Shown: in pieces, positions 1-32,000 of the stretch
How the letters are laid out: every line of letters starts with the position of its first letter
Position numbering within the stretch: the stretch's first letter is position 1
DNA from: Candidatus Nanosynbacter sp. BB002
GTDB lineage: Bacteria; Patescibacteriota; Saccharimonadia; Saccharimonadales; Saccharimonadaceae
Direction of reading: 5' to 3'
Assembly: GCF_037013405.1 (NCBI RefSeq)
Contig: NZ_CP146064.1
Coordinates: 480,001 to 512,000 of the forward strand
DNA: 32,000 nt
Notes under the pieces: model-generated
What the model saw: only the letters and a program-made list of their open reading frames with translations
Databases searched by the model: none
What the model was told of the DNA's origin: nothing
Position numbers and translations under genes: made by a program

Positions 1-454
1 ACGCCAGCTGCAGACTCTCTGAGTCAACCGCTCCCAACCGCTCAGCCCGCAATTTGACCTGCGACACCGACTCCTCGCCGCTGACATAGAGCACTTGGTT
101 TTGTCGGGCAATAAACGCCGCGACTTGCGCCAGCAGGGTGCTTTTACCAATTCCCGGCTGCCCCGCCACCAGCACCACGCCGCCCGGCAAAAAGCCACCG
201 CCGAGCACCGCGTCAAGGTCGGCAATGCCGGTTGCTAGCCGCGCCTGTTTAGTTTCAGTAGCCGTTTCGCTGAGCCTGAGCGTCGTGAGCGCCTTGCCCT
301 TGCCACTGCTGCGGGCTACCGCCGACGCACCAGTATCGACTGGTAGTTGCTCAACCAGCGAGTTCCACTCACCACAATTTTCACACTTGCCAACCCACTT
401 TGGATAGCTGGCGCCACACTGCTGGCAGATAAATTGCGATTTTGCCCGCGCCAT
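1..454 (-). CDS. radA: DNA repair protein RadA/Sms, N-terminal part (gene continues past the left edge)
   Basis: Reverse translation from ATG 452-454 reads MARAKSQFICQQCGASYPKWVGKCENCGEWNS (RadA zinc finger), then Walker A GQPGIGKST. It is absent from the ORF track because the window edge truncates it. Its start overlaps the upstream stop (TGATG). Confidence 0.85.
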   Translation of the reverse strand, partial: MARAKSQFICQQCGASYPKWVGKCENCGEWNSLVEQLPVDTGASAVARSSGKGKALTTLRLSETATETKQARLATGIADLDAVLGGGFLPGGVVLVAGQPGIGKSTLLAQVAAFIARQNQVLYVSGEESVSQVKLRAERLGAVDSESLQLA

Positions 455-1431
455 CACTCTACCGCCTTTTGACTGTCGAGGCTCTGACTGAGCCGATCAG
501 CTTGCTCACCTAGCGCATTCATTTTTTCAACGTCAGCATTGTACTGATCGATCTGCTGGAGTAACGCAGCCTTTTGACTATTCAAGCGTTGACCTTCGGC
601 TTGCAATTGCGAACGCTCAGCCTGGAACTGCTGCTGTGAACCAAAACCACCGCTAGTAGCTCGCTGATTGAAATCACGAATCTTCTCATTCAGCGCTGTC
701 ATCGAGGTATCGTAGTTTTCCTTTCGCTGCTCAATCACCGCTCGTTGCTGTTTCAACTTCGCCTGCAAAGTAGTCACTTGCCGCTCCAAATCAACAAATC
801 GCTGATTGTATTTTGCGTGCAAGGCAACTACTCGTGAGCGGTCACTGAAAAATCGAGCATAGTGCGTTTCCAGCTCTGAGCCCAAATCGGCATGTTCCGT
901 GCCTAAAATGGAATGAAGCTCATTTGACCGAGAGCCTGGCTGCGCTCGATCATAGTACGCCATGCGTTCTTCCAACTTATTGTCTTTGATCCTCGCATAG
1001 GCATGTTCCAACAATTGACCAAGTCGCTGCTTTTCGGCGTCAGATAATCGCGACCACGCTGCGTGCAACATCTCGTGCGCCGCCGTCACCTCTTTGATAC
1101 CGTCAAGCTCAGGGTTCGGCACATTGTAAATATGAATAGTATCCTCTCCTGACTTGTAGCAGCCCAAAATTGGACTGGCTTTTTCCGACCGACGACACTC
1201 AGCATTAAATTCATTGGACGACTCCAGCCGTGGCTGAGTGACGTAAAATTGAAATCTGCCGTGCTCCGACATACCAGCGTTTGTTGCCAATTGAGCAATC
1301 TCAGTACTGGGCTGAAATTGCCAAGCTCGCACATGATCGAGTACGAATTGCCGGTTGAGCACCACCCAACCACTGAAGGCCAATATAGCTACTGACAGTA
1401 AAAAGCTCCCTAGTTTGCTAATCTTCGACAT
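454..1431 (-). CDS. membrane-anchored protein with an HExxH (zinc-metallopeptidase-like) motif and a C-terminal coiled coil; function unknown
   Basis: ORF 454..1434. It has an N-terminal hydrophobic helix (FLLSVAILAFSGWVVL), an AAHEMLHAAW motif and a Q/E/K/L-rich C-terminal third. The start is ATG 1429-1431 (TTG 1432-1434 is possible). It overlaps the clpC stop and the radA start. Confidence 0.75.
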   Translation of the reverse strand: MSKISKLGSFLLSVAILAFSGWVVLNRQFVLDHVRAWQFQPSTEIAQLATNAGMSEHGRFQFYVTQPRLESSNEFNAECRRSEKASPILGCYKSGEDTIHIYNVPNPELDGIKEVTAAHEMLHAAWSRLSDAEKQRLGQLLEHAYARIKDNKLEERMAYYDRAQPGSRSNELHSILGTEHADLGSELETHYARFFSDRSRVVALHAKYNQRFVDLERQVTTLQAKLKQQRAVIEQRKENYDTSMTALNEKIRDFNQRATSGGFGSQQQFQAERSQLQAEGQRLNSQKAALLQQIDQYNADVEKMNALGEQADRLSQSLDSQKAVE

Positions 1432-3868
1432 CAATTATTACCTCACCTTTTTTCATTGACGCAATTAATGTTGATCCTGCGTGCGCTTTCGACAGCACTG
1501 CTTCACTCAACGGATCTCCCAACAGAGTCTGGACAGTCCGCCGAAGGCGTCTCGCTCCGCGTTCAGCGTCAAAGCCATGGTCAATGATGCGACGTTTGAC
1601 ACTTGGTTTAATCATCAGGCTCATGCCGTGGCTCTCAATTGCCGCGCCAAGTTCGCTCGCAATAGTATCAAATATCTTGCCAGCAACTGCTCGGCTCAAC
1701 GCTTGGAAGACGATGATAGCATCAAATCGCTCAATCAACTCTGGCTTTAAGAAATCCTCCAGAGCCTGTCGCGCCGTCCGGTCATTGTGTCGCTGTACGT
1801 CTTTGCTACTGCGTTTCTTTGCGCCGCCAAACCCTAACGCTTCAGTATTCATCATACCCGCCGAGCCAACATTGCTGGTCAAGATGATGATGGTATGGCG
1901 AAAGCTGATCGCTCGCCCTTGCGCGTCGGTCAACTGACCATCTTCCAGTAGTTGCAGTAGCAGATTCATCACGTCTGGATGTGCTTTTTCAATCTCATCA
2001 AATAACACCACACTGTACGGCTGCCGACGAACTTTGTCGGTCAATTTACCGCCATCTTCATACCCCACATAGCCCGCTGGAGCGCCAACCAACCGACTCG
2101 TCGTGTGCTTTTCGGAGAATTCACTCATGTCAATTTTGATGAGGTTCTGCTCACCACCAAACACTTCCCGCGCCAACACGCGAGCCAGCTCAGTTTTACC
2201 AACACCTGTCGGGCCCAAAAATACGAAAGATCCCATGGGTCCGCTATGCCGATGTAGTCCAGCGCTGTTTCGTCGAATAGACCTCGCCAATTCAGCAATT
2301 GCTTCAGTTTGCCCCAGCACAAATTTACCTAATCTATGCTCCAGCTTGATCAAACTTTTGGCTTCAGTGTGCGCCAATTTTTTCACTGGCACACCAGTCA
2401 TAGCGCTCACTGCCGACCTCAAATATGCTTCATCCAACCGCGGCAACATGTCCTCGCTCGCGCCCAGATCACCAGCGCGCTTTTCCAATTGCTTCATTTG
2501 CGTTTTGAAACGCGCCGCTCGTTCGTAGTCTTCCGCTTCCACAGCCGCATCGATTTTACCCGCCAGGCGCTTGATTTGCTGAGCTAACTTTTGGCGTCGG
2601 CCTGGTTTGAGTGGCTGCTTTGAGCGCATCAATGCTGCCGCTTCGTCCAGCACATCAATCGCTTTGTCGGGCAAAAATCGATCCATGACATACCGCTGGC
2701 TCAAATCTACTGCCAGCTTCACAGCCTCCTCGTCGATACTCAGCTGATGATGCAGCGCCAAGCGACTACTCAGCCCCATCACCATCCGCACCGCTTCTTC
2801 TGCCTCAGGTTCCGCCACCACCACCGACTGAAATCGTCGGCTCAAAGCAGCGTCTTTTTCAATGTATTTGCGATATTCATCAAAGGTCGTCGCCCCGATC
2901 ACCCGCACTTCGCCGCGCGCCAACGCTGGCTTCAAAGCATTGGCGGCGTCCATCGAGCCTTCGGCCGAACCAGCGCCCACCAGCAGATGCAGCTCATCGA
3001 TAAACAAAATAACTTCTTGGTGCTCCTTGGCGACCACTAGCACTTTTTGCAAGCGTTCTTCAAACTGCCCACGAAACTTCGTTCCCGCCACCATGGAAAC
3101 CAGGTCTAGCTGGATGATCCTTTTGCCTTCCAAAAATGCCGGCACGTCACCATCAACGATTCGCTGCGCCAAACCTTCAACAATTGCAGTTTTTCCCACG
3201 CCTGGCTCACCGATCAAAGCTGGGTTATTTTTACTGCGCCGACCCAACACCGTGATGACACGCGACAATTCTTTGTCCCGCCCAATCATCGGATCGACCA
3301 ATCCCTGCCGAGCTCGCTCTGTTAAATCATTGCCAAACTTCTCTAGCAGTTTGATGGACTTGCGTTCAGTAGTCGGCGCTGACTCGATTTGTTGCTCTGC
3401 CTCTGACTGTTGCCTGTCAAACACGCCCTCCAAGTCGCCACGAAGAGCCTCTAAATCAACATTCATGTCACGCAAAATCCTAGTAGCCCGCGCTTCGCGC
3501 TGCGTCAAGATGCTGTAGACCAAATGCTCCGTACCGATTCGCGACTGCCCAAACTCCAGCGCCAGCTCCCACGCCATGCGCACTGTCGCCAAAACATCAG
3601 CTCGTACTCCATGGTCAACGACAGCAAACACCACCGCACTCGGCGTCAATTCCAGCGCCGTTTCAACGCGATCAAGCGTCACTCCACTTTCCGCCAAGAT
3701 CTTGGCACCTAGCGAAGAATTCTGAGCCAATATCCCCAGGAGAATATGCTCAGTCCCCACGTACGGGCTTCCTTGATTTCGGGCAATCACACCAGCTCGC
3801 TCAAAGCTAGCCCGCGCCGTATCTGTCAGGCGCGATTCCAGCTCAGAGAAATCTCTCGGCTGTTCCAT
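1418..3868 (-). CDS. clpC: ATP-dependent Clp protease ATP-binding subunit ClpC (class I AAA+ chaperone)
   Basis: 816 aa with Clp_N repeats and two Walker A sites (GEPGVGKTA, GPTGVGKTE). A UVR-like linker (EDYERAARFKTQMKQLEKR) is typical of ClpC. A GGAGG Shine-Dalgarno lies 5 nt upstream of ATG 3866-3868. Confidence 0.9.
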   Translation of the reverse strand: MEQPRDFSELESRLTDTARASFERAGVIARNQGSPYVGTEHILLGILAQNSSLGAKILAESGVTLDRVETALELTPSAVVFAVVDHGVRADVLATVRMAWELALEFGQSRIGTEHLVYSILTQREARATRILRDMNVDLEALRGDLEGVFDRQQSEAEQQIESAPTTERKSIKLLEKFGNDLTERARQGLVDPMIGRDKELSRVITVLGRRSKNNPALIGEPGVGKTAIVEGLAQRIVDGDVPAFLEGKRIIQLDLVSMVAGTKFRGQFEERLQKVLVVAKEHQEVILFIDELHLLVGAGSAEGSMDAANALKPALARGEVRVIGATTFDEYRKYIEKDAALSRRFQSVVVAEPEAEEAVRMVMGLSSRLALHHQLSIDEEAVKLAVDLSQRYVMDRFLPDKAIDVLDEAAALMRSKQPLKPGRRQKLAQQIKRLAGKIDAAVEAEDYERAARFKTQMKQLEKRAGDLGASEDMLPRLDEAYLRSAVSAMTGVPVKKLAHTEAKSLIKLEHRLGKFVLGQTEAIAELARSIRRNSAGLHRHSGPMGSFVFLGPTGVGKTELARVLAREVFGGEQNLIKIDMSEFSEKHTTSRLVGAPAGYVGYEDGGKLTDKVRRQPYSVVLFDEIEKAHPDVMNLLLQLLEDGQLTDAQGRAISFRHTIIILTSNVGSAGMMNTEALGFGGAKKRSSKDVQRHNDRTARQALEDFLKPELIERFDAIIVFQALSRAVAGKIFDTIASELGAAIESHGMSLMIKPSVKRRIIDHGFDAERGARRLRRTVQTLLGDPLSEAVLSKAHAGSTLIASMKKGEVIIDVED

Positions 3869-3920
3869 TATCGCCTCCTTTCATCGCTTATCGGCGAATA
3901 TCTCAAGTACTTCGCCAATC

Positions 3921-5045
3921 TTATTCTGCTGTTTCCTCAATGGCATTAAACAAGCTGTCTTCTACATTCTTGCGAGGCTTATTTTCAGCTGGTTTAACAG
4001 CTGCCTTTGCCTCGATATCTAGTTCATAGCCAGTCAGACGACTTGCCAAGCGAACATTCTGCCCAGCCCGGCCGATGGCCACTGATTGCTGATCCTCGCT
4101 AACGTAGACGGTTGCTCGCTTTTCGTCCTCATTGACCGTCACGCTCAGCACTTCTGCCGGGCTCATGGCATTGGCGATGAAACCAGCTGCGTCTTCTTCA
4201 AACGGAATGATATCAATTTTTTCCTGCTCGCCAATTTCGTTCATCACCGCCTGAACACGCGTTCCATGACCGCCGACGAAGGTACCGACTGGGTCAACAC
4301 CTGGCAGTGCTGATGCAACCGCCAATTTGGTGCGGCGACCCGCCTCGCGGGCAATGGCTTTGATTTCCACAGCGCCCGTTTCCATCTCTGGCACTTCCTG
4401 ACTGAACAAGAACCGCACAAACTCTTCATTGCCGCGGCTCAATATCAGCTGCGGACCGCGACCTTCGCGTTCGATGTCCTTAATGTACACCTTGACGCGG
4501 CGACCAACACCGTAGTATTCGCCAGGGATTTGCTCGGACTGAGGCATGATACCGACCGCCTTGCCCAGCTCAATTCGCACCACGCGTGGCTCAACCCGCT
4601 GAATCGTACCGGTTACCACCGTACCAATTTTATCTTCAAATTCTGCCAGCACCACTTCGCGCTCGGCCTCGCGCAGCCGCTGCAAAATCACTTGCTTGGC
4701 GGTCTGGGCTGCTACCCGACCAAACGTCGTCACGTTGTGAGTCTCGACCGTCACTTCGCTGCCTAACTCAGCCGCCGGGTCAACCGTTTTGGCCTCGTCC
4801 AGGCTCATTTGATTGACATCATTTTCGACTTCTTCAACCACCGTTTTGACGACCGACACCACAGCCGTGCCGCTATTGATGTTTAGGCTAGCGCGCACCA
4901 ACTGCTCACGGGTACCGTTATCACGCCGCCACGCCGCCGCGATAGCCTGCTCGATCACCTCTAGAACTGTCTCTTCTGGCAGGTTCTTTTCCTCGGCAAT
5001 CGTCCGCAGTGCCAACGTCAATTGCTTAATGTTCAAATCTTCCAT
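3921..5045 (-). CDS. nusA: transcription termination/antitermination factor NusA
   Basis: It has a NusA N-terminal domain, an S1 domain (GTVVTGTIQRVEPRVVRIELG) and KH domains. The ORF track starts at 5063, but AAGGAG precedes ATG 5043-5045 (MEDLNIKQL), so the shorter start is preferred. Confidence 0.9.
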   Translation of the reverse strand: MEDLNIKQLTLALRTIAEEKNLPEETVLEVIEQAIAAAWRRDNGTREQLVRASLNINSGTAVVSVVKTVVEEVENDVNQMSLDEAKTVDPAAELGSEVTVETHNVTTFGRVAAQTAKQVILQRLREAEREVVLAEFEDKIGTVVTGTIQRVEPRVVRIELGKAVGIMPQSEQIPGEYYGVGRRVKVYIKDIEREGRGPQLILSRGNEEFVRFLFSQEVPEMETGAVEIKAIAREAGRRTKLAVASALPGVDPVGTFVGGHGTRVQAVMNEIGEQEKIDIIPFEEDAAGFIANAMSPAEVLSVTVNEDEKRATVYVSEDQQSVAIGRAGQNVRLASRLTGYELDIEAKAAVKPAENKPRKNVEDSLFNAIEETAE

Positions 5046-5068
5046 ACTACTCTCCTTTATCACTTATG

Positions 5069-5077
5069 ATTATACCA
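5069..5077 (-). promoter_or_regulatory. extended -10 promoter for nusA (TGgTATAAT)
   Basis: The reverse strand reads cgTGgTATAATcataagtgatAAAGGAGagtagtATG. This gives a -10 box followed by a short SD-containing leader. Confidence 0.5.
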
Positions 5078-5115
5078 CGATACGAGGTTGCACCGCGATG
5101 CATATATCCTCATAC

Positions 5116-5141
5116 GAAAAATTCCGACCTTGGCGGCCGGA
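5116..5141 (-). terminator. intrinsic terminator downstream of the 261-aa orphan gene
   Basis: The minus strand reads TCCGGCC-gccaa-GGTCGGA followed by ATTTTTCG. The single non-Watson-Crick pair is G-U on the minus strand but A-C on the plus strand, which favours minus-strand function. It begins 16 nt after the stop at 5157. Confidence 0.6.
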
Positions 5142-5156
5142 CGTACACTACACATT

Positions 5157-5942
5157 CTATACCAGTTCGCTGGCCATGTCAAGCATACCACGTAGTCCGC
5201 GCCTTCTCCGTGCCATATCGAGCAAAGCGGTCCTGCAAAGACCGGCCGTAAACCCAGTAAACGGCTGGTCAAAGAGGGTGAATATTTCGGCATACTCTTT
5301 ATTTTCCGTCACCTTAACACCCGAGAAGATATTCGCGCCCTCATTATACTCACGCCGCATATCATTGATGAGCACTCTTGACGCAAAACGCCCAATCACC
5401 CTATCAATCTCCCGCTGGATACGATTCAACTCATCCATGATGGCATAATAATTACGACTATCCTTGTCCATGCCATATTGTTCTCGCAATGATCTACCCG
5501 GGGCTCTCTCGATAACGGCGGCAGGTGGTGAATAGCCATCACCTACCAAGGCCAATACTGACGAGGTCGTGATGTCTGAATTATCCTGCTCAAGTTCTTC
5601 ACCTAACATATTCAACGTGAGCGTTTGTATCTGCGCCTCATCCTTATCCCGATGTCGCTTACTCAAATACGGAATGTCAGGACCTGGATCAATAACATAA
5701 GCATGTAATGCACCTAATCGAGCTGCGGCAATCTTATTTTGTATCACCTTTTCTCTACCCCGCCCATGATATTGCATCCAATCTGGATTTCGGCTGACCG
5801 ACGCAATAGCCGTCAGCTCCAAGGTTCGCTGAAAACCCTCATCATCAGCCAGCTCTGGACGGAATAAAACCGCAGTCACTTGATGGTTTTCCTGGTCCAT
5901 CGGCGACTTGACCGGATACTGGCGAATTTGCTCACTTTTCAC
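5157..5942 (-). CDS. hypothetical protein, no recognisable domain (261 aa)
   Basis: A long ORF with its own promoter and terminator and a GTG start at 5940-5942. I recognise no motif. Confidence 0.65.
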   Translation of the reverse strand: MKSEQIRQYPVKSPMDQENHQVTAVLFRPELADDEGFQRTLELTAIASVSRNPDWMQYHGRGREKVIQNKIAAARLGALHAYVIDPGPDIPYLSKRHRDKDEAQIQTLTLNMLGEELEQDNSDITTSSVLALVGDGYSPPAAVIERAPGRSLREQYGMDKDSRNYYAIMDELNRIQREIDRVIGRFASRVLINDMRREYNEGANIFSGVKVTENKEYAEIFTLFDQPFTGFTAGLCRTALLDMARRRRGLRGMLDMASELV

Positions 5943-5948
5943 CTTATT

Positions 5949-5977
5949 ATAATAGCATTTTATTTCTTTATTGTCAA
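5949..5977 (-). promoter_or_regulatory. sigma70-like promoter (TTGACA-17-TGcTATTAT), 6 nt upstream of the GTG start
   Basis: The minus strand reads TTGACAataaagaaataaaaTGcTATTATaataagGTG. Confidence 0.6.
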
Positions 5978-5996
5978 TGTAATTATGTCCGTACTG

Positions 5997-6025
5997 TTGC
6001 TTATTTTGTCTTTCTATGACATAAT
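5997..6025 (+). promoter_or_regulatory. promoter (TTGCTT-17-TGaCATAAT), 6 nt upstream of ATG 6032
   Basis: The sequence reads TTGCTTattttgtctttctaTGaCATAATactactATG. Confidence 0.55.
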
Positions 6026-6031
6026 ACTACT

Positions 6032-6778
6032 ATGTTTACCGTCTCCTCACCCGAGAAAAATGGCCAGCCAAGTTTTCAGGTGGACATTGCGCCAAGCTGG
6101 CCTATTTTGGATCAGACCAGAACCAATTGGCTTACCGGCAGACCGGCTACTGTCGACAAAATCCCAGTATATCCTGAAACGCGCGACTGGGTGCTCGGGC
6201 CAGCCGTTCAGATTTATAAAGAAACAACGTTCTATCTAAAAGATAACCAAATTCCAGATTTTCCAATCAAAACAGCGGACAGTGAAGCATGTTGTAGCCT
6301 AATGGATTACTACGTTAACCCTGAGGATATTGCAACATTATTCATACCCTACGTTGACAAGGTATTTGATATCAATTCACCCGAAGAGGCCATATCCGCT
6401 GAGGCGTACTTAAACCGCAAAATAGGCTCAAAAGTACTCCGCATGGTATTTGAGAATATTCCTGAATTAAAGGACCCTATTTTGCGAAGAGCAATCGACA
6501 GCTCTCTGGTGGAAACACAAGAAGATATCGCTCTGGCTGTTGAAGCTCGTAAAATTCATGGGCTATCACCAGATGACGAATCAGTAAAACTCATCAGACA
6601 AGCTACCTGCAAAAAAGTTGACAGACAACTCTCCGCCATGCGAGATGCCATGACAGAGCTTGCATACGTCAATGGTGCTGATAGATCGAAGCATAAGCCA
6701 GAGCTAAGCGCTGCCGACAGAAGAGAGATTTTTGCTGAAATGATCGCAGCTAAATACGAGCCGCCAGCTGAGTCTTAG
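6032..6778 (+). CDS. hypothetical protein, no recognisable domain (248 aa)
   Basis: A long ORF divergent from 5157..5942. The region is visibly more AT-rich than the flanking core genes. Confidence 0.65.
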   Translation: MFTVSSPEKNGQPSFQVDIAPSWPILDQTRTNWLTGRPATVDKIPVYPETRDWVLGPAVQIYKETTFYLKDNQIPDFPIKTADSEACCSLMDYYVNPEDIATLFIPYVDKVFDINSPEEAISAEAYLNRKIGSKVLRMVFENIPELKDPILRRAIDSSLVETQEDIALAVEARKIHGLSPDDESVKLIRQATCKKVDRQLSAMRDAMTELAYVNGADRSKHKPELSAADRREIFAEMIAAKYEPPAES

Positions 6779-6779
6779 C

Positions 6780-7466
6780 TCACCCCTTACATTTTTCCAA
6801 AACATGAACGGAGGCTTGCTTTTCAGCGTCAGTGACCCACAAGTGATATTTTTTCTTCACCGCAATTTGCCGGGTGACGTATTGGCAGCGAAAATCTTTG
6901 TTAGGCGGCAACCAAGCTGATGCATCGCTATCACCCTTATTCTGGTTTGCCTGCCCTTCTGACGCCAGTAGGTTCAGTGGATCATTCGCTAATTTTTCCC
7001 TGTCAACCGCTGACAAATTCTGCGCGCCCTTTTGCCAGGCGTCGCTCAGCGCCACCACATGGTCGATCTGTACTTTAGAACTGGTTTTTTCACCGCGCTG
7101 AAAATGAATGGTTTGACCAGTATATGGATCTTGCAAAACACCAGAAAGCACCTTGCAGCCTTCGCCCACTTTTTCATCACTCAAGTCCCTAGCTAAAATC
7201 ACTTCCCGCACCGAGCAACCATCAATTTTGCCCCAGCCGTTGCCAAACTGTTTGCGCGTATAGCCCGTTTTGGGCGCACGACCCTTTACTTCCAATTTGT
7301 TCAGTTCATCAAGCGCGGTTGAATTGCCAAAATACTGTTGCTGCAGATCAGCCGGGACAGGAGCCAGCTTTGGCTGCGACAGCTGTGACGACCACACTGC
7401 CAAAACCGACAGCACCACCACAAACAAGGCCATGATACGCCTGCGCTGTAATTTCGCCCCCTTCAT
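6780..7466 (-). CDS. secreted or membrane-anchored DUF1524/HNH-type nuclease
   Basis: The C-terminal region (QIDHVVALSDAWQKGA ... NLLASEGQANQNKGDSDASAWLPP) matches the DUF1524 His-Me finger pattern. The N-terminus has a signal/anchor sequence (IMALFVVVLSVLAVW). The start is set at ATG 7464-7466, which is preceded by TATACT-agaagt. The longer track ORF (to 7559) would overlap pepN. Confidence 0.7.
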   Translation of the reverse strand: MKGAKLQRRRIMALFVVVLSVLAVWSSQLSQPKLAPVPADLQQQYFGNSTALDELNKLEVKGRAPKTGYTRKQFGNGWGKIDGCSVREVILARDLSDEKVGEGCKVLSGVLQDPYTGQTIHFQRGEKTSSKVQIDHVVALSDAWQKGAQNLSAVDREKLANDPLNLLASEGQANQNKGDSDASAWLPPNKDFRCQYVTRQIAVKKKYHLWVTDAEKQASVHVLEKCKG

Positions 7467-7472
7467 ACTTCT

Positions 7473-7478
7473 AGTATA
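7473..7478 (-). promoter_or_regulatory. -10 box (TATACT), 6 nt upstream of the nuclease ATG
   Basis: The minus strand reads cgaTATACTagaagtATG. Confidence 0.45.
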
Positions 7479-7526
7479 TCGAATATCATAAGCCTTTTCC
7501 AACCAGTCAGTCTCGCAGCCAGCAAA

Positions 7527-7535
7527 TGATATAAT
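7527..7535 (+). promoter_or_regulatory. extended -10 (TGaTATAAT), 6 nt upstream of the pepN ATG
   Basis: The sequence reads aaaTGaTATAATaaaaccATG. Confidence 0.6.
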
Positions 7536-7541
7536 AAAACC

Positions 7542-10067
7542 ATGACAAAACTCAAGCATTTACTCGATACCTTTACACCCCATCACTATGACCTAACCCT
7601 CGACTTGACACGCGCCGAGGAAAAATCGTTTTCTGGCACAGTGATCATTTCCGGCGAGTCGACTGGCGAGTCGATTTCGCTACACGCCAAAGATTTGACT
7701 ATTCACTCGGCGTTGATTGACGACCAGCCAGCTGAGTTTTCTCACGGTGAGTTTGACGAGCTAAACCTGTCGCGCCCAGAGTTGTCCAGCGGTAAGCACA
7801 CCGTTCGCATCGACTTTTCTGGCACCATCACCGACGCTATGCACGGGCTATACCCATGCTATTTTACGCATAATGGCATTAAAAAGCAGTTATTCGCCAC
7901 CCAATTTGAATCGCACCACGCCCGCGAAGTCTTTCCGTGTGTTGACGAGCCAGCCGCCAAGGCAACTTACGACGTAACGCTGAGAACCGCACCAGATTTG
8001 ACCGTCCTTGGTAATATGCCCGTCACTACATCATCCGAGCAGGACAGTGCGCTGACAACCACTTTTGCCACCACACCGCGTATGAGTAGTTATTTGCTAG
8101 CTTTTGTCGTCGGCGAACTCCACAAGAAAACTGCTCATACCAAATCTGGCGTTGAAGTTAATATTTGGGCAACGCCAGCCCAAAGCGAGGAGACCCTGGA
8201 TTTTGCGCTGGACATTGCCACTAGCTCCATTGATTTTTATGATGAATATTTTGGCGTACCATATCCGTTGCCAAAGTCTGACCACGTAGCGCTGCCAGAT
8301 TTCTCGTCGGGTGCCATGGAAAACTGGGGGCTCATCACCTACCGCGAAAGTTGCCTGCTGGCTGACTCGAAATTAACACCAGAGTCATCCAAGCGCTTCA
8401 TCGCCACCGTCATCGCTCACGAGCTCAGCCACCAGTGGTTTGGTAATTTGGTGACCATGCAGTGGTGGAATGATCTGTGGCTGAACGAGAGCTTCGCCAA
8501 TATGATGGAATACGTCGCAGTCGACGCACTGCATCCTAAGTGGCGGATGTGGGAGGATTTTGCGACGGGCGAGGTCACAGTGGCGCTTCGACGCGATAGC
8601 CTAGACGGTGTGCAGCCAGTGCAGGCTGATGTTAATCACCCGGACGAGATCAGCACATTGTTTGACCCGGCAATTGTCTATGCTAAAGGTGGGCGGCTGC
8701 TGGTGATGGTGCGGCGGCTGATCGGCGAGGAAGCGTTTCGCTCTGGTTTGAAGGCATATTTTGAAAAATTTGCCTACCAAAACACTGTTGGTGATGATTT
8801 GTGGCAGGAGCTAGAGACTGCCAGCGGTCAGCCAATTATTAACCTGATGAACACTTGGATTTCTCAGCCAGGTTTACCAATCGTGCGAGTCGAACAGGAT
8901 AATTCGGCCAAGCAATCGACCGCCACCCTTCGCCAACAGCGCTTCTTCATCGGCGACCATCAGCCATCCGACGCCTTGTGGCCGATTCCATTATTCGCCA
9001 ACCAACCACTTGATGACGAAATTTTAACTGAACGTGAGAAAACATTCACCATTGAAAAACCGCTACAGCTGAACTGCGGACTGAACGGACATTTCGTGAC
9101 CAAATATGACACCACTACTCGTGAGCAACTATTGACTACTATTCACGAACTGCCGACTCTGGATAAAATCTGCCTACTCCAAGATGCTACGTTGTTAGCT
9201 CGGGCTGGATTTGAAAATTCAGCTTCACTCCTGCCACTGGCACTGTCGCTGAAACATGAAACCAACGAAAAGGTTTTCGGCATGGCGGCTGGTGCACTGG
9301 CGGAGCTACGCAAATTTGTTGACGATGATGACGACGGCAAGGCCCGCTTGAAGCAAATTTCTGGCGAATTTGCTCGCGCTACCTTTGACGAACTGGGTTG
9401 GGACGAAACACCCGGTGAATCCGACGACGACCGCGAACGGCGCGTCACTGCTCTAGGCTTGATGATCTATAGCGAAGACCAAGCAGTGCTAGCGGAAGCC
9501 AAGCGACGCTTCGACAGCCAGCCTCTTGAGGAATTACCAACAGAAATCCGTTCACTGATCATTAGTGCTACTGTGCGGCACTTTGAAACGCCAGAGATGA
9601 TTAACAGCCTGTTCCAGACCTACCAGCAGACGCCGTCAAACGACCTGCAAGCTGACATCACTCTGGGACTTACCGCCACTAAAAACCCCGAAACTGCGCA
9701 AAAAATCCTTGCAAATATCAAGCGCCCCGACGTCATTCGTCCACAAGACGCTAGCCGTTGGTTCGTTTATCTCATCCGCACTCACGAAAGCTGCCAGCTC
9801 ACGTGGGATTGGCTGAAGGATAATTGGCAGTGGGTCGAAACAACCTTTGCTGGCGACAAAAGCTACGATGAGTTCATTCGCTACGCTGCCATCGGGCTAA
9901 CAACGAGCGACGAACTGGCTGACTTCCGCCGCTTCTTTGAGCCGATGCTGAATATCCCAGCCCTGACTAGGACGATTGAGCTGGGCATCACAGAAATCGC
10001 AGCCCGAGTTGAGTTGATTGAGCGAGACAAGGCGGGCGTGCTCGCTGTTTTGCAAACAACACTGTGA
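7542..10067 (+). CDS. pepN: aminopeptidase N (M1 family zinc metallopeptidase)
   Basis: 841 aa with the GAMENWG exopeptidase motif and HELSHQWFGNLVTMQWWNDLWLNESFA (HExxH-x18-E). Confidence 0.9.
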   Translation: MTKLKHLLDTFTPHHYDLTLDLTRAEEKSFSGTVIISGESTGESISLHAKDLTIHSALIDDQPAEFSHGEFDELNLSRPELSSGKHTVRIDFSGTITDAMHGLYPCYFTHNGIKKQLFATQFESHHAREVFPCVDEPAAKATYDVTLRTAPDLTVLGNMPVTTSSEQDSALTTTFATTPRMSSYLLAFVVGELHKKTAHTKSGVEVNIWATPAQSEETLDFALDIATSSIDFYDEYFGVPYPLPKSDHVALPDFSSGAMENWGLITYRESCLLADSKLTPESSKRFIATVIAHELSHQWFGNLVTMQWWNDLWLNESFANMMEYVAVDALHPKWRMWEDFATGEVTVALRRDSLDGVQPVQADVNHPDEISTLFDPAIVYAKGGRLLVMVRRLIGEEAFRSGLKAYFEKFAYQNTVGDDLWQELETASGQPIINLMNTWISQPGLPIVRVEQDNSAKQSTATLRQQRFFIGDHQPSDALWPIPLFANQPLDDEILTEREKTFTIEKPLQLNCGLNGHFVTKYDTTTREQLLTTIHELPTLDKICLLQDATLLARAGFENSASLLPLALSLKHETNEKVFGMAAGALAELRKFVDDDDDGKARLKQISGEFARATFDELGWDETPGESDDDRERRVTALGLMIYSEDQAVLAEAKRRFDSQPLEELPTEIRSLIISATVRHFETPEMINSLFQTYQQTPSNDLQADITLGLTATKNPETAQKILANIKRPDVIRPQDASRWFVYLIRTHESCQLTWDWLKDNWQWVETTFAGDKSYDEFIRYAAIGLTTSDELADFRRFFEPMLNIPALTRTIELGITEIAARVELIERDKAGVLAVLQTTL

Positions 10068-10097
10068 TATATTATGCCACATTTTTGACAAAATCTC

Positions 10098-10126
10098 TTG
10101 ACATTTTGTTCTATTAGTGATATATA
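10098..10126 (+). promoter_or_regulatory. near-consensus promoter (TTGACA-17-TGaTATATA) for small-ORF cassette 1
   Basis: The sequence reads TTGACAttttgttctattagTGaTATATA. A second TTGACA lies at 10085-10090. Confidence 0.55.
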
Positions 10127-10139
10127 TATTAGCTTTTCG

Positions 10140-10186
10140 CTCAAGTTTCCACAAAAAAGGGCGTGAAGTTGCCCTTTTTGCTTGAG
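10140..10186 (+). promoter_or_regulatory. terminator-like leader hairpin (possible pepN terminator and/or attenuator of cassette 1)
   Basis: The outer helix CTCAAG (10140-45) pairs with CTTGAG (10181-86). The inner helix AAAAAGGGC (10154-62) pairs with GCCCTTTTT (10171-79), and T-rich sequence follows. It lies between the predicted promoter and the AGGAGG SD. Confidence 0.55.
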
Positions 10187-10207
10187 TCTTGATTCTTAGG
10201 AGGAATC

Positions 10208-10567
10208 ATGAAGCGTCTTTTTGTCGGATATCTCTTCCTCATCGCCGCCACTGTGGTGGCATACCTCACTGCTAGAGCAGGACACCTTGCTCTAGCTTTA
10301 CTCCCCCTGGTGTCATACGCAGCCACCCTGGTCTGGATCCTTTACAAGGACCAGGTTAAGAGGCGTCTCTTTGACGCGGTGACGTACTGCCATGTCAAAG
10401 AATTGATAAAAGACAATCAGCGCCTCGCTGAGGCGCTGATTAGCGTAGCTGAAGCGACTCCTAGTGTCGTTCTGAGACAAGGGGAGGTCTACACAATAGA
10501 CCTCCCTGATCAAGATAAGCTCGTCCTCTACCGGCGTACTGCCGAAGAGGAGGAAAGGAAGGGCTGA
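10208..10567 (+). CDS. small membrane protein (two predicted TM helices, acidic C-terminus), unknown function
   Basis: AGGAGG lies 4 nt upstream of the ATG. The N-terminus is hydrophobic (LFVGYLFLIAATVVAYL, LALALLPLVSYAATLVWILY) and the protein ends in AEEEERKG. Confidence 0.6.
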   Translation: MKRLFVGYLFLIAATVVAYLTARAGHLALALLPLVSYAATLVWILYKDQVKRRLFDAVTYCHVKELIKDNQRLAEALISVAEATPSVVLRQGEVYTIDLPDQDKLVLYRRTAEEEERKG

Positions 10568-10568
10568 C

Positions 10569-10640
10569 CGCCCGCCTAGAGAATAGCTCGCCTCGAGGTT
10601 ACAGACCTCGGCTTGAGCCTCTCGGCGGGCTATTTTCTTT
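10569..10640 (+). repeat. 72-nt hairpin repeat, copy 1 (long imperfect stem plus T-tract; intrinsic terminator-like)
   Basis: It is identical base for base to 12023..12094. GCCCGCC pairs with GGCGGGC, GAGA with TCTC, GCTC with GAGC, and CGAGGT with ACCTCG around the loop TACAG. TATTTTCTTT follows. Confidence 0.85.
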
Positions 10641-10648
10641 GATTTATT

Positions 10649-11644
10649 TTACTCCAACACCACCTGCTTTCGTACTGTCAGCGGATTACCCTCGACAGCT
10701 ACCGCCAGTAACCGCATGTCACATCCTTCATATTGCGGATGCTTTGCCATGAATAATTCAGCTGCAAAGCGCATTTGTCGCTGTTTTTTGGTGGTAATTG
10801 CCGCCAGTCCACCACCAAAGTCATCATTTTTACGGTATTTCACCTCGGTAAACCACAGCACATCGTCTTTCATGCTGACAATATCAATCTCGCAGTACCG
10901 CGTCCGCCAATTGCGAGCGATAATCTCATGTCCATCCGCTGTCAGCCAGTCCGCGGCCGTCTGTTCACCCATATCGCCAATTTGACGCGTCGTGTTTCCC
11001 TGCTGATGTTTAATTTGACTACTAGACGATAGTTGCGAATTCCCCTCAGTGCCGGCGTATTTTTGCAGTGGCGCAAAACTCAGCCGATGTAGCGGCGTCA
11101 CGCCCAGCCGCTCAATCGCCGCGCGGTGCTTCGCCACACCATAGCCAGCATTCGACGCGAAGCCGTACCCTGGATAGACCACGTCTTGCTCGGTCATAAA
11201 CTGATCGCGCGCTACCTTGGCGATGATCGATGCTGCCGACACACTGGGGATCAAACCGTCAGCTTTCGCCATCACCGTCACGTATCGCTCCAGCGCTGTA
11301 TCCGCCAGAAAATTAACCGTCCCGTCAATGATAATTTCATCAAATGCCAAATTTTTCTCCTTGCACTGCGACTGAATTTGCTTGACCGCCCGCCGCGTCG
11401 CCAGACGCAAGGCCTGGCTCATACCAACGTCGTCCAATTCTCCAGCGCTCACCCAGCCTAGCGCCCACGCAGCCGCCTGCTCACGAATTACCTCGTCCAA
11501 AGCCTCGCGGCGTTTTTTGGTCAATTTTTTACTGTCGTTGAGCCCCTCGATATCAGCACCGCCCAAAATCACCGCGCCCACCACCAATGGCCCCGCCCAT
11601 GGCCCACGCCCAACTTCGTCAATACCGAGAATCATACCCATCAT
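10649..11644 (-). CDS. rnhB: ribonuclease HII fused to a YraN/UPF0102-family endonuclease domain
   Basis: The N-terminal ~200 aa is RNase HII (GIDEVGRGPWAGPLVVGAV). The C-terminal ~115 aa matches the YraN pattern (GEQTAADWL..GHEIIARNWR..CEIDIV...LWFTEVKYR). The true start may be ATG 11633-11635, since TATAAT 11643-11648 lies 7 nt upstream of it. Confidence 0.85.
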   Translation of the reverse strand: MMGMILGIDEVGRGPWAGPLVVGAVILGGADIEGLNDSKKLTKKRREALDEVIREQAAAWALGWVSAGELDDVGMSQALRLATRRAVKQIQSQCKEKNLAFDEIIIDGTVNFLADTALERYVTVMAKADGLIPSVSAASIIAKVARDQFMTEQDVVYPGYGFASNAGYGVAKHRAAIERLGVTPLHRLSFAPLQKYAGTEGNSQLSSSSQIKHQQGNTTRQIGDMGEQTAADWLTADGHEIIARNWRTRYCEIDIVSMKDDVLWFTEVKYRKNDDFGGGLAAITTKKQRQMRFAAELFMAKHPQYEGCDMRLLAVAVEGNPLTVRKQVVLE

Positions 11645-11699
11645 TATAACAAACGGCTACGTCCTGCGCGGAGCATTAACTTCTCTAGTTGGTAGGATA

Positions 11700-11728
11700 T
11701 TGACTTATTGTATTTTATATGCGATATT
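11700..11728 (+). promoter_or_regulatory. promoter (TTGACT-17-TGcGATATT) for small-ORF cassette 2
   Basis: The sequence reads TTGACTtattgtattttataTGcGATATT. The architecture matches the cassette 1 promoter. Confidence 0.5.
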
Positions 11729-11745
11729 AAAATTGACTTTTTGAT

Positions 11746-11798
11746 CAGAAGACTGTCGTCAAAGGGCGAAAAGCGCCCTTTTGGTCTTCTGAGTTTTT
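11746..11798 (+). promoter_or_regulatory. terminator-like leader hairpin of cassette 2
   Basis: The outer helix CAGAAGAC (11746-53) pairs with GTCTTCTG (11784-91). The inner helix AAAGGGCG (11761-68) pairs with CGCCCTTT (11774-81). TTTTT follows at 11794-98. The helix plan matches copy 1 but the outer-stem sequence is fully different. Confidence 0.55.
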
Positions 11799-11815
11799 CC
11801 TGAAAGGAGAAAGTC

Positions 11816-12010
11816 ATGAGTATTGTTACTACCGTTGGAATTGTTTTCTCCTATCTCCTGCCGATCGGTATTATGTTTTGGTGGCAGGAGAAAAAAATCC
11901 GATCACGAGATCGGTACATAAAATTCCTAGAAGGGATGGTACTGCACCTATCTCTGCATAGAGATATTGTCATGTTCATTGAGAACGGGGAGGAGGAACC
12001 CGAACAATAA
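11816..12010 (+). CDS. small membrane protein (one TM helix, acidic C-terminus), unknown function
   Basis: AAGGAG lies 6 nt upstream of the ATG. It has a TM segment (IVTTVGIVFSYLLPIGIMFWW) and ends in NGEEEPEQ. It is followed by the same 72-nt element as ORF 10208..10567. Confidence 0.5.
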   Translation: MSIVTTVGIVFSYLLPIGIMFWWQEKKIRSRDRYIKFLEGMVLHLSLHRDIVMFIENGEEEPEQ

Positions 12011-12022
12011 AGTAAGGGCTAG

Positions 12023-12094
12023 CGCCCGCCTAGAGAATAGCTCGCCTCGAGGTTACAGACCTCGGCTTGAGCCTCTCGGCGGGCTATTTTCTTT
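12023..12094 (+). repeat. 72-nt hairpin repeat, copy 2
   Basis: It is 100 percent identical to 10569..10640. The preceding AAGGGCT is also shared. Its reverse strand encodes the last 13 codons and the stop of the convergent membrane gene. Confidence 0.85.
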
Positions 12095-12553
12095 TACAAA
12101 CCGCCAGCCCATCCAGCCCAGCCACACCGTCGCCGCGCCCAGCGTATTTGCCAAAATATCCCAATTGGTATCGTCCAGCGTGATGCGCGCCAGCCCTGTC
12201 TTCACCATGTACAGTTCTGCCAGTTCATTAATGCAGCCCAGCGCCGACACCAGTGCAAACACCGAAAACGCCATCACCAACCAGTGCGACCGCCAGCGTG
12301 TCGCCAATACCAGGTACACCCACAACAGCCCCGTAAACAATCCGCCGCCCACGAAATGCGTCGTAAAGCTAGTGTCTCGCCCTTCGATCAGCGGCGACGG
12401 CAAATACCACGAGATGAAAAACAACACACAGGCAACATATAGCAGCCAGCGGTATTTTGCTTCGTCATTGAAACCCTGGCGGCGTAGTATGTACGGCACC
12501 GCAAATGCCAGCGTCAAAGGAACGAAAAAGGAAATATAGTGAAAGATCGACAT
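12053..12553 (-). CDS. multi-pass membrane protein (weak VanZ-like pattern), unknown function
   Basis: 166 aa with about 4-5 hydrophobic segments. NELAELY...DDTNWDILANTLGA loosely resembles VanZ-family motifs. The C-terminal KENSPPRGSSRGL is encoded within the 72-nt repeat. Confidence 0.7.
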   Translation of the reverse strand: MSIFHYISFFVPLTLAFAVPYILRRQGFNDEAKYRWLLYVACVLFFISWYLPSPLIEGRDTSFTTHFVGGGLFTGLLWVYLVLATRWRSHWLVMAFSVFALVSALGCINELAELYMVKTGLARITLDDTNWDILANTLGAATVWLGWMGWRFVKENSPPRGSSRGL

Positions 12554-12559
12554 ATTGGC

Positions 12560-12568
12560 ATTATACCA
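12560..12568 (-). promoter_or_regulatory. extended -10 (TGgTATAAT), 6 nt upstream of ATG 12551-12553
   Basis: The minus strand reads caTGgTATAATgccaatATG. Confidence 0.6.
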
Positions 12569-12570
12569 TG

Positions 12571-12596
12571 AGAAAACCGCCCCCAGAGAGGGCGGT
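12571..12596 (-). terminator. intrinsic terminator after rplS
   Basis: The minus strand reads ACCGCCC-tctctgg-GGGCGGT followed by TTTCTC. It begins 20 nt after the rplS stop. Confidence 0.65.
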
Positions 12597-12615
12597 CTAT
12601 GTGTCTCAAGACTAA

Positions 12616-13137
12616 TTACGCTTCTTTGTGGCGTGCTTCTACTTCAGCAGCCTTGGCGTCAAGTTCTGCCTGAGCAGCGTCTTTTTCAGCTTGCTTGGCA
12701 GCGGCAGCTTGTGCGGCCTCTTCTTTCAAGCGTTCAGCTTCTGCTTCAGCCTTGGCGTCGTGCACATTGTTGACAGCCACGCGATCAAAGTTTTTGGCAG
12801 TCAAGCGAGCTGATTTACCAGAACGCTTACGTAGGAAGCTGAGGAACTTGCGGCGAACCTTGGCACGGCGGACGATTTCCACCTTTTCAATCAGTGGGCT
12901 GTGCAGCAAGAATGATTTTTCCACACCAACACCTGAGGCGATTTTACGAACGGTGATGCGTGAGGTGTGCGAACCTTTGTTGTCGGTGCGGATGACCACA
13001 CCCTCAAACATCTGGATACGCTCTTTGTTACCTTCTTTAATCTTTTGATACACACGAACGGTGTCACCACTGCGGGCGTCAACAACTGCTTGCTTTTTCT
13101 GTGCTTGGTTGACTTTGTTGATTAGTTCAAAACTCAT
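12616..13137 (-). CDS. rplS: 50S ribosomal protein L19 with an Ala/Glu/Lys-rich C-terminal extension
   Basis: MSFELINKV...GDTVRVYQKIKEGNKERIQMFEGVVI...LHSPLIEKVEIVRRAKVRR is canonical L19. The start is ATG 13135-13137. The track's N-terminal extension runs through the leader. Confidence 0.9.
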   Translation of the reverse strand: MSFELINKVNQAQKKQAVVDARSGDTVRVYQKIKEGNKERIQMFEGVVIRTDNKGSHTSRITVRKIASGVGVEKSFLLHSPLIEKVEIVRRAKVRRKFLSFLRKRSGKSARLTAKNFDRVAVNNVHDAKAEAEAERLKEEAAQAAAAKQAEKDAAQAELDAKAAEVEARHKEA

Positions 13138-13238
13138 AATATTTCCTATTCTTCCAAACCTGCCACGGCTGGCCACGCAGTTGCACCCCTGCGGCTCCAC
13201 ACCTAACAAAGCTTGAATAATTTAACTCTGTACAACTT
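13138..13238 (-). promoter_or_regulatory. structured ~100-nt 5' leader of rplS (candidate L19 autoregulatory leader)
   Basis: It lies between the predicted promoter and the ATG. A GC-rich segment carries the helix GCCGCAG-gggtgcaa-CTGCG(t)GGC and an overlapping alternative, CTGC...GCAG. Confidence 0.4.
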
Positions 13239-13244
13239 CAGTGT

Positions 13245-13273
13245 ATTTTAGCATAGAATATGAAACTATACAA
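13245..13273 (-). promoter_or_regulatory. promoter for rplS (TTGTAT-17-TGcTAAAAT)
   Basis: The minus strand reads TTGTATagtttcatattctaTGcTAAAAT. Confidence 0.5.
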
Positions 13274-13358
13274 GGAGCCTGACGATTATATGGACGTACG
13301 AATTACATGATCTATCGAGCTGATGGAGAAAACCTGCCATATGGAGTACAATAGTGAT

Positions 13359-14492
13359 ATGGATTACAACAAATTAGCACTTGAATTACACGAAAAATAT
13401 AAAGGTAAAATTACTACCAGCTTGCGCGACCAAGAGGAACTGGATCGTGACAAATTGAGCTCGTATTACAGCCCGGGCGTTGGCGCAGTCAGCCAAGCGA
13501 TCGCCGATAACCCAGCAGACTTACCAAGGTACACTTGGACGAACAATCTGGTCGGTGTCATCTCTGACGGCTCAGCCATCTTGGGCCTCGGTGATTTGGG
13601 ACCAAAAGCCGCCATGCCAGTGATGGAAGGTAAGGCGCTGCTGTTCAAGCATTTTGCCGATGTTGACGCTGTGCCAGTTGTGCTGGATGTTCACGACACG
13701 GAAGAGATTATCGCCACAGTTAAGGCAATTGCACCAAGCTTTGGCGCTATCAACCTGGAGGATATCGCCGCACCAAAGTGTTTTGAGATTGAAGAGCGCC
13801 TCAAGGCCGAGCTGGATATCCCTGTGTTTCACGATGATCAACACGGCACGGCGGTCGTGGTGTTGGCGGGTCTGATTAATGCTGCGAAACTAACCGGACG
13901 AAATTTGGCGGACTGTAAATTTGTGGTCATTGGCGCGGGCGCAGCTGGCACGGCCATCATTAAATTATTGCATCTATACGGCGCAAGGAACATCGTGGCG
14001 GTAGACAGCCGGGGCATCGTCGGCGCGTCTCGCACGGATCTGAATGCTGAAAAAACTGCGCTTCTAGAATACGTTGATGCTTCACAAGCCGGCTCCATCG
14101 AAGACGCCATCACTGACGCTGACGTGTTTATCGGTGTGTCACGCGCTGGACTACTTACGCCGGAATTGGTGCAAAAAATGGCTGAGCATCCAATTATCTT
14201 TGCCCTGGCCAACCCAGTGCCAGAAATCATGCCAGATGTCGCCCGACAAGCCGGTGCCGCTGTTGTCGCCACTGGTCGCAGCGATTTTCCAAACCAAGTC
14301 AATAATTCTCTGGCTTTCCCGGGTATCTTCCGCGGCGCGCTAGACCATGGCGTGAAAAAAATCACCGACCAGCATAAACTAGCAGCCGCCGAGGCTTTGG
14401 CTGGGCTAGTCGAAAATCCAACTGCTGACGAAGTCATCCCTTCGCCGTTTGATGAGCGAGTGCCGTCAACTGTTGCTGCAGTGATACAGTAA
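13359..14492 (+). CDS. NAD(P)-dependent malic enzyme (short form)
   Basis: It has GVISDGSAILGLGDLGPKAAMPVMEGKALLFK and a Rossmann motif (VVIGAGAAGTAI). ATG 13359 gives MDYNKLALELHEKYKGKI, which matches typical N-termini, and TACAAT-agtgat precedes it. The track start at 13323 is also possible. Confidence 0.85.
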   Translation: MDYNKLALELHEKYKGKITTSLRDQEELDRDKLSSYYSPGVGAVSQAIADNPADLPRYTWTNNLVGVISDGSAILGLGDLGPKAAMPVMEGKALLFKHFADVDAVPVVLDVHDTEEIIATVKAIAPSFGAINLEDIAAPKCFEIEERLKAELDIPVFHDDQHGTAVVVLAGLINAAKLTGRNLADCKFVVIGAGAAGTAIIKLLHLYGARNIVAVDSRGIVGASRTDLNAEKTALLEYVDASQAGSIEDAITDADVFIGVSRAGLLTPELVQKMAEHPIIFALANPVPEIMPDVARQAGAAVVATGRSDFPNQVNNSLAFPGIFRGALDHGVKKITDQHKLAAAEALAGLVENPTADEVIPSPFDERVPSTVAAVIQ

Positions 14493-14523
14493 TAAGTCTT
14501 TCGCTGAAATATATGAGCCGCGC

Positions 14524-16146
14524 CTAAATGACGCGGTTCACTTCTTCTATGGTGGTTTCGCCACGAAGCGCCGCCAGCACACCAGCTTGCAGTAGCGTAA
14601 TAGTCCCCTGCTTTTTGGCAACTTCTTCAATAGCTTCGGCGTGGATATCAACAATATCTCCACGCAAAAACTTCTGAATTTCTTCAGTCACAATCAATTG
14701 TTCCATCACTGGGATGCGCCCCTTGTAACCAAACGGTGCTTCTGGCGTTGACACTGGTCGCCACAACTTAAATGTGTCCAAATCTGGGCAATCAACCGTG
14801 TCAGGAATTCCTTTCAGTGTCTCTTTCACCCAACGGCGAGTAGCTTCATCTGGCTCATACTCCTCTTTGCTCTCGTCATGCAGTCGCCTGACCAATCGCT
14901 GAGCAATCAACAAACGCACCGCCGAGCTAAAGATAGGATTTTGGCCAATCATATCAATCATACGGCTAAACGCCGCCGCTGTTGAATTGGCGTGAAATGA
15001 GCTCAGAACCAAGTGTCCGGTGATTGATGCCTGGATGGCGGTGCGGGCAGTTTCGTTGTCACGAATCTCACCAACCATCACGACGTCCGGGTCCATACGC
15101 AGCACACTACGAAGGCCGTCAGCAAATTCCTGACCAACCGTGGTGTCGATGGGGATTTGCGTAACACCAGGGATGGTATTTTCCACTGGATCTTCCAGGG
15201 TGATGATTTTACGATCAGTAGTGTTCAATGCGTTCAAAATGCTGTAAAGTGTGGTTGACTTACCAGACCCTGTCGGACCAACCATCAAAACCATGCCGCG
15301 TGGGTGTGAGATAACTTCATCAATTTGCGCACGTTCAGCCGGAGTGATACTCAACAAATCCAAATTCAACATGGCGGTATCAAAGTTAAACAAACGCATC
15401 ACCACATCTTGACCATACACTGTTGGCACTGCCTCAACACGCAAGTTCAGGAGGTGCGAAGCGCCGTCACGATAGATCTCCTGCTGCATGTGACCAGACT
15501 GCGGTTCGGTCGCAGCCGTGGAAATATTTGCGCGGGAAGCTAAGGTGGCCATGATAACACGGTAGCGGTCACGACTGAGCTCAGCCACTGGGTGCAGTGC
15601 GCCATCAACACGCATACGGATACGAATTGACTCACGCTGATTTTCAATGTGAATGTCGGATGCGCCTAGCCTGTCAGCTTGATCAACGATGTAGTTAAAG
15701 ACGTCATTTGAACTGACCGTTGCCAGTGTTTGACTCACCTGTTGCAGTGTTTCGCTGTCGCCCTCTTTGGCAATTTCGATATCATCATAGACGATACTCT
15801 TTGGCGGGTCGAACCGCAACATAAATGAACGAAAAGCCGCGCCTGATATCAAGAAAAAGTGTGCGACTTTACCAACTTCGCGATAATCCTTTGTCATTTT
15901 AGCAATCAACGACTGAGGCGTCTGCGAAGTTACACCAAAGCGGTACGACAAATCAGTGTCGTTGTGTGCCAGAGGAATGATGCGTCCTTTATACATCTCC
16001 TCAATTGTCAAAATGTCTCGTTCCAGCGGCAAATCAGCCTCAAAACTGCGAGTGTCTAAATATTGCAAACCTAAAATTGACGCTCGTTTCCTGGTAGCAT
16101 CTTCGTCTTGCTGGCGACGACGTATTTGAATAGAATCTTCATCCAT
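14524..16146 (-). CDS. pilB: type IV pilus / type II secretion assembly ATPase (GspE/PilB family)
   Basis: It has an N-terminal T2SSE_N-like region, Walker A (GPTGSGKST) and conserved Asp/His boxes. The start is set at ATG 16144-16146, preceded by TGcTATAAT-gttggtg. The track ORF extension would overlap the divergent gene. Confidence 0.8.
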   Translation of the reverse strand: MDEDSIQIRRRQQDEDATRKRASILGLQYLDTRSFEADLPLERDILTIEEMYKGRIIPLAHNDTDLSYRFGVTSQTPQSLIAKMTKDYREVGKVAHFFLISGAAFRSFMLRFDPPKSIVYDDIEIAKEGDSETLQQVSQTLATVSSNDVFNYIVDQADRLGASDIHIENQRESIRIRMRVDGALHPVAELSRDRYRVIMATLASRANISTAATEPQSGHMQQEIYRDGASHLLNLRVEAVPTVYGQDVVMRLFNFDTAMLNLDLLSITPAERAQIDEVISHPRGMVLMVGPTGSGKSTTLYSILNALNTTDRKIITLEDPVENTIPGVTQIPIDTTVGQEFADGLRSVLRMDPDVVMVGEIRDNETARTAIQASITGHLVLSSFHANSTAAAFSRMIDMIGQNPIFSSAVRLLIAQRLVRRLHDESKEEYEPDEATRRWVKETLKGIPDTVDCPDLDTFKLWRPVSTPEAPFGYKGRIPVMEQLIVTEEIQKFLRGDIVDIHAEAIEEVAKKQGTITLLQAGVLAALRGETTIEEVNRVI

Positions 16147-16153
16147 CACCAAC

Positions 16154-16162
16154 ATTATAGCA
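16154..16162 (-). promoter_or_regulatory. extended -10 (TGcTATAAT), 7 nt upstream of the pilB ATG
   Basis: The minus strand reads ttTGcTATAATgttggtgATG. Confidence 0.55.
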
Positions 16163-16183
16163 AAGTGCTTATGATTTAGCGAA

Positions 16184-16192
16184 TGATATAAT
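16184..16192 (+). promoter_or_regulatory. extended -10 (TGaTATAAT), 6 nt upstream of ATG 16199
   Basis: The sequence reads gaaTGaTATAATaagttcATG. Confidence 0.6.
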
Positions 16193-16198
16193 AAGTTC

Positions 16199-16711
16199 AT
16201 GCGACCAGAAATTACGCTTATTTTGCACAATATCCGTTCGACCCACAATGTCGGCGCTATCTTTCGCACAGCAGAAGGCCTGGGAGTAAAGCACATCGTC
16301 ATCAGCGGCTATACTCCATTTCCAGATTTGGCGATCATCAATCAACCAGACCCGCGACTACCGCACCTGGTTGAGAAAATAACCAAGCAAATTCACAAAA
16401 CAGCACTAGGCGCTGAGCAAATGGTTCCCTTTAGACGCTATGAAACTCTGGAGGAGTGGCTGGAGGAAAATGAGCGCACCGGCAACCTACCAGTCATCGC
16501 ACTGGAGCAAGCGCCAGATAGTACTTCACTACCAGATTTTATTCCACCAAAAGCGTTCGCGTTGCTGCTGGGCGAAGAAGTCGATGGCATATTGGCCGAA
16601 CATTTAGCGCGCTGTGCCGCGACAGTAGAAATCCCAATGTTTGGCACTAAAGAATCATTCAATGTCAGCGTTGCCTGCGGCATGGCACTATACCAGATGA
16701 TATGCCGCTGA
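16199..16711 (+). CDS. SpoU/TrmH-family RNA 2'-O-methyltransferase
   Basis: 170 aa with HNIRSTHNVGAIFRTAEGLGV, LLGEEVDGI and IPMFGTKESFNVSVACGMALYQ, which are the SPOUT motifs. Confidence 0.8.
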   Translation: MRPEITLILHNIRSTHNVGAIFRTAEGLGVKHIVISGYTPFPDLAIINQPDPRLPHLVEKITKQIHKTALGAEQMVPFRRYETLEEWLEENERTGNLPVIALEQAPDSTSLPDFIPPKAFALLLGEEVDGILAEHLARCAATVEIPMFGTKESFNVSVACGMALYQMICR

Positions 16712-16714
16712 TGA

Positions 16715-19700
16715 TTATGTCAATTTGATACATTCTTCGCCCAACAACGCCTTCAGTTCTTCAAGTAGCTGAGCTGCTGGATCGACTTTGAACGGCAAGC
16801 GAATGGCAGACTTGTGGTCATTCTCGCCAAGCACCAACACAACATCGGTGATCCCTGGTGATGTTGAGCAGATCTTTTTGAGGGAGATCAGTTTGTCGTG
16901 ATCACTCGGATCTTTTACTTGCAGAAACAGGCGCGCAGGTGGCGTCTCGGGAGCTGCTGGCTGAGGAACTGACTTGGATGCATGTGACGATTTGGCGGTA
17001 GCTGGAGCGACGGTCTTGGTTTTTTGAGCACGGAAATTCGCACGTTTTTCCTTTTTGTACTGGGCGCTTACTTTTGGTGCGTCCATTTTACGACCAGTCG
17101 ATTCATAGCTGGTGATATCACTGTCGGTGATAATCTCAATCTCATCAGCAATCATCTTACTTTCTGACCCCAAATTACCGTCACGGTCGCGGGCTGAATT
17201 TTTACCAGTCACCCGAATGACAGCGTCCTGGACGAGTTTGGCGCCAACTTGCTCATACAAATTTGGAAAAATGATCACTTCACCCTCGCCAAATTTGTCC
17301 TCTAACCCCACAAAGGCCATTTTGCTGCCAGATTTGGTGATGATAGTGCGAACGTTCGTGATGATGCCACCAATTGTCATGAGTCGGCCATCGTATTCTG
17401 GCACCAGCTGGGTCAACGGCTGTGTTTGCTCAAGCAAATATGTCGCGTAGGCGTCCAAAGGATGCGCTGAGATATACAAGCCCATCAGCTCGCGTTCCCA
17501 CGTCAAGTATTCCTTTTCGTTTTTGTTTGGCGACGGCATTAACTGCATGGTCGGCTGAGCCACAGCCGCGTCATCACCTAACATGCCAAACAAATCGGTC
17601 TGCCCACTCGCCGCTTCTTTTTGAACTTTTTGCGCAAAGGCGGTGATGGTATCTAGGTTAAACAATAAGTCGTGGCGATCACCAAAGCTATCAAATGCGC
17701 CACATTTAATGAGCGATTCCCAAGCTTTGCGGTTAAACTTGCTGGTCGACACGCGTTTGGCGAAATCTTCGATGCTAGTGAATTTACCGTCTTCACGGGC
17801 GCGCAACAATTCTTCGACTGCGCCGACACCAACGCCCTTGACCGCCGCCATACCAAAACGAATCTTCTTTTCGCCAGGCACGACCGCGAATTCAACGAAC
17901 GACTCATTGACGTCAGGGTTAAGCACTTCGATGCCCATGTGCTTACATTCGGTCATCTCGATAGCCAGGCGTTCGGTGTCGTCCTGGTCGCTAGTCATCA
18001 GCGCCGCCATAAACGCATCAGGATAGTGCGCCTTGAGGTACGCCGTCCAGTAGGCGATCAGGCCGTAACATGCCGCGTGCGACTTATTGAAACAGTAGTT
18101 AGCAAATTCCTCCAGCGCATCCCAGAACTGCTCAGCAATTTCCTTGGTCGCACCACCAACTTTAACCGCACCCTCGACGAACTCCGGCTTGACCTTTTTC
18201 ATCAGGTCGATTTTCTTTTTACCCACCGCTTTACGCAGAGTGTCCGCCTGTCCGCCGGTAAAGCCACACCACTCTTTGGAAATCTGCATAAATTGTTCCT
18301 GGTAAACCAAAATACCGTAGGTATTCTTCAACGAGTTTTCCATACCAGGGTGCAGATAGGTAATCTCTTCTTCGCCGTGCTTACGCTTGATGAATGAGTC
18401 GATAAACTGCATCGGCCCCGGGCGGTACAACGCCACCATGGCGATGATGTCTTCAAAGACGCTCGGTTTGAGCTCACGCAGGTACCGCTTCATGCCGGCC
18501 GATTCCAACTGGAACACGCCAGTGGTATCGCCACACTGGAATAGTTGATACGTTTCCGCATCGTCCAGCGGCAAGTGAGATAGATCAATGTCCGTTTCAT
18601 ACACTTTACGGATAATGCGCAGCGCGTTGTTGATGATAGACAAGTTAGACAGGCCCAAAAAGTCCATCTTCAATAGCCCCAGTTCCTCGACCGGGCCCAT
18701 CGGATACTGCGTTGCCACCACACCCTTTTGCGCCATCTCGAGCGGCACGTATTTCACCAAATCATCTGGCGCGATCACCACGCCGGCAGCATGCACGCCG
18801 TGCGAACGAATGGTCCCTTCTAGCCGTGAGGCAAAGTCATAAACCGTCTTAGCGGTTGGGTTGGTCTCGTATTCTTTTTTAAGGTCAGGGTCTTCCTCCA
18901 GCGACTTTTTGATCGGTACATGGCGACCCTGGACTGGCGGTGGGATGAGCTTGGCCAGCCGGTCAGATTCACCGTATGGAACTTGCAATACCCGCGCCAC
19001 GTCACGCACCGAGGCACGCGCTGCCATGGTGCCAAAAGTACAAATATTGGCGACTCGTTCTGAACCGTATTTCTTGGCACAATATTCGATAACCTCGCCG
19101 CGGCGTGTATCTTGAATGTCGATATCGATATCAGGCATGGAGATACGGTCGGGGTTGAGGAAACGCTCGAACAGCAGGTCATAATGCAGCGGATCAAGGT
19201 CAGTAATGTTCAGCGCATAGGCGATGATTGAGCCAGCCGCCGAACCACGCCCTGGACCGAAAATAATCCCTTGAGATTTTCCCCAGTTGATAAAGTCCTG
19301 AACGATGAGAAAGTAGCCGTTATAACCCATCTTATCGAGCACGCCAAACTCCATGTCTAGCCGCTCAATTTGATCGTCAGACAACATGGCACGCAGCTCA
19401 TCGTTTGGCAGTTTCTTTGCGTCCTCCAACTTCATGCCAGCGTACCGCGCCGCCATGCCGCTATACACCAGATGATCCAGATATTCTTTTTCAGACTCGC
19501 CGTTTGGCGTCGGGAATTTCGGGATGAGAATATCGCCCAGTTTGATCTCCACGTCACAGCGGTCGGCGATGGCTTTAGTGTTGGCAATTGCTTGTGGGTT
19601 GGTTTTTTGCCACCGCGAAATAATGTCTTCTGGTGTCGTCAAATGCAGCTCAAAATCTTTCAAGCTCATCCGCTTTTCATCACTCAAATACGCACCAGTA

Positions 19701-20440
19701 CCAACGCACAGCAAAATCTCATGCGCCTCTTGGTCTTCGTGATTGAGGTAATGGCCATCGCTGGTCACCACACACGGAATGTCCAGTTCCTCGCTGATGC
19801 GCTCGATGTAATCATTGACCTTTTTCTGCTCTGGCCAGTGGCTGCGCGCCTCGGGGTGGCCGTGATCTTGCAGCTCCATGTAGTAGCGATCGCCAAAGAC
19901 TGACTTATACCAGCCAGCAATTTCCTTAGCCTTGTCATAATCATCATTGCGCAGATTCTCGCCCAGCTCACCACCGATACAGCCGGACATACAGATGATA
20001 CCTTCATTGTATTGCTCCAGGAGCTCATGGTCAATGCGCGGTTTGTAGTAGACGCCTTCGAGATTAGCGATGGTACTGAGCTGCATCAGGTTTTGATAGC
20101 CCTTGTGGTTCATGGCCAGCAGCGTCAAGTGATAGCGCGCCTTGTCCTTAGCTGGGTCGCGGTCGTGACGACTCCGCGCCGCCACGTAGGTTTCGATGCC
20201 GATGATTGGCTTAATACCAGCACTCTTGGCTGCTTTATAAAACTCAATGACGCCTGACATCGTGCCATGATCAGTGATAGCACAAGCTTCCATGCCGAGC
20301 TCCTTTACTCGGGCGACCATGTCAGGAATCTTGGTTAATCCATCGAGCAGTGAGTGGTGAGTGTGATTGTGCAGGTGTACATAATCAGACGGTTTCAAAA
20401 CCGCCGACGTACCGCCGTTATTCTTCCCCTCTGTCGTCAT
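16715..20440 (-). CDS. dnaE: DNA polymerase III alpha subunit
   Basis: 1241 aa with an N-terminal PHP domain (VHLHNHTHHSLLDG), a polymerase core and an OB fold. A Lys/Ala/Pro-rich linker leads to a small C-terminal domain. Confidence 0.9.
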   Translation of the reverse strand: MTTEGKNNGGTSAVLKPSDYVHLHNHTHHSLLDGLTKIPDMVARVKELGMEACAITDHGTMSGVIEFYKAAKSAGIKPIIGIETYVAARSRHDRDPAKDKARYHLTLLAMNHKGYQNLMQLSTIANLEGVYYKPRIDHELLEQYNEGIICMSGCIGGELGENLRNDDYDKAKEIAGWYKSVFGDRYYMELQDHGHPEARSHWPEQKKVNDYIERISEELDIPCVVTSDGHYLNHEDQEAHEILLCVGTGAYLSDEKRMSLKDFELHLTTPEDIISRWQKTNPQAIANTKAIADRCDVEIKLGDILIPKFPTPNGESEKEYLDHLVYSGMAARYAGMKLEDAKKLPNDELRAMLSDDQIERLDMEFGVLDKMGYNGYFLIVQDFINWGKSQGIIFGPGRGSAAGSIIAYALNITDLDPLHYDLLFERFLNPDRISMPDIDIDIQDTRRGEVIEYCAKKYGSERVANICTFGTMAARASVRDVARVLQVPYGESDRLAKLIPPPVQGRHVPIKKSLEEDPDLKKEYETNPTAKTVYDFASRLEGTIRSHGVHAAGVVIAPDDLVKYVPLEMAQKGVVATQYPMGPVEELGLLKMDFLGLSNLSIINNALRIIRKVYETDIDLSHLPLDDAETYQLFQCGDTTGVFQLESAGMKRYLRELKPSVFEDIIAMVALYRPGPMQFIDSFIKRKHGEEEITYLHPGMENSLKNTYGILVYQEQFMQISKEWCGFTGGQADTLRKAVGKKKIDLMKKVKPEFVEGAVKVGGATKEIAEQFWDALEEFANYCFNKSHAACYGLIAYWTAYLKAHYPDAFMAALMTSDQDDTERLAIEMTECKHMGIEVLNPDVNESFVEFAVVPGEKKIRFGMAAVKGVGVGAVEELLRAREDGKFTSIEDFAKRVSTSKFNRKAWESLIKCGAFDSFGDRHDLLFNLDTITAFAQKVQKEAASGQTDLFGMLGDDAAVAQPTMQLMPSPNKNEKEYLTWERELMGLYISAHPLDAYATYLLEQTQPLTQLVPEYDGRLMTIGGIITNVRTIITKSGSKMAFVGLEDKFGEGEVIIFPNLYEQVGAKLVQDAVIRVTGKNSARDRDGNLGSESKMIADEIEIITDSDITSYESTGRKMDAPKVSAQYKKEKRANFRAQKTKTVAPATAKSSHASKSVPQPAAPETPPARLFLQVKDPSDHDKLISLKKICSTSPGITDVVLVLGENDHKSAIRLPFKVDPAAQLLEELKALLGEECIKLT

Positions 20441-20447
20441 TAGTCTT

Positions 20448-20456
20448 AGTATAGCA
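20448..20456 (-). promoter_or_regulatory. extended -10 (TGcTATACT), 7 nt upstream of the dnaE ATG
   Basis: The minus strand reads cgTGcTATACTaagactaATG. Confidence 0.5.
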
Positions 20457-20458
20457 CG

Positions 20459-20764
20459 TTAGCGGCGACTCTGCATGGTGTTGATCAGTGTATTGAAGAA
20501 GTCAGCAAGTGGTGGGAACACATCAACTAGATGACCCAATACCCAGACAAGAATGGTTACCGAAAGAGTGGCGCCTAGCACTGAGCCAAAGCCAAAAAAG
20601 ATGCCACGCCAAAAGTTCATGCCGTAAACCTGACGGCGAGAACGGTGAAAATCAAAAAACAAGTCTTCTAAAATTGCCTGACGGGCGCCATTTTCATTGT
20701 CACGAATGACTTTTTTAGTAGCCCTTTGTATTAATGACTTTTCTGAAGTATTATTTTTGCCCAC
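20459..20764 (-). CDS. small membrane protein (DUF5665-like)
   Basis: 101 aa. NFWRGIFFGFGSVLGATLSVTILVWVLG resembles the DUF5665 pattern as I recall it. The start is GTG with an upstream GAAAGG. Confidence 0.55.
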   Translation of the reverse strand: MGKNNTSEKSLIQRATKKVIRDNENGARQAILEDLFFDFHRSRRQVYGMNFWRGIFFGFGSVLGATLSVTILVWVLGHLVDVFPPLADFFNTLINTMQSRR

Positions 20765-20990
20765 GTTTTGCCTTTCGCGTAAACTTTTTCATCAGCGCTC
20801 CAAATGCCAAGGCTGAAGAAACAACCGAAAGCATTGATGATGCTTCGGTGTAATTCTGCTGGATAGCTCGTGAGTGCTGCATGGTTTTTTGGACATGACG
20901 ACTCAGGCTGATCACCAAACACATCAATGTGATGACGATGATCATCAAGGTAACCAAAACAATTGACAAAATGATAACGATCTCATTCAT
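20751..20990 (-). CDS. small membrane protein, unknown function
   Basis: 79 aa with an N-terminal TM helix (IVIILSIVLVTLMIIVITLMCLVI) and a basic C-terminus. TATAAT-agcacc precedes the ATG. It overlaps the downstream gene by 14 nt. Confidence 0.5.
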   Translation of the reverse strand: MNEIVIILSIVLVTLMIIVITLMCLVISLSRHVQKTMQHSRAIQQNYTEASSMLSVVSSALAFGALMKKFTRKAKRGQK

Positions 20991-20996
20991 GGTGCT

Positions 20997-21002
20997 ATTA
21001 TA
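20997..21002 (-). promoter_or_regulatory. -10 box (TATAAT), 6 nt upstream of ATG 20988-20990
   Basis: The minus strand reads gcTATAATagcaccATG, abutting the galU stop. Confidence 0.45.
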
Positions 21003-21004
21003 GC

Positions 21005-21898
21005 CTATTTCAGCCGATCTGTCAGATGTTGACGAAGTGCCGGACCAAGTTTTTCATCTCGCAGCCCAAAGTCAATGATAGTTTTGAGATATTCAAGTTT
21101 ATCGCCGGTGTCATAATACGTGCCGTTGGTGATTTCCACGCCATAGAAGTTATGCCCTTCATCAATCATGCGCTGCATAATCGGCTGAATGGCAAACTCA
21201 CCGTGGCCATTAAACTCCTGGCGGGCGCGCTCCAAGTACGGGAAGAAATCAGCCGCCAGCAAATAGCTACTCACACTAGCCAAATCACTCGGTGCGTTGG
21301 CTTTACCCGGCTTCTCAACGATGTTTGTGATGGCAATCGTCCCGTCATCGAGTTGTTGACCAGCCGCGATACCATAGCGATCAAACTCTGCGTCATCGAT
21401 GATTTTTTTGCAGGACAGCACTGCGCCATCCAATTTTTCTGCAGCAGCAATCATCTGTTGAAAACGGCTTGGTGTCGCGTCGATAAAGTCGTCAGCAAAC
21501 GTATAAATCACTGGCTCGTCCGGCCCAATCAAATGCGCAGCACATGCCAAAGGAGTCGCGTTACCATATGGACCTTTTTGGCGAACGTACACAAAGTTAG
21601 CCATTTCCGACAGTGAGTGAACCAGGTCAATCAACGGGCGCTTCTTGTCACCACCAGCCCGCAAATTCGCTAACAAATCTTCGTTCGGCACGTCAAAATG
21701 ATCCTCAATGGCGCGCTTGTTGGCGCTTCCGACGATGATGATGTCGCGAATACCGGCAGCAACCAGCTCCTCTACGACATATTGGATGATTGGCTTGTCA
21801 ATCAGTGGCATCATCTCCTTGGGCATCGCTTTGGTTTGCGGTAAAAACCTGGTACCAAATCCCGCCGCTGCAATCACTGCTTTTGTCGGTTTTCTCAT
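21005..21898 (-). CDS. galU: UTP--glucose-1-phosphate uridylyltransferase
   Basis: KAVIAAAGFGTRFLPQTKAMPKEMMPLIDKPIIQYVVEE is the canonical GalU N-terminus. Confidence 0.9.
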   Translation of the reverse strand: MRKPTKAVIAAAGFGTRFLPQTKAMPKEMMPLIDKPIIQYVVEELVAAGIRDIIIVGSANKRAIEDHFDVPNEDLLANLRAGGDKKRPLIDLVHSLSEMANFVYVRQKGPYGNATPLACAAHLIGPDEPVIYTFADDFIDATPSRFQQMIAAAEKLDGAVLSCKKIIDDAEFDRYGIAAGQQLDDGTIAITNIVEKPGKANAPSDLASVSSYLLAADFFPYLERARQEFNGHGEFAIQPIMQRMIDEGHNFYGVEITNGTYYDTGDKLEYLKTIIDFGLRDEKLGPALRQHLTDRLK

Positions 21899-22455
21899 AT
21901 CTCGTTCTCCTTTGCTATCGCCTTATTCATCAAAAAATCTTTCACTATATCTCGCAGTGCCGCATAATCCAAATTCTCCGAATCAACAGTCACCGTTGTG
22001 ATATTATCTGCAACCAGTGGACGATATTTGTCACGAATTTCGTGTTCCGTCAATTTATCATACAAATCATCAGTGTGCACTGAGTGGCGATTGCCAGACC
22101 GCCTGCGAGCATAAAATCGCCGCTTTACTTCCGCCAATCCACACGTCACATAAATCTGCAGAATTGGCTGATGAGAGCTATGCTGCAAAATCTTTTCGGC
22201 AGCTGATGTCTGCAATGCAGACTCAATGATGATCTGCTCGCCCAATTTCTCAAATTCAATACCCAATTCCAAAACCGCCCGTCGAGTCACACGACCCAAG
22301 GCGCTACTCTGCTGATCAGTATAAGTCCCACCCAGATGGTCAGCCAAAAACTCTTTGACAGCATCTTGCGCGACGCCACGCACTCCCACATCTTGCATCA
22401 GACGCTTTGCTAACGTCGTTTTGCCAGACCCAGGGATGCCAGTGACGATGATCAT
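21895..22455 (-). CDS. P-loop NTPase / predicted kinase (AAA_33-like)
   Basis: It begins MIIVTGIPGSGKTTLAKRL (Walker A) and is 186 aa. Its stop overlaps the galU start (ATGA). Confidence 0.65.
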   Translation of the reverse strand: MIIVTGIPGSGKTTLAKRLMQDVGVRGVAQDAVKEFLADHLGGTYTDQQSSALGRVTRRAVLELGIEFEKLGEQIIIESALQTSAAEKILQHSSHQPILQIYVTCGLAEVKRRFYARRRSGNRHSVHTDDLYDKLTEHEIRDKYRPLVADNITTVTVDSENLDYAALRDIVKDFLMNKAIAKENEI

Positions 22456-22458
22456 CAG

Positions 22459-23922
22459 CTATAGCCTCTCGCGAATCAGCTTCTGCGCCAAGCTTGGGTT
22501 GGCCTGACCCTTGGAGCGCTTCATGACTTGACCGACCAAATAGCCGATGGCTTTGTCCTTGCCGGCTTTAATGTCGGCTATGGAAGCTGCCGAGGCTGGG
22601 TCGCTCAATACTTCATCAACGATAGCAGCGATAGCGCCTTCGTCAGATACCTGCAACAGATTCCTTTCTTCGGCAAACTCGCGTGGATCATCTGTTGTGT
22701 TTGAAACAACCGCAATAAACACCTCCTTCGCAGCCGTACTCGAGAGCTCTCCCTGGTCAACCAAATCGGATAACTTAATAAGACTTTCCAATTTAGGCAC
22801 AACACCAGAAATATCAATCGCGTCACAATCACCCCGTTCTATGGTTACGGCAGTATTGACTGACGCAAACCAATTCGCTATTCGCCTAGCTGTAGGAGCA
22901 CCTTTCCGATCAAGGGCACCAAGAACAATGTCGACATATGGCTTAAAGTCCATGATGGTGTAAACGACGGATTTATCAACGTTCAGTACGCTTAATTTTT
23001 CACGATATTCACCCGGCAACATCGGCACCTCAGCCTGAATCCGCGCAATCTCCTCATCGCTCAGTACCACTGGCGGGATGTCGGCATCAGGCATGTAGCG
23101 ATAATCCTGGGCGTCTTCTTTCGAACGCTGCGAAGTAGTAATTTGCTTGTCATCACTCCAACCACGAGTTTCCTGCACCACTTGTTCACCGCTCTCCAGC
23201 AAGTCAACTTGGCGTTTAAACTCGTATTCAGCGGCACGCTCGACGCTGCGGAATGAATTAAGGTTTTTAACTTCCGCACGCTTACCGAGCTCTGTCGCGC
23301 CCTTTTTAGCCACCGAGATATTAACATCAAACCGCATGTTGCCGTGATACAAATCACCGTGCGTCACGCCAGCATAGACCATCAATTTGTGCAGCTCCGA
23401 AGCGTAGGCTTTGGCCTCCTCGGCAGAATGTATATCCGGCTCAGAAACAATTTCTATCAGCGGCGTGCCAGCGCGGTTGAGATCAACCAGCGAGTAGCCA
23501 TCGTGGTGCGTCAATTTACCAGCGTCTTCCTCCATGTGCGCGTGATGAATTCGCACTCGTTTGAGCGAGCCGTCTTCTAGCGGCGCATCGACATAGCCAG
23601 CCAAAATGATCGGCTGATACATCTGCGAGGTCTGATAACCCTTTGGCAGGTCAGGGTAGAAATAATGCTTGCGATCAAACCGGCTAACGCGGGCAATCGG
23701 CGCGTTCAACGCTTTACCGGCGCGCACTGCTAGCTCGACGGCGTGCTTATTCAGCACCGGCAGCATGCCTGGCAGACCAAAGTCAATCTCGTGCGTTTTT
23801 TCGTTCGGCTCAGCATTACGCGCGTCGTTATCAGCCGGACTAAACAGTTTGGTTTTGGTCGCCAGCTGGACATGGCACTCGATGCCAATGGTCATTTCAT
23901 ATTCATCATATACACTCATCAT
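22459..23922 (-). CDS. gatB: Asp-tRNA(Asn)/Glu-tRNA(Gln) amidotransferase subunit B
   Basis: It has MTIGIECHVQLATKTKLFS and a C-terminal GatB/YqeY domain. Confidence 0.9.
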   Translation of the reverse strand: MMSVYDEYEMTIGIECHVQLATKTKLFSPADNDARNAEPNEKTHEIDFGLPGMLPVLNKHAVELAVRAGKALNAPIARVSRFDRKHYFYPDLPKGYQTSQMYQPIILAGYVDAPLEDGSLKRVRIHHAHMEEDAGKLTHHDGYSLVDLNRAGTPLIEIVSEPDIHSAEEAKAYASELHKLMVYAGVTHGDLYHGNMRFDVNISVAKKGATELGKRAEVKNLNSFRSVERAAEYEFKRQVDLLESGEQVVQETRGWSDDKQITTSQRSKEDAQDYRYMPDADIPPVVLSDEEIARIQAEVPMLPGEYREKLSVLNVDKSVVYTIMDFKPYVDIVLGALDRKGAPTARRIANWFASVNTAVTIERGDCDAIDISGVVPKLESLIKLSDLVDQGELSSTAAKEVFIAVVSNTTDDPREFAEERNLLQVSDEGAIAAIVDEVLSDPASAASIADIKAGKDKAIGYLVGQVMKRSKGQANPSLAQKLIRERL

Positions 23923-24338
23923 AACGCTCCCAAATCTTTTAGTGCTTGTTCAAAGCTTGTCATGGCTCGTCGAAAACTCTGCGCGGTTAATTTCACGTTA
24001 GTTTCGTGGGCAATTTGGTTGCGCAATTTGTGCGCCGCCCACAAACCATTTTCATCCGTCCAATCACCCTTGCGAGCTTTCAGTCTGTCGCCCATCGTCG
24101 TACCCGCCACGCCACAGTCGCGCATGGCTTTGTCGAGCAGTTTGTCGGCTTTAACAATCGCCATCTGCAAGCCGTCTGAGCCGCCCGCTTTTGCACCATG
24201 TTGAATTGCCCGCCAAACTTTTCGGTACATTTCCCTGTCGAGTTTTTGATGTCCGCGTGATGTTAATTGGATAAAAATAATTAACAAAGCACCAATCACC
24301 AGCGCCGCTACTACCAGCGCGATCAATAATCCGTCCAT
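23919..24338 (-). CDS. membrane-anchored protein with an Rx4H (HEPN/DUF4145-like) motif, unknown function
   Basis: 139 aa with an N-terminal TM helix (LLIALVVAALVIGALLIIFI) and a C-terminal AAHKLRNQIAHE. Its start and stop codons overlap gatA and gatB. Confidence 0.6.
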   Translation of the reverse strand: MDGLLIALVVAALVIGALLIIFIQLTSRGHQKLDREMYRKVWRAIQHGAKAGGSDGLQMAIVKADKLLDKAMRDCGVAGTTMGDRLKARKGDWTDENGLWAAHKLRNQIAHETNVKLTAQSFRRAMTSFEQALKDLGAL

Positions 24339-25711
24339 CAGGCAGCCTCCACTTCTGAGGCCAACTTCAACAAGTTGCTGTCTGACTGATAATCACCAAT
24401 CAACTGCACGCCAATTGGCAAACCTTCATCGTTACTTCCAGCTGGCACAGAAATCGCCGGTAGTCCCGCCAGGCTGGCCGGCACGGTCATGATATCCGCT
24501 AGATACATTTTAATTGGATCATTGGTATTTTCGCCAAGTTTGAACGCCGGTGTTGGCGCAACTGGCATCAACAGTGCGTCGTACTCAGCAAACAACTGTT
24601 TGAACTCATTGATAAGCAGCGTGCGCGCTTTTTGCGCCTGCATGTAGTAAGCATCAAAGAAACCGCTCGACAACACAAAGCTACCAATCATAATTCGCCG
24701 TTTGTTCTCCGTCGTAAAACCTTCGTTGCGACTGCGACCGTACAACTCCGCCAGCGTTTTCACCTCAGCCGCCCGGTGACCATAGCGCACGCCATCATAG
24801 CGCGCCAAGTTTGACGATATTTCCGCCGGCACAATGATGTAATACATCGCCAGCGAATGTTGCATCATACTGAGGTCCACTTCTTCAACGTCATAGCCCA
24901 GCTGCTTTAACTTTTCTGCATAGTCAAGCGTTTTCTGGCGAACCGCCGCGTCCACATCGTCAGTCATACATTGCTTCACCAAACCAATCTTCTTCTTGGT
25001 AAATTCTGGCTGATGCTGCCAAAAGTCCGGCAGTGTGGTCATGTCCTTATCGTCACGGCCCGCCATGATTTCCATCACCAAATTAGCGTCATCAGCGTTT
25101 GTCGCGAAACAACCAATCGTGTCCGTGCTCGACGCCATGGCAACCACGCCATAGCGACTGACCGCGCCGTAGGTTGGCTTGACGCCGACCACGCCATTGA
25201 AGCTGGCTGGCTGACGAATCGAACCGCCAGTATCGGTACCCAACGCAAACGGCACCACGTCAAGCGCCGTCACGACCGCCGAGCCGCCCGACGAACCGCC
25301 AGCTACGCGAGTTTTATCTGCAGCATTTTTGGTCGGACCAAAGGCTGAGTTTTCCGTCGAGCCACCGTGAGCAAAGGCGTCCAAGTTCGCCTTGCCGATG
25401 CAAATTGCGCCTTCAGCCTCCAATTTTTCAACGGCTGTGGCTTGCAGTGGCGCGTTAAAATTCTCAAGCATTTTTGCGGCAGCAGTCGTTGGCGCACCAA
25501 AGGCCAAGAAATTGTCTTTTACGACAAATGGCACACCGGCCAGCCTGCCAGAAACTTCACCCTTATCCACCAGCTCGGCCCGCTCCAACGCCCGCTCTTC
25601 TGTCAAGCTCAGTAGTGCATGATATTCTTCAATCTCGCGCGCTCGTCGCAATGCTTCCTTGACATTGTCAACTGCACTTTTCCCTACAAAATCACTAATC
25701 CGACTCATCAC
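24338..25711 (-). CDS. gatA: Glu-tRNA(Gln) amidotransferase subunit A
   Basis: It carries the amidase signature GGSSGGSAVVTA and is 457 aa. Confidence 0.9.
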   Translation of the reverse strand: MMSRISDFVGKSAVDNVKEALRRAREIEEYHALLSLTEERALERAELVDKGEVSGRLAGVPFVVKDNFLAFGAPTTAAAKMLENFNAPLQATAVEKLEAEGAICIGKANLDAFAHGGSTENSAFGPTKNAADKTRVAGGSSGGSAVVTALDVVPFALGTDTGGSIRQPASFNGVVGVKPTYGAVSRYGVVAMASSTDTIGCFATNADDANLVMEIMAGRDDKDMTTLPDFWQHQPEFTKKKIGLVKQCMTDDVDAAVRQKTLDYAEKLKQLGYDVEEVDLSMMQHSLAMYYIIVPAEISSNLARYDGVRYGHRAAEVKTLAELYGRSRNEGFTTENKRRIMIGSFVLSSGFFDAYYMQAQKARTLLINEFKQLFAEYDALLMPVAPTPAFKLGENTNDPIKMYLADIMTVPASLAGLPAISVPAGSNDEGLPIGVQLIGDYQSDSNLLKLASEVEAA

Positions 25712-25995
25712 AACACCTGTGGCACTTTCACTTGATTGTTCTGTTTTTCGGGCGCTAGCTCAAGTAGCTCATCCCGAGAAATCCCTGACTGAACCTCATC
25801 TTCCCGCCAGACATTTTCTAGACCCGTCACTTGATAGGTCGGCTCCACACCAGACGTATCGAGCTCATCCAATTGATTGATATATTCTACGATTTTCTCC
25901 ACGTCCTGTCGCAAGCCATCCACTTCGCCATCTGCCAATTGCAAACCGCTCAAATCCGCCAAGCGCTGGACATCACTATTAGAAATTGCACTCAT
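25708..25995 (-). CDS. gatC: Glu-tRNA(Gln) amidotransferase subunit C
   Basis: 95 aa, immediately upstream of gatA with a 4-nt overlap. It has a typical GatC N-terminus (DVQRLADLSGLQL). Confidence 0.85.
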   Translation of the reverse strand: MSAISNSDVQRLADLSGLQLADGEVDGLRQDVEKIVEYINQLDELDTSGVEPTYQVTGLENVWREDEVQSGISRDELLELAPEKQNNQVKVPQVL

Positions 25996-26001
25996 GAACT
26001 C

Positions 26002-26010
26002 ATTATACCA
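26002..26010 (-). promoter_or_regulatory. extended -10 (TGgTATAAT), 6 nt upstream of the gatC ATG
   Basis: The minus strand reads aagTGgTATAATgagttcATG. Confidence 0.6.
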
Positions 26011-26025
26011 CTTGAAAATTAATTA

Positions 26026-26062
26026 CAGAAAATCACTCGCCCCCATATCTAGGAGCGAGTGA
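26026..26062 (-). terminator. intrinsic terminator after the uvrB-membrane protein unit
   Basis: The minus strand reads TCACTCGC(tCC)-tagatat-(GGgg)GCGAGTGA followed by TTTTCTG. Confidence 0.65.
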
Positions 26063-26080
26063 CAGGTGATACCCAACTAA

Positions 26081-26800
26081 CTAGTCAAGTAGGTAGCTTG
26101 AGTTGTATTTGAAGTTTGATTTTTTGATACTTGGCTTGTCATGAGCCTGCACTGCCAACGTGATAGCTAGGGCAACTGCGACAACACTGGTGATTGCGAT
26201 CAACGTGATAGCCAATGGACGTGATTTGTTGTAGCCGTTGATGATTTTACCAATGAAAAATACCACAACTGCCAATACTGCCAAGCATACCAGTGATGGC
26301 AAGAAGTTACCCAAGTACAGTGCTGTGTATACTGAACCAGCATCTGAAACGCCAATCAATAACAACGAGCTAATCAATACACTGATGAGGTTTGCGACCA
26401 GTGGCAACGCCGCCAATACGATCATGAACAAGCTACCATAGGTTGTCAGTTTGTAAGCCAATCGACCAGTGTAGCCGCTACGGTCAGCGGCAATTGCGCG
26501 TGTTACGCGGCCAAATAGGACAAATGCCAACACTGAAAATAGTACTGCCAAAATACTAACGGCCAAAATGTTTGCAGTGATCGAGCCGCTCAACATCAAA
26601 CCAAATGACATCGCTTCTTTTGCAGACCACATGCCGAACAACATTGGTACGAGTACTACACTGGTGATTGCAGCAAATGTTACTGAAACCATTGCTAATG
26701 CGTATTCAAATGTAAGCCATTTTGCTTGCGAAGCAGCGCGTGGAGCCATGTACTCAGCTTGCTCGACGACTGGAGTTTCTGTTGTTTTCAATTCTGCCAT
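26081..26800 (-). CDS. multi-pass membrane protein, unknown function
   Basis: About six hydrophobic segments. The start is set at ATG 26798-26800 (MAELKTTE), preceded by AAGGAGGAG. The track extension overlaps the uvrB 3' end. Confidence 0.7.
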   Translation of the reverse strand: MAELKTTETPVVEQAEYMAPRAASQAKWLTFEYALAMVSVTFAAITSVVLVPMLFGMWSAKEAMSFGLMLSGSITANILAVSILAVLFSVLAFVLFGRVTRAIAADRSGYTGRLAYKLTTYGSLFMIVLAALPLVANLISVLISSLLLIGVSDAGSVYTALYLGNFLPSLVCLAVLAVVVFFIGKIINGYNKSRPLAITLIAITSVVAVALAITLAVQAHDKPSIKKSNFKYNSSYLLD

Positions 26801-26828
26801 ATAATTCTCCTCCTTATTATGGTTATCT

Positions 26829-28826
26829 TTAGTGTACCATTGTTTGCTTAATTTCTGCAATCAAATCACGCAGCTCTGCGGCTTTTTCAAACTCTAGATT
26901 GGCGCTATGCAGCTCCATTTGACCGGTCAGTTCCTTGATCAGCGTTGGGTATTCGTCCTTTGGAATTTTCTTCAAATCAAGTTTTGGCTTTTTATCCGAT
27001 TCTTTTTGCGGAATGATGGAGCGCAGGCCATCGTCAATCTTCTTCTGAATGGTTTGCGGCGTGATACCGTGCTCTTCGTTATATTGCTGCTGAATTTGCC
27101 GCCGACGATTCGTCTCATCAATCGCTCGGTGCATACTGTCAGTCACATTATCGCCGTACATCAACACCCGCCCATCGACATGCCGCGCCGCCCGGCCAAT
27201 TGTCTGAATCAGTGCCTGTTCAGAGCGGAGGAAACCTTCTTTATCAGCATCCATAATCGCCACCAGACTGACTTCCGGTAGGTCCAGCCCCTCACGTAGC
27301 AAATTGATACCAACTAACACGTCATACGTTCCCAGTCGCAAATCTTTGAGAATATCGCCGCGCTCTAATGTGTCAATTTCACTGTGTAGATACGCCGTTT
27401 TCACACCATTATCGGTCAGGTAGGCACTCAGATCCTCAGCCATGCGCTTGGTCAAGGTGGTTACCAGCACGCGGTGGCCGTTGGCGATGGTCTGGCGAAT
27501 CTCCTCCATCAAATCATCAACCTGCCCTTCGGTCGGCCGCACCTCAATCGGCGGATCAAGCAGCCCCGTCGGCCGAATCAACTGCTCAGCCGGCTTTGGT
27601 GAATGAGCAATTTCATAGTCACCCGGCGTAGCCGACACATAAATCGCCTGGTGAATATGCTGATCAAATTCATCAAATCTCAGCGGGCGGTTATCCAACG
27701 CACTCGGCAAACGAAAACCATGCTCCACCAACACTTCCTTGCGCGCCCGGTCGCCGTTATACATACCGCGGACTTGCGGCAAGGTCATATGCGACTCATC
27801 GACCAGCAGCAACCAATCGTCCGGAAAATAATCAATCAAGGTCGCCGGCTGCTCGCCCGGCTCGCGGTCAGTCAGATAGCGCGAATAATTCTCGATGCCT
27901 TTAACAAAGCCAGTTTCTTTGAGCATTTCTAGGTCATATTTGGTGCGTTGACTGAGGCGCTGTGCCTCGAGTAACTTGTCGTGCGACTCAAGCCATTTGA
28001 GCCGCTCGTCAAACTCTTTTTCGATACCGATGATAGCTTTTTCAATTCGTTCACGTGGCGTCGAATAGTGGCTCGACGGGAAAATCATCAGGCTAGCTGG
28101 CTGATCCAAAATCTCGCCCGTCAGCGGATCGATTCGCGTGAGTCTCTCGACCTCATCGCCAAAAAATTCCACCCGCACCGCCGTGTCCTGCCCAGCCGGG
28201 AAAATATCGACCACGTCGCCGCGCACCCTGAAAGTGCCGCGCGCAAAATCAATGTCGTTGCGCTTGTACTGAATATCGGTCAGCAGGCGGATGAACTTAT
28301 CCTGAACCCGCCGCTCACCGACCGTCAATTGAATGGCCATATCGGCGTACGTCTCCGGTGAACCAATGCCGTAAATGCAAGACACGCTCGCCACAATGAT
28401 CACATCGCGCCGCGTTAGCAATGCCGAGGTCGCCGCATGCCGCAGCCGATCGATTTCATCATTAATCTTCGAATCTTTTTCAATGTAGGTGTCGCTACTG
28501 GCGATGTAGGCTTCCGGCTGATAATAATCAAAATAGCTAACGAAATAATGCACCTCGTTATCCGGAAAAAACTCCTTAAACTCAGAAAACAGCTGCGCCG
28601 CCAAAGTCTTATTGTGCGCCAGCACCAGCGTTGGCACATTAGCTCGGGCAATAATATTCGCCATAGTAAAGGTCTTACCTGAACCGGTCACGCCCAGCAG
28701 CGTTTGCTCGCGCTCGCCCCGCTCCAAACCATCCACCAACTGAGCAATCGCCGTTGGCTGGTCGCCGGTCGGCTGATAGTTGGAGACGAGATTAAAGGCA
28801 TTCATATCATTACTATTGTAACGCAT
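26829..28826 (-). CDS. uvrB: excinuclease ABC subunit B
   Basis: It has [14 protein letters not shown], Walker A (GVTGSGKTF), helicase motifs and a C-terminal UVR domain ([17 protein letters not shown]). The alternative start at ATG 28803-28805 ([12 protein letters not shown]) fits homologue N-termini. Confidence 0.9.
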
Positions 28827-28849
28827 CGCAATTTATATATAAAAATATT

Positions 28850-28877
28850 TTGAAAATCACCCGCAGTATGGTATGGT
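28850..28877 (+). promoter_or_regulatory. promoter (TTGAAA-16-TGgTATGGT), 6 nt upstream of the leader-peptide ATG
   Basis: The sequence reads TTGAAAatcacccgcagtaTGgTATGGTagcaatATG. Confidence 0.5.
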
Positions 28878-28883
28878 AGCAAT

Positions 28884-28940
28884 ATGACATATCGACACAA
28901 CATCGTTGTTCGTCGTCGCCGCTCTGACCCAGAGGGCTAA
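28884..28940 (+). CDS. candidate arginine leader peptide MTYRHNIVVRRRRSDPEG
   Basis: An 18-codon ORF with 5 Arg codons, four of them consecutive (CGT CGT CGC CGC at 28911-28922). It lies between a promoter and a terminator, directly upstream of argG. Confidence 0.55.
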   Translation: MTYRHNIVVRRRRSDPEG

Positions 28941-28966
28941 TTAGTCGTATAGTAAAAACCAACTAC

Positions 28967-28996
28967 AGAGCCCTCGTCCGAGCGGCTCTTTTTGTT
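28967..28996 (+). terminator. attenuator terminator upstream of argG
   Basis: AGAGCC-CTC (28967-75) pairs with GAG-(c)-GGCTCT (28980-89) around the loop GTCC. TTTTGTT follows. It ends 4 nt before the argG ORF. Confidence 0.6.
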
Positions 28997-28999
28997 ATT

Positions 29000-30277
29000 A
29001 TGGAAAGGAAGGATATGGACCACGACGCGCCCCACTACACCAAGGTTGCCAGTCACGAAGCCGTGAACGGTGAGTTCGATACGTGCCTCTTGCTCTATTC
29101 GGGAGGCCTCGACACATCCGTCATGCTCACGTGGTTACAAGAAAAATATAATTGCAAGGTCATCACCCTAACGGTCAATATCGGCCAAACGGTTGATGAT
29201 CTCGATGCCATCGCCGAAAAAGCCAAAAAACTCGGCGCCATAGAAACCATCACGGTTGACGCCCGCAACCACTTCGCCGATGAGCTGTTGTCGCTGGCCA
29301 TCAAAGCCAACGCTGACTACCAAGGCGGCTACGCCCTCTGCACGCCACTCGGGCGCATTATCATCTCGCAATTAGCCGTCGAATATGCCGAAAAGTACAA
29401 TTGCAACGTCATCGCACACGGTGCCACCGGCAAAGGCAACGACCAAGTTCGCTTCGAGACCTATATCACCACGCTCAATCCGAAACTCAAAATCTTGGCA
29501 CCAGTGCGTGAGTGGAGTATGGGCCGAGAGGAAGAGCTTGCCTATGCCAAGAAGCACAACATCCCCGTGCCACACACTCAGGAGTCACCCTACTCAACCG
29601 ATGAAAACATGTGGGGTATCACCAGTGAGGGCGGCGAGATAGAATCGCCATCACTCAAGCCAAACTACCACGCCATCCTCAATTGGTGTTCAACCATCAA
29701 ATACACGCCAGATGAAGCCGAAGATATCACCATCAAATTCATCAAAGGTGTGCCCGTTGCCGTCGACAACCGTCACTTTTCACTCCAAGCACTCATCCAG
29801 CACTGTAACCAACTCGGCCGCAAACACGGCGTCGGTGTATCGACCCTCATTGAAGATCGATTGGTTGGCCTGAAAGTGCGCGGTGTCTACGAAAACCCTG
29901 GCGCTGCCATCTTGATTGCTGCTCATCAAAAGCTTGAGCAATTGGTGTCAACTCGTGTTGAAAATGAACTCAAAGCCGAAATGGACAAAAAATGGGCCTA
30001 CCTCACCTACGCGGCTCAGTGGTACGAGCCAGCCGTCCATCACATTAACGCCTACATTGATGATCAGAACCAAAAAGTCACCGGCACAGTGACGGTCCGC
30101 CTATACAAAGGTACCATCACCGTCGTCAGCGTGGACTCACCGCATTCGTTGTTTGATATCAATCTTGCAACGTTTGATTCCAACACCGCATTCAACCAGA
30201 ATTCGTCCGCCGGATTCATTGAATTATATTCATTAAGTCAGCGAACAGCTGAAGGAGCATACTCATATGGCAAATAA
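29000..30277 (+). CDS. argG: argininosuccinate synthase
   Basis: It has the LLLYSGGLDTSV ATP-binding motif and is 425 aa. The second ATG at 29015, preceded by AAGGAAGGA, is an alternative start. Confidence 0.9.
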   Translation: MERKDMDHDAPHYTKVASHEAVNGEFDTCLLLYSGGLDTSVMLTWLQEKYNCKVITLTVNIGQTVDDLDAIAEKAKKLGAIETITVDARNHFADELLSLAIKANADYQGGYALCTPLGRIIISQLAVEYAEKYNCNVIAHGATGKGNDQVRFETYITTLNPKLKILAPVREWSMGREEELAYAKKHNIPVPHTQESPYSTDENMWGITSEGGEIESPSLKPNYHAILNWCSTIKYTPDEAEDITIKFIKGVPVAVDNRHFSLQALIQHCNQLGRKHGVGVSTLIEDRLVGLKVRGVYENPGAAILIAAHQKLEQLVSTRVENELKAEMDKKWAYLTYAAQWYEPAVHHINAYIDDQNQKVTGTVTVRLYKGTITVVSVDSPHSLFDINLATFDSNTAFNQNSSAGFIELYSLSQRTAEGAYSYGK

Positions 30278-31463
30278 ACTATGGCAATCAACCGCAACCG
30301 GCTCACTCCACCCACTAGTCGAGTCATACACCGTTGGCGACGACCAAGTGCTGGACCAACATTTGCTGGGGCATGATATCACCGCCACTAAAGCGCACGC
30401 TCACATGCTAGAAAAAATTGGCGTATTGACCAGCGACGAGTATCAACAATTAGCAGCCGCCTTGGACGAGCTGCTGAACGAGTGGAAAACTGGTGCCTTC
30501 ACCCTCACCAGCGAGCACGAAGATGGCCACACCGCCATTGAGCTGTATCTGACAGAAAAGCTCGGCCCCATCGGCAAAAAGGTTCACACTGGCCGAAGCC
30601 GCAATGACCAAGCCTTGGTGATGATGCGCTTGTTCATCAAAACAGAGCTTGAAGCAGTAGCCGAAAAGCTGGAAGCAGTCGCCCAGGCCTATGCTGGCAA
30701 AATCACTGCCATCGGCCAGACCGAAATGCCTGGCTACACCCACACCCAAAAAGCCATGCCAACCACAGTCAGCATGTGGCTTGGTTCCTACCACGATGCG
30801 TTCAATGACCTCCGACAACTGGTGGCACACAGCATCGCCGCCATCGACCAAAATCCACTGGGTAGCGCCGCTGGCTTTGGCGTTACGCTGCCACTTGACC
30901 GCCAGATGACGACCAGTGAACTGGGCTTTGCCAAAGTGCAAGAAAACCCAATGTACTGTGGTCTGTCACGCGGCGTGTTTGAACTAATTGCCGTGCAAGC
31001 GCTCAACCCAATCATGGTCTTTGCTGGTAAATTTGCCGAAGACATGTTGCTATTTACTTCGCAGGAGTTTAATTATTTCAAACTGCCCGTCACCATGACC
31101 ACCGGCTCGTCCATCATGCCACACAAACGCAACTACGACGTCTTTGAGATTATGCGCGCTACTGCCCACGCTTATCCAAATTATGCTCTGCAGCTCCAAG
31201 CCATTTCGACAGGTGCCGGTAGCGGCTACCACCGTGATTTGCAGTTGACCAAAAAAATCACCATGGACGCCTTTACGTCGGCACTCGACACACTGGAAGT
31301 TCTGGCGCTCTGTGTCAGCGAGCTGGAAGCCAACACTGACCGATTGGCCGAGGCGATGACCGATGAACTTTACACCGTTGCCAAAATCAACGAATTGGTG
31401 GAAAAAGGTGTGCCATTCCGCGACGCTTACCAGAAGGTTAAGCAATCATTTCTGGGTGAATAA
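30267..31463 (+). CDS. argH: argininosuccinate lyase (short form, 398 aa)
   Basis: It has GRSRNDQ and GSSIMPHKRNYD (fumarate-lyase signature). It overlaps argG by 11 nt. Confidence 0.85.
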   Translation: MANKLWQSTATGSLHPLVESYTVGDDQVLDQHLLGHDITATKAHAHMLEKIGVLTSDEYQQLAAALDELLNEWKTGAFTLTSEHEDGHTAIELYLTEKLGPIGKKVHTGRSRNDQALVMMRLFIKTELEAVAEKLEAVAQAYAGKITAIGQTEMPGYTHTQKAMPTTVSMWLGSYHDAFNDLRQLVAHSIAAIDQNPLGSAAGFGVTLPLDRQMTTSELGFAKVQENPMYCGLSRGVFELIAVQALNPIMVFAGKFAEDMLLFTSQEFNYFKLPVTMTTGSSIMPHKRNYDVFEIMRATAHAYPNYALQLQAISTGAGSGYHRDLQLTKKITMDAFTSALDTLEVLALCVSELEANTDRLAEAMTDELYTVAKINELVEKGVPFRDAYQKVKQSFLGE

Positions 31464-31494
31464 TCCCTGATTTTCACTGGTAACCGCCAACTAT

Positions 31495-31524
31495 TTGACA
31501 AACACAAGCTTTTTGTGCTATAAT
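31495..31524 (+). promoter_or_regulatory. near-consensus promoter (TTGACA-18-TGcTATAAT) for the LOG-family gene
   Basis: The sequence reads TTGACAaacacaagctttttgTGcTATAAT. A leader of about 32 nt follows before ATG 31563. Confidence 0.6.
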
Positions 31525-31562
31525 CAAAAGATACGTGAATTAAAACATAAAAAGGCAGAAAA

Positions 31563-32000
31563 ATGACAGACAACAAAGATCTGGTGTGTATACCACGCGA
31601 AATTGAACTCCAAGCTGCAATGTTCCGTTTGGGCAATATTAACGAGGAAATTCAAAAAGGTTATGAAATTCTCAAAAAATACCATAAGACGGTGACCTTT
31701 TTCGGTTCGGCGCGTACCTGCCCAGACAGCCCATATTACCAAGCTGCCAAAGAAGCCTCTGAGCGTTTGGCAAGCTTGGGTTATGCAGTTGTCTCTGGTG
31801 GTGGCCACGGTATCATGGGTGCTGCTAACGAAGGCGCCAACAAAGCGGTCCAAAAAGGTGCGCGCGCTGCCGGTGGTGAATCAATCGCCTTTAACATCAA
31901 ATTGCCCCACGAACAGGATCTCAATGAGTATGCGACTGAGGCGTTTGAATTTCAGCACTTCGCTCCCCGAAAAATCGTTATGACCATGTACGCTGATGCT
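31563..32000 (+). CDS. LOG family protein (TIGR00730 / cytokinin riboside 5'-monophosphate phosphoribohydrolase-like), partial
   Basis: Translation reads MTDNKDLVCIPREIELQ...KTVTFFGSARTCPDSPYY...VVSGGGHGIMGAANEGA. It runs off the right edge in frame, so it is not in the ORF track. Confidence 0.8.
   Translation, partial: MTDNKDLVCIPREIELQAAMFRLGNINEEIQKGYEILKKYHKTVTFFGSARTCPDSPYYQAAKEASERLASLGYAVVSGGGHGIMGAANEGANKAVQKGARAAGGESIAFNIKLPHEQDLNEYATEAFEFQHFAPRKIVMTMYADA

Follow-up and report, generated by a model that had tools for sequence, protein, structure and literature searches.

Two short stretches of DNA lie on either side of the rnhB-yraN gene of Candidatus Nanosynbacter sp. BB002, and both follow one plan: a promoter, a folded leader, a small ORF and the same 3′ hairpin. 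The question raised by this locus is whether they are copies of a toxin-like module, small genes with ordinary signals, or something else. We addressed it in a window of 32,000 nt, which is the whole stretch of DNA analysed and to which all positions refer. The two stretches are best read as members of a genome-wide cassette set in Nanosynbacter-like Saccharibacteria. With a probability that we put at roughly 55%, these cassettes would be self-contained, RNA-controlled expression units for fast-evolving, usually membrane-anchored small proteins, exchanged by recombination at intergenic sites.

All the elements listed in a preliminary description of the locus (promoter, leader hairpin, Shine-Dalgarno sequence [SD], ORF with transmembrane [TM] helices and acidic tail, terminator) were found where it had placed them (Table 1). 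The promoter of cassette 2 was flagged by a consensus promoter scan; that of cassette 1 was missed because position 6 of its −10 box is A, and was seen by reading the sequence. The cassette 1 promoter is kept in all relatives at that site irrespective of the ORF that follows, the length of its (TA)n run differing among genomes. Both cassettes are flanked solely by pepN, rnhB-yraN, a DUF2238-like gene and rplS, and mobility genes are absent in and beside them. The rnhB-yraN gene has a TATAAT −10 box 7 nt ahead of its start, and its stop (10649) lies 9 nt past the cassette 1 hairpin, which itself begins 2 nt after the ORF119 stop. Most genes of the window had been called leaderless. This holds only for the heads of transcription units, where five starts have a −10 box 5–7 nt upstream; internal genes have SDs.

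Table 1. Features of the two cassettes and their neighbours (positions in the window).
Feature	Position	Strand	Basis or description
Cassette 1 promoter	10098..10129	+	−35 TTGACA 10098-10103; 17-nt spacer ending TGa; −10 TATATA 10121-10126 in (TA)n run
Cassette 1 predicted transcription start	~10131-10133	+	
Cassette 1 leader RNA	10129..10210	+	covariance model R1, 83.9 bits; folds; covariation
Cassette 1 P1, two-tier hairpin	10139-10187	+	−21.8 kcal/mol, z −2.9
Cassette 1 helix A, alternative to P1	10133-10142 with 10159-10168	+	fold and covariation
Cassette 1 P2	10190-10208	+	pairs 3′ half of SD and A of AUG
Cassette 1 SD AGGAGG	10198-10203	+	
ORF119 (119 aa)	10208..10567	+	two N-terminal hydrophobic helices; acidic tail ending EEEERKG
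Cassette 1 3′ module	10559..10640	+	last two codons and stop AAG GGC TGA (10559-10567); 72-nt hairpin terminator (10569-10640)
rnhB-yraN fusion gene (RNase HII + UPF0102)	10649..11644	−	conserved gene between both cassette sites
Cassette 2 promoter	11700..11736	+	−35 TTGACT 11700-11705; 17-nt spacer with TGc; −10 GATATT 11723-11728
Cassette 2 predicted transcription start	~11735	+	
Cassette 2 leader RNA	11733..11818	+	diverged member of the cassette 1 leader family; R1, 51.8 bits
Cassette 2 P1	11745-11792	+	−29.1 kcal/mol, z −3.6
Cassette 2 P2	11796-11810	+	UUUCCU pairs with AGGAGA of SD
Cassette 2 SD AAGGAG	11804-11809	+	
ORF64 (64 aa)	11816..12010	+	single hydrophobic helix; acidic tail
Cassette 2 3′ module	12011..12094	+	remnant ancestral last codons and stop AGT AAG GGC TAG (12011-12022); 72-nt hairpin (12023-12094)
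Convergent neighbour gene, DUF2238-like	12053..12553	−	DUF2238-like match weak, in relatives

Here, we demonstrate that the cassette ends are conserved, portable modules. The 5′ module consists of a strong promoter and a leader of ~80 nt; in the 3′ module, the final two codons and the stop codon are followed by a long hairpin terminator, which adjoins the end of a convergent gene. The ORF between them varies, both among genomes at one site and among sites. As had been claimed, the 72-nt hairpin is identical in the two cassettes, being an exact direct repeat and the sole long repeat within the window. It folds into a long hairpin followed by UAUUUUCUUU (−37.5 kcal/mol, z −4.9), and none of 200 shuffles was as good. 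The family consensus, in which GAAAAUAGCYCGCC pairs with GGCGGGCUAUUUUC, is a symmetric A-run/U-run hairpin. Its GC-rich stem and U-run, the 5′ A-run for the opposite strand and the location at the 3′ ends of convergent genes argue for a predicted two-way intrinsic terminator, of which the minus-strand U-run is the weaker one in the window (UAUUCUCUA). The terminator pattern matched 99 stretches, almost all of them from Saccharibacteria assemblies, where a genome has several; they comprise >50 sequence variants with a common stem base. Forty-eight of 96 cassette ORFs end in [KERM]G-stop, encoded by RAGGGCTRR immediately before the hairpin. The repeat also supplies the last 14 codons of the convergent DUF2238-like gene of the window; in relatives, this gene has one extra T in the run and stops at the TAG inside CTATTTT. 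Within-genome copies are near-identical in three of four informative genomes and 79% identical in the fourth. Concerted evolution of the two terminators was considered, four genomes being too few for a conclusion.

The leaders of the two cassettes are homologous, as a single covariance model (R1) matches both and nothing else in the 32 kb. The term paralogous, which had been applied to the cassettes as a whole, therefore suits their RNA ends and not their proteins, between which BLASTP detected no similarity and hhalign gave a probability of 0.3%. Loci were retrieved by the terminator pattern and 95 leader copies were counted within them, 85 of which are followed by a small ORF and the terminator; the association of leader and terminator was thus sampled with bias, and the number of cassettes per genome is a lower bound.

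Covariation supports three predicted helices: P1, P2, which occludes the SD and AUG, and a competing 5′ helix (helix A). In the leader alignment, two-sided changes occur at 7 of the 9 outer pairs of P1 and at 4 of the 5 core pairs of P2. Leader cells are paired at 86.6%, compared to 46–55% with partners slid, and the covariation score was reached by none of 500 shuffles, a control that is inflated by related sequences. Helix A is 99.4% paired (43–65% with partners slid), and in one subfamily the two strands of this helix have matching 1-nt deletions. P1 and helix A exclude each other and both covary, as in an attenuator, with few truly independent covariation events in common. A loose scripted test, limited to whether the C of CUUU has its partner 3′ of the point where GGGC starts, found this pairing in the nascent 5′ part of 60 out of 60 leaders; the nascent fold predicted for cassette 2 differs from canonical helix A. 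The full leader of cassette 1 favours P1 and P2 (−27.8 vs −17.8 kcal/mol). P2 occurs in 34 distinct sequences; in most of them pairing reaches the A or U of the AUG, in some it ends 3–9 nt before it, and stabilities range from −3.4 to −10.4 kcal/mol (median −6.6).

Other properties of the leader set limits on its possible role. The P1 bulge varies in both its sequence and its length. Conservation is limited to CUUUU, GGGC/GCCC and the GAAG loop; pairing explains these elements, so that they do not make up a conserved unpaired ligand-binding core. A simple terminator scan did not flag P1 because its U-run pairs with an upstream A-run, and one leader subfamily has no A/U runs. A free U-run after the terminator-like hairpin is thus not a feature of all leaders, and attenuation may not be the main role of P1. 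Searching the leaders against Rfam 15 gave no match at gathering score, the weak ones being at chance level (up to E 5).

Could all of this amount to ordinary small genes with ordinary signals? The hairpins would then be shared terminators, the leader hairpin would end pepN transcription, and the similarity would come from local duplication or gene conversion, with no regulatory role. The 3′ hairpin does abut a convergent gene, whose ORF ends within −41 to +25 nt in 71 of 102 cassettes, and both its symmetric consensus, typical of two-way terminators, and the near-identical copies within a genome agree with such a reading. Moreover, pepN has no other terminator-like structure before P1. However, P1 is retained where the upstream gene is divergent, as in cassette 2 of the window and at the L030 sites beside trmD and rpsP, and P2 and helix A covary with no terminator role. 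The leader is also nearly invariant among genomes whose neighbouring genes show dS of 0.5–0.8, and a genome has leaders of this family at several distant sites. We regard this alternative as unlikely, and favour expression cassettes under the control of their RNA.

ORF119 corresponds to WP_338520500.1, a hypothetical protein of Ca. Nanosynbacter sp. BB002, and ORF64 has no NCBI accession. They are conserved in 13 clusters (identity down to 62%) and 23 clusters (down to 58%) of relatives, respectively, and a profile search with ORF119 found only 6 cluster representatives among 1.84 billion. The dN/dS of ORF119 was 0.31–0.41, compared to 0.00–0.15 in neighbours at similar dS; the gene is under purifying selection yet evolves faster than those around it. 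ORF64 stops four codons earlier than its relatives, which end in EEESKG. Neither the window ORFs nor ten cassette proteins taken from other loci had an above-threshold match in Pfam or PADLOC, and the AlphaFold2 model of ORF119 built from an alignment (pLDDT 64, pTM 0.27) was too poor for a fold search. Overall, cassette ORFs fall into at least 15 BLAST-unrelated families (hhalign probabilities between families of 0.3% and 1%). Proteins framed by these ends reach 196 aa, some lying in the range of 140–196 aa, and several have no TM helices.

The preliminary description had spoken of RNA-structured small membrane-protein modules in multiple intergenic copies and had proposed a search for more of them in relatives. 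The plan indeed recurs at many Saccharibacteria loci, with covariation-supported leaders. Cassettes sit between chromosomal housekeeping genes (pepN, rnhB, rplS, rnc, rpsP, trmD), and their 5′ and 3′ modules keep a constant order and orientation around the ORF. Different ORF families occupy one given site in different genomes. The rnhB-adjacent site has five or more families, and the site adjacent to the DUF2238-like gene has three families or nothing (it is empty in L005 and L006). An alternative occupant of this second site is a very hydrophobic peptide of 38–45 aa behind its own SD-occluding hairpin. In L015, the exact cassette 1 leader and a terminator that differs by 1 nt surround a 98-aa ORF whose family (ORF98) has no detected homology to ORF119. 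The coding parts had been thought to have diverged almost beyond recognition. Extreme divergence of one ancestral ORF is one possibility for the membrane-helix families; replacement of whole ORFs between conserved ends fits at least as well, and we infer from the patterns above that ORFs were probably replaced by recombination. Identities along the ORF119 locus are mosaic and, together with the natural competence known for Saccharibacteria (PMC10633639), would fit exchange by transformation and homologous recombination.

Other vehicles for such exchange were considered. No transposase or target duplications were seen. The terminator pattern had no match in 2.9 million viral contigs, where six matches to the leader pattern all failed to fit the leader model, and a phage origin was rejected. 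An integron cassette was also rejected, since the 3′ hairpin, though attC-sized, has no GTTRRRY-type ends, and every cassette comes with its own promoter. The inverted repeats of the terminator recall the pairs of DNA uptake sequences of Neisseria, an idea that was dropped because few repeat copies are seen per genome.

The comparison with type I toxins, offered as speculation when the locus was first described, did not find support. Type I toxins such as hok, tisB and aapA1 are small hydrophobic proteins, and a folded 5′ UTR hides their ribosome-binding site. Cassettes of this kind would encode a hydrophobic membrane toxin from an mRNA kept inert by its structured leader and neutralised by an antisense RNA. 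The likeness is real in several respects: small ORFs with N-terminal hydrophobic helices, a heavily structured 5′ UTR with SD and AUG sequestered in P2, multiple intergenic copies with strain-variable presence, and the short hydrophobic peptide at the second site. Size gives a mixed picture. Type I toxins are usually <60 aa and hydrophobic; ORF64, of 64 aa with one helix, fits this and ORF119, of 119 aa with two, is large, and the same ends frame the far larger or TM-free proteins described above. No antitoxin RNA gene, antisense or adjacent, and no conserved minus-strand promoter or terminator was found, which leaves the idea unsupported. The variable ORFs leave no space for a conserved internal antisense promoter, and the convergent partners are housekeeping protein genes. 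A scan detected minus-strand terminator-like hairpins inside ORF119 (10414-10442) and ORF64 (11899-11914); both were judged incidental, the ORF64 hairpin not being retained in relatives and the ORF119 palindrome not being kept at synonymous sites. Lastly, there were no Pfam or PADLOC matches to toxin or defence families. A type I system is therefore quite unlikely.

We consider it decidedly improbable that P2, with P1, is an RNA thermometer or the target of a trans-acting factor, the cassettes forming a one-signal regulon in which ORF swapping is incidental. One leader does precede many unrelated genes. The stability range of P2 and its U-rich strands pairing AGGA recall fourU-type thermometers, and TTGCRAAA direct repeats are found upstream of the −35 box at other sites. 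However, P2 energy shifts by only 1–1.5 kcal/mol between 30 and 42°C, temperature is near-constant for an oral epibiont, no candidate factor was identified, and the window cassettes have no TTGCRAAA repeats. Highly improbable is the suggestion that the ends are selfish repeats (MITE-like or “mobile promoter”) with non-functional ORFs between them: dispersed copies with terminal inverted symmetry (GAAAATAGCYCGCC ... GGCGGGCTATTTTC) and a promoter and leader upstream of unrelated ORFs would agree with it, but the dN/dS of ORF119 is well below 1, its reading frame is conserved over 13 clusters and ORF64 over 23, the two modules always take one order and orientation, and neither a transposase, target duplications nor viral-contig copies were seen.

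RNA-controlled, recombining expression cassettes could work as follows. Transcription would start at about A/G-C-U-U-U-U, and the nascent 5′ end would pair first with the GGGCRNGAAG segment (helix A). The two-tier hairpin P1, which is more stable and is similar to an intrinsic terminator in its GC stem and U-run, would then take the place of helix A, and the balance between the two may set the share of transcripts that read through or survive. P2, of moderate stability, would hold the SD and AUG, so that translation would be throttled or depend on an opening factor. The 3′ hairpin would terminate both the cassette transcript and that of the convergent neighbour. Since the ends are alike at all sites and DNA is taken up by these organisms, whole ORFs could be swapped by recombination, either within the ends or in the genes that flank them. 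More tentatively, and with the odds rather against it, the leader may be a new bistable regulatory RNA that forms with the terminator module a portable expression chassis, placing a rapidly changing repertoire of small membrane-anchored proteins under a single control; their whole ORFs would be swapped at fixed intergenic sites by recombination that the conserved RNA ends guide. If so, host range, phage exclusion or competition among epibionts could be affected by this repertoire.

To our knowledge, gene regulation in Patescibacteria (CPR) is almost unexplored, and we know of no regulatory RNA in Rfam that is specific to them. Our literature search found no description of these cassettes or of their leader. 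A compact leader that is supported by covariation and can adopt two competing folds, placed ahead of at least 15 unrelated small-protein families, is of interest in genomes of ~0.7–0.8 Mb, in which each gene is costly to keep. Conserved ends around a replaceable ORF offer a concrete model for accessory-gene turnover that needs no mobile-element machinery in a naturally competent, reduced-genome epibiont. Models of leader and terminator would also help to find unannotated small genes, of which ORF64 is an example. Since Nanosynbacter and relatives are now culturable and transformable, direct tests are within reach for the switch in the leader, the block on translation and what the small proteins do.

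Parts of this design are known from other systems. Terminator/antiterminator leaders and the fourU and ROSE thermometers are known classes to which the leader can be compared. Like attenuators and SD-occluding leaders, it has an early 5′ helix that competes with a terminator-like hairpin, and a downstream hairpin that pairs the SD and start codon. Unlike them, it has neither a conserved ligand pocket nor a leader peptide, T-box or RAT-like motif; P1 has a variable internal bulge, there is no Rfam family, and one subfamily has no U-run. Upstream homology box (UHB) gene families, such as erp/UHB of Borrelia, and putative mobile promoters, reportedly the subject of work by Matus-Garcia et al. in 2012, resemble the cassettes in having homologous upstream regions before non-homologous genes in one genome. 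The cassettes differ from both in their conserved 3′ end, including the last two codons, their covariation-supported leader and their fixed sites with alternative occupants.

Phage morons, said to go back to work of Juhala, Hendrix and colleagues, are likewise autonomous units in which a single ORF has a promoter and a factor-independent terminator of its own, and they are inserted between genes that neighbour each other in relatives. In contrast to morons, which lie in phages or prophages, the cassettes are found between chromosomal housekeeping genes and not in the viral contigs searched, and they have a structured leader in common. Neisseria has minimal mobile elements (Saunders and Snyder, 2002; a concept used in PMC1797815), which are short cassettes between two conserved genes with alternative, unrelated content in different strains and no mobility genes. 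Their exchange has been ascribed to the uptake of DNA by a naturally competent host and to homologous recombination. The cassettes described here share the conserved flanks, the alternative content and the lack of mobility genes. They differ in their payload, which is single small proteins rather than restriction systems and the like, and in carrying a conserved leader and terminator common to different sites. Because these ends are common to different sites, the ORF alone can change while promoter, leader and terminator stay.

The two units flanking rnhB-yraN in Candidatus Nanosynbacter sp. BB002 follow the plan set out in the preliminary description. Each carries a promoter, a leader hairpin, a strong Shine-Dalgarno (SD) sequence ahead of its small ORF, transmembrane (TM) helices encoded by that ORF, and an identical 72-nt repeat. 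The repeat is exact, is the sole long repeat in the 32 kb, and has the predicted fold of a long hairpin with interruptions, after which comes UAUUUUCUUU (-37.5 kcal/mol, z -4.9). The ORF of unit 1 (ORF119) encodes 119 aa with two hydrophobic helices, and that of unit 2 (ORF64) 64 aa with one. The 3' similarity of the units reaches into the final codons, AAG GGC TGA in unit 1 and AGT AAG GGC TAG in unit 2, where these codons sit beyond a premature stop and the proteins of relatives read ...EEESKG.

Features in and around the two units (window positions)
Feature	Position or sequence	Strand	Remarks
Unit 1 and unit 2 region	10098-12094	+	Flank rnhB-yraN on both sides
Unit 1 promoter	TTGACA-17-TGaTATATA	+	Near-consensus, read from sequence
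Unit 1 -10 region	10121-10129		(TA)n run, length varying between genomes (roughly 4 to 7 repeats)
Unit 1 leader hairpin	10139-10187	+	Long; z -2.9
Palindrome within ORF119	10414-10442		Perfect, 12 bp; encodes invariant motif NQRLAEALI
72-nt repeat, unit 1 copy	10569-10640	+	Identical to 12023-12094
rnhB-yraN fusion gene	10649-11644	-	RNase HII + UPF0102
Unit 2 promoter	TTGACT-17-TGcGATATT	+	Near-consensus, flagged by promoter scan
Unit 2 leader hairpin	11745-11792	+	Long; z -3.6
End of ORF64	12005-12022	+	Stops at CAA TAA; relatives have GAA GAA, then AGT AAG GGC TAG
72-nt repeat, unit 2 copy	12023-12094	+	Identical to 10569-10640
End of DUF2238-like gene	12053-12094	-	Last 14 codons come from terminator repeat
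Ribosomal protein L19 gene	12616-13209	-	C-terminal extension rich in Lys, Ala, Glu
Repeat in L19 extension	12621-12660, 12720-12759		Imperfect 40-nt direct repeat
TATAAT-like boxes	7521-7544, 11645-11662 (-), 16178-16201, others

The units had also been described as paralogous. This holds for the leaders and the repeat, but between the two proteins similarity was undetectable (BLASTP; hhalign probability 0.3%). In the window, a covariance model based on 43 leaders has just two matches, scoring 83.9 bits for unit 1 and 51.8 for unit 2; the leaders are therefore homologous, unit 2 being a diverged subtype. The window ORF64 is without the final four residues of its family (ESKG). The (TA)n run of unit 1 is also variable at the same position in L004, L007, L009, L010 and many other loci from related Saccharibacteria assemblies (L numbers denote such loci), and its length differences would shift the leader 5' end by 2-6 nt.

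The gene between the units encodes RNase HII and YraN in one 331-aa protein; some gene calls start upstream, giving 359-362 aa, and the same fusion occurs in relatives. Five first genes, pepN and rnhB among them, have a TATAAT-like box, often with TG, 5-7 nt ahead of the start codon. Leaderless mRNAs are thus suggested for the heads of transcription units, with SDs at internal genes, so that an earlier impression of mostly leaderless genes would apply to the former and not to the latter. Downstream, the L19 extension follows the Pfam domain, whose end lies near residue 137 of the ORF as listed.

The cassette ends are conserved modules, and different occupants are found at the same site. Relatives share the gene order pepN, site 1, rnhB-yraN, site 2, DUF2238-like gene, rplS and malic enzyme, and despite this conservation the contents of both sites vary. 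At site 1 the promoter adjoining pepN is always retained and the ORF is variable: ORF119 in some genomes, a 96-aa ORF without TM helices in L011, a 76-aa ORF with a different leader and terminator in L014 and L016, and an unrelated 98-aa ORF in L015. The last is the sharpest case, with a leader equal to that of the window up to the ATG, a terminator different by 1 base, and an ORF showing no relation to ORF119 (hhalign probability 1%). Identity along the locus is a mosaic: ORF119 is 98% identical (nucleotide) to that of L001, against 90% for pepN and 87% for rnhB, and against L009 the values are 97% for rnhB and 80% for ORF119. Extreme divergence of the ORFs may be an alternative to their replacement.

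Site 2 holds the ORF64 cassette in the window, L009 and L011-L016. In L001-L004, L007 and L010 it holds another cassette, in which a different promoter and a hairpin that occludes the SD precede a very hydrophobic ORF of 38-45 aa, and the terminator has only the stem base in common with the window type. It is empty in L005 and L006, where rnhB overlaps the next gene; the cassette therefore splits an otherwise two-gene unit. In the overlap (5440-5470 in L005/L006) rnhB runs over the end of the DUF2238-like gene, both being on one strand; where the cassette splits the unit, rnhB has its own -10 box. The alternative occupant has the promoter TTGCAT-17-TATAAT, a C-terminal PGPR (L001 7640-7920) and a hairpin in which ACUAAACACACC pairs with GGGUGUUUAGU, enclosing the SD; the type is listed for L001-L004, L007, L010, L042, L057, L064, L089, L091 and L094, and its peptide is the most toxin-like payload seen. 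When sites are defined by the convergent neighbour of the cassette, the rnhB site holds five families (119-type 21, 98-type 9, three others) and the DUF2238-like-gene site holds 43-45-aa peptides (16), ORF64 (9) and a 59-aa ORF (1). Additional sites adjoin RNase III and one other gene; in L030 one cassette lies between trmD and a KH-domain gene and one between rpsP and rnc.

At least both window ORFs appear, from their conservation, to be real genes. Homologues in related assemblies form 13 clusters for ORF119 (down to 62% identity) and 23 for ORF64 (down to 58%). ORF119 has the same sequence as WP_338520500.1, which is annotated as a hypothetical protein in Candidatus Nanosynbacter sp. BB002; ORF64 has no NCBI accession. 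Against four relatives the dN/dS of ORF119 is 0.13-0.41 (0.31-0.41 in three divergent comparisons), well above the 0.00-0.15 of pepN, rnhB and rplS at similar dS, which points to purifying selection on a real protein, with a rate of evolution several times that of the adjacent genes. The profile of the ORF119 family matched only six cluster representatives among 1.84 billion, neither window ORF matched a Pfam or PADLOC family, and AlphaFold2 gave a poor model of ORF119. The palindrome within ORF119 scores as a terminator-like site on the minus strand, and in L009 a nearly identical peptide would be read from the opposite strand; its pairing at synonymous sites is not kept in relatives.

The 3' module was surveyed with the pattern GCCCGCC-N30-60-GRCGGGCTATTTTCTT in one genome per species. 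It returned 99 stretches, nearly all from Saccharibacteria assemblies and often from several contigs per assembly; about four matches in other phyla are likely due to chance. Cassette counts per genome are lower bounds, and no copies were found in viral contigs. The 53-74-nt hairpins occur in more than 50 variants, which share a stem base and differ inside it. In many of them GAAAATAGCYCGCC is present, which equals the 3' arm and U-run in reverse complement, and RNAalifold favours its symmetric pairing, the predicted shape being that of a two-way terminator. The hairpin is located between convergent genes: in 71 of 102 distinct cassettes the end of a convergent ORF (at least 90 codons) falls -41 to +25 nt from it. 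After the site 2 hairpin the window has a run of 4 T and relatives 5 T, and the DUF2238-like gene of relatives stops at the TAG within CTATTTT (156 aa vs 166 aa).

ORFs directly 5' of the hairpins encode 38-198 aa, and most of the products combine hydrophobic helices near the N-terminus with a charged or acidic tail. By BLAST the cassette ORFs form at least 15 mutually unrelated groups, a few lacking TM helices. Half (48/96) end in [KERM]G-stop, encoded by RAGGGCTRR directly before the hairpin, so the final two codons move together with the terminator. In the ORF119 family the terminator subtype found with an EEEERKG tail differs from that found with EEDE-EG.

Nearly all hairpin-linked ORFs share one upstream plan: a promoter TTGAC-17-TGTGATATAT, then AGCUUUUCGCUC...AAAAGGGC-loop-GCCCUUUU...GAGC, and a short hairpin holding the SD before the start codon. 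Almost all of some 60 distinct leaders are predicted by RNAfold to adopt one two-hairpin fold, with a two-tier hairpin (P1) and a hairpin over the SD/AUG (P2). The covariance model finds 95 copies in 100 sources, and 85 of the 95 have a small ORF and a family terminator downstream, in a sample biased by having been fetched via the terminator pattern. In the model-fitted alignment of 69 distinct sequences, both sides change in 7 of 9 pairs of outer P1 (93.9% of cells paired) and in 4 of 5 of the P2 core; inner P1 is 89.7% paired. Overall pairing is 86.6% against 46-55% for slid partners, figures that favour the fitted structure because the alignment was fitted to it and the sequences are related. 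The covariation score was reached by none of 500 shuffles, a statistic also affected by relatedness. For P2 (34 distinct sequences) median stability is -6.6 kcal/mol, and pairing mostly extends to the A or U of AUG, with some ending 3-9 nt short.

RNAalifold on an unfitted MAFFT alignment gives a different helix (helix A), pairing 5' CUUUUYGCUC with GGGCRNGAAG. Pairing in helix A reaches 99.4-99.7%, compared with 43-66% when partners are slid. The helix shows a C-G to U-A exchange in 18 sequences, and in one subfamily is without one base per strand, at the sole mismatch. Helix A is incompatible with the P1 core. The nascent 5' part passes a loose test, for which it is enough that the C of CUUU has a partner 3' of the GGGC start, in 60 of 60 leaders; the predicted nascent fold of cassette 2 differs from canonical helix A. 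In the full unit 1 leader, P1 plus P2 is preferred (-27.8 vs -17.8 kcal/mol). The leader has two competing folds supported by covariation, together with an SD/AUG hairpin. The unit 1 leader is almost unchanged between genomes with neighbouring-gene dS of 0.5-0.8, and no Rfam family matched the leader.

One leader subfamily is without the A and U runs (L027, L030, L039, L052, L060, L107 and L115; e.g., L030 1340-1700). It precedes 53-64-aa ORFs (MPTVTAIAP...RAAFW) and a considerably longer terminator variant containing additional internal hairpins. Upstream of the -35 at other sites (L030 3100-3170, L037, L056, L018 and many other loci) lie two or three TTGCRAAA direct repeats about 11-13 nt apart, absent from both window cassettes, which may bind a regulator.

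It is reasonable to think that transcription from a strong promoter would start near AGCUUUU and that helix A would form first, delaying P1. Once formed, P1 might either halt a fraction of transcripts at the U-run or alter accessibility of the 5' end, P2 would limit translation initiation, and the 3' hairpin would terminate both convergent transcripts. P1 is not only an attenuator, because the run-less subfamily retains helix A. Simple termination of the upstream gene does not explain it either, since P1 persists at sites with a divergent upstream gene (unit 2; L030). Replacement of whole ORFs could occur by recombination in the shared ends or flanking genes, Saccharibacteria being naturally competent (PMC10633639).

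Among known systems, the closest concept for the sites is that of the minimal mobile elements of Neisseria (Saunders and Snyder, 2002, as cited in PMC1797815). By analogy, the unit is closest to a phage moron, and the leader to attenuators and SD-occluding leaders. Type I toxin systems, proposed earlier as a speculative comparison, resemble the cassettes in structured mRNA and small hydrophobic product; however, no antitoxin RNA turned up when one was sought, and many of the payloads are too large. The cassettes are therefore placed in none of these families and are best described as site-specific cassette turnover combined with a new leader RNA.

Follow-up and report, generated by a model that had tools for sequence, protein, structure and literature searches.

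Attenuators based on leader peptides are known for His, Trp, Leu, Thr, Phe, and Ile/Val, to which Cys has lately been added. Arginine genes are usually the domain of ArgR, with T-boxes serving in Firmicutes. In the enterobacterial leaders trpL, hisL, thrL, leuL, pheL, and ilvL, tandem codons for the end product are followed by a terminator before the first gene, and a mutually exclusive antiterminator is positioned such that ribosome stalling at these codons favors antitermination. The locus analyzed here has the same arrangement, with tandem Arg codons in a short ORF upstream of the biosynthetic operon argG-argH; however, the amino acid is arginine, the host is a Saccharibacterium (Patescibacteria/CPR), and the ORF is apparently leaderless instead of SD-led. 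Furthermore, the untranslated trp RNA defaults to termination, whereas that of the clade studied here is predicted to default to the antiterminator, i.e., to read-through. Arg T-boxes and ArgR/AhrC serve the same physiological purpose, and T-boxes also read tRNA-Arg charging through a terminator and antiterminator, but the present element would sense it through translation of Arg codons and not through contact between tRNA and RNA or a repressor protein. In the fungal arginine attenuator peptide (AAP; the uORF of arg-2/CPA1), an upstream ORF likewise couples arginine supply to the expression of an arginine-pathway gene; there free arginine causes a conserved peptide to stall ribosomes and to block eukaryotic scanning, whereas here only the Arg run is conserved and the output would be transcription termination.

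The closest bacterial precedent is orf34 of Salmonella speF, which senses arginine via two consecutive Arg codons and regulates ornithine decarboxylase by way of RNase G and Rho (Ben-Zvi et al. 2019, PMC6386406). As proposed here, ribosome progress over its Arg codons depends on arginine supply and alters the fold of the downstream mRNA. In contrast to our locus, orf34 is a conserved, SD-led ORF of 34 codons with only two Arg codons; its output consists of RNase G sensitivity, Rho-dependent termination, and unmasking of the RBS, with no intrinsic terminator/antiterminator pair, and its target is polyamine synthesis rather than arginine synthesis (PMC6386406). A preliminary description of the locus had stated that no Arg-codon attenuator was known from bacteria. 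This still holds for the terminator/antiterminator type, of which we found no example, but not for the sensing of Arg codons as such, given speF orf34 (PMC6386406). Searches of Rfam, NCBIfam, and the literature, the last with poor coverage of subscription journals, yielded no precedent for a terminator attenuator that controls arg genes through an Arg run.

Leaderless short-ORF attenuators have been reported as polycysteine ORFs in mycobacteria (bioRxiv 10.1101/834739; PMC4633059), and 14 leader peptides were predicted in Deinococcus deserti (PMC4007540). The mRNA in both cases starts with the AUG of an ORF rich in the cognate residue, so that transcription start and translation start coincide, and the ORFs sit upstream of biosynthetic or tRNA-synthetase genes (PMC4633059; PMC4007540). 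Our locus differs in phylum, in the use of arginine instead of cysteine, and in having a clear intrinsic terminator and antiterminator; arginine goes unmentioned in the main text of PMC4007540 or PMC4633059.

The window, the whole stretch of 32,000 nucleotides that was analyzed, comes from the genome of an oral, Nanosynbacter-like member of Candidatus Saccharibacteria (TM7). Near its 3' end lie the following elements:

29005 to 29012, forward strand: Shine-Dalgarno sequence of argG, AAGGAAGG, conserved as GAAAGGAAGG ahead of the ATG at 29015.
29015 to 30277, forward strand: argG, argininosuccinate synthase, the first gene of the putatively regulated operon (NF001770, 483 bits against a cutoff of 334; TIGR00032, 446 bits against 268).
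30267 to 31463, forward strand: argH, argininosuccinate lyase, in a short form of 398 aa (TIGR00838, 292 bits against a cutoff of 279.5).

The products of argG and argH convert citrulline and aspartate into arginine. Going by the Shine-Dalgarno sequence AAGGAAGG, the true start of argG is most likely the ATG at 29015; an alternative ATG at 29000 is ATA in most relatives. The stem of the terminator described below therefore ends 25 nt upstream of argG, and not 4 nt as first stated. On the opposite strand uvrB starts at 28826, which places the leader in a divergent promoter region; the hairpin at 28967-28989 therefore cannot terminate an upstream gene.

We interpret the region between uvrB and argG as a transcription attenuator of the ribosome-mediated leader-peptide type, which senses the charging of tRNA-Arg and controls argG-argH. 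We assign this reading a probability of about 0.85; there are no experimental data. The preliminary description had already proposed an Arg-codon attenuator of argG-argH, and conservation, an enrichment confined to Arg, geometry, and ribosome-mask folds now lend support to it. The 5' part of the element consists of:

28850 to 28855, forward strand: -35 element TTGAAA of the putative leader promoter (TTGAAA, 16-nt spacer, TATGGT), conserved in position in the oral clade.
28869 to 28877, forward strand: extended -10 element TGgTATGGT, whose hexamer (28872-28877) ends 6 nt ahead of the leader ATG.
28884 to 28940, forward strand: putative 18-codon leader ORF with its stop codon, MTYRHNIVVRRRRSDPEG, with in-frame indels and synonymous CGT/CGC changes among relatives.
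28911 to 28922, forward strand: run of four Arg codons, CGT CGT CGC CGC, predicted to be regulatory; an Arg run is kept in 24 of 24 leader types.

The promoter, the ORF, and its four Arg codons are thus present as first reported. At the equivalent -35 place, the sequence is a perfect TTGACA in the leaders L046, L076, L081, L093, and L124 and TTGACC in L050; in L001 (100% ArgG identity) the promoter spacer is shorter by 5 nt. The distance from the -10 element to the leader ATG is 6-9 nt in the window and in about ten to twelve diverged leaders, and no Shine-Dalgarno sequence was found upstream of the ATG in the window or in the diverged leaders with this spacing. These two observations suggest, in line with the earlier proposal, that the template for translation of the ORF is a leaderless mRNA; its start, at or next to A28884, is inferred. 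Unlike the leader ORF, argG has a strong Shine-Dalgarno sequence. In a search allowing up to 3 mismatches, the ARG box (TNTGAATWWWWATTCANW) had no match in 28827-28999; the five matches it has in the rest of the window are about what chance would give (4.4 expected).

Signs of translation are seen in the pattern of change. Indels within the ORF are 6 or 9 nt long and in frame, while those in the spacer after the stop codon range from 1 to 10 nt, several of them not multiples of three; the CGT/CGC changes in the Arg codons are synonymous. Translation of the ORF is inferred from this pattern. CGT and CGC make up 60% of the Arg codons in the genes of the window. One could suppose that the product of the ORF is a small cationic peptide with a function of its own and that the hairpin merely ends its own transcription unit; leader peptides can act in trans, as does peTrpL, an attenuator leader peptide of Sinorhizobium (PMC7298713). 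However, nothing in the peptide is conserved beyond the Arg run, the peptide has no NCBIfam match, an exact look-up among 15 billion proteins did not find it, and argG lacks a promoter of its own between terminator and Shine-Dalgarno sequence, so that it depends on read-through. We give this possibility next to no credence.

Returning to the attenuator, the 3' part of the leader is made up of RNA elements that can form alternative structures:

28922 to 28934, forward strand: small hairpin of segments 1 and 2, CUCUG-ACC-CAGAG, read from the sequence; it shares bases with the last Arg codon and with the beginning of segment 2.
28932 to 28938, forward strand: segment 2, the putative 5' arm of the antiterminator, GAGGGCT, complementary to AGCCCTC at 28969-75.
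28944 to 28949, forward strand: GTCGTA block just 3' of the leader stop, without any change even in L046 and L050, next to a spacer that varies.
28950 to 28966, forward strand: variable spacer, the loop of the predicted antiterminator, with many substitutions and non-triplet indels among near-identical genomes.
28967 to 28989, forward strand: predicted terminator hairpin of segments 3 and 4, AGAGCCCTC-GTCC-GAGCGGCTCT, -12.7 kcal/mol.
28990 to 28996, forward strand: U-tract TTTTGTT, the predicted end of an attenuated RNA of ~107-113 nt.

The terminator with its U-tract and the 7-bp antiterminator match the preliminary description. Of its pairing between segments 1 and 2, the helix itself exists and is weak, but it is better drawn between CUCUG (28922-26) and CAGAG (28930-34); any role of this hairpin is an inference. 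The terminator helix has 9 pairs and is 100% paired in 36 oral-clade sequences, with one double change from G-C to A-U in L050. The antiterminator (28932-38 with 28969-75) is invariant and likewise 100% paired in these 36 sequences; its duplex energy of -13.3 kcal/mol compares to -6.1 +/- 1.8 for shuffled sequences (z = -4.0, p = 0.003). The antiterminator of the untranslated RNA extends beyond what was first described: 28918-24 also pairs with 28980-86, so that both arms of the terminator are sequestered. The minimum free energy of the leader region is -40 kcal/mol (z = -4.55), and none of 200 shuffles was as good. A mid-helix GAC:GUC pairing suggested by the minimum free energy fold was dropped, as it is only 64% paired. 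Covariation in the oral-clade alignment (36 sequences) is almost absent and uninformative because the helices are invariant; support for the predicted structures comes instead from independent folds of diverged leaders. The GTCGTA block may be an RNA polymerase pause site, although pausing is untested, or part of a small GGCU/AGUC hairpin; no convincing pairing partner was found for the block by eye.

ATG-initiated short ORFs with at least three consecutive Arg codons occur in 15 of 71 upstream regions. Only one such ORF was found on the reverse strand, and dinucleotide shuffles yielded 0.59 +/- 0.78 (maximum 4 in 200). In the same scan, counts for the other amino acids did not rise above 2, so the enrichment is found only for Arg. 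In a scan of 1.68 Mb on both strands, about five matches to the Arg leader were found elsewhere, and those checked were false positives. A second candidate in the window, at 5216 on the minus strand, was rejected; it is the C-terminal end of a 261-aa ORF (5157-5942) that has its own terminator.

These counts bear on the possibility that the arrangement is coincidental, i.e., that a constitutive terminator, an insulator, or an mRNA-stabilizing hairpin happens to follow a chance ORF. Intergenic DNA commonly has short ORFs and hairpins, and a simple terminator scan did not list the hairpin at 28967-28989, which it missed because of a bulge. Chance, however, predicts 0.6 such ORFs and not 15 in 71, and gives no reason for a preference for Arg; it also leaves unexplained the conserved geometry, an antiterminator complementarity above that of shuffled sequences, the invariant helices flanking the fast-changing spacer at 28950-28966, and the presence of the element ahead of three different first genes of arg operons. 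A coincidence of this kind is strongly disfavored and hardly credible.

The argG upstream regions of related genomes, which the preliminary description had singled out for comparison, bear out the attenuator: Arg-run ORFs and alternative helices recur in diverged relatives. The comparison yielded 24 different leader ORFs with an Arg run, all of them with an intrinsic terminator downstream (two with weak U-tracts). They precede argG-argH, argF-argG-argH, or an unknown gene plus argG-argH; argF (OTCase) is the first gene in L084, L086, L088, L089, and L091. Leaders upstream of argG-argH in named Saccharibacteria include L046 (MTTTHNVIRRRRSLAEG; 84% ArgG identity), L050 (MTYRISTSVIRRRSLS; 77%), L054 (MRFLQYSVTLRRSSRTNGSCPCNC; 65%), and L058 (MSNYSIQANTRRRSPRISGGCPCNC; 62%), so the design of ORF, Arg run, and terminator is kept across Saccharibacteria at 62-84% ArgG identity. 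Twelve leader types are metagenomic (e.g., L077, L081, L092, L102, L124, and L150), from contigs without assigned taxonomy. Some relatives lack the element, such as L061 and many metagenomic loci. The sequences of peptide and helices differ between lineages, while the Arg run and the geometry remain constant. Run length varies from 2 to 5; in one genome, L036, the run reads RRCR and not RRRR. Most types use CGN codons, L092 and L102 use AGA/AGG, and L142 is mixed; since the codon family changes, it is the amino acid that is conserved.

This last observation weighs against an untranslated RNA switch (a riboswitch, a target of an RNA-binding protein, or a T-box-like tRNA contact) in which the ORF would be incidental: after a switch from CGN to AGA the codon still encodes Arg. 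The leader RNA is strongly structured, the invariant GTCGTA block has no assigned role, and Arg-specific T-boxes are a known form of RNA-level control of arg genes (PMC1262725), all of which such a switch could accommodate. Yet the 24 leader types share no common nucleotide motif while sharing an in-frame Arg run, indels in the ORF are in frame, and the start codon is always at promoter distance. No Rfam family, leader families included, matched the window at gathering thresholds; at E<=10 only a sub-threshold Phe_leader and a chance-level MicX appeared, and the T-box covariance model had no match in 28780-29060 even at E<=10. We thus regard an untranslated switch as very unlikely. The Phe_leader match (RF01859), the best below threshold with 29.4 bits against 55 (E = 0.0034), is a weak structural resemblance; its alignment places a hairpin at 28922-28934 and also makes visible the small GGCU/AGUC hairpin at the GTCGTA block.

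The attenuator reading further predicts a fixed relation between Arg run and antiterminator. The median distance from the first Arg codon to the start of the antiterminator's 5' arm is 21 nt; it is 19-24 nt in 17 of 24 leaders and 21 nt in the window. Antiterminator complementarity exceeds that of shuffled sequences, with a mean z of -2.5 over the 24 leaders (13 of them below -2).

As a kinetic proxy, we used ribosome-masked folds of transcripts cut before the 3' arm of the terminator. When a codon of the Arg run occupies the A site, the 5' arm of the terminator has a pairing of 0.7-1.0 in 19 of 24 leaders; four of the five argF-type leaders are weaker, at 0.35-0.45, falling to 0.05-0.28. This pairing drops below half within 1-6 codons (median 3) past the Arg run in 21 of 24 leaders, and in the window it declines from 0.78 on the run to 0.14 at the stop codon. 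The Arg run always sits just 5' of the point where the ribosome stops protecting the antiterminator. These folds agree, in silico only, with the earlier proposal that a ribosome at the stop codon masks segment 2 and that one stalled at the Arg codons leaves it free. In the same folds the E. coli leaders thrL and trpL behave alike, while hisL and leuL are less clear. Terminator probabilities from ribosome-masked equilibrium folds were rejected as a test; proven E. coli attenuators give ~0.95 at nearly every position. In this model the fold flips cleanly in ~11 of 18 leaders and only partly in the window, where the probability is 0.74-0.88 with the A site on Arg codons 2-4. Given the E. coli values, we take this result to reflect limits of the model and not counter-evidence.

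Stalling might also depend on the nascent peptide instead of on codon decoding, with the same terminator/antiterminator output; the Arg run would then slow the ribosome as a polybasic stretch in the tunnel or take part in sensing free arginine. Ribosomes can be slowed by stretches of basic residues, nascent peptides such as fungal AAP and bacterial SpeFL sense small molecules, and L054, L058, and L077 have further Arg residues scattered after the run. However, a constitutive stall would lead to constitutive read-through and make the terminator pointless, and a sensor of free arginine would operate with inverted logic, a stall at high arginine switching synthesis on. Arrest peptides of the AAP, SpeFL, or TnaC type need a conserved sequence, and the lineages compared here share none beyond the Arg run. 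A run of 2-5 residues at a fixed distance to the antiterminator arm fits stalling in the A site. We consider an action of the nascent peptide quite unlikely.

For the tRNA-charging attenuator we propose the following sequence of events. Transcription would begin at or beside A28884, giving an mRNA that starts with the AUG of the 18-codon leader, on which a 70S ribosome would load without a Shine-Dalgarno sequence. When Arg-tRNA is plentiful, the ribosome would pass 28911-22 and reach the stop codon at 28938-40, covering or unwinding GAGGGCU (28932-38). With this segment masked, the terminator at 28967-89 and its U-tract would form, and the inferred termination would end the RNA at ~28990-96, after roughly 110 nt. 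When Arg-tRNA is scarce, the ribosome would stall with an Arg codon in the A site and its front ~10-12 nt downstream, short of GAGGGCU. The free GAGGGCU would then pair with AGCCCUC (28969-75) as soon as the latter is made and before the 3' arm of the terminator exists, and RNA polymerase would continue into argG-argH. The response to arginine is likewise inferred. In the clade of the window the untranslated leader is predicted to fold into the antiterminator, so its default state would be ON, whereas L076, L092, L102, and L124 have the classical four-segment, default-OFF design.

We lean toward the view that these leaders constitute an undescribed family of leaderless Arg-codon attenuators that control the synthesis of arginine from ornithine or citrulline (argF/argG/argH) across Saccharibacteria, comprising default-OFF (four-segment) and default-ON (three-segment) members. 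It would be the first classical attenuator specific for Arg and, as far as our searches went, the first amino-acid-responsive cis switch in the Candidate Phyla Radiation. If true, it would fill the arginine gap in textbook attenuation, and a translation-coupled switch without a dedicated regulator would suit the tiny genomes of Saccharibacteria. Arginine is central to the biology of oral TM7, by way of the arginine deiminase system and of cross-talk with the host (PMC12815258). The element predicts that strains with argG-argH start citrulline-to-arginine salvage only when tRNA-Arg charging falls. The 24 diverged leaders offer a natural series for the study of leaderless translation coupled to transcription, and the set provides a rule for annotating a small ORF that is currently unannotated.

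In the operon itself, argH overlaps argG by 11 nt, and the short form of ArgH, at 398-408 aa, is kept in Saccharibacteria.

The region in front of argG-argH appears to work like a classical leader-peptide attenuator that reads arginine codons, a reading to which we give a probability of about 85%. The mechanism was inferred in silico, without experimental data, and our remaining doubt stems from that and from incomplete literature coverage. The preliminary description had proposed such an attenuator, and every in-silico test we ran supported it; the promoter, ORF, Arg codons, helices, and terminator it had named were all found, and at the same coordinates.

Features of the leader in the window
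28850-55, + strand: -35 element TTGAAA (sequence, consensus scan)
ending at 28877, + strand: extended -10 element TGgTATGGT, after a 16-nt spacer from the -35 (the site is listed with its TG in the consensus scan)
ATG 28884 to TAA 28938-40, + strand: leader ORF of 18 codons, encoding MTYRHNIVVRRRRSDPEG (sequence)
28911-22, + strand: Arg run of four codons, CGT CGT CGC CGC (sequence)
28932-38 with 28969-75, + strand: antiterminator, GAGGGCT complementary to AGCCCTC (sequence)
28967-89, + strand: terminator hairpin AGAGCCCTC-GTCC-GAGCGGCTCT, -12.7 kcal/mol
directly 3' of the terminator hairpin, + strand: U-tract TTTTGTT (sequence)

Three details needed revision. The conserved start of argG is ATG 29015, with the Shine-Dalgarno (SD) sequence AAGGAAGG (29005-12) in front of it; most relatives have ATA in place of ATG 29000, the start in the ORF listing. 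The end of the terminator stem is thus 25 nt upstream of argG rather than 4 nt as first described. The weak helix between segments 1 and 2 exists but is best drawn as CUCUG (28922-26) with CAGAG (28930-34). The antiterminator arms are complementary, but in the fold of the untranslated leader RNA the helix is longer than the 7 bp described: it extends outward, with 28918-24 paired to 28980-86, so that both terminator arms are sequestered. The 123-nt leader has a minimum free energy of -40 kcal/mol (z = -4.55 against 200 dinucleotide shuffles). There is no upstream gene that the hairpin could terminate, since uvrB (26829-28826) is divergent.

To place a ribosome on the leader, we masked the stretch it would cover, 15 nt upstream and about 10 nt downstream of the first A-site nucleotide, and folded what was left. 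The equilibrium probability of the terminator fell from >0.9 to about 0 exactly at the Arg codons in six related loci (L054, L077, L081, L092, L124, and L150); the flip was only partial in the window. This measure was dropped as a test, because the E. coli attenuators thrL, trpL, hisL, and leuL (NC_000913) gave about 0.95 at nearly every position under the same model: antitermination is kinetic, and equilibrium cannot show it. As a kinetic proxy, the transcript was cut ahead of the terminator 3' arm, and we asked whether the 5' arm was already paired. We applied this to 24 distinct types of Arg-run leader, each with an intrinsic terminator, ahead of arg genes. With the A site on the Arg run, the 5' arm was 0.7-1.0 paired in 19/24; leaders ahead of OTCase-argG-argH (argF-type) reached 0.35-0.45 in four of five. 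Pairing dropped below half 1-6 codons (median 3) past the last Arg in 21 of the 24. The window value fell from 0.78 (run) to 0.14 (stop codon); thrL (0.9 to 0.2) and trpL (0.6-0.7 to 0.1) behaved alike, and hisL and leuL discriminated more poorly.

The post-Arg segment was more complementary to the terminator 5' arm than shuffles were (mean z -2.5, with 13/24 below -2; z = -4.0 for the window antiterminator). Counted from the codon's first nucleotide, the antiterminator arm starts a median of 21 nt past the first Arg codon (19-24 nt in 17/24) and a median of 15 nt past the last, just beyond the front edge of a ribosome that stalls on the run. Both results agree with the mask folding. As modeled, the family splits into two designs according to the untranslated RNA: default-OFF leaders form helix 1:2 and then the terminator (e.g., L076, L092, L093, L102, and L124), and default-ON leaders form the antiterminator (e.g., the window, L046, L050, L054, L058, L077, and L080).

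The genome scan with ArgG placed the window among oral Candidatus Saccharibacteria (Nanosynbacter-like), with ArgG 96-100% identical in >60 species-level genomes. This oral clade yielded 38 distinct leader sequences, 34 of which were aligned with those of L046 and L050 (36 in total). Little or no variation is seen in the Arg run, the two helices, and the U-tract, and the spacer (28950-66) is full of substitutions and of indels that are not multiples of three. Indels within the leader ORF are 6 or 9 nt, so the reading frame is kept; Arg codon changes in the oral clade are synonymous, CGT to CGC or the reverse.

The block GTCGTA (28944-49), 4-9 nt past the leader stop, is invariant in 36/36 leaders, L046 and L050 included, while the adjoining spacer is free to vary. 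No convincing pairing partner for it was found in the leader. Lying 10-13 nt past the small CUCUG/CAGAG hairpin, it may act as a hairpin-dependent pause site for RNA polymerase, or it may belong to a small GGCU/AGUC hairpin. Among individual oral genomes, the run of L025 and L045 differs only by synonymous CGT/CGC changes, and in L036 (2331-2520, aligned to window 28911-28922) a Cys breaks it (CGT CGC TGC CGC, R R C R). L001, with an ArgG 100% identical, lacks one tandem TATGG copy (GTATGGTATGGT at 2360-2385 vs GTATGGT in window 28862-28883), leaving only 11 nt between TTGAAA and the -10; the sequence may have collapsed in assembly, or the promoter may be a genuine down variant.

The design is kept with different sequences in more distant named Saccharibacteria: the leader peptides are MTTTHNVIRRRRSLAEG in L046 (ArgG identity 84%), MTYRISTSVIRRRSLS in L050 (77%), MRFLQYSVTLRRSSRTNGSCPCNC in L054 (65%), and MSNYSIQANTRRRSPRISGGCPCNC in L058 (62%). 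The element is absent from L061 (66%). A metagenome scan added twelve leader types immediately upstream of argG, e.g., MKRTSQNLSLRRRNYHSWKLRRF, MNTDLIKFAVRRRNPSSSETRWR, MNIKNFVFVANRRRSR, and MTFNPAHICIRRRTASLLRLFASA. The Arg run is in AGG/AGA codons in L092 and L102, and L076, L102, and L124 show, by eye, the textbook 1:2, 2:3, 3:4 arrangement.

We also scanned all fetched DNA (1.68 Mb, both strands) blindly for ATG ORFs that contain RRR and have a terminator downstream. This re-found the known leaders and gave six new types spread over eight loci (L086 recurs as L120, and L079 has a near-identical counterpart in L147); only about five matches lay outside arg loci. Five new types (L084, L086, L088, L089, and L091; example MKFNAHTTTLSLRRRRPWGV) precede an OTCase gene (Pfam OTCace) and then argG-argH. 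The L079/L147 type precedes a gene for a 143-aa protein (L079 950-1381, L147 2011-2442), then argG-argH; the protein has no Pfam match and could be an uncharacterised arginine-pathway or regulatory protein. Of the matches outside arg loci, the one in the window (minus strand, 5216) was rejected as a second Arg leader: it is merely the C-terminus of an ordinary gene that carries its own terminator.

ATG ORFs of 8-35 codons containing three or more Arg in a row occurred in 15 of 71 non-identical upstream regions (-260 to -21), against one in their reverse complements and 0.59 +/- 0.78 in dinucleotide shuffles (maximum 4 in 200). No other amino acid gave runs in more than two loci in the same test. 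The loci are related, so this enrichment is not a formal probability, though the leaders are mostly mutually unalignable.

The environmental leaders L054 (150-174), L058 (2356-2380), and L080 (2390-2420) share CTTG(T/A)(A/G)ATTGC right past the antiterminator arm. Two of them translate this motif into the peptide end CPCNC, and in L080 it lies beyond an earlier stop and is untranslated, so conservation looks to be at the RNA level.

The suggestion that the leader ORF is read from a leaderless transcript is supported, not proven. The leader ATG lies 6 nt past the -10 end in the window, and a sigma-70-like -10 ends 6-9 nt before it in the window and eleven diverged relatives, none of which has an SD upstream of that ATG. 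Of these twelve, about eight have a good or perfect -35 (TTGACA in L046, L076, L093, and L124), and the -35 is weak (3/6) in L080, L094, and L150. Oral-clade argG itself is preceded by a strong SD. No clear promoter was seen for argF-type leaders.

The element meets the structural criteria of the leader-peptide attenuator class and belongs to no curated sequence family. Rfam gave no match at gathering thresholds; the best sub-threshold match, Phe_leader (29.4 bits vs 55), reflects architecture, not membership. There was no T-box match and no ARG box in the intergenic region, and the leader peptides matched no NCBIfam model and did not occur in a collection of 15 billion proteins. Control of arginine genes at the RNA level has been attributed to T-boxes (PMC1262725). 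We found no Arg-run terminator attenuator of arg genes in the literature, although most subscription journals were outside our coverage and earlier work cannot be excluded. The nearest precedents are Salmonella speF orf34, which has two Arg codons, works through RNase G and Rho, and targets a polyamine gene (PMC6386406); mycobacterial leaderless polycysteine ORFs (10.1101/834739, PMC4633059); and predicted leaderless leader peptides of Deinococcus deserti (PMC4007540). New here are the Arg specificity, the phylum (Saccharibacteria/CPR), and, with the reservation already made, leaderless loading.

The two downstream genes score above the NCBIfam equivalog cutoffs for argG and argH and overlap by 11 nt. 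With these two genes alone, arginine is made from citrulline and aspartate. The pair has been described as a variable trait within Saccharimonadia (bioRxiv 10.64898/2026.09.16.751625), and the type strain TM7x reportedly lacks argG (PMC12815258). Outside Saccharibacteria, the nearest ArgG in the pattern scan are from DPANN archaea (Iainarchaeum, Micrarchaeota; L064-L066, L072; 48-50% identity), a resemblance that may hint at shared or transferred argG among ultrasmall episymbionts. ArgH of the window (30267-31463) has 398 aa and aligns to TIGR00838 (455 positions) only over 1-386, without the usual C-terminal part; a short ArgH (398-408 aa) is conserved in Saccharibacteria (L002, L046, L050, L058, and L061), and that at argF-type loci has 427-433 aa.

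No terminator was detected after argH in the window. A perfect consensus promoter (31495-31524; TTGACA, 18-nt spacer, TATAAT with upstream TG) lies 32 nt past argH; after it come an SD and, near 31562, the ATG of a gene that runs off the window. Downstream of uvrB and overlapping it, 26081-26860 (- strand) encodes a 259-aa protein without a Pfam match. Its gene ends in a strong intrinsic terminator (-23.5 kcal/mol), and two further operons in the window end in similar hairpins, suggesting that intrinsic termination is in use in this organism.
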